Of a stretch of 36,924 nucleotides of DNA, positions 1 through 36,924 are shown piece by piece; positions within the stretch are counted from its first letter, which is position 1; every line of letters starts with the position of its first letter. The stretch is from the IMG/VR virus record IMGVR_UViG_3300045988_134434. The stretch is one strand, 5' to 3'. Below the pieces are notes generated by a model. It was not told the origin of the DNA. It saw nothing but the letters and a program-made list of their open reading frames with translations, and did not search any database. Both the position numbers and the translations under genes were made by a program. This DNA is from a virus.

Positions 1-55
1 TTTATACAAACATTGAAATTTCAATACTTTGAGTTCGGCAAAAGATAGCAAAAAG
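1..55. repeat. Left copy of a 55-bp terminal direct repeat, identical to 36870-36924. Candidate attL core, or the terminal overlap of a circular assembly. Contains the 14-bp perfect palindrome ATTGAAATTTCAAT.
   Basis: Bases 1-55 are identical to the last 55 bases of the window. The internal palindrome at about 12-25 is typical of a tyrosine-recombinase core site. TTATACAAAC inside the repeat recurs inverted (GTTTGTATAA) at 144-153, and GTTTGTA recurs at 127-133, resembling arm-type sites. Confidence 0.6.
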
Positions 56-87
56 GTAGCGATTGGCAATATTTTAAAAACACTTCA

Positions 88-122
88 AACCTCGGTATAC
101 CAATGTATGCCGAGGTTTTTCA
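88..122 (+). terminator. Rho-independent terminator-like hairpin (cctcggtatac / gtatgccgagg) followed by TTTTT.
   Basis: An 11-bp stem with one G-U wobble followed by a T-run, read directly from the sequence. Confidence 0.45.
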
Positions 123-226
123 ATGTTTGTACGGATTTTAAAAGTTTGTATAAGTTTATATAAGATTGCCATATTTTATATGAAATAGTAACACGCTAGA
201 AACGCATTAGTAACAAAAATTTAGAG

Positions 227-254
227 TAAAAAACCTGTTATACGTATAACAGGT
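227..254 (-). terminator. Rho-independent terminator for the minus-strand int / RHH-protein operon.
   Basis: A 22-bp perfect palindrome acctgttatacgtataacaggt at 233-254. On the minus strand it is followed by TTTTTTA, immediately after the stop of ORF 271-681. Confidence 0.6.
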
Positions 255-270
255 CTCCGAAAATGAAACT

Positions 271-681
271 TTATAAATTTACCTTATGACTCTTATTTAT
301 AGTTAATCTCATTTCACTTAATTTATTCACATGTATAATTCTGGTCCCAGTAGTGTCATTTATATATCCATCTTTTAGCCTGACAAAATAGCCATCATTC
401 TTAGAGTAGCTTGCGACTTCTATCATAGGCCTATATTTATTAGGAATTTGCCACTTATCCAAAAGCTCTTTGTCAACTGTTCCATGGCCATTATTAGAGA
501 ATAGGACGGACTCTCCACCTTGCAAATCATTTACTATAAGCGATTTGATATATTCGTTAGCTGATATATTTAAATCGCCACAGAGGGTCATTAAATCGTT
601 TTTTAGGCCCTTAGGCAAAAGTAACCCTAGTCTATCATACTTGTCTTTAATATAACTATTTATATATTGATTCCTACCCAT
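271..681 (-). CDS. Ribbon-helix-helix (CopG/Arc-like) N-terminal domain fused to a roughly 80-aa unknown C-terminal domain. Cargo gene between int and att.
   Basis: The N-terminus DRLGLLLPKGLKNDLMTLCGDLNISANEYIKSLIVNDL fits an RHH beta-strand plus two helices. The RBS (AGGTGA) overlaps the integrase stop, so the gene is translationally coupled to int. Its own terminator lies at 227-254. Confidence 0.5.
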   Translation of the reverse strand: MGRNQYINSYIKDKYDRLGLLLPKGLKNDLMTLCGDLNISANEYIKSLIVNDLQGGESVLFSNNGHGTVDKELLDKWQIPNKYRPMIEVASYSKNDGYFVRLKDGYINDTTGTRIIHVNKLSEMRLTINKSHKVNL

Positions 682-689
682 AAAATCAC

Positions 690-1742
690 CTAAATTCTGT
701 TTATAGCTTCAAGCTTAACATCCATATCAATTTTAGTATAAACAATCTCAGTAACGTCCTTACCACTATGTCCCACGATCTGCTTAATAATTCTATCATC
801 TACACCAGCCTGCGTAAGACTTGATATCGTAGTATATCTAGTACAGTGCGGGGTATGCTTTATATCCAAATGCGACATCAAAGCTTTCCAGTGTGTTCTA
901 TAAAATCTATCATAAGTCATATTTTCACCTTCAGGAGTAGAAATCAAATACTCCCCGTCCCGAGCCATCCAATATTTAAAAAAAGGTAGCACTTTGTCAG
1001 CGATAGGCACTTCCCTGATTCCTGCCATAGTTTTTGACTTAGCTATAAAAAACCATTGTTCATCAAGGTGAACTTCTGACTTTTTAACCTCAAGCAACTC
1101 CCCGATTCTTACACCCGAGTATAACAACATCAAAACCACACTATAGTAAATATCATCATCTTTGGCAGACCAGACCTTATTTATCTGAGCACTAGAAAAC
1201 TTAGTCCTGGTATAAGAATTAGGATTGCCAGGCTTTGATATATCTAGATACCTGATTTTTTCCCTTTTTTCAACAGGAACTATATCATGAATTACTGCAT
1301 AGTCATACATAAGCCCTAGCATGATTTTTATCTTCTTTAGGGTTGGAGTATTCTTCCCCGATTTGTCTACAAGGTTTTGTAGCTGATCAAGGCGAATTTC
1401 AGAAAAAATCATATCTTTTATAGACTCACAACTTTTATATGCAGCCTTATATCCCGTTATATTTGAATCTGATATTTTTTCAAAGTGGATACTAGACCAT
1501 TTGTTATATATCTCTTCAAAAGTAAGGGTCTTTGCCGATATATCATAAGGCGATTCATTATAGTGGGCCAGTGCCATGATGGCTTCTTTTTGTGTTCTAT
1601 AGTATCCTATAAATTTGTAAATAGGATTAGACTTGCCTTTTTCCGCATCAAAATCCCATCCAGTGGTGATACGAACAGCCCAGGGGTTTCTTCTATTTCC
1701 AGATAATTTATACACACTGCCATAGCCATTAGGGTTCCTCAT
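690..1742 (-). CDS. int: Tyrosine-type site-specific integrase (phage integrase family) with an N-terminal AP2-like arm-binding domain.
   Basis: Catalytic motifs are present: R in VRIGELLEV, HCTRYT (HxxR), GHSGKDVTEIVYTKID (catalytic Y). The N-terminus RNPWAVRITTGWD...GYYRTQKEA is typical of the arm-binding domain. The likely true start is ATG 1742 (MRNPNG), with AAGGAG 9 nt upstream; the track start at 1751 is TTG. Confidence 0.9.
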   Translation of the reverse strand: MRNPNGYGSVYKLSGNRRNPWAVRITTGWDFDAEKGKSNPIYKFIGYYRTQKEAIMALAHYNESPYDISAKTLTFEEIYNKWSSIHFEKISDSNITGYKAAYKSCESIKDMIFSEIRLDQLQNLVDKSGKNTPTLKKIKIMLGLMYDYAVIHDIVPVEKREKIRYLDISKPGNPNSYTRTKFSSAQINKVWSAKDDDIYYSVVLMLLYSGVRIGELLEVKKSEVHLDEQWFFIAKSKTMAGIREVPIADKVLPFFKYWMARDGEYLISTPEGENMTYDRFYRTHWKALMSHLDIKHTPHCTRYTTISSLTQAGVDDRIIKQIVGHSGKDVTEIVYTKIDMDVKLEAINRI

Positions 1743-2265
1743 ATATATCAACTCCTTTTTCTAAATCTTCTTTATCTATAATCACTAAATTAGGTAATTT
1801 ATACAGGTCTAAAAGCAATCTTTCATTGAGCTGCCAATATTGGCCCATATGCCTAAGTGAATATAAATAGTCATATAGCATCCTGTCTGTAGCACCCAGG
1901 TAGTCTGTAAGCTCTTCTACACTGGTAGATATTAAGATATATTTCTTTAAATCCTGCTCATCAATAAAATAGTTAGCACCCCATAGGGTGGCCTTTTGTT
2001 CGCTTTTTGATATTGCTAGTTTTGAAGAATAAGTATTTGGGCAGACAAATGTATCTCCAACACTAGTAGCAAAATGCCCGCATTCTTCGGCCAGTATTTC
2101 AGCCTGTTCTTTCGAGTTTCTATTATGAAATTCAGGACTAAGGAGTATTAAATTCTTGTTATTGATATTACAGTAAAGTGCTGCCTTTTTGAACTTGCTG
2201 AGTTCTGGGCAATTATCAATTAAAATTTCTTGTTCTTCTATGTACTTACAAATTTTTTCTATCAT
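1729..2265 (-). CDS. Hypothetical protein, possibly an ImmA/IrrE-like (DUF955) metallopeptidase-related protein. The usual HEXXH motif is replaced by EECGH.
   Basis: It sits between the repressor operon and int, where ImmA-type proteins are commonly found. The sequence reads LAEECGHFATS instead of a canonical HEXXH. It is tightly packed with int: its stop is 10 nt before the int start. Confidence 0.3.
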   Translation of the reverse strand: MIEKICKYIEEQEILIDNCPELSKFKKAALYCNINNKNLILLSPEFHNRNSKEQAEILAEECGHFATSVGDTFVCPNTYSSKLAISKSEQKATLWGANYFIDEQDLKKYILISTSVEELTDYLGATDRMLYDYLYSLRHMGQYWQLNERLLLDLYKLPNLVIIDKEDLEKGVDIYEEP

Positions 2266-2299
2266 CAATACCTCCTTTATAAAAAAACATATGTTCGTT

Positions 2300-2335
2300 A
2301 TATGGGTGTAAAAATAGGCAGAATACTGGCATATC
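2300..2335 (-). terminator. Hairpin plus T-run on the minus strand, downstream of the exonuclease-BRCT gene.
   Basis: Minus strand reads taggcag-(14 nt loop)-ctgccta followed by TTTTTAC. The call is weak to moderate. Confidence 0.35.
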
Positions 2336-2356
2336 CTGCCTATAAACTACTTAAAT

Positions 2357-3373
2357 TTACATTTCCAACATGTCATAAAATACGTTTTCTGATATTATTT
2401 CTATATTTTGACCACTTTCTTTTAATTTCTCTGCTTTAAGCTGTTTTGTGCTTTTACCATCAGGATCTTTAATCAAAGGGCAATAATCATTGTTTCCAAG
2501 AATTAAAAAATTAGTTTTCTTTGTAACACTCTTTCCATTTTCTCCCCCAAAATCTACAACAAGCTGCATAGCTTGCTTTCTATTCATTTTTTCTAGGGTG
2601 CCAGTAAACACACAAACTTGTCCATATAGTGGATGAGTAATATCAAATTCTGTTTTATCTGTAGTAATATCTTTACAGTCTAGAGGTTTCCTTTTATTTA
2701 TTGCCCTCTTGTAAAATTCGTCTGCAGCATTTCCATCATTTCCAATTACATTTTTAATATGTTGATAAACATTATGAGTAATCTTACAATCAGCAATAGC
2801 TCTGTGAGAACCAGCAGAATCTATATTCAACTCTTGTGCTACTGTTTTAAGTTTGTAATCAGGAAGATCTGATAAAAATCTTTTACTAAACCTCATAACA
2901 TCTATTAAATCATTTTTTATAGGAGAAATATTTCTAGTAAGAGCTTCGTCATATAAAAAATTTATGTCAAAATGCACATTATAGCCAAGTATAATAGAAT
3001 CTCCTGCAAATTGCATAAAATCTTTAATCCCATTTATAGGATTTTCAGCATTATCCAACATTTCTGGGGTGATACCAGTAAGTTTTTGTATAAAATCAGA
3101 CAGCATAGATATATCGTCCGGCCTACAAAATCTTTGGAATTCTTCTACTATTACATTATCAACAACTTTAATTGCACCAATTTCCAAAATATCATCAACC
3201 AATGGATCTAATCCAGTAGTTTCTAAATCCAATACAATATAGTCATCAGGAAACATAAAAAGGCTATTTCCTTTCATGGGTCTAACTCTATATCCATTTT
3301 CATCTAAAATAAAAAAATCTTCTTTCCTTAATTCCATTGATTTAGTATCAGATTTAAAGTTAAATAAACTCAT
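2357..3373 (-). CDS. DnaQ-like DEDDh 3'-5' exonuclease fused to a C-terminal BRCT domain.
   Basis: Exo I motif VLDLETTGLDP, Exo II region ILGYNVHFDINFL, and Exo III motif HRAIADC (DEDDh type). The C-terminal region VCVFTGTL...AMQLVVDFGGENGKSVTKKTNFLILG is BRCT-like. The likely true start is ATG 3373 (MSLFNF), with a GGAGGGG RBS that lies inside the last codons of the repressor gene, 13 nt past its stop. Confidence 0.75.
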   Translation of the reverse strand: MSLFNFKSDTKSMELRKEDFFILDENGYRVRPMKGNSLFMFPDDYIVLDLETTGLDPLVDDILEIGAIKVVDNVIVEEFQRFCRPDDISMLSDFIQKLTGITPEMLDNAENPINGIKDFMQFAGDSIILGYNVHFDINFLYDEALTRNISPIKNDLIDVMRFSKRFLSDLPDYKLKTVAQELNIDSAGSHRAIADCKITHNVYQHIKNVIGNDGNAADEFYKRAINKRKPLDCKDITTDKTEFDITHPLYGQVCVFTGTLEKMNRKQAMQLVVDFGGENGKSVTKKTNFLILGNNDYCPLIKDPDGKSTKQLKAEKLKESGQNIEIISENVFYDMLEM

Positions 3374-3386
3374 AACACCCCTCCAT

Positions 3387-3701
3387 TTACTTGCCATATT
3401 TCATCTTTAAAAATTCTTTAAAGTTTTCCAACTCTGCCTTTGCTTCATCACTCATATCTTCATCAGTATGTGCTGCAAAAGTTTCTGGATGATTTCTTAC
3501 ATTTGTGCGACCAAGGAGATAATCAACCGATACTTCAAATAAATCTGACATTGATCTAAGTATATCAAGACTAGGTTCAACTATTCCATTTTCGTATTTT
3601 GAAATATTAGACTTAGTTAAATTTAACCTATTAGCCAGATCAGTTTGAGTCATGTTAAATTCTTTTCTTAGTAATTTTATTCTATTCCCAAGCAAATTCA
3701 T
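3387..3701 (-). CDS. CI-like XRE-family HTH repressor.
   Basis: HTH motif MTQTDLANRLNLTKSNISKYENG. The true start is ATG 3701, with an AAGGAGGG RBS. It is divergent from a cro-like gene across an operator-bearing intergenic region. Confidence 0.85.
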   Translation of the reverse strand: MNLLGNRIKLLRKEFNMTQTDLANRLNLTKSNISKYENGIVEPSLDILRSMSDLFEVSVDYLLGRTNVRNHPETFAAHTDEDMSDEAKAELENFKEFLKMKYGK

Positions 3702-3779
3702 AGTATCCCTCCTTGCTTTGTATACTATAATTCTACAGTGTTTCACCACAAGAAACAAGCCTATAGAAAAAAGTTTCAT

Positions 3780-3876
3780 AAATTTCCATTTTTCTATTGA
3801 CAGTTTATTTTAAATCAATTATCATATATGTATAAAGTTGATTTAAAATAAACTAAAGAAAGGAGATAAAAGTGAT
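3780..3876. promoter_or_regulatory. Divergent early promoter / operator region between the cI-like and cro-like genes.
   Basis: TTGACA at 3798-3803, then 17 nt, then TATCAT, giving a rightward promoter. A perfect 16-bp inverted repeat gtttattttaaatcaa (3804-3819) / ttgatttaaaataaac (3837-3852) flanks the -10 element. Confidence 0.65.
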
Positions 3877-4074
3877 ATGAATATATTGAAAAATGAAAGA
3901 ATTAAGCATGGGTTAACCCTTGAAGACATTGCAAAAAAGCTGAACACAACAAAGTCTAACTACTATAAAAAAGAAGTTGGAGTCGTAAAAATATCAGTCA
4001 ATGAAGCTATAATTCTATCAAGGATATATAATAAAAGCGTTGAAGATCTTTTTTGTACCCAAAAAGTTGATTAA
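3877..4074 (+). CDS. Cro-like XRE-family HTH regulator.
   Basis: HTH motif LTLEDIAKKLNTTKSNYYKKEVG. It is small and divergent from the repressor gene. Confidence 0.75.
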   Translation: MNILKNERIKHGLTLEDIAKKLNTTKSNYYKKEVGVVKISVNEAIILSRIYNKSVEDLFCTQKVD

Positions 4075-4156
4075 TAATATACTAAAAATTATAGCATTGC
4101 TAAATATTAAAATGAAGTGCAGAAAATGCACTAATAGAAAAATAGGAGGTATTCTT

Positions 4157-4519
4157 TTGAGAACTTTACATTGTGGCGATTGGGCGAATAAAAGAATGAC
4201 AGAGAGACATAAACAATTTACAACTCTGTTGCCCTTAAATTCAGTGGACTTGGTAGGGATGTACAGAGATTACAACACATTTTATGCACACTTATTGTCT
4301 ACTGAAAGATTATGCGATTTAGAAGATCTACTTACCTTAAGGGAGGCTGAAGACTGGCACGAAGATGATGGACCTTGCATCTGGTGGAGTAAGGAACAGG
4401 TAGAAGACGGACTGCCGTTTGAAGAACCATTTTACATTGGGTCACCACTATCTACAGATTTCCCGACAGATGCGTACTACTTTATTGGGATAATGGTATT
4501 CCCTAACAAGAGTAAGTAA
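4157..4519 (+). CDS. Hypothetical protein.
   Basis: An AGGAGG RBS lies 7 nt upstream of TTG 4157. The longer track ORF begins at 4040 and has no RBS. No motif was recognised. Confidence 0.4.
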   Translation: MRTLHCGDWANKRMTERHKQFTTLLPLNSVDLVGMYRDYNTFYAHLLSTERLCDLEDLLTLREAEDWHEDDGPCIWWSKEQVEDGLPFEEPFYIGSPLSTDFPTDAYYFIGIMVFPNKSK

Positions 4520-4572
4520 AGCATTATAAGTCTTAACTATATTGTCATGTCAGTAAAAACAAGGAGTAAAAA

Positions 4573-5010
4573 ATGGAAAATATTTATAAAAAATACAGAA
4601 AAATAGCAGGCCTAACTCAAGAAAAGGCTGCAGAACACTTAAATATCAGTATCGATACCATCAAGAGATATGAAAATGGTACATATATACCACCAAATGA
4701 CATAGCAAGAAGGATGTGCCTGTTATATGGGGATATGAAGCTTGCGTATGAGCATTTGGAAAATAGCCAGGTAGGTGCAATGGTCCTTCCACCATTAAAA
4801 GATAAGGACTTATGCTGCTCAACATTGGGATTTTTAAACAGCTTACAAAACCTAGATAAGAAGAAGGCTGAACTTATTAGCATAGCATCAGATGGCATAA
4901 TTTCAGACTATGAATTGAAATCATGGGAAGAAGCAGAAAAGTTAATAGGTAACATGATTAAAAGTTCATTTGAATTATTGTATAGGAGGGAAAATAATGA
5001 CAAAGATTAA
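4573..5010 (+). CDS. XRE-family HTH DNA-binding protein (second early regulator).
   Basis: HTH motif LTQEKAAEHLNISIDTIKRYENG. An AGGAG RBS lies upstream. Confidence 0.7.
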   Translation: MENIYKKYRKIAGLTQEKAAEHLNISIDTIKRYENGTYIPPNDIARRMCLLYGDMKLAYEHLENSQVGAMVLPPLKDKDLCCSTLGFLNSLQNLDKKKAELISIASDGIISDYELKSWEEAEKLIGNMIKSSFELLYRRENNDKD

Positions 5011-5206
5011 AGTATCAGAAGCTGCTAAAATGCTTGGAGTTACAGACCAATTTGTTAGGGTTGGACTTCAGCGTGGGGCCTTTGAATTTGGGACAGCCTT
5101 CAAGAAAAATGACAGGAGTAGGACATATAGTTATGTTATTTATCCTGAAAAACTCAAAAAAGCTGTTGGTGAAGATAGATATAAGGAGGTTATGGGGGAA
5201 TGCTAA
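4997..5206 (+). CDS. Small excisionase/MerR-like HTH DNA-binding protein.
   Basis: The motif KVSEAAKMLGVTDQFVR is typical of Xis/AlpA-like small DNA-binding proteins. The RBS AGGAGGG lies upstream of ATG 4997. Confidence 0.45.
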   Translation: MTKIKVSEAAKMLGVTDQFVRVGLQRGAFEFGTAFKKNDRSRTYSYVIYPEKLKKAVGEDRYKEVMGEC

Positions 5207-5319
5207 TAAAAGAAATTGATAATTTTATAATGGCTGTAGGATATGCCATTTTGATAGGTGTTGAGTATGTAAAAATAGCTTGGATTAAATGGCAGAATAT
5301 ATAAAACAAGGAGGTAGTT

Positions 5320-5574
5320 GTGAGAGTTTACAGTAGAAAGGTGAGGGATTATGTCCCTACTGCAAAAAAGATAAAAGTCCATAAGGGGTCTTTCAGAGGT
5401 CAATTGTCATACGACTTACTGAGTGTTATGGATCTAGTACACTATATTAACTGGATGAACAATCCGACTAATGAATTTAACTGCGAATCCTGTAGGGAAA
5501 ATATAGGGTCAAAAAGAAGATTCCCTTGCGGTCATCAAAACTGCTGGGTTTCGTGTTCTATAGGAAAGATCTAG
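5320..5574 (+). CDS. Hypothetical Cys-rich small protein.
   Basis: GTG start with an AAGGAGG RBS. C-terminal cysteines: CESCRENIGSKRRFPCGHQNCW. Confidence 0.4.
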   Translation: MRVYSRKVRDYVPTAKKIKVHKGSFRGQLSYDLLSVMDLVHYINWMNNPTNEFNCESCRENIGSKRRFPCGHQNCWVSCSIGKI

Positions 5575-5592
5575 TAAAAGGAAGGTGATTAT

Positions 5593-5856
5593 ATGTTAAT
5601 TAAGCAAGAGATTCAGGCAATTCAGAATCCTGACTATAAGTTTACTGTCGAGCATACACCTGCAGAATGGTTGGTTATTTGTTATAAAAAAGATGAAATG
5701 ACAGGCTTTTTCAAATGTATAGGAAAAGTAATGAATATATCAAGAAATTCAACAGGCTTTAAATCTTTAAAGAAATTTAAAGGTATTAGTAAAGAAGTGA
5801 AAATCAAATTACTGCAAATAGCATGTAATTATATGGATGAAGGAGTGTCAGCATGA
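5593..5856 (+). CDS. Hypothetical protein.
   Basis: ORF with an AGGAAGGTG RBS. No motif was recognised. Confidence 0.4.
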   Translation: MLIKQEIQAIQNPDYKFTVEHTPAEWLVICYKKDEMTGFFKCIGKVMNISRNSTGFKSLKKFKGISKEVKIKLLQIACNYMDEGVSA

Positions 5857-5974
5857 TTTTTGCATACAAAATCAAAAAAATAGGACCCGCAAAAGTCACG
5901 CGAATCCAAAAAAAAAATAATTGTTGTAAATATTGTAATACAAAATTCAAAGATAGTCAAGGGGAGGTGATTTC

Positions 5975-6724
5975 ATGGCTGGATGGATAAAGGTTCATAG
6001 AAAAATTTTAAATTCTGAATTTTATAGAGGACTTACAGGCAGACAAAGAGATGTGATAATCACCTTATTACTCATGGTGAATCATGAGCCCAGGGAATGG
6101 ATTTATAAAGGAGTGAAATATAAAACTGAGCCAGGGCAATGTGTTACATCACTTCAAAAAATTGCAGATTGTTGTGGAAAAGACTGTACTCGTGAAGTTG
6201 TGCGTGCAACCATAAAACACGCAGAAAACGCACATTTCCTAACACACACAACACACACAACACACACAGTTATAAGTATTGAAAATTGGGAGAAGTATCA
6301 AAATACTAACACAGAAAACGCACAAAGCACACGCAACATAAACACAGAAAACACCTGTGTTTTAAACACTAACAAGAATATAAGAAATAAAGAATACAAG
6401 AAGTATAGTCCTGACTCTGAAGAGTTCAGGCTCTCTAATCTTCTTTATGGGCTCATAAAAAAGAACAATCCTAAATTTAAAGAGCCCAACTTGGATAACT
6501 GGTGTGGATATGTGGATAAAATGCTTAGAATTGATAAAAGGTCCGTTGATGACATTGAAGCTGTTATTAGGTGGTGCCAACAAGATGATTTTTGGCACAA
6601 GAATATACTTTCAACTGACAAGCTGAGGAAACAATTCGATAAGCTTTACATGAACATACCAAAAGATAAGAATGTTATTCCATTTAAGAAAGATGGTGAC
6701 AAAGATGACTGGGGATATATGTAA
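5975..6724 (+). CDS. Phage replisome organizer / replication initiator (DnaD-like N-terminal domain), with internal iterons.
   Basis: The N-terminus WIKVHRKILNSEFYRGL...GQCVTSLQKIADCCG resembles the phage replisome-organiser N-terminal domain. It lies directly upstream of the helicase. A GGGGAGGTG RBS is present. Confidence 0.6.
   Translation: MAGWIKVHRKILNSEFYRGLTGRQRDVIITLLLMVNHEPREWIYKGVKYKTEPGQCVTSLQKIADCCGKDCTREVVRATIKHAENAHFLTHTTHTTHTVISIENWEKYQNTNTENAQSTRNINTENTCVLNTNKNIRNKEYKKYSPDSEEFRLSNLLYGLIKKNNPKFKEPNLDNWCGYVDKMLRIDKRSVDDIEAVIRWCQQDDFWHKNILSTDKLRKQFDKLYMNIPKDKNVIPFKKDGDKDDWGYM
6218..6357. repeat. Iteron-like repeats (ACAGAAAACGCACA, three or more copies) plus an (AC)n tract inside the replication gene. 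Candidate ori.
   Basis: cacgcagaaaacgcaca at 6218-6234, acagaaaacgcaca at 6311-6324, acagaaaacacc at 6344-6355. An AC-rich tract at 6241-6269 encodes the HTTHTTHT run. Confidence 0.55.
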
Positions 6725-8048
6725 TATTAATGCAGAAATGGCATTTTTAGGGTCGATAATCACTGATGGTAAATTAATAGTAAAGGCTATAGAAGATGGC
6801 ATAAAGCCTGGAGACTTAACTGGCAAGGGTTTTGACATAATATATCAGTGCATGTTATCAATCCATAACTCTAAGAAGCCAATAGAAATGGTTAGTCTGG
6901 TTGCTGAATTAAAAGCTATGGGAATACAGGCCCCAGTAAGTCTTTTGACAGATATGGCATCTATGGGAATAACACCTAATTTTAAGTATTATATGAATGA
7001 AATAAAAGATAATTCATACAAAAGAAAAGTTAAAGACCAGGTATTTGATTTAGTTAACAGTCTTGAAAGTAAGTCACCTTCAGAGATTAAAAGCTATATA
7101 GAAGATTTAGCTAACAAGCTTGATTATGGGAGTGTCGAGCAATTGTTTGTTGACGCAAGTGAAATCAAAAGGACAGATTTAAATTCAGGTCTTGAAACTG
7201 GGTTTAAAGACCTGGATGCCCTTTTAGGGGGGCTTGTATACGGAAGTTTAACGGTCTTAACTGGGGAACCAAGTTCAGGAAAATCAACATTGCTTAATCA
7301 GATTGTGGCCCAAAATATAATGAATGGGCATAGATGCATGTTGTATTCAGGAGAATTGACAGACTTCAATGTATTACAGTGGTTTATGAGAGCGGTGGCT
7401 AATCCAAGCGATCTTCAAGAATTTAAGGGAAAGGTTGGCTCTTACTATGATGTAACATCTCATGGAGAGTATTCTATAAGGCAGTGGATTAAGAATAAAC
7501 TGTTTATTTATTCAGAAGATTCCAGTTCAAGTGTTGATAACATATCGGTCAGTATTGAATATTTAGCCAGAACGAAGGATGTTAAGCTATTTGTCCTAGA
7601 TAATATGATGACGGTTGACAATTCAGGCCTTGAAGAGCTAGATAAGCAGAAAAGACTGGCCAAGAAACTTAAGTCTCTGGCCAGAAAATATAGGATATGC
7701 ATTATCTTGGTTGCACATCCTAAGAAAAAGGGTGACAAGGATAAATATCACATGCATGATGTGTCAGGAGCCAGTGAAGTTATTAACCTGGCAGACTATG
7801 AGTTGATATTAACTAGGAGTATTAAGGTTGATAGCAAGACTAATGATGTGTCTGATATTACCAAAATTGGAATTCTTAAGAATAGAACAACAGGTAAACA
7901 GGGAATTAGTCGAAGATTAAACTTTGATGATCTGCGAAAAAGATTCTGGATAGATGATAGGGATAAAATAAAAGATTATGGCTATGACAAAGTTGACCAG
8001 GTTAGCTTTGTAGAGCTGGATGATGTGGCCAATGATGTGCCATTTTAG
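6672..8048 (+). CDS. DnaB-family replicative helicase.
   Basis: DnaB-N-like N-terminus AEMAFLGSIITDGK...FDIIYQCM. Walker A GEPSSGKST and Walker B FVLDNMM. An alternative start exists at ATG 6705. The C-terminus ends ...DDVANDVPF. Confidence 0.8.
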   Translation: MLFHLRKMVTKMTGDICNINAEMAFLGSIITDGKLIVKAIEDGIKPGDLTGKGFDIIYQCMLSIHNSKKPIEMVSLVAELKAMGIQAPVSLLTDMASMGITPNFKYYMNEIKDNSYKRKVKDQVFDLVNSLESKSPSEIKSYIEDLANKLDYGSVEQLFVDASEIKRTDLNSGLETGFKDLDALLGGLVYGSLTVLTGEPSSGKSTLLNQIVAQNIMNGHRCMLYSGELTDFNVLQWFMRAVANPSDLQEFKGKVGSYYDVTSHGEYSIRQWIKNKLFIYSEDSSSSVDNISVSIEYLARTKDVKLFVLDNMMTVDNSGLEELDKQKRLAKKLKSLARKYRICIILVAHPKKKGDKDKYHMHDVSGASEVINLADYELILTRSIKVDSKTNDVSDITKIGILKNRTTGKQGISRRLNFDDLRKRFWIDDRDKIKDYGYDKVDQVSFVELDDVANDVPF

Positions 8049-8275
8049 GAGAATTAGATATGGATGTAGTTGAAGAATATTTGAAGAACCTGAAAGGTTT
8101 GATGATGCAGAAAAGTATTTCGAATCACTAAGTGAGGAACAGCTTAAGGATATAGAGTCTACAAAAGAATATGCTGCATTTTTGAAAATCTGGGCAAATC
8201 TTGAAAGGTTATACCCACTTGCAAAGGCAGCAGGATGTACTAGGGTGACATACTACGAAAGTTAGGTGATTATAT

Positions 8276-8461
8276 GTGAAGGCTCCATGCTATAAATGCG
8301 AACAACGACATGTAAATTGTCATGACAATTGCCTGAAATACAAGGAATATCGAAAGGAGCGAGAGTACGTGTATAAAAAAGCAAAGGAAAGTGTTGATTT
8401 GAGAGGATATTTTCAAGATGAACTTAATAAGAATGTTTTTGGAAGGGGAAAGAAAAAATGA
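8276..8461 (+). CDS. Small Cys-rich hypothetical protein.
   Basis: GTG start with an AGGTGA RBS. CYKCEQRHVNCHDNC motif. Confidence 0.35.
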   Translation: MKAPCYKCEQRHVNCHDNCLKYKEYRKEREYVYKKAKESVDLRGYFQDELNKNVFGRGKKK

Positions 8462-8793
8462 TGGAATGGATTTACAAACATAGATGTAAAATTTATGCCG
8501 TAGCTCTAATTTGTAGTTTTGATATGGGGGTGTTTGTAGGATATGGAATTGTGAAGCAGGAAGCTAAGACTTACGTAGGGACAGTCATTAAGAAAGACTA
8601 CCAGCCAAGTGAGATAAAGTACGAAAGAAGAGACGAGTGGATTGATGGCAAGTTGAAAGTAGTCAAGGTGCCTGAAAGAGCAGAAGAGCAGTACTCCTTT
8701 TTACTAAAGGATGTTTTTGGAAGCCAAACAACAGTTTTTGTTACAAAAGAAGAGTACAAGCAATTTGAAATCGGTGATAAATACAGGAGGTAG
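8458..8793 (+). CDS. Hypothetical membrane-anchored protein.
   Basis: N-terminal hydrophobic helix IYAVALICSFDMGVFVGYGIV. Confidence 0.4.
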   Translation: MMEWIYKHRCKIYAVALICSFDMGVFVGYGIVKQEAKTYVGTVIKKDYQPSEIKYERRDEWIDGKLKVVKVPERAEEQYSFLLKDVFGSQTTVFVTKEEYKQFEIGDKYRR

Positions 8794-8798
8794 GATAT

Positions 8799-9032
8799 AT
8801 GAATGTGGCTATTAGATATAGAGATGGGGTTATATTTAATCCTGACTGCATATATGCAGATGAGCGACCAGAAAATTATATAGAAAAGGGAAGACTAGTT
8901 GCTAAAAAGGGGCTAGATTACTATACGCTTCAAGAATACAAAACTCATCTTGAAGCAGTAAATCACTTAAATCAAATTATTGAAGAATACTTACAACTCA
9001 AATACTTAGTAATTGACTTGCAAGACAATTAA
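8799..9032 (+). CDS. Hypothetical protein.
   Basis: ORF with an AGGAGG RBS. Confidence 0.4.
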   Translation: MNVAIRYRDGVIFNPDCIYADERPENYIEKGRLVAKKGLDYYTLQEYKTHLEAVNHLNQIIEEYLQLKYLVIDLQDN

Positions 9033-9050
9033 AAAGAAAGGGAGGATAAT

Positions 9051-9368
9051 ATGACAAATAATATAACCGAGGCTGTTGAGAATATGCTTGATACGTTAGA
9101 AAATTTAACGCGTAAACAAAAAGAGGATGAAAACGAAGAACTGGACATGATAAATAGCCCAGCCCATTACAAGCTAGATGGCTTAGATATAGAGTCTAAG
9201 GATGTCCTAAAATCTGTGCTAGGCACTAAAGGGTATGTACACTGGGCTTGTGGCAATGCTATGAAATATTTGTTTAGGTGGGAGAAGAAGAATGGTCTTG
9301 AAGATTTAAAGAAAGCCAGGAAGAATTTAGACTTTGCTATTGAGACTTTGGAAGGTGCGAGTGAGTGA
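9051..9368 (+). CDS. DUF3310-like phage protein.
   Basis: SPAHYK...GNAMKYLFRW...DLKKA pattern, recalled from memory as typical of the DUF3310 family. A GGGAGG RBS is present. Confidence 0.45.
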   Translation: MTNNITEAVENMLDTLENLTRKQKEDENEELDMINSPAHYKLDGLDIESKDVLKSVLGTKGYVHWACGNAMKYLFRWEKKNGLEDLKKARKNLDFAIETLEGASE

Positions 9369-9369
9369 T

Positions 9370-9447
9370 ATGAGACGTGTCGATTACATTGTTTTAGGAT
9401 GGTATTTAGCTTGGATGTTAATATTCTTATCGGTTTTATTTAAATAA
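9370..9447 (+). CDS. 25-aa hydrophobic peptide MRRVDYIVLGWYLAWMLIFLSVLFK. Paralog of the peptide at 13756-13833.
   Basis: The two copies are codon-aligned, with an identical 3' half and an equal-length diverged 5' half that preserves the reading frame. They share downstream RBS/ATG AAT context. Confidence 0.5.
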   Translation: MRRVDYIVLGWYLAWMLIFLSVLFK

Positions 9448-9461
9448 AGAGAGGTGTAAAA

Positions 9462-10508
9462 ATGAATTTCTTAGACTGTTTCGCTGGGATAGGTGGTTTT
9501 AGATTAGGCTTAGAAAAAGCAGGTCATACTTGCATAGGATACGTTGAGAAAGATAAATATGCAAGACAAAGTTATGAGGCTATATATGATACAGGAAAGG
9601 AAAAGTTAATTGGAGAAGATATTACAAAAATTACAGATGAAGAATTTAGAAAACTTAGAGGAAAAGTTGATATGTTGGTCGGGGGATTCCCTTGCCAAGC
9701 TTTTAGTATCGCAGGACATAAAAGGGGGTTTAGTGATACCCGAGGAACTTTATTCTTTGAACTTGTTAGAGCAACCAAACAAATCAAACCACAGATTTTG
9801 TTATTTGAGAACGTCAAAAACTTATTGTCACACGACGAAGGAAAGACATTTGAAACTATCCTCTATACGCTGGATGAGTTGGGGTATGATGTCGAATGGC
9901 AATTGCTTAACTCAAAAAATCACGGAGTTCCACAACACAGAGAAAGAGTGTTCATTGTTGGACATCTTAGAGGAGAACGTGGACGAAAAGTATTTCCTAT
10001 CAGATCGAGTTATAAACAAATTCCTAACAGAAACGAAAAATCAACTAATACCATTACAGCAAGGTATGGAGAGGCACAATCCAACGGATCGTATGTTATT
10101 GAAAATAAGCAAAAGAAAAAAGTAGATAAACTTACTATTTTAGTGAAAGAAGCAACAGTAAAAGGTTATACGGAAGCATGTTTGGGGGACTCAATTAATT
10201 TAGAGTACCCAGACAGTAAAACTAGACGAGGTAGGGTAGGCAAGAAAGTTGCACAAACTTTAACCTCATCATGTAATCAAGGAGTAATAATTTCAGTAGA
10301 GGATACGCAAGTGGTTATGCCTGAAAATACCAAAGAAAAATATAGAGTTAGGAAATTAACTCCTAAAGAGTGCTGGAGATTACAAGGTTTCCCTGACTGG
10401 GCATTTGATAAAGCAAGATCGAGTGGGGTAAGCGACTCACAGCTTTATAAGCAAGCAGGTAATGCAGTTACAGTAAATGTAGCATATGAAATAGGCTTAA
10501 GATTATAA
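9462..10508 (+). CDS. DNA (cytosine-5)-methyltransferase.
   Basis: Motif I FAGIGGF, motif IV GFPCQAFS, motif VI ENVKNL, motif VIII QHRERVFIVG, motif X GNAVTVNVAYEIG. Confidence 0.9.
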   Translation: MNFLDCFAGIGGFRLGLEKAGHTCIGYVEKDKYARQSYEAIYDTGKEKLIGEDITKITDEEFRKLRGKVDMLVGGFPCQAFSIAGHKRGFSDTRGTLFFELVRATKQIKPQILLFENVKNLLSHDEGKTFETILYTLDELGYDVEWQLLNSKNHGVPQHRERVFIVGHLRGERGRKVFPIRSSYKQIPNRNEKSTNTITARYGEAQSNGSYVIENKQKKKVDKLTILVKEATVKGYTEACLGDSINLEYPDSKTRRGRVGKKVAQTLTSSCNQGVIISVEDTQVVMPENTKEKYRVRKLTPKECWRLQGFPDWAFDKARSSGVSDSQLYKQAGNAVTVNVAYEIGLRL

Positions 10509-10627
10509 ATAGATAGTGAATATTTAGGAGAGCAAAGGGATGAATTTATTTGGCAAGAAAGCAACTGGGCCAATATACGGAAGATTAGGGAGAAAAATAG
10601 AGACTTTGGAAGGTGTTGGTGAGTGAT

Positions 10628-10825
10628 ATGGATCTAGATAATAATTTACAAATAATTACAGCGACTTACGCTGCATCTTATTTGGAAGAAGCAATATGCG
10701 GCATAGACAAATACATAGATATCTTACCGACTGATGATTATAAAGCACAAGTTATCGCAACAAAAAGATTGTATAGTGAACATTTAAAGAAATTAAAAGA
10801 GTGGCTTGAAAGTCAGGGAAAATAG
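10628..10825 (+). CDS. Hypothetical protein.
   Basis: ATG 10628 follows a repeated junction sequence. Moderate coding potential. Confidence 0.4.
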   Translation: MDLDNNLQIITATYAASYLEEAICGIDKYIDILPTDDYKAQVIATKRLYSEHLKKLKEWLESQGK

Positions 10826-10837
10826 AGAGGTTAAAAA

Positions 10838-11317
10838 ATGAACAACGATATAAGAAAACTAGTAGATGACAACTGGGAAGATATAAAAGAGCTTATTGTT
10901 AAAAAAGTGGAGGCAGAGCAGAAGCCTAAGAGTATATGGGATCTGAATATAGAAGAAGGTGAAGAATATTATGTTTTATGGTCTGATGGTAGTACAGGTT
11001 GTCATATCTTTAATAGCCAAGATGATGAAGTTCTTAGAGAAATGGGGAATGTCTTCTTGACTAGAGAAGAAGCTGAATTTGAAAAAGAAAGAAGAAAGAT
11101 AGAGGCTATCCTAAGGAAGTATAGCAGACCATTTAAAAATGGTGAATGCAATTATATAGTTGTATGTGATACTGAAGATAACATGATGTTTATACGTGTG
11201 GCACAATTTCACTATTTAGGTGGTCCAGTCTTTGCAAGCGAAGAAATAGCCCAAAAGGTAATTGATGAAATTGGTGAAGATAGACTTGTAAAGTATTGGT
11301 TTAGGGTTACTGAATAG
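10838..11317 (+). CDS. Hypothetical protein.
   Basis: ORF with a GAGAGG RBS. Confidence 0.4.
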   Translation: MNNDIRKLVDDNWEDIKELIVKKVEAEQKPKSIWDLNIEEGEEYYVLWSDGSTGCHIFNSQDDEVLREMGNVFLTREEAEFEKERRKIEAILRKYSRPFKNGECNYIVVCDTEDNMMFIRVAQFHYLGGPVFASEEIAQKVIDEIGEDRLVKYWFRVTE

Positions 11318-11372
11318 TGTAATAGTGGGATATGCAAAAATTGCACAAGCCATCATAAAGGGAGGAAAAAAC

Positions 11373-11630
11373 ATGGACGAAAATCAAAAACAAAAATTTA
11401 AAATAAAGCTAATATCTCTAGATGAAAAGCTAAGGAAAAAACGAAATTTAGAAATGGAAATAAATCGTCGATGGAATGTATTGTTAGGCGAAGAATCATT
11501 GACAAATACTGACAGGCATTTAATATCAACAGCTTTAAATAGTCAATTTGGTAGTATTGAAAGCAAAATCAAACAAGAATATAAGAATCACAACAGAGAA
11601 CTACCAGAGATTTTAAGAGATTGGATATAA
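11373..11630 (+). CDS. Hypothetical coiled-coil protein.
   Basis: AAGGGAGG RBS upstream of ATG 11373. Confidence 0.4.
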   Translation: MDENQKQKFKIKLISLDEKLRKKRNLEMEINRRWNVLLGEESLTNTDRHLISTALNSQFGSIESKIKQEYKNHNRELPEILRDWI

Positions 11631-11641
11631 GGAGATGGAGA

Positions 11642-12040
11642 ATGAATAATGTTGTTATAGTTGGAAGATTAACCAAGGATCCTGAGCTTAGATATTTAAC
11701 ATCAGGAACAGCAGTAGCCACATTTACAATGGCTATTGATAGAGATTATAAGAATAAGGATGGGTCCATTACTACAGACTTCATACCAGTAGAGATTATG
11801 GGCAAGCCTGCAGAGTTTGTAGCTAACTACATAACCAAAGGCAGGTTAGTAGGTGTTCAGGGGTCTATCAGGGTTGATAGGTACGAAACACCGGATGGAG
11901 AAAAAAGGACATTCACAAAGGTAGCAGGTAGAAATATACAAGCACTAGAGAGTAAGTCAAAGGCTGAACAGGGCGAACAAACACCGAAAGAGGCACCGGC
12001 CGAGTTTAGTGCAGTAGATGATGACGATGTGCCATTCTAA
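11642..12040 (+). CDS. ssb: Single-stranded DNA-binding protein.
   Basis: OB-fold N-terminus VVIVGRLTKDPELRYL...TFTMA. An acidic C-terminal tail ends DDDDVPF. Confidence 0.9.
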   Translation: MNNVVIVGRLTKDPELRYLTSGTAVATFTMAIDRDYKNKDGSITTDFIPVEIMGKPAEFVANYITKGRLVGVQGSIRVDRYETPDGEKRTFTKVAGRNIQALESKSKAEQGEQTPKEAPAEFSAVDDDDVPF

Positions 12041-12054
12041 GGATCAGGTGAACA

Positions 12055-13305
12055 ATGATTAATTCAGAAATATTATATCGATTATTTGAATGTAAAGAAG
12101 GATTTGAACTTCCTGATAAAATTATCGATTTATATATAAATAATAGACAAAGATTAGAGAATATAGCCAATGAATTATCTAAAGGGATAGACCTTAACGA
12201 CAAGGATAGCGATTTGTTTTTAGAATATTTTCAGACTGAACACAGTGACAGAAAGGCCTTAAAACAGGACTATACACCGGGCGAAATAAGTAAGCTTATA
12301 TACAAGTTGGTCAAAAGAGATGGACTTGTGCTAGATCTTTGTGCGGGAACTGGAAGCTTATCTATTCCTTGGTTGATAGATGGCAATAGCAATGAAAGGA
12401 TAATGGAATTCAGGGAATACTCCAAAAGGGCCACTGCATTTTTGTTATTAAACTTGATAATAAGAAAAGCAAATGCAACGGTAAGGCAAATGGATGTATT
12501 AACAGGGGAATGCTTCCAGATGTTAGAAGTGGGGTCGCCACCAAACATTGAACATAAGTTTGATGTTATTATTTCAAACCCACCTTATTCACAAAATTGG
12601 AGCCCAGTTTCGCTAATAGATGAATTAAAAGCACCACCAAAATCAAAGGCAGATTATGCATTTATAATTAGAGGATTGGAAAACCTTAGCGATGATGGTG
12701 TTATGGTGATGGTCTTACCACATGGGGTTCTATTTAGAGGGAATGCAGAAGGCGAAATAAGGAAGTGGTTATTGGAAAAGGGATATATTGAAGCTGTGAT
12801 TGGACTACCTGATTCAATGTTCCAAAATACAGGAATACCGGTTTGCTTAGTCATTTTTAGGAAAAATCGCAAGGACAAAAATGTATTATTTATCGATGCA
12901 AGTAGAGAATTTATTAAGATTAATAAATTCAACAAGCTGGAAGAAAAACACATTGATAAAATTGATTCGGTTTACAAAAATAAATTTGAAGTTAAAAAAT
13001 ATTCGCATATTGCAAGTTATGAAGAGATTAAGAAAAATGACTTTAACCTAAACATTCCAAGATACGTGGATACATCTGAAAAGGAAGAATGCGAACCCTT
13101 AGACGTTGCTATGGCCGATTTATTGGCAATACAGACAGACATAGTTAAGACTCAGGGAGAGTTTATATCTATGATGAAAGAATTGACCGGTAATAGTGAT
13201 GAAGTGCAGCGTGAATTAAATAAGGCTGTTGAGTTTTTGAATGATTCTCAAAAAGTGGAGGTGAATATGCTTGAAAGTGTTGTTAAAGAATTTAGCAAAT
13301 GTTGA
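12055..13305 (+). CDS. N6-adenine DNA methyltransferase, gamma class, HsdM-like.
   Basis: DYTPGEISKLIYKLV...LDLCAGTGSL (motifs X and I), ISNPPYS (motif IV, NPPY). Confidence 0.8.
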   Translation: MINSEILYRLFECKEGFELPDKIIDLYINNRQRLENIANELSKGIDLNDKDSDLFLEYFQTEHSDRKALKQDYTPGEISKLIYKLVKRDGLVLDLCAGTGSLSIPWLIDGNSNERIMEFREYSKRATAFLLLNLIIRKANATVRQMDVLTGECFQMLEVGSPPNIEHKFDVIISNPPYSQNWSPVSLIDELKAPPKSKADYAFIIRGLENLSDDGVMVMVLPHGVLFRGNAEGEIRKWLLEKGYIEAVIGLPDSMFQNTGIPVCLVIFRKNRKDKNVLFIDASREFIKINKFNKLEEKHIDKIDSVYKNKFEVKKYSHIASYEEIKKNDFNLNIPRYVDTSEKEECEPLDVAMADLLAIQTDIVKTQGEFISMMKELTGNSDEVQRELNKAVEFLNDSQKVEVNMLESVVKEFSKC

Positions 13306-13696
13306 TAGAGTAAAAAAAGGACGAATATATAAGTCTGGAACTGTATATATAGGAGTGAGTGCAACCAGAGGTGGGGATGTGCATTACTTAGAAGAAGATG
13401 GAGAAATTGAAGATAAATATGCTGCAGTGGAATTTGATGGAAGATATAACAGTAAATATTTATATTATGCTATATTATCTGTTCATGAAAAATGGCTAAG
13501 CAAGTATATTCAAAATATCAATGTTCCGATTTCAAATTTAAAAGAAATGGAAATTGATATTGTCACAGATGTTAACAAACAAAATGAGATAGTAAACAAG
13601 CTTAATTTGTTGGATGCCTGGGCAGAAAGCGAAAAACAAATGATAAGTGCCTGGAAAAGTGTCAAAAAAACAGCTTTAGAAAAAATGTTTATATAA
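13271..13696 (+). CDS. Half HsdS-like specificity subunit (single target-recognition domain plus the conserved helical region). Probable partner of the upstream N6-MTase.
   Basis: The C-terminal pattern VPISNLKEMEIDIV...LLDAWAESEKQMISAWKSVKKTALEKMF resembles the HsdS conserved region (PLPPLxEQxxIv...L..lF). A TTG start overlaps the MTase 3' end. Confidence 0.5.
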   Translation: MKVLLKNLANVDRVKKGRIYKSGTVYIGVSATRGGDVHYLEEDGEIEDKYAAVEFDGRYNSKYLYYAILSVHEKWLSKYIQNINVPISNLKEMEIDIVTDVNKQNEIVNKLNLLDAWAESEKQMISAWKSVKKTALEKMFI

Positions 13697-13755
13697 CACA
13701 AAAGGATATCATAGATAGGGGCAATATGAGTTACTTATAATATAAGGAGAATAAC

Positions 13756-13833
13756 ATGAGAAATGATAGTTATATTTATATAGGATGGGGATTAGCTTGG
13801 ATGTTAATATTCTTATCGGTTTTATTTGATTAG
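13756..13833 (+). CDS. 25-aa hydrophobic peptide MRNDSYIYIGWGLAWMLIFLSVLFD. Paralog of the peptide at 9370-9447.
   Basis: AAGGAGA RBS. Frame-preserving paralogy with 9370-9447. Confidence 0.5.
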   Translation: MRNDSYIYIGWGLAWMLIFLSVLFD

Positions 13834-13845
13834 AGAGGTGTAGAA

Positions 13846-13914
13846 ATGAATGAGGAGCCACTAGAATCATCGACAGAGTTTGCTGCAGTAGATGATGGTG
13901 ACATTCCATTATAG
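13846..13914 (+). CDS. 22-aa ORF MNEEPLESSTEFAAVDDGDIPL that mimics the SSB C-terminal tail. Either a remnant of an ssb 3' end or a tail-mimic peptide.
   Basis: SSB ends EFSAVDDDDVPF, and the nucleotide similarity to the ssb 3' end is visible. GAGGTG RBS plus ATG AAT, identical to the start context of the C5-MTase gene. Confidence 0.35.
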   Translation: MNEEPLESSTEFAAVDDGDIPL

Positions 13915-13924
13915 GAGGGGTATT

Positions 13925-14092
13925 ATGTGGGTTAAGATATTTCCGAATGAGTGCGAATTTTGTGGGAGTAAGAAAATAAAAAGCAAGAGTTCCATAGGAA
14001 CTTTATATGTATGCCCAAGGTGCGGTATGGTTCATGGACAATTGAATAATAAAGGAGTGCAGAAGCATGTATGTAAGGGCAAGGTGAGGTGA
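13925..14092 (+). CDS. Small zinc-ribbon protein.
   Basis: CEFCGS...CPRCG. GGAGGGG RBS upstream of ATG 13925. Confidence 0.45.
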   Translation: MWVKIFPNECEFCGSKKIKSKSSIGTLYVCPRCGMVHGQLNNKGVQKHVCKGKVR

Positions 14093-14096
14093 TACA

Positions 14097-14561
14097 ATGA
14101 AAAAGGTAAGAGTTAAAAAGGAATTTTTTGAGAGTACTGAGGTTATATTAAGAAATCATAGGGGCATAATCAGGCACATTGGGATTCTAGAGAATACTAT
14201 GGATGAAATAAAAGAGTATAAATCAAGAGGTATTAAATCCATATCTACAGATGGAGTAAAGATATCATCATTTCCAGGGGATTCTATTGGCAAACAGGTA
14301 GTCAAGGTGTCAGAAATGTTGGAGAGAGTACAGAGGGAAATTGATGATGAGAAAAAATATATAAGTCTTGTTGAAAAAGGGATGTCTAACTTAACTGATC
14401 AAGAGAAAGAGATTATTGAAATGAGGTATTTTGACAATATCCCAGATTCTAAAATAGCTTTATATACCAATTACGAGAGGTCTAATATATTTAGAAAGAG
14501 AGTGGCAGCAGTTAGAAAGTTAGCTGTAGTAATATATGGCATAAAGTGTCTAGAATCATAA
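14097..14561 (+). CDS. ArpU-like / sigma-70 region-4-like phage transcriptional regulator.
   Basis: C-terminus LTDQEKEIIEMRYFDNIPDSKIALYTNYERSNIFRKRVAAVRKLA (region-4 HTH). Confidence 0.55.
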   Translation: MKKVRVKKEFFESTEVILRNHRGIIRHIGILENTMDEIKEYKSRGIKSISTDGVKISSFPGDSIGKQVVKVSEMLERVQREIDDEKKYISLVEKGMSNLTDQEKEIIEMRYFDNIPDSKIALYTNYERSNIFRKRVAAVRKLAVVIYGIKCLES

Positions 14562-14689
14562 ATTATAGTGCGAAAAATGACCTGAAATAATACAGAAGGT
14601 TGCAACAAATGTGCAACAAAAAGCCCCTAAATCTGTGTTATCATGTAACTAAGTAAAAGAGTCAGTATTTGTATTATTATCATAAACAC

Positions 14690-14730
14690 AGAGAAGAGAG
14701 AGGAAAAACCCTCTTTCTTTTTTGTTGTCA
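14690..14730 (+). terminator. Probable rho-independent terminator.
   Basis: gagagagg-aaaaa-ccctctttc followed by TTTTTTG. Confidence 0.45.
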
Positions 14731-14758
14731 AAAAATATAAGAAAAGGGGGGATGATAT

Positions 14759-15307
14759 GTGAATTATGTCGAGCCTATAAGAGACAATAATAAACTAGAA
14801 GATATATTGAAGTATCTGAAGAAAACAAACAAAAGAAACTATATACTTTTTTGTCTGGGACTATATACTGGACTAAGAATATCTGATATCTTGAAACTCC
14901 AAGTAAAGCATGTAAAAGACAAAGATAGTATAAGGATTAAAGAGAAGAAGACCAATAAAAGTAGGGTTATTAAGATTAACAAATTCTTAAAAAAGGAGCT
15001 AGATACATATATTGATGGCAAGGAAGAGTACGAATATTTAATTGCAAACTCTAAGACAGGTATTGACCCAATATCAAGACAACATGCTTATAAGATCATC
15101 AGAGATACATGTAATGGCTTTGGTATAGAAAATGTTGGTACACATTCTCTTAGAAAAACATTCGGTTACAATTACTATAACAAGACAAAGAATATTGCAG
15201 TGCTTCAGAATATATTTAATCATAGTGAGCCGTCAATTACTCTTAGATACATAGGGATTAACCAAGATACAATATCTGATGCTTATGAGTCTATGAGTTA
15301 TTTTTAA
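14759..15307 (+). CDS. Catalytic-domain-only tyrosine recombinase (182 aa, FimB/FimE-sized).
   Basis: R in GLRISDILKL, HSLRKTF (HxxR), catalytic Y in ITLRYIG. There is no N-terminal core-binding domain. GTG start with a GGGGGG RBS. Confidence 0.75.
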   Translation: MNYVEPIRDNNKLEDILKYLKKTNKRNYILFCLGLYTGLRISDILKLQVKHVKDKDSIRIKEKKTNKSRVIKINKFLKKELDTYIDGKEEYEYLIANSKTGIDPISRQHAYKIIRDTCNGFGIENVGTHSLRKTFGYNYYNKTKNIAVLQNIFNHSEPSITLRYIGINQDTISDAYESMSYF

Positions 15308-15334
15308 TTTGATTAAATTATTACATATTGAGGG

Positions 15335-15461
15335 GGTGTAATATCTGATGATTAATTTGACGTTTATGATGTATGTCAAATATCTATGATATCAATATGT
15401 TTCCCCATTTATAAATATAGCATATGAAATATTACAGAATATTAGATATGTCATATTTCAA
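15335..15461. promoter_or_regulatory. Inverted-repeat-rich segment downstream of the mini-recombinase. Candidate recombination site or invertible promoter.
   Basis: tgtaatat (15337-15344) and its reverse complement atattaca (15429-15436). tgaaatat (15426-15433) and atatttca (15453-15460). Palindrome tttgac-(12 nt)-gtcaaa at 15356-15380. On the minus strand TTGACA (rc of 15374-15379) sits 17 nt from ATTAAT (rc of 15351-15356). Confidence 0.3.
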
Positions 15462-15520
15462 TGGGTGATTTGAGGACAAATAATTAATTAAAAACTGAAT
15501 GGGTGAAAGGGGGATTCATT

Positions 15521-15940
15521 GTGACACCTAAGAGATATTTAGAGCAAATTCAGGTACTGGAAGCAAAGATAGATTTAAAGCGAGATCAGATAATTGAGGA
15601 GCGAACAAGAGCACAGTCTTGCACGACTGCAATGTCAGAAAGAGTTCAGACTTCACCATGCAGTGATAGTCTTGCCAATATAATTACTAGGATATATGAT
15701 TTTGAAAAGGACATGGCTAATATGATAAACGAATTAATTGACTTAAAACAAGATTCCATATCCAAGATAGATAAGATGAATAATCCGGACTATGTCAGGA
15801 TATTAATGTTAAGATATTTCAAAGGGTATTCACTTATGCAGATAGCCAATGAAATGAATTATAGCTACAGTCACATTAAGCGTAAACATGGGTGGGCCTT
15901 GGAAGAATTCAAACGATATATGAATGATGGGCCACAATGA
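15521..15940 (+). CDS. Sigma-70 region-4-like late transcriptional activator (RinA/DUF1492-like).
   Basis: C-terminus YVRILMLRYFKGYSLMQIANEMNYSYSHIKRKH. GTG start with an AAAGGGGGA RBS. It lies upstream of the packaging genes. Confidence 0.5.
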   Translation: MTPKRYLEQIQVLEAKIDLKRDQIIEERTRAQSCTTAMSERVQTSPCSDSLANIITRIYDFEKDMANMINELIDLKQDSISKIDKMNNPDYVRILMLRYFKGYSLMQIANEMNYSYSHIKRKHGWALEEFKRYMNDGPQ

Positions 15941-16095
15941 GCCATTGATATATGTTAATATGTTAGTGTGGAAATAGAAAAGGCTAATAAAAATCTCTAA
16001 CACATTACACAATATCCAATCAATCTATTTCCCACAATTAGTTTATGGGAGTTTCATATACCTCCTTTTAACATATAAATTTTTAATAATTCCAA

Positions 16096-16128
16096 GAAAG
16101 ATAGCCAACTACCTAGGCTATCTTTTTT
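16096..16128 (+). terminator. Rho-independent terminator.
   Basis: aagatagcc-aactaccta-ggctatctt followed by TTTTT. Confidence 0.65.
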
Positions 16129-16174
16129 GGTGTGTTGATTTATTAGTATCTTGAGTTTAGAAAGGGGGGACCTT

Positions 16175-16429
16175 ATGAGTAATGAATTAAAGACTAAACA
16201 CCAAGTAACAAACGATATTATAAATATGGTAGTCAATCATAAGTTAACAACCAGGGAAGTTAATGAGGTATGCTTTGCAGTTATGTATCACCTGCTTTTA
16301 AATAAGGATAACGTTAGAATCATAAAAGAAGACATGGGGATTGATATATTTAAACTAAAGGGAACAGAGTTAATTGACTTTGTTCACGCTATGAATAAAT
16401 CATTTATGGTGATGAGTGAGGATGAATAG
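16175..16429 (+). CDS. Hypothetical protein.
   Basis: AAAGGGGGG RBS upstream of ATG 16175. Confidence 0.4.
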   Translation: MSNELKTKHQVTNDIINMVVNHKLTTREVNEVCFAVMYHLLLNKDNVRIIKEDMGIDIFKLKGTELIDFVHAMNKSFMVMSEDE

Positions 16430-16431
16430 CA

Positions 16432-16764
16432 ATGGATCTAATGACACCACAATTACTATCCAAGATTAATAAATGGTTAGCAGAAGGAAATATATATAGG
16501 TGCTACCAGTTGAAGGAATGGCGAGGAGTCAATGGCATAAGAGCAAGGGCTAAGGTTAGGGATAAGTACTGTGTTGACTGTGCCAAGATAGGTAAGCTGT
16601 CACCGATAGAAGAAGTACATCATGAGATAGAATTAAAGACTGACCCTAGTAAGTTCTTATGTTTAAACAATGTGGCTTGCCTATGCCAGGCTTGTCACAA
16701 TAAAAGACACGACAGGTTTGAGGGTAACAAGAAGAAAAGTTTTACAACGGAAGAACGTTGGTAA
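16432..16764 (+). CDS. HNH endonuclease (packaging-associated).
   Basis: CVDC...HHEIELK...CLCQACHNKRH (HNH motif). Immediately upstream of terS/terL. Confidence 0.85.
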   Translation: MDLMTPQLLSKINKWLAEGNIYRCYQLKEWRGVNGIRARAKVRDKYCVDCAKIGKLSPIEEVHHEIELKTDPSKFLCLNNVACLCQACHNKRHDRFEGNKKKSFTTEERW

Positions 16765-16774
16765 TCAGATGTTA

Positions 16775-16870
16775 AAGCTTGATGGGTCCCCCCGGGTCGA
16801 ATCATTTCATTTCTTTGGGAGAGGGGTAGCAACGCGGAGTGGGGCTCGGAGAATATACTTACTAAAATTT
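16775..16870. other. GC-rich island between the HNH and terS genes. Candidate cos / packaging site.
   Basis: gatgggtccccccgggtcgaatc at 16781-16803, gggagaggggtagcaacgcggagtggggctcggag at 16817-16851, and a cacg repeat. The composition differs sharply from the AT-rich surroundings. Confidence 0.35.
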
Positions 16871-16906
16871 ATCATGCACGCACGCACGAGGAAAGGGGGT
16901 TATAGC

Positions 16907-17233
16907 ATGGAAGAAGTTTTCAAACTAAACAAGAGTCAGAAAATCAAGTCTAATAAAATTCATAAGGCAATAATTGACCAAATGAAGGAAAATGGAACTC
17001 ACAAAGAGCCATACATTGATATTGCTGAACGATATATGGCAATGTGGGAAGTTACCATAATGCTTGAAGAAGATATCCGAGATCGTGGAGTTCAGATTAT
17101 GACAGAAAAAGGACTAAAGAAAAATGATTCAGTAGCGATGTTAACTAATCTTAATAAGCAGATGTTAATATGCCTTGAAAAGCTAGGCCTGTCTACCTCA
17201 ACGGTTAAGCATGAGCTTGGCGGTGATATCTAG
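16907..17233 (+). CDS. terS: Terminase small subunit (P27-family-like).
   Basis: About 108 aa. GAAAGGGGG RBS upstream of ATG 16907. It lies directly upstream of TerL and overlaps it. KEPYIDIAERYMAMWEV pattern. Confidence 0.6.
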   Translation: MEEVFKLNKSQKIKSNKIHKAIIDQMKENGTHKEPYIDIAERYMAMWEVTIMLEEDIRDRGVQIMTEKGLKKNDSVAMLTNLNKQMLICLEKLGLSTSTVKHELGGDI

Positions 17234-18885
17234 TGAAATATAACACTGGATGTAAGTATTTTGATAAGTGGTTTGAATTGTGCGACAAACAGCCAACTAG
17301 TATATGGAATTTGCATTTAAGGTCCTTAATTCTCAAAAAAATAGAGAAACAGAATATATATGTTGATGTTAAGAAAGTCGATAAATTAATAAAAACTATT
17401 GAAAAATATAGACCCTACAAGCTGGCACCAGTGCAGAAGTTCTTACACTGTATTCCCTACACTTACCTAGCACCAGGCATAAAAGCATGGAACGAAATCC
17501 TCATTGAAAGTGGTAGAGGATTTGGTAAAAATGCCTATGTAAGTGATTACATCTTAGGGGCAACTAGCAATGTAAATGGTATAAAAGGCTACAATGTTGA
17601 TATAGTTGCCACGTCAGAAGACCAGGCTAAAACATCATTTGCAGATGTGTATAATGCCATAGGAGATAACACAGATTTACAAAGAGCATATAAAAGGACC
17701 CTGGTGGAAATTGAATTCGTTAGGACTAATTCAAAAGTCAAATACTATACTTCCAACGCTAAGACTAAAGACGGACTTAGACCTGGAGCAGTGGTATTTG
17801 ATGAAATACATGCTTATGAGGACTATGATAATATCAAGGTGTTTAGGTCTGCACTAGGTAAAGTCCCTGAACCACTGACTATATATATTACTACTAATGG
17901 ATATGTCAGAGGTGGGGTATTAGATGACCTAGTAACAGAAGGTAAGGAATGCTTACTTGAACAAGACTTAGAATCCAAACTATTCCCTTTTATTGCAGTC
18001 ATTGACAGATACGAAGAATGGGACGACCCCAGCCTATGGGTCAAGGCAAATCCAATGATTCCATACTTGCCTATTCTAGAGCAAGAATATAAGGATGCAT
18101 TTAGGAATGCTAAGAAAAGACCACATATGAAGGTTGAGTTTATAACCAAGCGTTTAAATTTCACCATGGAAGATACAGACACTGCTGTTGCTTCTTGGGA
18201 AGATATCCTGGCAACCAATCAAGAGGTAAACTGGAAGGACTTTATGGGGTGTTCATGTGTTGGTGGTGTAGACTATGCGAGTTCGAGAGACTTCATAGGT
18301 GTTGGGTTATTGTTCAAGAAGATAGTCAATGACAATACTAAGTACTATTTTAAGCACCATACATTCATTGTCGAAGAGAGTCTAAAGCTAGTAAAATTCA
18401 AGGTGGATTTAGATAGGGCCATTAGTGAGGGACTAGTTACTATTGTTCCAGGAAAAACAATGGATCCTAGATATTTGACAAGTTGGTTCTTGAATGAAGT
18501 AAAAGAGAATAGGTATATCATTGAAGCGATAGCAACAGATGATTATAGATATGAACTAATTAAGGACGATTTCAACGAGGTAGGTCTGCCACTTACCACA
18601 GTTAGAAGTGGTCCTATTTCTCACGGGAAAATTGCACCAATAATTGAAAAGCTATTTGCTGATAACAACCTTGTATTTGGTGATGATATGATGATGAGAT
18701 GGTATACGAACAACGTTAAGGTAGTCACTGATGGTAAGGGAAATAAGACTTATCAAAAGCAGGATCCTGAAAGACGAAAGACAGATGGATTTATGGCATT
18801 TATTCACGCTATGTTAAAACGGGACTCTATAAGGATAGCCACAATGGCCAATATTAACAAGGGATTTAAAACATACACATATTAA
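17233..18885 (+). CDS. terL: Terminase large subunit.
   Basis: Walker A-like GRGFGKNAYVS, Walker B VVFDEIHAYED, and a C-terminal nuclease domain. GTG start overlaps the terS stop. Confidence 0.9.
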   Translation: MKYNTGCKYFDKWFELCDKQPTSIWNLHLRSLILKKIEKQNIYVDVKKVDKLIKTIEKYRPYKLAPVQKFLHCIPYTYLAPGIKAWNEILIESGRGFGKNAYVSDYILGATSNVNGIKGYNVDIVATSEDQAKTSFADVYNAIGDNTDLQRAYKRTLVEIEFVRTNSKVKYYTSNAKTKDGLRPGAVVFDEIHAYEDYDNIKVFRSALGKVPEPLTIYITTNGYVRGGVLDDLVTEGKECLLEQDLESKLFPFIAVIDRYEEWDDPSLWVKANPMIPYLPILEQEYKDAFRNAKKRPHMKVEFITKRLNFTMEDTDTAVASWEDILATNQEVNWKDFMGCSCVGGVDYASSRDFIGVGLLFKKIVNDNTKYYFKHHTFIVEESLKLVKFKVDLDRAISEGLVTIVPGKTMDPRYLTSWFLNEVKENRYIIEAIATDDYRYELIKDDFNEVGLPLTTVRSGPISHGKIAPIIEKLFADNNLVFGDDMMMRWYTNNVKVVTDGKGNKTYQKQDPERRKTDGFMAFIHAMLKRDSIRIATMANINKGFKTYTY

Positions 18886-18904
18886 CAAGAAAGGGGGTGG
18901 AGAG

Positions 18905-20128
18905 ATGGGAGTATTTAACAAAATGATGGAAGTACTAACTGGGAGTAACAAGCAGAGACTTGATATGCTACCAGTGGGGGATTTTATGCTTGATGGGATA
19001 ACCATTCCATTGGCATCAGAACAAGTATATCTTGAATATGCAATAAGTATGTGTATTAACAAGATCGCCAATGCATTAAGCCAATGTACAATCGAAACAT
19101 ACGAAAAGGGAAAAATCAAAAAAGGCGAAGTATGGTATCAATTCAATGTTGAGCCTAACATAAATCAAAATATAACTGATTTTTGGAATAAGCTAGTGCT
19201 TGAAATGGTGGTTAATCCTAATGGGGCATTAATAGTTCAGTCCTATGAAGGCTACTGGCTAATAGCAGATAGTTACACCATTATGGAAAGAGCAGTCAAG
19301 GACAACGTCTATAAGGATGTAAGAATTGGGGACTTTATATTCAATAGGGAATTCAAGGAAAGTGATGTCTTGCACTTAAAGTTATCAAACAAAAATGTAA
19401 AGCAACTTGTAACAAGTGTTTATACAATGTTTGGAAAAGTTCTAACAAGTGCAGTTAAGAATTACAATAGGAAGAATTCAAGGAAGGTATTAGTTAAAAT
19501 TGATACCATGTTTGAAACATTTAAGAATACTGTGGATCCTGAAACTGGTCAGACTGAATACGATTTAAGGCTAGACGATTTATTCAAAAATAGGTTAGTA
19601 GGATATTTTTCTGAATCTGATTCAGCGACACCAATTGAAAAGGGCCTAGAAATTGAAGATAAGACATCAGAGTTCAATGGGTCTGGGTCGAAATATAGAG
19701 AAACTGATGATATACGAGGTGCATTTGACGATATTGTAAATATGGTGGCTGATATATTCAATATCCCTAGAGGACTTTTAAAGGGTGATACTGCAGATGT
19801 GGAAGCTATGACAGATAACTTTATTTCATTCTGCATAAATCCTATTGCAGGGCAGTTGGAAGATGAAATCAACAGAAAACTATATGGGAAGAAATCATAC
19901 TTAGAAGGGACTAAGATGATAATCAAGACATCTTCAATTAAATCTTATGACCTAACCAAGATTGCTGCAAGTGTAGAGGCCCTATATAGAATAAGGACTT
20001 TAAACACTAATGAAGTAAGAAGACTATTGAAATATGAAGAGATAGGAGAAGATTGGGCCAATGAATATATGGAGACAAAGAACTATCAACCAGTTAATCA
20101 GAAAGGGGGTGAGATAGATGGAGAATAA
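18905..20128 (+). CDS. Portal protein (HK97-family-like).
   Basis: 407 aa, directly after terL and before the prohead protease. GGGGGTGGAG RBS. Confidence 0.7.
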   Translation: MGVFNKMMEVLTGSNKQRLDMLPVGDFMLDGITIPLASEQVYLEYAISMCINKIANALSQCTIETYEKGKIKKGEVWYQFNVEPNINQNITDFWNKLVLEMVVNPNGALIVQSYEGYWLIADSYTIMERAVKDNVYKDVRIGDFIFNREFKESDVLHLKLSNKNVKQLVTSVYTMFGKVLTSAVKNYNRKNSRKVLVKIDTMFETFKNTVDPETGQTEYDLRLDDLFKNRLVGYFSESDSATPIEKGLEIEDKTSEFNGSGSKYRETDDIRGAFDDIVNMVADIFNIPRGLLKGDTADVEAMTDNFISFCINPIAGQLEDEINRKLYGKKSYLEGTKMIIKTSSIKSYDLTKIAASVEALYRIRTLNTNEVRRLLKYEEIGEDWANEYMETKNYQPVNQKGGEIDGE

Positions 20129-20819
20129 GGTAATTAAAGCAAGATGTGAGTTGGTCGACAATAACGGACTAAAGGAGTTAGTGTTGTATGGGCCGGTGGT
20201 AAATGGTAAGGCATGGTATTTTGACTCAGATGAGTATATTTGCCCTCAAAATGTAATGGCAGCATTAAAGGAAGCTGATGGTGAAGATATCATTGTTAGG
20301 ATAAATACCAATGGCGGAGATGTGTTTGCAGGAATAAGCATTTACAATATTCTAAAAGACTACAAAGGTAAGGTCACAGTCAAAGTAGATGGAATGGCTG
20401 CGAGTGCAGGTTCAGTGATAGCCATGGCAGGTGATAAGATTTTGATGGGTGTTGGGACAATGCTAATGATCCATAATGCATGGACTTTTGCAGCAGGGAA
20501 TGCAGACGAGTTAAGGAAGGTTGCAGATGACCTAGACAAGATATCAGATAGCATATCTAATATTTACATGACAAGATTTTCAGGAACAGTCGAAGAACTA
20601 AAAGCACTACTTAACGCTGAAAGCTATTTGACTGCAGAAGAGTCAATAGCCCTTGGCTTGGCTGATGAAGAAATCGAGGAAGAACCGGCAGAACCAAAGG
20701 AACCGGAAGAAGACCCTGAAGAAATCAAAAACTCAATAATTGGCAAGTACATTGCCATGCGAAAAGAATCCGACAAAACACAGAACAAGGGTTCTTTTTA
20801 TATGAATAAATTTAGATAA
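20118..20819 (+). CDS. Prohead protease (ClpP/S14 family) with an acidic C-terminal extension.
   Basis: GMAASAGSVIAMAGDKILMGVGTMLMIHNAW (ClpP-like Ser/His region). Acidic tract EEIEEEPAEPKEPEEDPEE. Confidence 0.8.
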   Translation: MENKVIKARCELVDNNGLKELVLYGPVVNGKAWYFDSDEYICPQNVMAALKEADGEDIIVRINTNGGDVFAGISIYNILKDYKGKVTVKVDGMAASAGSVIAMAGDKILMGVGTMLMIHNAWTFAAGNADELRKVADDLDKISDSISNIYMTRFSGTVEELKALLNAESYLTAEESIALGLADEEIEEEPAEPKEPEEDPEEIKNSIIGKYIAMRKESDKTQNKGSFYMNKFR

Positions 20820-20839
20820 GAAAGAGAGGACATTACAAT

Positions 20840-21958
20840 ATGGCTTTACTAAACAAAGATAACGAAACGAATATACAGGCGCTAGCACTAGATCTAGCTA
20901 GGGCAGAAAATGAAGAGGCATTTGCAAAGGCGCAGGTTGCCCTTGCTGCACAAATTGAACAGGATATAATAGCGCAGGCAAAGCAGGCCGCAACAGATGA
21001 TTTATCAGATTCAAGAGTTCTTGAGTCAAGAGGACTAAGAGCCTTGACAAGTCACGAAAAGAAATACTATGCACAGGTCCTATCTACTGGTGGATTTAGA
21101 GGCATTGAAGAATTAATGCCTATCACAATAATAGATAGAATATTTAAGGATATTGAGGCAGAACATCCACTTCTACAGAAGATTCAGTTTGTAAACACTA
21201 CTGGAATAACTAAGTGGCTTGCCAGAAAGTCAGATGCAGAAGGAGCTGTTTGGGGTAAGCTTGGAACTGAAATCAAGAAGAAGCTAGATAACTCATTTAC
21301 TGTAGTAAATACTACTCTTAATAAGCTAACTGCATTTATCCCAGTATCTAATGATATATTAGTTCTTGGTGATTTGTGGATAGATAAATTTGTTAGAGTA
21401 CTACTAGCTGAATCAATAGCTATAGGCCTAGAAAAGGCAATAATTGAAGGTAACGGAGTAGATTGCCCAGTTGGTATGCTAAAGGATATCACGCAGGCGA
21501 AGTCAGCTACTACTGGATATCCTGATAAGGCAGCAGTCGCACTTAACGACCTAAAGCCTGGAACACTTGGTAAAAATGTAATGAAGCCACTTGTAGATAA
21601 GAAGGTTAAGACTGTTAACAATGTATTGTTGATTTGCAATCCTGGTGATTATTGGGAAAAAATATTCCCACAGACTACAGTGCTAAGTGCTGCAGGTCAG
21701 TATGTATTTAATGTACTACCAATAAACGCAGAAGTATGCCAGTCAGCATTTGTTCCTGAAGGCAAGCTTATAGCGTGTATTCCTGATGATTACTTCCTTG
21801 GCATAGGATTTAATGGTCCTGTAGTATATTCAGATGAATATCAGTTCTTAGAAGATGAAAGAGTATACGCACAGAAGCTATTAGGACATGGTCAACCAAT
21901 TGAACCTAAGTCATTCTTGGTATTCAATATTGCTGCAATGGCTATTCCAAGCGTATAA
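20840..21958 (+). CDS. Major capsid protein (HK97 fold) with an N-terminal delta domain.
   Basis: Coiled-coil N-terminus LDLARAENEEAFAKAQVALAAQIEQDIIAQAK. Size and position fit an HK97-type module. Confidence 0.8.
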   Translation: MALLNKDNETNIQALALDLARAENEEAFAKAQVALAAQIEQDIIAQAKQAATDDLSDSRVLESRGLRALTSHEKKYYAQVLSTGGFRGIEELMPITIIDRIFKDIEAEHPLLQKIQFVNTTGITKWLARKSDAEGAVWGKLGTEIKKKLDNSFTVVNTTLNKLTAFIPVSNDILVLGDLWIDKFVRVLLAESIAIGLEKAIIEGNGVDCPVGMLKDITQAKSATTGYPDKAAVALNDLKPGTLGKNVMKPLVDKKVKTVNNVLLICNPGDYWEKIFPQTTVLSAAGQYVFNVLPINAEVCQSAFVPEGKLIACIPDDYFLGIGFNGPVVYSDEYQFLEDERVYAQKLLGHGQPIEPKSFLVFNIAAMAIPSV

Positions 21959-21975
21959 GATTTTATAAGTATGAC

Positions 21976-22008
21976 GGCCGGTGTTAATCACTGGCCTTTA
22001 TAAGTAAA
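21976..22008 (+). terminator. Terminator hairpin after the capsid gene.
   Basis: ggccggtg-ttaat-cactggcc followed by a T-rich tract. Confidence 0.5.
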
Positions 22009-22020
22009 GGGGGACAGATT

Positions 22021-22221
22021 ATGGCATCAAAAAAGGTTAAGGCATCAGAAGATGTTAAGGCAAGAGTCTTATTTGATTTTGAGGACTTACAAGATAATGT
22101 AATAAGATATAGTGGAGATATATTTTCAGTAACAAGGACTAGGTTTGATGAAATAAACAAAAAGACCCAGGAAATGTTTAACGCAGACTATGTGGAAGAA
22201 GTGCTTGACGAAGAGATGTAG
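22021..22221 (+). CDS. Hypothetical small head protein.
   Basis: ORF with a GGGGGA RBS. Confidence 0.4.
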   Translation: MASKKVKASEDVKARVLFDFEDLQDNVIRYSGDIFSVTRTRFDEINKKTQEMFNADYVEEVLDEEM

Positions 22222-22229
22222 GTGATAGC

Positions 22230-22490
22230 ATGACGCTACTAGAAGAGGTGAAAGCAAGGCTTGATGTTACTTGGGAATATGACGATCCTAAAATTAATAC
22301 AATGATTTTGGAAGGTCAAGACTTCATCAAATCAAGGGTTGGCAAGACTAACTTTGATACTGAGATATCAGCAAGAAAGCTATTAAAAGAATATTGCTTC
22401 TATGCCTGGAACGGGGCAATCTACTCATTTGAGGATGACTTTAAGAGTGATATTTTAAATCTGCAGATTAAGCACAGTTTGGGGGACTAG
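22230..22490 (+). CDS. Head-tail connector (gp6-like).
   Basis: LLEEVKARLDVTWEYDDPKINTMILEG matches the gp6-like connector N-terminal pattern. Confidence 0.55.
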   Translation: MTLLEEVKARLDVTWEYDDPKINTMILEGQDFIKSRVGKTNFDTEISARKLLKEYCFYAWNGAIYSFEDDFKSDILNLQIKHSLGD

Positions 22491-22494
22491 CAAG

Positions 22495-22842
22495 ATGAAA
22501 CCTAACAAGAGAACATCTGAAGAATTAAATAGTGGACTACTTGAATATGGAGTCAAGAAAACAGTAAGAGATGAGAAGAAGGCAGTTGTAGGTAATAGAT
22601 TTGTAAGGTTGGGTTTTTTGAAATATAAAACCAAGTATTTCAAGTATGAAGATTTTACAAATTACTTTGGGATTGAGTCAAGGGTAGACCTTAAAATCAA
22701 AGTCTACAAGGTCAAGGACTTAGAAATGACCCAGTTAATAAGAATTGACAATGCCTACTTCGATATCGTTAAAATGGATGACGATCTAACAGGTCGATTT
22801 ACATATTTGTATTTACAGAAAAGAGGTGGGCTAGATGATTAA
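22495..22842 (+). CDS. Head closure / head-tail joining protein.
   Basis: Position and size in an HK97-like module. Confidence 0.45.
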   Translation: MKPNKRTSEELNSGLLEYGVKKTVRDEKKAVVGNRFVRLGFLKYKTKYFKYEDFTNYFGIESRVDLKIKVYKVKDLEMTQLIRIDNAYFDIVKMDDDLTGRFTYLYLQKRGGLDD

Positions 22843-23191
22843 AAATCTACAGGGGCTACTTGACCAATTAGAGGCAATAGCACCAGTATTTGCCACCGAC
22901 ATAAGAAAAGACGAGGTCAAGGAGAATAAGTCGTTCTTTATTTATGATGATGATGGCGATATCAAAAAGCCTGACACGTCAACAAATCAATATCAGCAAG
23001 AATTTTATTTGTATTTTGTGACTAGGGAAAAAATGGTCCTGGACAAATTCAAAATAATAGAAATGTGTGACGATCACAGACTATTATTTAATTCTTGCGA
23101 AACACAGGTTGGGAAGATAGAAGGCTTAGATGTAGAGGCTAGCATGACTACTTTTACATTTATTCACATTCACAGGATGTGTAGAGGGTAG
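22835..23191 (+). CDS. Tail component (gp10-like neck protein).
   Basis: Position and size. Confidence 0.4.
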   Translation: MIKNLQGLLDQLEAIAPVFATDIRKDEVKENKSFFIYDDDGDIKKPDTSTNQYQQEFYLYFVTREKMVLDKFKIIEMCDDHRLLFNSCETQVGKIEGLDVEASMTTFTFIHIHRMCRG

Positions 23192-23194
23192 CCT

Positions 23195-23587
23195 ATGAGC
23201 AGGATATCCTTCATATTAAAGCCTGAACAAAGTGAGAAGATAGCCGAGGGTTTAAAAAAGACAAGTTCAGCTCTTGAAAGCAAGCTAAATGAATATTTGC
23301 ACACAAAAGGCGGCCAATATGCCATTCAGGGGATAATAGGATTTATGCCTAAGTCTGATAGGAAAAAGGCGCACGCTAAAGATAGAAGTTCGCTAAAGAG
23401 TAGGAATTTTAATTTAGGATTTGAAATATCACCTAAAAGCCCTTACAAATATCTAGTATTCCCTGACCAAGGAATAGGGAAAAATAACCCAGTCGCCCAG
23501 GAGTTCTTCCAAAAAGGATTGGAAAGCAAAGAGGATAAGATATTTAATGATGTAATTAAAATCATTGATGAAAATATTAGTATTTAG
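23195..23587 (+). CDS. Tail completion protein (gp11-like).
   Basis: Position and size. Confidence 0.4.
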   Translation: MSRISFILKPEQSEKIAEGLKKTSSALESKLNEYLHTKGGQYAIQGIIGFMPKSDRKKAHAKDRSSLKSRNFNLGFEISPKSPYKYLVFPDQGIGKNNPVAQEFFQKGLESKEDKIFNDVIKIIDENISI

Positions 23588-23603
23588 AATAGGAGAAGAT
23601 AAG

Positions 23604-24167
23604 ATGGGAGCAACGCAGAGAGATAGCCAGTTTTCATATTTTAAAGTTACAAATGCCCATATATTATTTGAGGGTGAAACTGCATCAAAGAAGTTAGGCT
23701 GCACTGGTGAGTTAGAAGTCGAATCCGAAATCAAAACAATCGTTAAGAAGTGCGAGGGAGTCGATAAGGAAAAGAGGGCCAAGGTGGTTGGTCAGAAGCT
23801 AAAGTTTGTAGGTCATATTGAAAGAGATGTCCTAAATAAAATATTTGGTATAGATACAACAGGATTTAAGCCGGGTGTATATGCATATGGTGATAGCTCT
23901 CTTGGCAAAGTAGGGTGCTTGACATTTTCAGCATATGACCTAATGGAAACAGATGAAGAGTTTCTTGCTTGGCCAAAGGCTGCAGTTACATCAGGACTAA
24001 CTCTGTCTATCAAGAATGGTGAGGAAGAAGTAGCAGAGATAGAACTTGAATTTTCAATAACTGCTGATGAAATGGGCAAGTTTATGTATAGAGGGTTTAG
24101 GTCAGAACTTGGAACTGTTGCTGATACATGGCATTCAAAGTTTGACGCAAGCAAGCTAAAGGCATAA
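23604..24167 (+). CDS. Major tail protein.
   Basis: AGGAGA RBS upstream of ATG 23604. It lies immediately upstream of the chaperone and TMP genes. Confidence 0.6.
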   Translation: MGATQRDSQFSYFKVTNAHILFEGETASKKLGCTGELEVESEIKTIVKKCEGVDKEKRAKVVGQKLKFVGHIERDVLNKIFGIDTTGFKPGVYAYGDSSLGKVGCLTFSAYDLMETDEEFLAWPKAAVTSGLTLSIKNGEEEVAEIELEFSITADEMGKFMYRGFRSELGTVADTWHSKFDASKLKA

Positions 24168-24197
24168 ACGAATTAAAATATTTAAAAGGGGGTCAAT

Positions 24198-24605
24198 ATG
24201 GCACTTACATCAATCAAATTAATTGAGGGTGGAGAATTTAAAATAAATACACACCTAACACTTGGAGCATTAAGAGACGCACAGATAAAGGGTCTACTTA
24301 ACAAGGACTTTATATCAGGGATAATCAAGACAAGCATGGGAAATGAAATAGGGTTTGATTCGTTGCCAATGGATGATATCCTTCTTATGGATCTTGCTTA
24401 TATTTGCTACACGATGGAAAATAAAAATCCACTAAGCATTGATGAATTCTTAGAAGTGGCAGACCTTAATTTCCAAGACTTAACTGAGATATACACAGAA
24501 GTGTTAACAAATTTAATAACTAGACCAGGAAAGATGCCTGGTGATTTTAAGAAGGCCACACCAAAGCAGGCATCTAATGGCAAGAAAAAAAAACACCAAC
24601 GCTAG
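24198..24605 (+). CDS. Tail assembly chaperone (gpG-like).
   Basis: Position between the major tail protein and TMP. It ends in a run of nine A (24585-24593). Confidence 0.65.
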   Translation: MALTSIKLIEGGEFKINTHLTLGALRDAQIKGLLNKDFISGIIKTSMGNEIGFDSLPMDDILLMDLAYICYTMENKNPLSIDEFLEVADLNFQDLTEIYTEVLTNLITRPGKMPGDFKKATPKQASNGKKKKHQR

Positions 24606-24754
24606 ATCCTAGCAATGTTGAGGAGTTCTTCTCATTATTTGCCTTTTATTTCGGTTTAGGTCAGGATATATGGGAAATCCCTATATCCATGTTAATGTCT
24701 ATAGCAGTGAATAAAATTGCCATAGACAATTACTTAAACAGTAGTATAGATTAG
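24198..24754 (+). CDS. Tail assembly chaperone GT-like product, made by a -1 programmed frameshift on the A9 run.
   Basis: The -1 frame is open for 58 codons after the A9 run (24585-24593): KKTPTLDPSNVEEFFSLFAFYFGLGQDIWEIPISMLMSIAVNKIAIDNYLNSSID. It ends at TAG 24752-24754 and is followed by a terminator-like hairpin. Confidence 0.55.
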
Positions 24755-24781
24755 CCCCATATTTTTGGGGCTTTTTTTATT
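24754..24781 (+). terminator. Hairpin gcccca-tattttt-ggggc followed by TTTTTTT.
   Basis: Read directly from the sequence, upstream of the TMP gene. Confidence 0.5.
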
Positions 24782-24810
24782 GAAAAAATTTTAAAGAAAG
24801 GGGGAATAAC

Positions 24811-27800
24811 ATGGCTAAAAAAACAAGCAGAGAGGTCAATATAGAATATAAGCTGATTAATAGTCAGTTCAACGCTTCTATTAAGGGCATTCAAAGTGAA
24901 ATTACAAACCTAACAAAGTCATTTAAGCTACAGTCAGAGCAGATGAAATTAACAGGGTCAGAGTCTGAAAAGTTAGGTGCTACCCTAGACCACTTAAAGC
25001 AGAAGCAGGCCTTACAGAAGGAAAAGACTGAGGAAATCAGGAAGGCCCTAGAAAATGCCAAGAAGACCATGGGCGAGAATTCCACAGAGGCTAAGAAGTG
25101 GGCCAGTCAGCTTATGGACTCACAAAAGGCAGAAGCTACCCTTGGTAATCAGATAAGCATAACTAATCAGAAGCTAGCTGAAGCACAGAAGGCTGAAAGT
25201 GCAGCTGCTAAGGCGAGCCAGGAAAGAAAAGAAAAGCTAAGGGAACTTGCTTCTGAACAGGACAAGGTCACATCTAAGATGGATGCATTAACTGCAAAAT
25301 ATAATGCACAGGTCACGGCACTAGGTAACAATGCAAGTGAATCTGATAAGCTTAAAGTAAGGCAGACCTATTTAAAAGAGGCTATGGCCACTACCAAGCA
25401 AGAGGTCAAGAGCCTTGAAGAAAGTCTGAAAGTAGCCAAGCAAGAATTTGGTGCAAACTCCGTTGAAGTAAATAAGCTTGAAAAAGAACTAGCAGAAGCT
25501 ACTGCCAAGGCCAAGGAGTTTGAGAATGAGTATTCAAATGTAGGAAGCACAGCTAAGAGGGTGTCGGACAAGCTATCAAACACAGGCAAGACTATTTCAA
25601 ATATAGGTGATTCATATTCTAAAAGGGTATCAATCCCGCTATTGGCAGGAATAGGCGCTACTGTTAAAGTTGCTAGTGACTTAGAAACTGCATTTACAGG
25701 AGTAAGAAAGACAGTAGATGAAGTCAGAGACAAGAATGGCAATCTAGTCATTTCCTATAAAGATCTTGAAAATGGAATAATTGAAATGTCTAAGACCATG
25801 CCGACATCTGCAGTTGAAATAGCGGGAGTAGTAGAGGCTGCAGGTCAGTTGGGTGTTAAGGCTAATGATGTCTTGTCATTTTCAAAGACAATGGTGCAAA
25901 TGGGTGAAGCTACAAACCTAAGTGCAACAGACGCAGCTACATCAATAGCAAGATTTACAAATATCATGGGTGGGTCACTTGGTCAGGTAGATAGACTTGG
26001 GTCATCTATAGTATACCTAGGCAATAACTACGCAACTACTGAATCCGAGATTACTGCAATGGCTATGAGGCTAGCAGGTTCAGGACATCAGATAGGATTG
26101 ACCCAACAGAATGTACTTGCCCTAGCTACTGCAATGAGTTCATTGGGAATTGAAGCTGATGCAGGTGGATCCTCAATGTCTAAGGTTATGACCAAAATGC
26201 AAAACGCAGTAATGGGACCACAAGAAGCGTTTAAGGCATTTCAAGGTGAATTAAGTAGAGTTGGTGTAACATATCAAGATGTAAGAGCAGCTATTGAAAA
26301 GGGCGGCGAAACGCTAGAGGAGATGGCCAATAAAACAGGCTACACCAAAAGCGCATTGAAAGACATGGTCAAAGAATTTGACGAAGGACAATCTAAAATT
26401 GATTTATTCGCAAAAGTAGCAGGAATGTCATCCGAGCAGTTCGCTAAGACATTTAAAGAAAAGCCTATAGAAGCAATCAATGCCTTTGTAAAAGGCTTGG
26501 GAGAAATGGGCAAGCGAGGGGAAAATGTCAATACCGTTCTAAGTGATTTGGGAATCACCGAACTAAGAGAAACTGATACGCTTAAAAGGTTGGCAGGTGG
26601 TCAAGATATACTAACAAATGCAATTGAAGATGCAAATAAGGCTTGGGATGAGAACAATGCATTAACTAATGAAGCACAGAAAAGAAATGACACATTCGCA
26701 GGTAAGATGGGCATGCTGAAGAATGAAATAATAGCATTTATGAATGATGCAGGAAAGCCAATAGCTGATGCACTAAAGACCATGTTTGAACACTTAAAGC
26801 CAGTTTTAGAAGCAATAGGGAGACTAGCTAAGAAGTTCAACGAGGCTAGCCCTGAAACACAGAAGATGGTAATGGCAATAGGGTTAGTAGTAATAGCAAT
26901 TGGTCCAGTCTTATCCATTGTTGGCCGACTACTATCAGTATTTGGGACCCTGTCAGGAGCCTGGGCAACTGCATTTGCAGGAGCAGAAGCAGCTACACCT
27001 GCAGTTAAGGGTCTATCTATGGTCTTAAAAGGCATAAGTAAGATTGCAGGCCCTATTCTTACAGTATTTAAAGGCTTATTCTCAGGCCTTGCAGGAGTAT
27101 TCGCAAGACTACTTCCAATGGTAGCGGGTGCCTTACAGTCAGTTGCTGCATTTATAATAGCAAATCCAATAGCCCTTGCAGTTGCTGCTGCAGTTGCCGC
27201 CCTAATATTCATATGGGTAAAGTGGGGAGATGATATTAAAGCCTTCTTTAAGAAACACTGGGAAGAAACTAAGCAGATATTTCTTGATGGTTGGAATGCT
27301 GTCACTGAAGGTATAACAAACGCTTGGAATGGCTTTATTGAAGGTGCTAAGACACTTTGGGAAAACTTCAAGTTAGTATTCAAGTTCCTATGGGACCATA
27401 TCAAGGAAATATTCATGATAAGTTGGGAAGCTATCACATCACCAATAACACTTGCTATGAAATTGTTTATAGGTGTAATTAAGACCATATGGGAGCCTAT
27501 GACTCAATTCTTTTCACAGACTTGGGGCAAAATAAAAGACAGTGCGACAAATACATGGAATGCAACAACAAGCTTCTTGCAAAATACATGGACAAATATC
27601 AAGACTAAGGCGTCTGAAACTTTTACAAATTTAAAGACATTTCTAGGTACAACATGGGACAATATCAAGTCAACAACTAGTAGCACTTGGGATAACATCA
27701 AGACTAATCTAGGGCAGAACTGGGACAATATAAGAAGTAATGCATCTAGTAAGTTTGAATCCATCAGGCAGACCATTTCAACTGCATGGGGGAACATTAA

Positions 27801-28290
27801 GACTATTTCAGGTGCGGTTTGGGATGTAATCAAACAGTCTATCAGTGGCAAGATGGATGGCATCAAGAACCACATAAGAGGAGCCATAGATTCAATAACA
27901 GGATTTTTTAGAAATTGCAGGCTTGAATTACCTCACATAAGGCTACCTCACTTTAATATTAGTGGTAGCTTCTCACTTAACCCGCCGAGTATACCTCATA
28001 TATCGGTTGATTGGTATAAAACGGGTGGTATAGCCACAGGCCCAAGCATAGTTGGTATAGGTGAAGCAGGAAAAGAGGCCGTTGTTCCACTTGAAGGTAG
28101 ATATATGATGCCATTCGCACAGGCTATTGTAGATAGGATAAAATTTGACAATAGCAACAACGGGACAATTAACGTTATTTTAAATCAGGACATCAAAGAA
28201 ACTGCAGACTTTAGGCAGGGCATGGATATCATTGACCATGAACTAAAGAGGCGAGGATATAAGTTGAGTTATGGAAGGGGGGCAATCTAA
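24811..28290 (+). CDS. Tail tape measure protein.
   Basis: 1159 aa with an N-terminal coiled coil. TP901-like core GNNYATTESEITAMAMRLAGSGHQIGLTQQNVLALATAMSSLGIEADAGGSSMSKVM. Hydrophobic segments and C-terminal Trp-rich repeats. Confidence 0.9.
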   Translation: MAKKTSREVNIEYKLINSQFNASIKGIQSEITNLTKSFKLQSEQMKLTGSESEKLGATLDHLKQKQALQKEKTEEIRKALENAKKTMGENSTEAKKWASQLMDSQKAEATLGNQISITNQKLAEAQKAESAAAKASQERKEKLRELASEQDKVTSKMDALTAKYNAQVTALGNNASESDKLKVRQTYLKEAMATTKQEVKSLEESLKVAKQEFGANSVEVNKLEKELAEATAKAKEFENEYSNVGSTAKRVSDKLSNTGKTISNIGDSYSKRVSIPLLAGIGATVKVASDLETAFTGVRKTVDEVRDKNGNLVISYKDLENGIIEMSKTMPTSAVEIAGVVEAAGQLGVKANDVLSFSKTMVQMGEATNLSATDAATSIARFTNIMGGSLGQVDRLGSSIVYLGNNYATTESEITAMAMRLAGSGHQIGLTQQNVLALATAMSSLGIEADAGGSSMSKVMTKMQNAVMGPQEAFKAFQGELSRVGVTYQDVRAAIEKGGETLEEMANKTGYTKSALKDMVKEFDEGQSKIDLFAKVAGMSSEQFAKTFKEKPIEAINAFVKGLGEMGKRGENVNTVLSDLGITELRETDTLKRLAGGQDILTNAIEDANKAWDENNALTNEAQKRNDTFAGKMGMLKNEIIAFMNDAGKPIADALKTMFEHLKPVLEAIGRLAKKFNEASPETQKMVMAIGLVVIAIGPVLSIVGRLLSVFGTLSGAWATAFAGAEAATPAVKGLSMVLKGISKIAGPILTVFKGLFSGLAGVFARLLPMVAGALQSVAAFIIANPIALAVAAAVAALIFIWVKWGDDIKAFFKKHWEETKQIFLDGWNAVTEGITNAWNGFIEGAKTLWENFKLVFKFLWDHIKEIFMISWEAITSPITLAMKLFIGVIKTIWEPMTQFFSQTWGKIKDSATNTWNATTSFLQNTWTNIKTKASETFTNLKTFLGTTWDNIKSTTSSTWDNIKTNLGQNWDNIRSNASSKFESIRQTISTAWGNIKTISGAVWDVIKQSISGKMDGIKNHIRGAIDSITGFFRNCRLELPHIRLPHFNISGSFSLNPPSIPHISVDWYKTGGIATGPSIVGIGEAGKEAVVPLEGRYMMPFAQAIVDRIKFDNSNNGTINVILNQDIKETADFRQGMDIIDHELKRRGYKLSYGRGAI

Positions 28291-28291
28291 A

Positions 28292-28999
28292 ATGCAGAAG
28301 TTAATAGTTGAAGTAAATGAGAAAATGATAGACCTGTCTAAGCTAGGATTTTGCATAAAGGAAAGGCCCTCAATTCCAACATCTGAAAGGGTTATAGAAA
28401 CAATAGATATCCCAGGACGTGATGGGGATTTACATGTTGAAAAGGGATATAAGGATATTGATATCACAGTTGAACTTAACTTCATGGACGACCATCTAAA
28501 GGATAGAATAAGGGGGGTCAAGGAAATATTGCTTGACTGTGACAAGATTATATTTTCAGACGATCAGGAGTTCTGCTACATGGTAAATTTCACCAAGATA
28601 GGTGATATAGAGAATGAGGTAGACTTCTATGGATCCTTTGAAGTCACATTTAACTGTAAGCCTTTTAGCTATAAGCTATCCACTTTTAAATTTGTATCAG
28701 CAATTGATTCATTTAGGGTAGATGGGTATAAGTCAGCCCCACTATTTAAAATTACAAATTCACAGGGAGATTGTTATTTTATATTAGATAATGATAATAG
28801 TAAGAAAATTGGAGTAAACATAAGGGCATCTGTGGTTTATGTCGACTGTGAAAATATGACTTGCAGAAGTGATGATGGCATTAATTTACTAGAATATATG
28901 ATAGGTGACTTTATTGAACTTGATAGGGGCATTCACAGAGTCACTGCATATGGTGGAATGTCTAAGGTTGAGGTCATGACAAGAGAGGGGTGGAGATAG
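28292..28999 (+). CDS. Distal tail protein (Dit).
   Basis: Position directly after TMP. About 235 aa. Confidence 0.55.
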   Translation: MQKLIVEVNEKMIDLSKLGFCIKERPSIPTSERVIETIDIPGRDGDLHVEKGYKDIDITVELNFMDDHLKDRIRGVKEILLDCDKIIFSDDQEFCYMVNFTKIGDIENEVDFYGSFEVTFNCKPFSYKLSTFKFVSAIDSFRVDGYKSAPLFKITNSQGDCYFILDNDNSKKIGVNIRASVVYVDCENMTCRSDDGINLLEYMIGDFIELDRGIHRVTAYGGMSKVEVMTREGWR

Positions 29000-31539
29000 T
29001 GATTAGAGTTTACAGGTCAAATGAAATTAATTTCAAAAGAAATGGGGTTCAGGTCCTTGATAGGCTAATATCTAACCCGGTAGTATCCGAGGAAATCAAT
29101 GGTATATATCAGCTTGAATTTTCTATTCCAATTAAGGATTCAGATTATATCGAGATGGAAAATATTGTTGTCGCACCCACTCCAACAAATGACGACCAGG
29201 CATTCAGGATATCGCATATAAGAAAAAGCAATGGAATGTACCACGTCACATGCTATCATATATTCTATGACCTTAATCATAATTTAATAGAGGATATAAA
29301 TATTGTAAATTTAGGGGCGAGTGCAGCCCTTGAAAAAATTGATAAGGGATGTGTTAATACGCATCCTTTTAAAATTTATACAGATATTTCAAATAAGGTG
29401 GCCAGTAGTCGAATAGTTAGATATAACCCGGTCAGAGCAATGCTAGGAAGTGATGATAATTCATTCATTAATAGATGGGGTGGAGAGGTTGAAAGAAACA
29501 ACTTCAATATTACTTTTAGAAAACGACTGGGGATTGATAGTTCAGTTCAAATTAGATACAAGAAGAATTTAATAGGCTATGAAGCCGATATTGACTACAC
29601 ACAGATTACTACCAAAATAATGCCTAAGGCAGCTGATGGGGTTCTTCTTCCTGAAAGATATATAACATCACCTAAAGTTAATCAATATCACAATACTAAA
29701 ATCAAGGTAATTGAATATAGTGATATTAAGATTAGGGATGTAGGATCAAGTGACACAGAAGGAATGACCAAGGAAGAAGCCTACACTGAAATGCGAAGAA
29801 GAGCCTGGGCAGAATTTAGTGAAAATCACATTGATGAGCCTAGGGCTAATTATAAGGTCAGCTTTATAGACTTAGAAAAGACTAAGGAATATAAGCATAT
29901 TAAGAAACTTGAGAACATTAATATAGGGGATACCCTAAAAGTAATACATCCTGAAGAAAAGGTCAGTATCACCGCTAGAATGATAAGTTACAAATATGAC
30001 CCTGTTAGCATGAAATATATTGAAGTAGAGCTAGGGAATATTGCTGAAACTTTTACATCAATCACATCAGAACTAAGGCGAATTAATGACAAAATTGATA
30101 CCGATGTAATGAGTGCGGTTGATGACTCCAAGAAGTTGGCAACTAAAATGTTAAAAGAAGGATTTGGGGGACATGTTAAAATTATGCCCGACAAGATCCT
30201 GATAATGGACACCGACAACGAGAATACCGCCAAAAAAATATGGATGTGGAATAAGAATGGCTTAGGGTTTTCTAATACAGGAATAAACGGTCCATATGGG
30301 CTTGCAATGACTAAAGACGGGTCAATAGTTGCCGACTATATCACATCAGGAAAGCTAAACGCTAATGTAATCAGGGCAGGGCAAATTGTTGGTAAGAACT
30401 TTAATTTAGACTTAGACAGTGGACTAGCTAAGTTTGGGGCAAATTCAATAACTAAGGACAGCCTAAGCCAAGAGTTAAAAAACGAATTAAAAGGGAAAGA
30501 TGGACGAGATGGAACAGATGCCACATTGTATGAATGGTTAAGGGACTGGAATGGCACCTACACACAAGTAGACGGCCGTAAAGTCATATCACCTAATATA
30601 TTTGCAGGTAATAGAGATGGTGGTGTTTTCTTTAATGAAAATGGACTATACGTAAAAAGGGGTGGTACAACAACCGCCTGGATAAGTAATAATGGTTCAG
30701 GATTTTTTGGAAATTCAACAGACAATATTAGTTGGGATAGCAGTGGCAATATTAGGCTTCCTAAAATAACCACAGACGCAATATATCCTGGAAATAGCGA
30801 ACGTATAATTTTAGAGCGTGGATTAGCACCTGGTGCCAATGACGCTAAATCTATTGATGCTACGGGTAATGCTATAAGATTAAAATATAGCGCCTATGCA
30901 TATTTGAGTGTCAGCAATACTGGGATAAGTGGATATAGGGCAGGCGAACGTAAATTTGCAACAGCGGGCCAATATGACGGAATATCCGTAGCAAGTGGTA
31001 CTGTGATGAATCTTGATAGTTCTGATACTCTAATGTCAGTTAATTCAGAGGCATTTTGGTCTAGGGCGGGTGGAACGCAGGTAATCTTAGCCACTAGAGA
31101 AGGTGTATATTCTACCACTGCACAATTAAGTTCAGACGCTAAGTTAAAAGAAAATCTATGCAAAATTGATGATGATAAAATTATACGCAAGAATGACGAT
31201 GTAAAATTCAATAATTTAACTAGTAGTGATGTGTTTGATTTTTTAAGAAATACATCACTTTTTAATTACAATTTCAAGGGTCAAAATAAGCCTAGGTTTT
31301 CACTTGTAGCGCAGCTCATTAAAGATCCTATAAGAAGCGTAATAGTAGGCTACAACAAGATAAATAAGACATATGCAATAGACGTATACAATTATACATC
31401 AATCTTACATGCAGGCATGCAAGAGGAAATTAAGAAAAGAGAAATGTTGGAAGCTAGGGTCACGTCCTTAGAGTCTGATATAGATATTTTAAGAAAAGAG
31501 TTAGAAACTCTTAAAAGTATGTTGTCTACAAACAAGTAG
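28990..31539 (+). CDS. Tail-associated lysin / tail tip protein (Tal) with a C-terminal coiled coil.
   Basis: 849 aa, after Dit. C-terminus EEIKKREMLEARVTSLESDIDILRKELETLKSML. Confidence 0.6.
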   Translation: MEIVIRVYRSNEINFKRNGVQVLDRLISNPVVSEEINGIYQLEFSIPIKDSDYIEMENIVVAPTPTNDDQAFRISHIRKSNGMYHVTCYHIFYDLNHNLIEDINIVNLGASAALEKIDKGCVNTHPFKIYTDISNKVASSRIVRYNPVRAMLGSDDNSFINRWGGEVERNNFNITFRKRLGIDSSVQIRYKKNLIGYEADIDYTQITTKIMPKAADGVLLPERYITSPKVNQYHNTKIKVIEYSDIKIRDVGSSDTEGMTKEEAYTEMRRRAWAEFSENHIDEPRANYKVSFIDLEKTKEYKHIKKLENINIGDTLKVIHPEEKVSITARMISYKYDPVSMKYIEVELGNIAETFTSITSELRRINDKIDTDVMSAVDDSKKLATKMLKEGFGGHVKIMPDKILIMDTDNENTAKKIWMWNKNGLGFSNTGINGPYGLAMTKDGSIVADYITSGKLNANVIRAGQIVGKNFNLDLDSGLAKFGANSITKDSLSQELKNELKGKDGRDGTDATLYEWLRDWNGTYTQVDGRKVISPNIFAGNRDGGVFFNENGLYVKRGGTTTAWISNNGSGFFGNSTDNISWDSSGNIRLPKITTDAIYPGNSERIILERGLAPGANDAKSIDATGNAIRLKYSAYAYLSVSNTGISGYRAGERKFATAGQYDGISVASGTVMNLDSSDTLMSVNSEAFWSRAGGTQVILATREGVYSTTAQLSSDAKLKENLCKIDDDKIIRKNDDVKFNNLTSSDVFDFLRNTSLFNYNFKGQNKPRFSLVAQLIKDPIRSVIVGYNKINKTYAIDVYNYTSILHAGMQEEIKKREMLEARVTSLESDIDILRKELETLKSMLSTNK

Positions 31540-31557
31540 GCAGAAAGGGGCAATATT

Positions 31558-32508
31558 ATGGCACTTAGAGACATAGGAAAAGCAAAGTATAAAATAACTA
31601 TGAAAGATGGATATATTGAGGATTGCTATGCGACTCAATATGACACTGCCAGGGTGTTTGAATTCCAGGTATTTAATGACTCTCAAATAATGAGCCTATC
31701 AGGTATTACAATTAAAATGATGGTAGAACAAGGCACTAAGGTGGTATTTGCAACTGGGTCAGTGGTCAATGCAGACCAGGGAATATTCCAAGTAGTCTTA
31801 AATTCTGAAATGCTTGAAAATGACTCAATCCACTATGCACAGATTGAAATGTCAAATGGCAGTGAGTCTATCCAGTCCCCACCTTTTAAAATTAAGATAG
31901 GTAAATCGATTAAGACAGGTGCAAAGGCAGGGGTTAATATAGTAGTTGACTATGCCAAAGTAAAGCAGTATATAGATGAGATTACCCACCTTAGGCTACA
32001 CACAGACGAATTAAAAGGCCCTAAGGGTGATAAGCCAGTAATTACAATCAACGACAAGGGGAACTGGGTCATTGACAATGTAGACACAGGCAAAAGGGCA
32101 ATTGGTCAAGATGGTAAGATGTCATTTGAAGAGTTGTCACAGGAGCAAAAGAACAGTCTAAAAGGTGCTAAGGGTGACAAGGGAGATACTGGACTAACAG
32201 GCCCTAAGGGTGATAAGCCAGTAATCACAATTCAAAATGGTAATTGGTATGTTGACGGAGTAGACACAAGGCAGAAGGCAAAGGGTGAAGATGGTCAAGT
32301 AACATTTGAAGCACTTACACCAACGCAGAAGGCGAGTTTAAAAGGTGATAAGGGTGACCCTGGGGCAAATGGTCAACCAGGGGCTAAAGGTGATAAAGGC
32401 GAACAGGGTCTACCTGGTGAAGTAAGAGTCTTGACTCAAGCAGAGTACAATGCGCTTACAATAGCACCTACTGACAAGACATTTTATTTAATTAAGAAAG
32501 AGGTGTAA
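31558..32508 (+). CDS. BppU-like baseplate/fibre protein with collagen-like G-X-Y repeats and an internal tandem duplication.
   Basis: N-terminus DCYATQYDTARVFEFQVFND (BppU-N-like). GPKGDKPVITI... units start at 32037 and 32200 with identical 26-bp DNA. GDKGDPGANGQPGAKGDKGEQGLPGE. Confidence 0.5.
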   Translation: MALRDIGKAKYKITMKDGYIEDCYATQYDTARVFEFQVFNDSQIMSLSGITIKMMVEQGTKVVFATGSVVNADQGIFQVVLNSEMLENDSIHYAQIEMSNGSESIQSPPFKIKIGKSIKTGAKAGVNIVVDYAKVKQYIDEITHLRLHTDELKGPKGDKPVITINDKGNWVIDNVDTGKRAIGQDGKMSFEELSQEQKNSLKGAKGDKGDTGLTGPKGDKPVITIQNGNWYVDGVDTRQKAKGEDGQVTFEALTPTQKASLKGDKGDPGANGQPGAKGDKGEQGLPGEVRVLTQAEYNALTIAPTDKTFYLIKKEV

Positions 32509-32511
32509 TTT

Positions 32512-33564
32512 ATGGCTACTTTAAATTTGAATACTGAGAAAATAGACAAGCTATATATCGGCAGTCAGCTAGTAGTTGAGTCAGGCGGGCTTACCAGTGG
32601 AAGCTTTATACCTATAGATAAGCTAGTTGAAAAAAGAGACAGAAGCCTCATTTTTGAAAATACAAACAAAGCATTTGATGCACAGTATAGCAATTTTTCA
32701 TGGCATAAATTAATGGGCGAATACGATGGGAAATATGTGTTTTCATCAAGTAATACAACTATATTTGTTGAAAAAGATAGTTTAAACGTAGAAAAAAAGT
32801 ACTTTGGTGTACCTGCATATAATGGGTTTATATATAAAACAAATACAATGGTTGGTTATTACGGTGGGACCTTAGCATTAATAAATTTAGAATCTGGGAA
32901 ATACACCAACCTTAATGTTAATTGTGAGTTAGCGGTGTGTATAAATCACAAGTCATTTTACGTAGTAGGACCAAACCTTAAAGGGCTAACTGATGTGCCT
33001 AATGCGGAGATCGTGATAGTAAATAGCCTAGAAGATAAATCTAAAAATGTTGTTATAAAAACACCTGAAACAATTTTTAAACAAGGGGTTGAGGTGGTTT
33101 TCATAAACGATAAATTCTTATACTATACAAAAGATGATAAGTGTTTGTATACATATGACTTAAATACCCATACCAACAACAAAATACATACCGGACTATC
33201 AAGTAAATATATTCAAGTGAATTATCAAACAGGAAAGGTTTTATTTGAGTCGAATTCTAATATATATGAAATAAGAGATAGTACAGTTGTGGTTGCGAAT
33301 AAATTGGTAGACAATCAGGTTTACTTACATACCCTTCGCAGTAAATACGACCATTTTCTAGCATTAACTCAAGATGGAAAGTTAATCATATTAGATGAGC
33401 AGCTAGATGTAGTAGTCACAAAAGATTTAGACTTGAACGAAGCCTTTTTGTTAGATGTGAGCGATAATAACATATTTATACAAGTTGGGAGAGCGTCAGG
33501 CTCTCAAAAAATGGTCTACAATTTTGATTTTAGTGAAAAGATTATAGGATATACTGTAAAATAA
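32512..33564 (+). CDS. Putative receptor-binding / distal fibre protein (beta-rich repeats).
   Basis: Position after the BppU-like gene. Recurrent YxYDLNT-like motifs. Confidence 0.35.
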   Translation: MATLNLNTEKIDKLYIGSQLVVESGGLTSGSFIPIDKLVEKRDRSLIFENTNKAFDAQYSNFSWHKLMGEYDGKYVFSSSNTTIFVEKDSLNVEKKYFGVPAYNGFIYKTNTMVGYYGGTLALINLESGKYTNLNVNCELAVCINHKSFYVVGPNLKGLTDVPNAEIVIVNSLEDKSKNVVIKTPETIFKQGVEVVFINDKFLYYTKDDKCLYTYDLNTHTNNKIHTGLSSKYIQVNYQTGKVLFESNSNIYEIRDSTVVVANKLVDNQVYLHTLRSKYDHFLALTQDGKLIILDEQLDVVVTKDLDLNEAFLLDVSDNNIFIQVGRASGSQKMVYNFDFSEKIIGYTVK

Positions 33565-33581
33565 AGAAAGGGAGTATAAAA

Positions 33582-33980
33582 ATGACAGCAGCACATTTAT
33601 TTGATTTTTTTAGAGGTTGTACAAACACACAGGAATCAAGAGTTGTATTCGTGCTAGCACTAATAGCTAGTGCTATGATTATTGATTTTATAACTGGGGT
33701 AATTGGAGCTTGGGTAAACCCTAAAATAGATTTTAAATCTAAGGCCGGGATTAATGGGATTCTAAGGAAAGTGGCCAGTATGTTAGCACTAACAATATTC
33801 TTGCCGGTTAGCACATTGCTACCAAGCGGGATAGATACAATGCTTATATCCACGCTATATATAGGGTACTTATTCTTTGAAATGAAGTCAATAATAGAAA
33901 ACCTAGGGAAATGCGGCATTGACACAACGCTTTTCAAGGATATACTAGGCAAGATGTCAGGAAAAACAGAAGATAAATAA
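33582..33980 (+). CDS. Holin (TcdE / phi LC3-like family).
   Basis: DFITGVIGAWVNPKIDFKSKAGINGILRKVASMLALTIFLPV with predicted TM segments. It lies immediately upstream of the endolysin. Confidence 0.75.
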   Translation: MTAAHLFDFFRGCTNTQESRVVFVLALIASAMIIDFITGVIGAWVNPKIDFKSKAGINGILRKVASMLALTIFLPVSTLLPSGIDTMLISTLYIGYLFFEMKSIIENLGKCGIDTTLFKDILGKMSGKTEDK

Positions 33981-34043
33981 ATTTTAATTTTGAGGTGGTC
34001 TTTACGGCCACCTTTTATATTTTAGGAAAGTGAGGTAAAAAAG

Positions 34044-34883
34044 ATGAAGATATTCTTAAGTGTTGGGCACTCAATTTTAAAAGGTGGTGGCTGCACATCA
34101 GCTAGTGGATATACTCACGAGTATAAATATAATAAGGAGCTAGCCCCGTATATTAAGAGGATTTTAGAATTACTAGGTCATTCATGCGACGTGATAGTTT
34201 GCCCTGAGGGAGTATTCCCAAGTAAAAGAAGTGAATATAGCTATAAAATTCCAATAGCAAATTCAGGCAAGTATGATCTTGTCTGCGAACTGCATTTAAA
34301 TGCTGCAGATGGTGCAGGGCATGGTGTAGAAGTTTTCCACTATCCAGGAGATAAAAAGGGCTATAGCATAGCCAATCAGATATGTAAGAATATCAGTAGC
34401 CTAGGCTTTACCAATCGTGGACCAATAACCGGACAACTATATATGATAAACGACACTAAGCCAACAGCTGTACTTGTGGAGTCTTTTTTCTGTGACAATA
34501 AAAAGGATTCAGACCAGGCTAAGAAAATAGGATTTGAGAAGATGGCCCAGGCTATAGCTTATGGTATTTTAGGTAAGGCCCCCGATAGCACCATAGAAGA
34601 AGTTGAGCAGACCACTCAAAGGGCAGTCCCTAAGTCAGGATGGACTGAAGAAAACGGCGGGTGGTACTATTACGATAAGGGCAAGAAAAGAACTGGCTGG
34701 CTAAAGTCAGGATCTAAGTGGTTTTACCTAAAACCAGACAAAGACGGGGAGATGGCCACAGGTTGGCTAAAATACAATAACAATTGGTTTTACTTCAATT
34801 CTAAAGGTTATTGTATGACGGGCAAGCAGGTCATTGACGGTAAGACACATGAATTTGATAAAGACGGCTACTTGATAAAGTAG
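34044..34883 (+). CDS. Endolysin: N-acetylmuramoyl-L-alanine amidase with C-terminal choline-binding-like cell-wall repeats.
   Basis: N-terminal LSVGHSILKGGG...ELHLNAA (amidase_3-like). C-terminal GWTEENGGWYYYDKGKKRTGWLKSGSKWFYL...GWLKYNNNWFYF repeats. Confidence 0.8.
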   Translation: MKIFLSVGHSILKGGGCTSASGYTHEYKYNKELAPYIKRILELLGHSCDVIVCPEGVFPSKRSEYSYKIPIANSGKYDLVCELHLNAADGAGHGVEVFHYPGDKKGYSIANQICKNISSLGFTNRGPITGQLYMINDTKPTAVLVESFFCDNKKDSDQAKKIGFEKMAQAIAYGILGKAPDSTIEEVEQTTQRAVPKSGWTEENGGWYYYDKGKKRTGWLKSGSKWFYLKPDKDGEMATGWLKYNNNWFYFNSKGYCMTGKQVIDGKTHEFDKDGYLIK

Positions 34884-34890
34884 GCATTAA

Positions 34891-34921
34891 AATAGGGGGC
34901 TCAGTTGCCCCCTTATTTTTC
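34891..34921. terminator. Strong bidirectional terminator (gggggctcagttgccccc) between the endolysin and the convergent minus-strand cargo gene.
   Basis: A perfect GC-rich stem flanked by T-runs on the plus strand and A-runs on the other strand. Confidence 0.75.
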
Positions 34922-34935
34922 GTTTTTATTCATAT

Positions 34936-35307
34936 TTATTCATATCTATGATCTTTGATATGAATGTATTCTTTATTATCTATGCATATACGAGATACTG
35001 TTTTTTCTATCTCATAATCTCCAACAAACTGAATTATACAACTTTTTCCGGCATTATATACATTGATTTTCTTAGCTCTGGCCTCAAAAACCATCGCCTC
35101 ATCATCGTACACTCGCAACCATGTATCTGCTTCATATACCTTCTTATAATAATCAGGTATCTCAACAGTTTCATCAACTAGGTATCCCTTATAGTCTCCA
35201 TCTGAACCAGTATGCACTTCACCAATATTACATGGTGATTTTAATATTAGTGTAGCTATATCACTGTATCCCAGATCGACTACTTTGTCCTTATAATTTT
35301 TACTCAT
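34936..35307 (-). CDS. Hypothetical 123-aa cargo protein with its own consensus promoter.
   Basis: AAGGAG RBS. Upstream lie TTGACA-17-TATAAT (35369-35397, minus strand) and an A/T-rich UP-like tract. No motif was recognised. Confidence 0.5.
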   Translation of the reverse strand: MSKNYKDKVVDLGYSDIATLILKSPCNIGEVHTGSDGDYKGYLVDETVEIPDYYKKVYEADTWLRVYDDEAMVFEARAKKINVYNAGKSCIIQFVGDYEIEKTVSRICIDNKEYIHIKDHRYE

Positions 35308-35368
35308 TTTCTTAGTCTCCTTTTAACTTATATTTTCCGAGGTTTTCCTTAACTCTTTCTTTAATTAT

Positions 35369-35397
35369 ATTATACCTTAGTCGTACCGACTTGTCAA
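35369..35397 (-). promoter_or_regulatory. Consensus sigma-70 promoter (TTGACA-17 nt-TATAAT) with palindromic operator AGTCGGTACGACT in the spacer. Copy 1 of 2.
   Basis: The minus strand reads ttgacaagtcggtacgactaaggtataat. The 52-bp block 35361-35412 is repeated at 35899-35950. Confidence 0.65.
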
Positions 35398-35403
35398 TAC
35401 TTT

Positions 35404-35586
35404 TTATAAACTTTTTTCAATTTTTTCTATAATTATTTTTTTACCATCGATAGAGATTTTAACTTCTCTATCTTCTGCTGTGGCTCCTATTTCATCAACC
35501 CATGGGACAGGTAAAGTAATTTTTGTCGACCTGAATCCATTTCCATTTCTGCTAAACAACACTTTAACAATTCTTTCCTCTTTCAT
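35404..35586 (-). CDS. AbrB/MazE/SpoVT-like swapped-hairpin DNA-binding protein (antitoxin-like regulator).
   Basis: RSTKITLPVPWVDEIGATAEDREVKISIDGKKIIIEK matches the SpoVT/AbrB domain pattern. 60 aa. Confidence 0.55.
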   Translation of the reverse strand: MKEERIVKVLFSRNGNGFRSTKITLPVPWVDEIGATAEDREVKISIDGKKIIIEKIEKSL

Positions 35587-35688
35587 TTATTAGACCCCTT
35601 GTGATATAATGAAATTGAAAACTGGTGGGGCATACACCAGTATTCAATTTTTTTGTAACTACCTTACTACTGCGATAGTGAGGTAGTT

Positions 35689-35844
35689 TTAATCTTCAAT
35701 TGTTTTTTGTAAATCTGAGATTATTTTTTCTAACTTCTGGTTTTTTGTGTCGCTGTCATTTTCTGACCTAGTTTCTTCTAGTCTGTCAATTAGCATCCTT
35801 AGAAAACCACTAAACTGCTTATCTGTCATTCCCATGTCCTTCAT
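35689..35844 (-). CDS. Unannotated 51-aa coiled-coil ORF (MKDMGMTDKQFSGFLRMLIDRLEETRSENDSDTKNQKLEKIISDLQKTIED). First gene of the minus-strand cassette.
   Basis: GAAAGGAG RBS 6 nt upstream of the ATG. It lies about 50 nt downstream of promoter copy 2. It falls below the track's length cutoff. Confidence 0.45.
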   Translation of the reverse strand: MKDMGMTDKQFSGFLRMLIDRLEETRSENDSDTKNQKLEKIISDLQKTIED

Positions 35845-35906
35845 CTTTTTCTCCTTTCTGCTTAATGCCCTTTGCCAACTTGTAAGTTATCTCTTACTGT
35901 AATTAT

Positions 35907-35935
35907 ATTATACTTTAGTCGTACCGACTTGTCAA
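35907..35935 (-). promoter_or_regulatory. Consensus sigma-70 promoter with the same palindromic operator. Copy 2 of 2.
   Basis: The minus strand reads ttgacaagtcggtacgactaaagtataat. An A/T-rich UP-like tract lies upstream. Confidence 0.65.
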
Positions 35936-35981
35936 TACTTTTTATAAACTTTTTTTAAAAAAGATACTTTTTTCCTTGATA

Positions 35982-36048
35982 TGTACTCATCTAAATTCAT
36001 GTGGTATAATGGAATAAAGAACATATGTTCTTTATATAATGAAAGGAG
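35982..36048 (+). promoter_or_regulatory. Extended -10 promoter (TGgTATAAT at 36002-36010) followed by a perfect 18-bp palindrome aaagaacatatgttcttt (36016-36033) and the RBS of the MTase gene.
   Basis: Read directly from the sequence. The palindrome sits between the -10 element and the RBS. Confidence 0.5.
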
Positions 36049-36054
36049 ATTAAT

Positions 36055-36807
36055 GTGGAAAGTATTTTTAATTATAAATTGAAAAAGGGTGACTGCCTAG
36101 AATTGATGAAAGAAATAGAAAGTGATACTATAGATATGATACTGGCTGATCTGCCATATGGGACTACAGCATGTAAGTGGGATTGTATTATAAGCTTAGA
36201 TGCCTTATGGAAAGAGTATAATAGAATTTTAAAACCTGGTGGGGTGGTTGTTCTATTTTCAGCACAGCCATTTACAACTAAGCTTATAAACTCTAATATC
36301 AAGGACTATAAATATTCATGGTATTGGGTAAAAAATAATGTCACGGGCTTTAGTTTTGCGAAATATCAACCTATGAGAAAAGTGGAAGATATAAATGTGT
36401 TTTATAAGAAACATCCTCCATATAATCCACAAGGGCTAGTAAAGCTAGATAATCCTAAAAATATTATTCGAAAGAAGCCCACTAGAGAGACTATATATGA
36501 TGGCAAAGATGTGCTATGTAAGGAATATTTACAAAAATACACTAACTATCCTAATAATGTTTTAAACTTCAGCAAAGAAAGCAAGTGCGTACACCCGACA
36601 CAAAAGCCAGTGCAGCTACTTGAATATTTGATTAAAACTTATACAGATGAAGGAATGCTTGTATTAGACAATTGCATGGGCAGTGGGTCCACTGGGGTTG
36701 CCTGTGGTAATTTAGGCAGAAGATTTATAGGGATTGAATTAGAAGATAAATATTTTGAAATATCCAAAAAACGCATTACTCAAGCATACAAAGGAAGCCA
36801 AGGCTAG
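36055..36807 (+). CDS. Beta-class DNA methyltransferase (N4-cytosine or N6-adenine).
   Basis: Motif IV region ILADLPYGTT precedes motif I VLDNCMGSGSTGVACGNLGRRFIGIELEDKYFEISKKRI. GTG start with an AAAGGAG RBS. Confidence 0.8.
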   Translation: MESIFNYKLKKGDCLELMKEIESDTIDMILADLPYGTTACKWDCIISLDALWKEYNRILKPGGVVVLFSAQPFTTKLINSNIKDYKYSWYWVKNNVTGFSFAKYQPMRKVEDINVFYKKHPPYNPQGLVKLDNPKNIIRKKPTRETIYDGKDVLCKEYLQKYTNYPNNVLNFSKESKCVHPTQKPVQLLEYLIKTYTDEGMLVLDNCMGSGSTGVACGNLGRRFIGIELEDKYFEISKKRITQAYKGSQG

Positions 36808-36869
36808 ATAGCAAAAATTACAAAAATTCACGCCTTAATTATTGAGATAATAACACACTAGAAACAAAT

Positions 36870-36924
36870 TTTATACAAACATTGAAATTTCAATACTTTG
36901 AGTTCGGCAAAAGATAGCAAAAAG
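36870..36924. repeat. Right copy of the 55-bp terminal direct repeat (candidate attR core).
   Basis: Identical to 1-55. Confidence 0.6.

Follow-up and report, generated by a model that had tools for sequence, protein, structure and literature searches.

A catalytic-domain-only Xer-like recombinase of temperate phages adjoins a conserved pair of inverted dif-like sites at the early-to-late junction

Results

In the whole stretch of viral DNA analysed here (36,924 nucleotides, IMG/VR record IMGVR_UViG_3300045988_134434, referred to as the window), a gene for a small tyrosine recombinase, designated Rec, is followed by a spacer that carries two inverted dif-like sites, and the gene and the sites form a conserved unit. 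Computation established how this unit is built, that it is conserved, and that it is linked exclusively to the Rec gene, and our literature search found no published description of such a recombinase-plus-site module. Regarding its function, we favour tentatively, with a confidence that stays somewhat short of even, a self-contained Xer/dif-derived recombination module, in which crossover would take place at the downstream site (site 2) between genome copies and the upstream site (site 1) would be accessory.

Rec (14759–15307, plus strand) is a protein of 182 aa read from a GTG start, as identified from the ORF listing and from profile and structure matches. It matched the Pfam Phage_integrase model (PF00589) over residues 10–167 with an E value of 1e-28 and a score of 100.7 bits (cutoff, 27.1), and its fold and its R-K-H-R-H/W-Y residues place it in the tyrosine recombinase superfamily that this model defines. 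Residues R40, K64/K67, H129, R132, H155, and Y164 were invariant among 27 diverse homologues with at least 50% identity. The AlphaFold model (pLDDT of 90.3) was that of a bare catalytic domain without a core-binding domain; the nearest solved structures were XerA and XerH, followed by XerD, with Cre also matched, and alignments to XerA began at XerA residue 121 or later, all 182 aa being catalytic domain. The Pfam match, the 27 homologues, and the model thus agree with the original prediction that the ORF has the complete catalytic set and no N-terminal core-binding domain. That prediction had also likened Rec to FimB/E, which holds for its size but not for its family, since the XerA model scored 91.5 bits (cutoff, 220), compared with 41.8 and 33.5 bits for the FimB/FimE invertase models NF007371 and NF007370 (cutoffs, 222 and 221). 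The scores for XerD and XerS were 61.8 bits (cutoff, 329.6) and 61.4 bits (cutoff, 267), so that Rec falls below every curated Xer family cutoff, and it does not have the two-domain form of Xer proteins either. These matches make Rec a bona fide tyrosine recombinase, akin to Xer and not to FimB/E, and the missing core-binding domain may limit or alter its reaction. Its homologues number more than 6,500 at E ≤ 1e-10, and Firmicutes phages and plasmids that encode this minimal recombinase run into the thousands. The window phage additionally encodes a separate full-length integrase (690–1751, minus strand); as judged from the sequence, this integrase serves lysogeny and Rec is a second, distinct recombinase.

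The spacer downstream of Rec contains half-sites of the consensus xxTTxACA, which form two sites of 27 and 28 bp in inverse orientation. Site 1 (15318–15344), the proposed accessory site, is an 11-5-11 arrangement of TTATTACATAT-TGAGG-GGGTGTAATAT, and site 2 (15429–15456), the proposed crossover site, is a dif-like 11-6-11 arrangement of ATATTACAGAA-TATTAG-ATATGTCATAT. With its two 11-bp arms and 6-bp centre, site 2 has the form of a Xer-type 28-bp site, and this layout is conserved across lineages with a nearly invariant centre, AA-TATWAG-ATATG. The family consensus of site 1 is xxTTxACATAW-(T/C)GAGN-nnnTGTxAAxx, its central spacer being 5 nt in 70 elements, 6 nt in 44, and 4 nt in 12. The inverted repeats tgtaatat (15337–15344) and atattaca (15429–15436), on which the original prediction was built, are present at these positions, lying in the right arm of site 1 and the left arm of site 2, respectively. 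As flanks of a segment, they are real in that they belong to these larger sites, the match extending to 11 of 13 bases; the 8-mer ATATTACA alone, however, is not above chance, since the window has 6 copies where 3.95 are expected, a count reached in 20 of 100 shuffles, and the 1.75-kb region holds 100 inverted-repeat pairs. Read in this way, the 8-bp repeat consists of the inner arm of each dif-like site, within an architecture of four half-sites.

The start-to-start spacing of the two sites was 84 bp in 57 elements, 85 bp in 12, 87 bp in 19, and 83 bp in 9, being sharply conserved near 8 helical turns (84 bp). In the clade of the window, it was 109–111 bp (111 bp in the window itself) because of the addition of a 27-bp middle palindrome, ATTTGACG-N11-TGTCAAAT (15355–15381), which is clade-specific and has one arm mutated (TGCCAAAT) in a relative with an identical recombinase (L006). 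A resolution module has no obvious need for a pair of inverted sites kept at a constant 84-bp phase, or for a crossover region that is conserved from one host phylum to another. Site 2 has no second copy elsewhere in the window with which a large inversion or excision could take place, and an Rfam scan of 14500–16300 (E up to 10) gave nothing above noise.

In the original prediction, Rec was thought to invert the segment of about 90 bp between the repeats, thereby turning a promoter toward or away from a late activator gene; a terminator in place of the promoter is a variant of this model. It is true that a short segment immediately before a regulator gene is enclosed by two complete inverted recombinase sites, that Rec is the size of FimB/E, and that the centre-to-centre distance is close to the minimum known for Cre, which is ~82 bp. 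However, the central regions of the two sites are unrelated (TGAGG compared with TATTAG, the reverse complement of which is CTAATA), as they are across the family, and classical inversion between sites 1 and 2 should be abortive because their central crossover regions have no homology. The opposite orientation, sought among relatives and contigs, was found in none of ~140 distinct elements and ~20 near-identical contigs, all of which are consensus assemblies that report the majority orientation, so that a rare inversion could escape. The 10 ENA/Logan contigs with an identical recombinase were all in the native orientation; in metagenome contigs, the predicted inverted junction had 0 matches and the native junction 9; and an all-against-all comparison of 58 unique middle segments gave minus-strand matches of at most 14 nt and no inverted version. 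As for the proposed leftward promoter, the letters TTGACA-17-ATTAAT are present, but they are a poor consensus, ATTAAT being without the A at position 2 of the −10 hexamer, and were missed by the consensus scan; in the sigma-70 scan, promoter-like matches in the region were at chance (18 compared with 17.5 expected). The TTGACA is the right arm of the middle palindrome, which is altered in L006, and relatives with a 90%-identical recombinase had no equivalent of the promoter. On reading the conserved site-2 centre for a −10 or −35, we found no consistent hexamer, and no promoter was recognised inside the element.

The gene toward which the segment was supposed to turn (15503 or 15521 to 15940, plus strand) is of the late-activator type, as had been predicted, in that profile matches identify it as a second Ltr-type regulator, DUF1492/LtrB-like (DUF1492, 21.8 bits with a cutoff of 21.5; phrog_36, 5e-22). 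It is a variable neighbour outside the conserved unit; at this place, relatives have a DUF1492 regulator, DUF6275, Bro-N, HNH, or a 46-aa ORF, while the element is constant. In the fimS switch of FimB/FimE and the C. difficile RecV switches, a short regulatory segment in front of a gene is bounded by inverted elements to which the recombinase binds (PMC2784873). The Fim and RecV switches have matching inverted cores and coexisting orientations, whereas the sites described here have arms that are inverted copies, centres that differ, and a single orientation. Taken together with the invertase family scores far under their cutoffs, the unconserved and off-consensus promoter, and the variable downstream gene, these results make inversion extremely unlikely. 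The fallback offered alongside it, that the repeats are the recombinase's own site, fared better, the arms being Rec half-sites by comparison with relatives. An inverted repeat beside a small recombinase is insufficient for calling a phase switch.

The distribution of the element supports its linkage to Rec. In 47 of 87 distinct loci, the site-2 core, ACANAATATNAGATATG, was located with at most one mismatch 84–141 nt past the Rec stop codon, and the 11 exact matches in 1.04 Mb of sequence intended as a control were all the same element shifted further downstream. IMG/VR contained 120 exact matches to the core, ~100 of them with palindromic arms, and the latter had a same-strand Rec gene upstream wherever enough upstream sequence exists. 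Sites 1 and 2 move as a single unit where extra genes have been inserted. The gene-plus-site unit was found in Bacillus, Clostridium, Streptococcus, and Lachnospiraceae phages, positioned downstream of an ArpU/Ltr-type regulator and upstream of packaging genes. The element always lies between Rec and same-strand late genes, TerL being at a median of ~1.9 kb downstream, and in the simplest relatives (L025) it occupies the entire spacer between Rec and HNH. Among loci taken as one genome per species, the canonical core was present in only ~40%, and Lachnospiraceae members have a variant element with a 13-nt spacer. Among the homologue loci checked, B. subtilis phi105-type and Gastranaerophilales members were without a recognisable canonical element, an observation that speaks against a resolution module.

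Rec homologues were also found in 1,194 plasmid records, which include 8–16-kb plasmids, Enterococcus megaplasmids, pBS32, and 34–45-kb clostridial phage-plasmids. The plasmid copies have a site-2-like site adjoining the gene, for example ATGTAACACAA-TGGTAA-TTATGTTACAT, and at the four plasmid loci examined, no ArpU-type gene was annotated beside the homologue. The phage phiCD6356 carries parA, and in the last 5.5 kb of its genome Rec is the sole annotated recombinase; its relative phiCD38-2 persists as an extrachromosomal circle (PMC6127314).

Further evidence for a direct relation between Rec and the arms was provided by their covariation. The arm sequences switch together between lineages (ATATTACA, ATTTGACA, GTTTAACA, GTTACACA, ACTTGACA, and GTTATACA). 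Mutual information computed genome-wide for Rec columns against half-site bases was noisy owing to shared ancestry; only the signal in helix 107–120 was retained, after checks inside close clades. In the AlphaFold model, residues 108 and 112 are at positions i and i+4 of this helix, one turn apart, and residues 107–108 align with the "RQ" of XerD. Residue 108 was associated with half-site base 5, the pairings being Q with G/T (106/110 arms), V with A (71/92), S with C (74/100), and R with G (12/12). In the RQxAY subgroup only, residue 112 was associated with base 3 (N with T in 63/64 arms, K with A in 17/24, and R with G in 4/4). Such residue-base switches occurred also within the window's own clade, at Rec identities of 93%, 87%, and 71%. 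Rec thus very probably binds the four arms.

The gene upstream of Rec (14097–14561, plus strand) encodes an ArpU/Ltr-type regulator of 154 aa, sigma-70 region 4-like, which was identified by Sigma70_r4 and phrog_36 matches. In 148 of 193 distinct loci, the gene immediately upstream of Rec was ArpU/sigma-like, and in ~60 of these it overlapped the Rec start by 1–4 nt. For a resolution module, this placement of Rec, in a lytic-direction operon by a late activator and often translationally coupled, is unusual when compared with plasmid-maintenance genes. Just after the regulator gene, a repeat search identified two direct copies of TGCAACAAA (14601–14620, plus strand), which are candidate Ltr-binding boxes, and lineage-specific repeat pairs are at the equivalent position in four relatives (L013, L029, L030, and L032). 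The 7-nt direct repeats that Ltr proteins bind lie immediately beyond the Ltr gene itself (PMC3753634). A second candidate direct-repeat region lies at ~15949–15965, and like that at 14601–14620, it is separate from the Rec sites. Between the boxes and Rec, we read a putative extended −10-like element, TGtTATCAT (14636–14644, plus strand), with the counterparts TGtTATAAT (L032), TGgTATTAT (L013), and TGtTAGAAT (phiCD6356). The leader also contains a strong intrinsic terminator just before the Rec ribosome-binding site (14686–14733, plus strand; RNA fold of −22.1 kcal/mol, z-score of −3.4, followed by a U-run), and a comparable leader hairpin was present in 8 of 8 divergent relatives examined. 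Furthermore, a terminator-like hairpin with 15-nt arms that are 93% complementary, followed by a T-run, separates the second regulator gene from the late operon of HNH, TerS, and TerL (16092–16130, plus strand).

These neighbours raise the question of whether the half-sites could be operators of an ArpU/Ltr-type activator in a late promoter, with Rec as an unrelated passenger. The half-sites TTGACA, TTTACA, and TTAACA resemble −35 hexamers, Ltr has a sigma region-4-like helix-turn-helix, the described Ltr boxes are 7-nt repeats near the activator gene (PMC3753634), and the element is at the expected position of a late promoter. However, the arms of the window and L013, the Rec proteins of which are 90% identical, are themselves identical despite unrelated upstream regulators (27% identity over a 41-residue local match), and it is with Rec residues 108 and 112 that the arms covary. 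Moreover, the other, direct-repeat pair lies directly after the regulator gene, the 11-6-11 palindrome is the layout of a recombinase site whereas the described Ltr boxes are direct repeats, and the plasmid homologues keep site-2-like sites with no ArpU-type gene annotated beside the four examined. Operators of this kind are therefore a very improbable explanation.

The main rival to a recombination module, which we nevertheless consider rather doubtful, is that the unit is a regulatory nucleoprotein complex without productive recombination, in which Rec dimers on sites 1 and 2 would synapse over the phased interval (84 bp, here 111 bp) and time late expression, serving as a roadblock, a loop, or a local nicking-closing device that gates read-through or promoter activity before the late genes or the activator. 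Such a complex would be consistent with the sharp phasing of the two sites and with the fact that a synapse of sites 1 and 2 could not finish strand exchange, because the centres are non-homologous. It would also suit the constant placement of the element before same-strand late genes, including the relatives in which it fills the Rec–HNH spacer, as well as the tight linkage of Rec to ArpU genes and the putative Ltr boxes, extended −10, and terminator-bearing leader that precede it. A recombinase that represses has a precedent in TnpI of Tn5401, which acts on its resolution site as a recombinase and also represses the promoter that lies there. On the other hand, the six catalytic residues do not vary across a very large family, implying that the chemistry matters, the plasmid homologues with a single adjacent site suggest that recombination is the ancestral job, and no promoter is recognisable inside the element. 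In addition, Ltr proteins alone suffice for late-promoter activation in reporter assays (PMC3753634).

The pairing of the sites was also considered in terms of a folded single strand. Integron attC and CTX-phage attP(+) are folded single strands acted on by IntI or host XerCD, and the CTX site consists of two dif-like sites, inverted and ~90 nt apart. By analogy, site 1 would pair with site 2 around an unpaired central bubble, and Rec would exchange one strand, for example in fusing genome copies. The element resembles those sites in having four boxes in two inverted simple sites, a 1-nt spacer difference, mismatched, non-complementary centres, and a unit size of 110–140 bp. Site 1 repeats site 2 imperfectly in inverted form, with the outer arms alike and the inner arms alike, and complementarity was higher for the cross-pair than for the local pair (0.74 compared with 0.65; cross above local in 38 arm sets and below it in 5). 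Against this, the mismatches had no strand-specific wobble bias (41 G.T, 30 A.C, and 176 other), and the window element, folded as single-stranded DNA, had a minimum-energy structure of local hairpins without a site 1:site 2 stem, so that, unlike at attC or attP(+), no single-strand signal was found. Each site is already a well-formed double-stranded palindrome, the loop of 56–84 nt is long, and the phage is a double-stranded cos siphovirus without an obligatory single-stranded stage. We accordingly regard a folded site as improbable. A reading of the arms as an RNA or single-strand hairpin was likewise rejected, as there was no excess of G.T over A.C, conserved mismatches persist, and the fold is local.

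Discussion

The present analysis suggests that the Rec gene and the spacer downstream of it could constitute a recombination module derived from Xer/dif. We infer that Rec, as a XerD-like catalytic domain, would bind the four half-sites that are arranged as two inverse 27/28-bp sites, and that site 2, with the canonical 11-6-11 layout, would be the crossover site, pairing with site 2 on another genome copy. Monomeric and multimeric circular phage DNA would be resolved or interconverted as a result, in the manner of Cre/loxP for P1 and of Xer/dif for chromosomes and plasmids. Site 1, whose distance from site 2 is constant and in helical phase and whose spacer, at 4–5 bp, is in most cases non-canonical, would be bound by the same protein as an accessory site, shaping the synapse and setting its selectivity like the extra TnpI motifs in the resolution site of Tn4430/Tn5401. 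A resolution-type role is suggested because homologues occur on plasmids and phage-plasmids, site-2-like sites adjoin the plasmid copies, and lysogeny has its own integrase. Multimer resolution late in infection would be of no evident benefit, because a cos phage packages from concatemers; the opposite direction, in which Rec makes multimers, is speculative.

Among known systems, XerA/dif of archaea, XerH/difH, XerS/difSL, and XerD/dif are the closest to this module, providing the top sequence and structure matches and sharing the full catalytic set, the conserved "RQ" motif of the recognition helix, and a 28-bp 11-6-11 site with palindromic arms that adjoins the recombinase gene. The arm consensus, xxTTxACATAA, equals the XerD arm of dif, TTATGTTAAAT, read as its reverse complement. 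Rec differs from the Xer proteins in being without a core-binding domain, in its length of 182 aa compared with ~290–360 aa, and in scores far under the Xer cutoffs; an inverted pair of sites with constant spacing takes the place of the single site, the gene is phage-borne beside a late-gene activator, and FtsK-type control is not evident. The likeness to Cre/loxP of P1 lies in a phage-encoded tyrosine recombinase that has its own palindromic site near its gene and is independent of a lysogeny integrase, and Cre resolves plasmid-prophage multimers, while the clostridial relatives of the window phage are phage-plasmids. Cre is, however, a two-domain protein with ~14% identity to Rec, loxP is a single 13-8-13 site, and the window phage, unlike P1, integrates by means of its separate integrase. 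The resolution site of TnpI in Tn4430/Tn5401 is ~116 bp long, lies by the gene, and has four motifs, a core pair and accessory motifs, which bind the same protein. It is thus similar in having four recombinase-binding motifs by the gene and, in Tn5401, a bound site that also represses a promoter, but TnpI is a two-domain protein of 284 aa that is not detectable as a close relative of Rec, and its accessory motifs are direct repeats and not a second inverted pair. With FimB/FimE, the likeness is that of small tyrosine recombinases.

Genes of the Rec family are annotated everywhere as "integrase" and used as lysogeny markers, whereas the one analysed here is a second recombinase with its own conserved site. 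The family is attractive as a source of orthogonal genome-engineering tools because the proteins are very small, the sites are 28 bp long, and the code is readable (residue 108 with base 5 and residue 112 with base 3). In a wider view, which we put forward as no better than an unlikely possibility, thousands of temperate Firmicutes phages, satellites, and plasmids may share a minimal device, in which an XerD-derived domain of 180 aa, with a DNA specificity that depends largely on two residues of one helix, acts on a phased inverted pair of dif-like sites at the early-to-late junction, either timing late expression through an active but non-recombining synapse or making multimers for cos/HNH packaging. 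If true, phage development would have a new layer of processing or regulation, and nature would provide a library from which orthogonal mini-recombinases could be drawn. The function of Rec, once known, would close a gap in what is understood of the early-to-late transition in a very large group of Gram-positive phages, among them those of C. difficile, C. botulinum, the B. cereus group, and streptococci, together with phage-plasmids and satellites.

Results and Discussion

The window is a phage genome or prophage of the temperate siphovirus type, with its closest relatives in Peptostreptococcus. Two genes on the minus strand, for a full-length integrase (690-1751) and a cI-like repressor (3387-3779), enclose one for an exonuclease of the RNase T family with a fused BRCT domain (2357-3397, also minus). 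Replication genes (DnaB-type helicase, SSB) lie, together with two DNA methylases (one C5-cytosine, one N6-adenine; 9462-10508 and 12055-13305), between the repressor and a regulator of the ArpU/Ltr type (14097-14561); Ltr denotes the ArpU/RinA/DUF1492 late-activator superfamily. The 182-aa tyrosine recombinase (Rec; 14759-15307) comes next, followed by another Ltr-type regulator, a DUF1492-like one (15503 or 15521 to 15940), with HNH, TerS, TerL, portal, and the remaining late operon to its right.

Rec belongs to a protein family annotated only as "integrase" or "site-specific recombinase." Its residues 10-167 matched Pfam Phage_integrase (E 1e-28), and phrog_216 was also matched. Aligning 27 homologues with identities as low as 50% showed R40, K64/K67, H129, R132, H155, and Y164 to be invariant, along with an N-terminal MNxVxPIR motif, and the confident AlphaFold model (pLDDT 90.3) consisted of a bare catalytic domain. 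Of the NCBIfam models, XerA gave Rec 91.5 bits and the FimB/E-type invertases only 33-42 bits, every score being far under the respective family cutoff. Thus, the original prediction was right about the full catalytic set and the missing core-binding domain, whereas the FimB/E affinity it proposed is a likeness of size only. By sequence and fold, Rec was nearest to the single-recombinase Xer proteins XerA and XerH, and next to XerD, Tn1549 Int, IntI4, and Cre.

Paired sites downstream of the recombinase

The spacer 3′ of Rec was compared among loci (L-numbers denote loci or contigs carrying Rec homologues) with a recombinase that was identical (L003-L012), 90% identical (L013-L018), or 87% identical (L019-L026), together with 80 IMG/VR loci. 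The comparison revealed four half-sites, or arms, forming two palindromic sites, site 1 at 15318-15344 (TTATTACATAT-TGAGG-GGGTGTAATAT) and site 2 at 15429-15456 (ATATTACAGAA-TATTAG-ATATGTCATAT), which together make up the element. Site 1 is an arm-for-arm inverted copy of site 2, outer arm resembling outer arm and inner resembling inner, and all four arms covary across lineages (ATATTACA, ATTTGACA, GTTTAACA, GTTACACA, ACTTGACA, GTTATACA). The inverted 8-mers noted previously, at 15337-15344 and 15429-15436, are the right arm of site 1 and the left arm of site 2; their coordinates were right, but an 8-bp repeat is at chance level in such AT-rich DNA (ATATTACA occurs 6 times vs 3.95 expected; 100 inverted-repeat pairs lie in the region). 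The leftward TTGACA-17-ATTAAT promoter proposed between them is likewise present as a string, but the conserved A at position 2 of its -10 hexamer is absent, and a consensus scan, which gave 18 promoter-like matches vs 17.5 expected in the region, misses it. Its "TTGACA" is the right arm of a third palindrome at 15355-15381 (ATTTGACG-N11-TGTCAAAT).

The center of site 2 is nearly invariant from Bacillus to Clostridium to Streptococcus, and 47 of 87 distinct loci have ACANAATATNAGATATG (≤1 mismatch) 84-141 nt past the Rec stop codon. All 11 exact "control" matches in 1.04 Mb proved to be the same element displaced downstream by inserted genes, with sites 1 and 2 shifted jointly as a single unit. 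Among 120 exact IMG/VR matches to the site-2 core, ∼100 had palindromic arms, and all of these with sufficient upstream sequence were preceded, on the same strand, by a Rec gene. Measured from start to start, sites 1 and 2 are 84 bp apart in 57 elements, 87 bp in 19, 85 bp in 12, and 83 bp in 9; the separation is 109-111 bp in the window's clade, the added 27 bp being the third palindrome. Lachnospiraceae phages share the layout with an inter-arm spacer of 13 nt, and no recognizable element was seen in phi105-type or Gastranaerophilales members. The four-box geometry agrees with a folded single-strand site of the attC or CTX kind, but mismatch patterns and folding lend no support to this reading, one of the lower-ranked ones.

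Mosaic breakpoints lie directly right of site 2, and in other phages Rec is separated from site 1 by unrelated inserted genes (such as a 316-aa ORF in L076 and L063 or a 91-aa ORF in L080). The loci with one or the other feature include L006 and L008 (3700-5060), L015 (∼3700), L076/L063 (3543-5010), L080, L090, L093, and L096, and the element behaves at both its edges as a hot spot of module exchange.

Orientation of the segment between the sites

Two inverted sites do flank a short segment, yet five observations oppose the originally proposed switch, in which inversion would turn a promoter towards the late activator. Tyrosine recombinases exchange strands in the central regions, where homology is needed, and these are unrelated here: TGAGG in site 1 (family consensus (T/C)GAGN, the spacer mostly 4-5 nt) vs TATTAG in site 2 (reverse complement CTAATA). 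The opposite orientation was sought in relatives and not found: all 10 contigs with an identical recombinase had the window's orientation, a metagenome scan gave the native junction in 9 contigs and the predicted inverted junction in none, and when 58 unique middle segments were compared all against all, 792 matches were on the plus strand, whereas the minus strand gave only short ones (≤14 nt), located at the palindromic arms. Furthermore, various genes can follow the element (a DUF1492 regulator, DUF6275, a Bro-N module, HNH, or a 46-aa ORF), the mosaic breakpoints lying right after site 2. As assemblies give the majority orientation, a rare inversion is conceivable, without positive support; inversion is the least favored of all the readings considered.

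Probable binder of the arms and regulatory context

Sequence comparison favors Rec over the adjacent sigma-like Ltr regulator as the probable binder of the arms. The arms of L013 match the window's exactly and the two Rec proteins are 90% identical, but the upstream regulators come from different Ltr families, with only 27% identity over a 41-residue local match. In the AlphaFold model, residues 108 and 112 are one turn apart on helix 107-120, and residues 107-108 align with the "RQ" of XerD, a region that serves in DNA recognition. The identity of residue 108 follows that of half-site base 5 (Q with G/T in 106/110 arms, V with A in 71/92, S with C in 74/100, R with G in 12/12), and residue 112 tracks base 3 in the RQxAY subgroup (N with T in 63/64 arms, K with A in 17/24, R with G in 4/4), although these counts are inflated by shared ancestry. 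Within the window's own clade, residue 112 and base 3 switch jointly: K112 accompanies ATATTACA in the window, L013, and L029 (Rec 100%, 90%, and 76% identical to the window's), R112 accompanies ATGT(G/T)ACA in all four arms of L032 (93%), N112 accompanies ATTT(G/T)ACA in all four arms of L019 (87%), and E112 accompanies mixed arms with A, T, or C at base 3 in L030 and L031 (71%; site 2 AT(C/A)TGACA). N112 with T recurs in Lachnospiraceae proteins only ∼50% identical to the window's Rec. Switches that recur among near relatives and map to a single face of the presumed recognition helix are difficult to account for unless Rec binds the arms. That the arms are instead Ltr operators ranks lower, as they covary with Rec. 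Ltr boxes are expected directly after the regulator gene (PMC3753634), and a direct-repeat pair, TGCAACAAA x2 (14601-14620), lies there, directly 3′ of the upstream regulator gene and apart from the Rec arms.

In the interval between this regulator gene and Rec (14562-14758), a pair of direct repeats that differ between lineages comes first, then an element resembling an extended -10, then a leader of 45-70 nt and, directly before the Rec ribosome-binding site, a strong intrinsic terminator; the arrangement is kept in 8/8 divergent relatives examined (L001, L013, L014, L019, L029, L030, and L032 listed). It suggests Ltr-dependent transcription, with attenuation of Rec expression by the leader. 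Rec is flanked by two distinct Ltr-superfamily regulators, sigma-r4/ArpU-like (14097-14561) and DUF1492-like (15503-15940), which suggests a two-step activator cascade in the window's clade. The DUF1492-like gene is followed by direct repeats, ATATGTTA x2 (∼15949-15965), and then a putative terminator (16092-16130).

The main rival to a recombination function is a non-recombining synapse controlling transcription at the early-to-late junction. Sites 1 and 2 are strictly helically phased, the element lies between Rec and the late genes (TerL a median of ∼1.9 kb downstream), and an ArpU/sigma-like gene is the upstream neighbor in 148/193 distinct loci, overlapping the Rec start codon in ∼60; the catalytic residues of Rec are nevertheless invariant, and we consider this reading rather unlikely.

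A possible Xer/dif- or Cre/lox-type module

The explanation that we tentatively favor, by analogy, is that Rec and its sites may form a module of the Xer/dif or Cre/lox type, because of the dif-like arms and layout, the location of the gene beside its site, and the homologues and sites on plasmids and phage-plasmids. The arms fit the XerD arm of dif (TTATGTTAAAT, reverse complement ATTTAACATAA), and site 2 shares the 11-6-11 layout of dif. As with Rec, the gene lies beside its own site in XerS/difSL, XerH/difH, and Cre/loxP. In this scheme, crossover would take place at site 2, between copies of the genome, and Rec would also bind site 1 as an accessory site, the analogy being with TnpI at the resolution sites of Tn4430 and Tn5401. 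Same-length Rec homologues (33-59% identity) were found on 1,194 plasmid records, including 8-16-kb plasmids, Enterococcus megaplasmids, pBS32, and many 34-45-kb clostridial phage-plasmids, and plasmid copies adjoin site-2-like sites, for example ATGTAACACAA-TGGTAA-TTATGTTACAT on a Macrococcus plasmid. phiCD6356 carries parA, and the related phiCD38-2 is kept as an extrachromosomal circle (PMC6127314).

Homologues also occur in other settings. In ∼10-kb satellite-like elements of S. suis, with integrase, XRE regulator, and primase, the Rec homologue is the last gene (L236, Streptococcus satellite Javan555, 9496-10038); this record ends at the Rec stop codon, and any Rec site falls outside the deposited sequence. 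On the 133-kb E. faecium plasmid NZ_CP040906 (L320, 1989-3692), a 184-aa homologue adjoins a plasmid-borne xerS, convergently. Beyond Bacillota, homologues of ∼50% identity occur in Candidatus Gastranaerophilales MAGs (L261, L303, L309, and L314), the copies examined (L261 and L309) having a different palindrome 3′, TGTAACAAAAT-N4-ATTTTGTTAC, and in a Lutibacter-labelled contig (L293); possible explanations are host range, horizontal transfer, and binning errors. A copy of the window's phage, with the native element, lies inside a 439,925-bp contig (L229, BNJS01001363.1), which could reveal the host identity and the attachment site.

No description of this module, a recombinase with its bipartite site, was found in the literature searched. 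Judged from sequence, its chemistry and site logic would be Xer/Cre-like, and the single-domain protein, the phased inverted site pair, and the location at the late-gene boundary appear to be new.

Follow-up and report, generated by a model that had tools for sequence, protein, structure and literature searches.

The right end of a 36,924-nt stretch of viral DNA (hereafter the window) carries three small minus-strand genes served by two copies of a strong promoter, which raises the question of whether they form a toxin-antitoxin (TA) or defence-like module, as an earlier note on this DNA had proposed, or an accessory unit of another kind. The reading that we consider probable is that of a modular, negatively autoregulated accessory ('moron') unit of a temperate Peptostreptococcus siphovirus, not a TA pair. 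All three open reading frames were present as previously described, encoding proteins of 51 aa (35689-35844), 60 aa (35404-35586) and 123 aa (34936-35307). The host of the prophage was identified as Peptostreptococcus via the flanking CodY gene (100% to an uncultured Peptostreptococcus sp. MAG and 96% to P. stomatis); the phage is a temperate siphovirus of this genus and the cassette sits at the lysis end of the prophage.

Morons, in the Hendrix/Juhala definition, are independent units with their own promoter and terminator between conserved modules of lambdoid and other temperate phages. The cassette has its own promoters, its own terminator and a place between the endolysin gene (34044-34883), which is convergent with the 123-aa gene, and a DNA methyltransferase gene (36055-36807) followed by the prophage end, and its content differs among phages with the same neighbouring lysis genes. 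A bidirectional intrinsic terminator common to the 123-aa and endolysin genes was located at 34894-34913, as had been predicted. The proposal of a self-contained moron between lysis genes and attR therefore held, the cassette being accessory, bounded by a terminator and located between the lysis genes and the end of the prophage, and was amended in that the methyltransferase gene separates it from that end. Like morons, the cassette is independent, lies between lysis and att/integrase modules and is polymorphic in presence and content, and unlike them it has a dedicated putative repressor and a reusable promoter scaffold. A DNA search of 50,697 GenBank phages with the cassette and with the right half of the window gave no match, and in literature searches neither the cassette nor phage AbrB-like local repressors were found described.

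The promoters lie in a repeated block of 72 nt, rather than the 52 bp previously given, at 35349-35420 (P1, repeat copy 1) and 35887-35958 (P2, repeat copy 2), the two copies being 93% identical. Read on the minus strand, P2 consists of an A/T-rich UP tract, the -35 element TTGACA (35935-35930), the putative operator AGTCGGTACGACT (35929-35917), the -10 element TATAAT (35912-35907) and the conserved initial transcribed region ATAATTACAGTAAGAG, with transcription predicted to start near 35900. P1 has the same -35 (35397-35392), putative operator (35391-35379), -10 (35374-35369) and a conserved initial transcribed region, with a predicted start near 35362, and the 5'UTR and ribosome-binding site that follow it (to 35308) are common to other cargo genes in related phages. 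Both copies matched the sigma-70 consensus TTGACA-17 nt-TATAAT at 12/12 positions and were the only such sites in 33500-36924 (the 29-nt promoter core gave 2 matches against 0.00 expected), in keeping with the textbook strength ascribed to them. Directly after the -35 in each copy is the 13-bp palindrome AGTCG-gta-CGACT, also recognised earlier; AGTCG-NNN-CGACT occurred in the 36.9-kb window at 35379-35391 and 35917-35929 only, even with one mismatch allowed (0.09 expected). A palindrome at the -35 edge was present in 7 of the 40 distinct strong promoters examined, where 0.22 would be expected (enrichment over shuffled spacers, P about 2e-9), and across related cassettes the promoter scaffold was conserved except for the operator segment.

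The first gene on the P2 transcript is the 51-aa leader ORF (minus strand), which has an AGGAG ribosome-binding site and encodes an acidic (pI 4.8), helical protein. It had been considered unannotated; public assemblies annotate it as a gene of 51 or 48 aa. Among eight cassette variants compared, 6 of its 9 variable sites were at codon position 3, as were 16 of the 20 in the 60-aa gene, and both ORFs evolve as coding sequence. Folding and a terminator scan placed two minus-strand hairpins downstream of the leader ORF and ahead of the regulator gene (35613-35688), one with a 13-bp stem (35657-35688) and one with a 7-bp G+C stem (35621-35641; about 15 bp if extended) followed by UUUUCAAUUU. The second has a U-tract directly after it and was scored as a terminator, and the region folded with a dG of -32.1 kcal/mol (z = -4.73; none of 200 shuffles equal). 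These hairpins, which lie after the stop codon of the 51-aa ORF and before the start of the 60-aa gene, do not appear in the earlier note. As they are stable and the second is terminator-like, the 60-aa gene is not simply co-transcribed with the leader, and the claim that copy 2 drives both genes needs this qualification. No convincing dedicated promoter for the 60-aa gene was found in 35587-35688. Rfam at permissive thresholds returned only chance-level matches across 34800-36100, so the hairpin region is without a known RNA element. The pair is probably a leaky terminator or attenuator that restricts expression of the regulator.

The 60-aa gene (minus strand), which shares its last codons with the UP tract of P1, encodes a basic protein (pI 9.2) that matched phrog_2329 (E = 3e-18). 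Against PF04014 the protein alone stayed below threshold (E = 0.17; 12.3 vs 24.7 bits); six of six sampled family members matched this profile (best E = 3.8e-5) and several relatives carry a precomputed PF04014 match. The best PDB match of the family profile was the AbrB N-domain (1z0r, 2k1n, 1yfb; E about 1e-3), and relatives are named AbrB/MazE/SpoVT DNA-binding proteins by NCBI (378 clusters). These matches uphold the affinity first suggested for the protein and place it in a phage branch of the AbrB/MazE/SpoVT superfamily. Over their whole length its 60 residues aligned with the AbrB N-domain of ~50 aa, with only 2-3 left after the last aligned strand, so that there is no toxin-binding tail, and judged by this alignment it is a DNA-binding domain only. 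In comparison with B. subtilis AbrB, Abh and SpoVT (PMC3025583), which gave the best solved-structure matches, the swapped-hairpin region RxxxP...LG...IxI aligns, while the cassette protein has a longer N-terminal hairpin loop (NGNGF) and no equivalents of Arg23/Arg24. AbrB has hundreds of degenerate binding sites and a C-terminal oligomerisation domain, whereas the 60-aa protein appears to pair with one sharply defined 13-bp palindrome. A homolog from a Fusobacterium phage (ON464760) bears a 'toxin' (SymE) label that is the depositor's annotation; identity as a SymE type I toxin, a family of ~110 aa, was rejected, there being no SymE_toxin match in six members and MazE_antitoxin being the sole Pfam match at E <= 1.

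The 123-aa cargo gene (minus strand) encodes an acidic (pI 5.1), all-beta protein whose family has a ~95-aa core and occurs in phage and ICE accessory regions. Structure prediction, which the earlier note had suggested, gave an AF2 model with a pLDDT of 92 from 71 diverse homologs (15 close homologs yielded only a poor model, pLDDT 57), and the protein is predicted to be an acidic beta-sandwich. Its family, which comprises 479 clusters at 50% identity, is undescribed. The family had no match in PHROGs or Pfam, GTDB representative genomes held no relative, and Foldseek of the model against PDB and BFVD returned nothing below E = 1e-3. A weak fold resemblance was seen to ComJ (PDB 4mqd; Foldseek E = 0.09, 10% identity). 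ComJ/Nin inhibits the NucA/ComI DNA-entry nuclease (PDB 4mqd) and belongs with an immunity family, Imm-ComJ (PMC3482391). Membership in this family was rejected, as none of 71 members of the 123-aa family matched Pfam ComJ, a PDB sequence search found nothing, and the gene is flanked by those for the endolysin and the regulator, not by a nuclease gene. As the resemblance to ComJ is weak, a role as a protein-binding inhibitor or immunity-type factor, with a protein of the host or of a competitor (possibly a nuclease) as its target, is suggested with low confidence.

Evidence on what might bind the palindrome came from about 60 related loci. The AGTCGGTACGACT promoter was present at every locus with the 60-aa gene, and twice at all those whose contigs extend over both sites. 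Relatives of the regulator with 47-57% identity kept the AGTCG/CGACT half-sites with a varied central triplet and were paired with TTGACA followed by AGTCG-aca/tac-CGACT or AGTCG-tag-CGATT, and in loci L102-L107 TTGACA and an AGTCG-type palindrome lie directly upstream of the regulator gene itself. A paralog of 142-147 aa (type B; 39% identity, E = 8e-13) is paired with ACGTTAT boxes at two to three promoters per locus. In more distant clades the same position is occupied by other palindromes (ACCGT-a-ACGGT twice, ACGG-a-CCGT twice, and GTAATG-t-CATTAC), some with a second copy 28-38 bp downstream. Two loci (L145 and L148) have the same cassette architecture with a non-homologous basic 61-aa protein (type C) and a third palindrome, TATACTA-N4-TAGTATA, at both promoters. 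No discordant regulator/operator pairing was found among the loci, and in sequence comparison regulator and operator covary. The 60-aa protein is thus most likely the repressor of P1 and P2 acting via the palindrome, and its autoregulation of both promoters, as previously proposed, is probable and now rests on covariation across many loci.

Other readings of the palindrome were weighed against this one. One is a duplicated constitutive promoter without regulation, in which the palindrome was a passenger of the duplication; with 93% identity between the blocks, its presence in both copies of a single phage carries no weight as evidence. This is the least probable of the explanations considered, and an incidental palindrome was rejected, since half-sites were kept around a changed triplet in the 47-57% identical relatives, other clades carry different palindromes at the same position and the enrichment over shuffled spacers was strong. 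It is unlikely, if less so, that the operator serves another protein (the 51-aa leader product, phage CI/Cro or a host factor) and that the 60-aa protein has a different target. In its 48-aa variant the leader gave a very weak match to HTH_70 (E = 0.09), and in the closest loci the type-A regulator is always accompanied by the leader; operator type nonetheless tracks the AbrB-like clade in loci without a 51-aa homolog (L102-L109, type-B cassettes and Fusobacterium-/Clostridioides-type phages). CI was rejected as the binder because the DNA-binding HTH half of CI differs between the window and one related locus (L002) while their operators are identical, and a host factor would leave at least three operator types unexplained in prophages of apparently one host genus. 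A further reading, of a kind already put forward for phage abrB/spoVT-like genes, is that the AbrB/SpoVT homolog acts mainly in trans on host genes as a mimic of transition-state/sporulation regulators, the local palindrome being incidental or secondary; surveys list abrB and spoVT homologs among the 'sporulation genes' of gut phages (PMC10294663, PMC10075063). We regard this as highly improbable given that the 60-aa protein has its own duplicated, promoter-embedded palindrome, which changes with the protein clade, and that AbrB is only a distant relative of its family (E about 1e-3). Peptostreptococcus, moreover, is not known to sporulate.

That the cassette is a type II TA or abortive-infection module, in which the 60-aa protein, as antitoxin, neutralises a toxin of 123 aa (or 51 aa) and controls its own expression via the palindrome, is very unlikely. 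The weak PF04014 (MazE_antitoxin) similarity and the layout of a small upstream gene, a ~120-aa downstream gene and a promoter palindrome recall such modules, and MazE/AbrB-type antitoxins autoregulate type II TA operons such as mazEF (PMC4333400). The superfamily, the small gene pair and the palindrome with negative autoregulation (proposed here) are shared with mazEF, whereas the cassette lacks its toxin-binding C-terminal tail, single operon, cognate partner and any detected toxin family. The 60-aa and 123-aa genes are separated by P1, itself a full consensus promoter, and the terminator-like hairpins also split the 51-aa from the 60-aa gene. Regulator and cargo re-assort freely, since operator/regulator type and cargo were found in all four combinations (A with 123 aa, A with 75 aa, B with 123 aa and B with 75 aa) with exact swap junctions at the -10 or at the ATG; this precise exchange of cargo ORFs and operator specificities also sets the cassette apart from morons. 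Type B in addition precedes a 161-aa cargo, and the 123-aa gene also occurs behind the unrelated type-C regulator or at loci where no small regulator is close by. The cargo consists of small, acidic, soluble proteins; Pfam, NCBIfam and PADLOC assigned none of them to a toxin or defence family, and a PADLOC and NCBIfam search of ten cassette proteins gave no meaningful match and none near curated cut-offs. Being an exchangeable ORF plugged in at the ATG, the cargo is very unlikely to be a toxin partner of the regulator, and the TA or defence-like logic first proposed was not supported, an autoregulated accessory unit being preferred.

From the anatomy of the sequence and the family of the regulator, we infer how binding, repression, read-through and cargo function might proceed in such a unit. 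The gene for the 60-aa protein lies between two copies of a single portable scaffold, made up of a UP tract, consensus -35, 17-nt spacer, consensus -10, conserved initial transcribed region, 5'UTR and ribosome-binding site, and its product most likely binds AGTCG-gta-CGACT as a dimer or tetramer. Since this site takes up the spacer of a sigma-A promoter that is already optimal, binding would exclude RNA polymerase and repress both P1 and P2. P2 would express the acidic leader, with only those transcripts that read through the two hairpins reaching the repressor gene, and P1 would express the 123-aa cargo up to the terminator shared with the endolysin. Entry of the DNA into a repressor-free cell may then give a burst of both small acidic proteins followed by shut-off in the lysogen to a low, self-limited level.

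A wider and more doubtful reading is that phages of Peptostreptococcaceae and Fusobacterium share a portable, specificity-switchable expression platform, in which a conserved scaffold and a cognate mini-repressor (A, B or C) provide exchangeable small acidic effectors in a burst on cell entry that is then shut off, the ComJ-like 123-aa protein founds a widespread family of mobile-element inhibitors of a host nuclease or defence protein, and the leader might modulate the repressor as AbbA does AbrB. Phages of Firmicutes and Fusobacteria from the gut and mouth commonly carry small AbrB/SpoVT-like genes, which have been read as antitoxins or hijacked sporulation regulators; this locus and its relatives suggest instead dedicated local repressors with sharply defined 13-bp operators inside consensus promoters. 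For anaerobes in which genetic work is difficult, the three natural regulator-operator pairs on one scaffold would provide an orthogonal set of repressors and promoters that is ready for use. The architecture further points to what it drives, a series of small acidic proteins that includes the unannotated 479-cluster family; these make good candidates for a part in counter-defence by phages or in lysogenic conversion among oral biofilm bacteria.

The proposed burst and shut-off follow the logic of P22 Arc at Pant. In the P22 immI region, the operon encoding the very small beta-strand-type repressors Arc (and Mnt) is repressed via a palindromic operator at Pant. Both systems have a tiny repressor (a proposed one in the cassette) inside its own operon, a palindromic operator over a strong promoter and an accessory location, and for the cassette the repression and the burst then shut-off of downstream small genes are proposed. 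Arc is a ribbon-helix-helix protein, whereas the cassette regulator is of the AbrB swapped-hairpin superfamily, and the cassette differs further in its two operator-bearing promoters, the putative hairpin attenuator before the repressor gene and its non-antirepressor cargo. In two of the related loci (L138 and L140) the AbrB-like gene heads an operon with Bro/KilAC antirepressor-like genes.

The cassette lies on the minus strand from 35960 to 34890. It opens with promoter block P2, followed by a 51-aa ORF (35844-35689) and two hairpins; after these come a 60-aa ORF (35586-35404), promoter block P1, a 123-aa ORF (35307-34936) and a terminator. The repeated promoter block described in the earlier note is real and measures 72 nt rather than the 52 bp claimed (35349-35420 and 35887-35958, 93% identity between copies). 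Each copy carries TTGACA-17 nt-TATAAT, a scan of 3.4 kb gave no other 12/12 promoter match, and the 29-nt promoter core occurred twice against an expectation of 0.00. The spacer opens with AGTCG-gta-CGACT and, with one mismatch allowed, AGTCG-N3-CGACT was present only at the P1 and P2 spacers in the 36.9 kb (0.09 expected). The strong terminator said to be common to the cassette and the endolysin was also found, as a G+C-rich bidirectional element at 34913-34894 shared by the 123-aa gene and the convergent endolysin gene (34044-34883).

Two stable hairpins, missed in the earlier note, separate the 51-aa stop from the 60-aa start (dG -32 kcal/mol, z = -4.7); the second, with UUUUCAAUUU after it, scored as an intrinsic terminator in the scan. 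The proposal that P2 drives both the 51-aa and 60-aa genes therefore stands in part: the 60-aa gene is probably expressed via read-through from P2, because a search for a separate promoter gave none that was convincing, although the hairpins intervene.

The 60-aa ORF can be regarded as a real gene under purifying selection because 16 of its 20 variable sites among eight cassette variants were at third codon positions. The protein matched phrog_2329, a family of unknown function (E = 3e-18), and on its own reached only E = 0.17 against Pfam MazE_antitoxin/AbrB (PF04014), a domain matched by 6/6 sampled family members (best E = 3.8e-5). The best solved-structure match of the family profiles was the AbrB N-terminal domain (1z0r, 2k1n and 1yfb; E = 1e-3 to 2.5e-3) in an alignment spanning residues 22-57, which form the RxxxP...LG...IIIxK core. 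A profile search recovered 378 clusters, mostly of 55-65-aa proteins, and members from Clostridioides, Terrisporobacter, Metaclostridioides and Fusobacterium carry the NCBI name 'AbrB/MazE/SpoVT family DNA-binding domain-containing protein'. Only 2-3 residues follow the last aligned strand at the C-terminus and the protein is predicted to be a bare DNA-binding domain.

The AbrB-like domain is also N-terminal in proteins of 142-229 aa that have variable, unannotated C-terminal domains and adjoin lysis genes (related loci L102 2977-3666, L106 2457-2954, L001 5070-5498 and L101 1-444). A role in signal sensing or partner binding is possible for these longer forms, and an antitoxin-like layout fits them better than the 60-aa form. 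In C. difficile phages one or two small AbrB-like paralogs, annotated only as conserved hypothetical proteins, are located directly beside the endolysin and before the integrase (L115 1069-1254 and 1945-2121; L015 2998-3174, Clostridium phage phiCD24-1, CEK40243).

Unusually coherent comparative evidence argues for the palindrome as a candidate operator of the 60-aa protein. The AGTCGGTACGACT promoter was present at every locus with the 60-aa gene, and twice on all contigs that span both sites. In IMG/VR phages with a homolog 47-57% identical, the corresponding position after TTGACA holds AGTCG-aca-CGACT, AGTCG-tac-CGACT or AGTCG-tag-CGATT, so that the half-sites are kept and the centre is free, as would be expected of a dimer site. 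An AGTCG-type promoter was directly 5' of the regulator gene itself in L102-L107. Loci L001, L005 and L006 have the same 123-aa gene and 5'UTR, but their promoter spacer is TAACGT-g-ACGTTA and the 60-aa gene is absent. Residues 1-57 of a 142-aa protein that they encode are paralogous to the 60-aa protein (39% identity, E = 8e-13), and ACGTTAT boxes recur in two or three promoters per cassette of this type. Both regulators and both operator types were present in L003, each adjoining its own gene.

At the -35 edge, more distant clades (from Fusobacterium- and Clostridioides-type phages) carry palindromes of their own, among them ACCGT-a-ACGGT and ACGG-a-CCGT, both repeated 38 or 28 bp further downstream, and GTAATG-t-CATTAC. 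Loci L145 and L148 retain the architecture (methyltransferase, promoter/operator, small acidic helical ORF, hairpin, regulator, promoter/operator, 123-aa gene, endolysin) with an unrelated basic 60-61-aa protein as regulator (L145 2280-2462; L148 3221-3406), which has a pI of about 10, no Pfam match, a basic N-terminal stretch and a leucine-rich helical C-terminus. TATACTA-N4-TAGTATA overlaps the -10 at both promoters (L145 1480/2479; L148 2912/3423), and by comparison these two loci represent a non-homologous regulator/operator replacement. No discordant regulator-operator locus was seen among the loci compared. Of 40 distinct strong promoters, 7 had a GC-containing 5+5 palindrome at the -35 edge, compared with an expectation of 0.22 for shuffled spacers (P about 2e-9); the seven fall into no more than about four independent types.

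Eight promoter blocks aligned as one scaffold of UP tract, -35, -10, invariant initial transcribed region (ATAATTAAAGAAAGAG), small 5'UTR hairpin and RBS, with differences confined to the operator segment. The same 5'UTR and RBS precede different ORFs with the swap point exactly at the ATG: the 123-aa gene in the window and L001, a 75-aa acidic ORF in L101 and L135, and a 161-aa acidic ORF in L133. Autoregulated morons and AbrB-family repressors are already known in kind; what is new is a reusable promoter scaffold on which operator and regulator are swapped as a unit, the exchange of cargo at the ATG, and an unannotated cargo family. Just 3' of each -10, ATAATTA(A/C)AG(A/T)AAGAG (35349-35368 and 35887-35906, minus strand) is nearly invariant across differing operators and cargo, also in L001, L003, L101, L133 and L135. 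Candidate roles are a recombination junction, stabilisation of the mRNA 5' end and a further regulatory site.

The prophage's own CI-like HTH repressor (3387-3779, minus strand) is an unlikely binder of the palindrome, since the operators of the window and L002 are identical while the HTH halves of their CI proteins (377-697 in L002) are only about 43% identical. The C-terminal 42 residues of the two are 100% identical, and such mosaic repressors suggest that prophages otherwise related to each other have recently exchanged their immunity specificity. The earlier note had also proposed a toxin-antitoxin or defence-like logic. All four combinations of operator type (AGTCG-N3-CGACT or ACGTTAT) and cargo (123 or 75 aa) exist, and other prophages have the 123-aa homolog by a different endolysin, with an unrelated promoter and without a small regulator nearby. 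The toxin-antitoxin or defence logic is not supported. A cognate antitoxin-toxin pair is very unlikely because regulator and cargo re-assort freely, a promoter stands between them, the regulator is without a toxin-binding tail, and Pfam, NCBIfam and PADLOC gave no toxin or defence family for any cargo. Nearly everything expressed from these promoters is a small, soluble, acidic protein (pI 4.2-5.1), a profile that fits phage inhibitors or host-interaction proteins better than toxins or membrane exclusion proteins.

The reading of the region as a moron autoregulated by its AbrB-like protein through promoter and palindrome holds, its functional statements being drawn from sequence comparison. 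A protein bound in the spacer of a consensus, optimally spaced promoter should repress rather than activate, and the palindrome fills such a spacer. Upon DNA entry into a repressor-free cell both consensus promoters would fire and the 51-aa and 123-aa proteins would be made, while the hairpins would delay and limit repressor synthesis. The repressor would then fill both operators and, in the lysogen, keep expression of the cassette low, at a level that it sets itself. In P22, Arc at Pant of the immI region is the closest known analogue of this predicted burst-then-repression scheme. The analogy is strengthened by L138 and L140, where the AbrB-like gene is directly 3' of its operator-bearing promoter and heads an operon with Bro/KilAC antirepressor-like genes.

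A word-indexed search with the 123-aa protein returned near-identical relatives only (16 clusters), while an exhaustive HMMER search returned 479 representatives at E <= 1e-3, including 210 at E <= 1e-10. The family has a core of ~95 aa with conserved Y5, G13, S15-D16, D36, Y39, Y54, W63, D68-D69, Y84 and G87, and consists mostly of standalone ~100-aa proteins, some members being fused C-terminally to unannotated domains. Sampled contexts were accessory regions of phages and ICE-like elements. An AlphaFold model from 71 sequences was all-beta and confident (pLDDT 92.4, pTM 0.83); Foldseek found nothing significant in PDB or BFVD, and no sequence link to ComJ, Pfam, PHROG or a PDB entry was found. 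The leading guess, a rather doubtful one, is a protein-binding inhibitor, possibly of a nuclease, because ComJ-like proteins count among the immunity proteins against nuclease toxins (PMC3482391). A different prophage lineage has the 123-aa homolog beside a divergent cluster encoding a 409-415-aa protein, a 100-aa protein and an SNF2-type helicase of ~470-500 aa (L098/L099 796-3801; L147 and L149-L151 upstream of 3501); this cluster is a possible defence or anti-defence island occupying the same post-lysis hotspot.

The window is an entire prophage, with an integrase (690-1751), the CI-like repressor, replication genes, TerL (17233-18885), tail genes, a holin (33582-33980) and the amidase endolysin, followed by the cassette and an N6/N4 DNA methyltransferase (36055-36807). 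No DNA-level match was found among GenBank phages. Human oral and other metagenomes contained prophage contigs with identical cassette proteins, and the flanking CodY on contigs with host DNA was 100% identical to that of an uncultured Peptostreptococcus sp. MAG and 96% to that of P. stomatis. A 346-aa protein with a DnaQ/RNase T-type exonuclease domain and a C-terminal BRCT domain (2357-3397, minus strand) is encoded between the integrase and the CI-like repressor, where related phages have a Bro-N protein, and is an unusual occupant of a lysogeny module. Upstream of the methyltransferase is a perfect Gram-positive LexA/DinR (Cheo) box core, GAACATATGTTC (36019-36030, plus strand), within the 18-bp palindrome AAAGAACATATGTTCTTT (36016-36033). 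An extended -10 (TGTGGTATAAT, ~36000-36010) lies on one side of the box and the RBS/GTG start on the other. Only two GAAC-N4-GTTC sites were present in the window (0.19 expected), and the same box is 5' of the methyltransferase in L145 and L148, which suggests that the phage methyltransferase, divergent from P2, is under SOS control.
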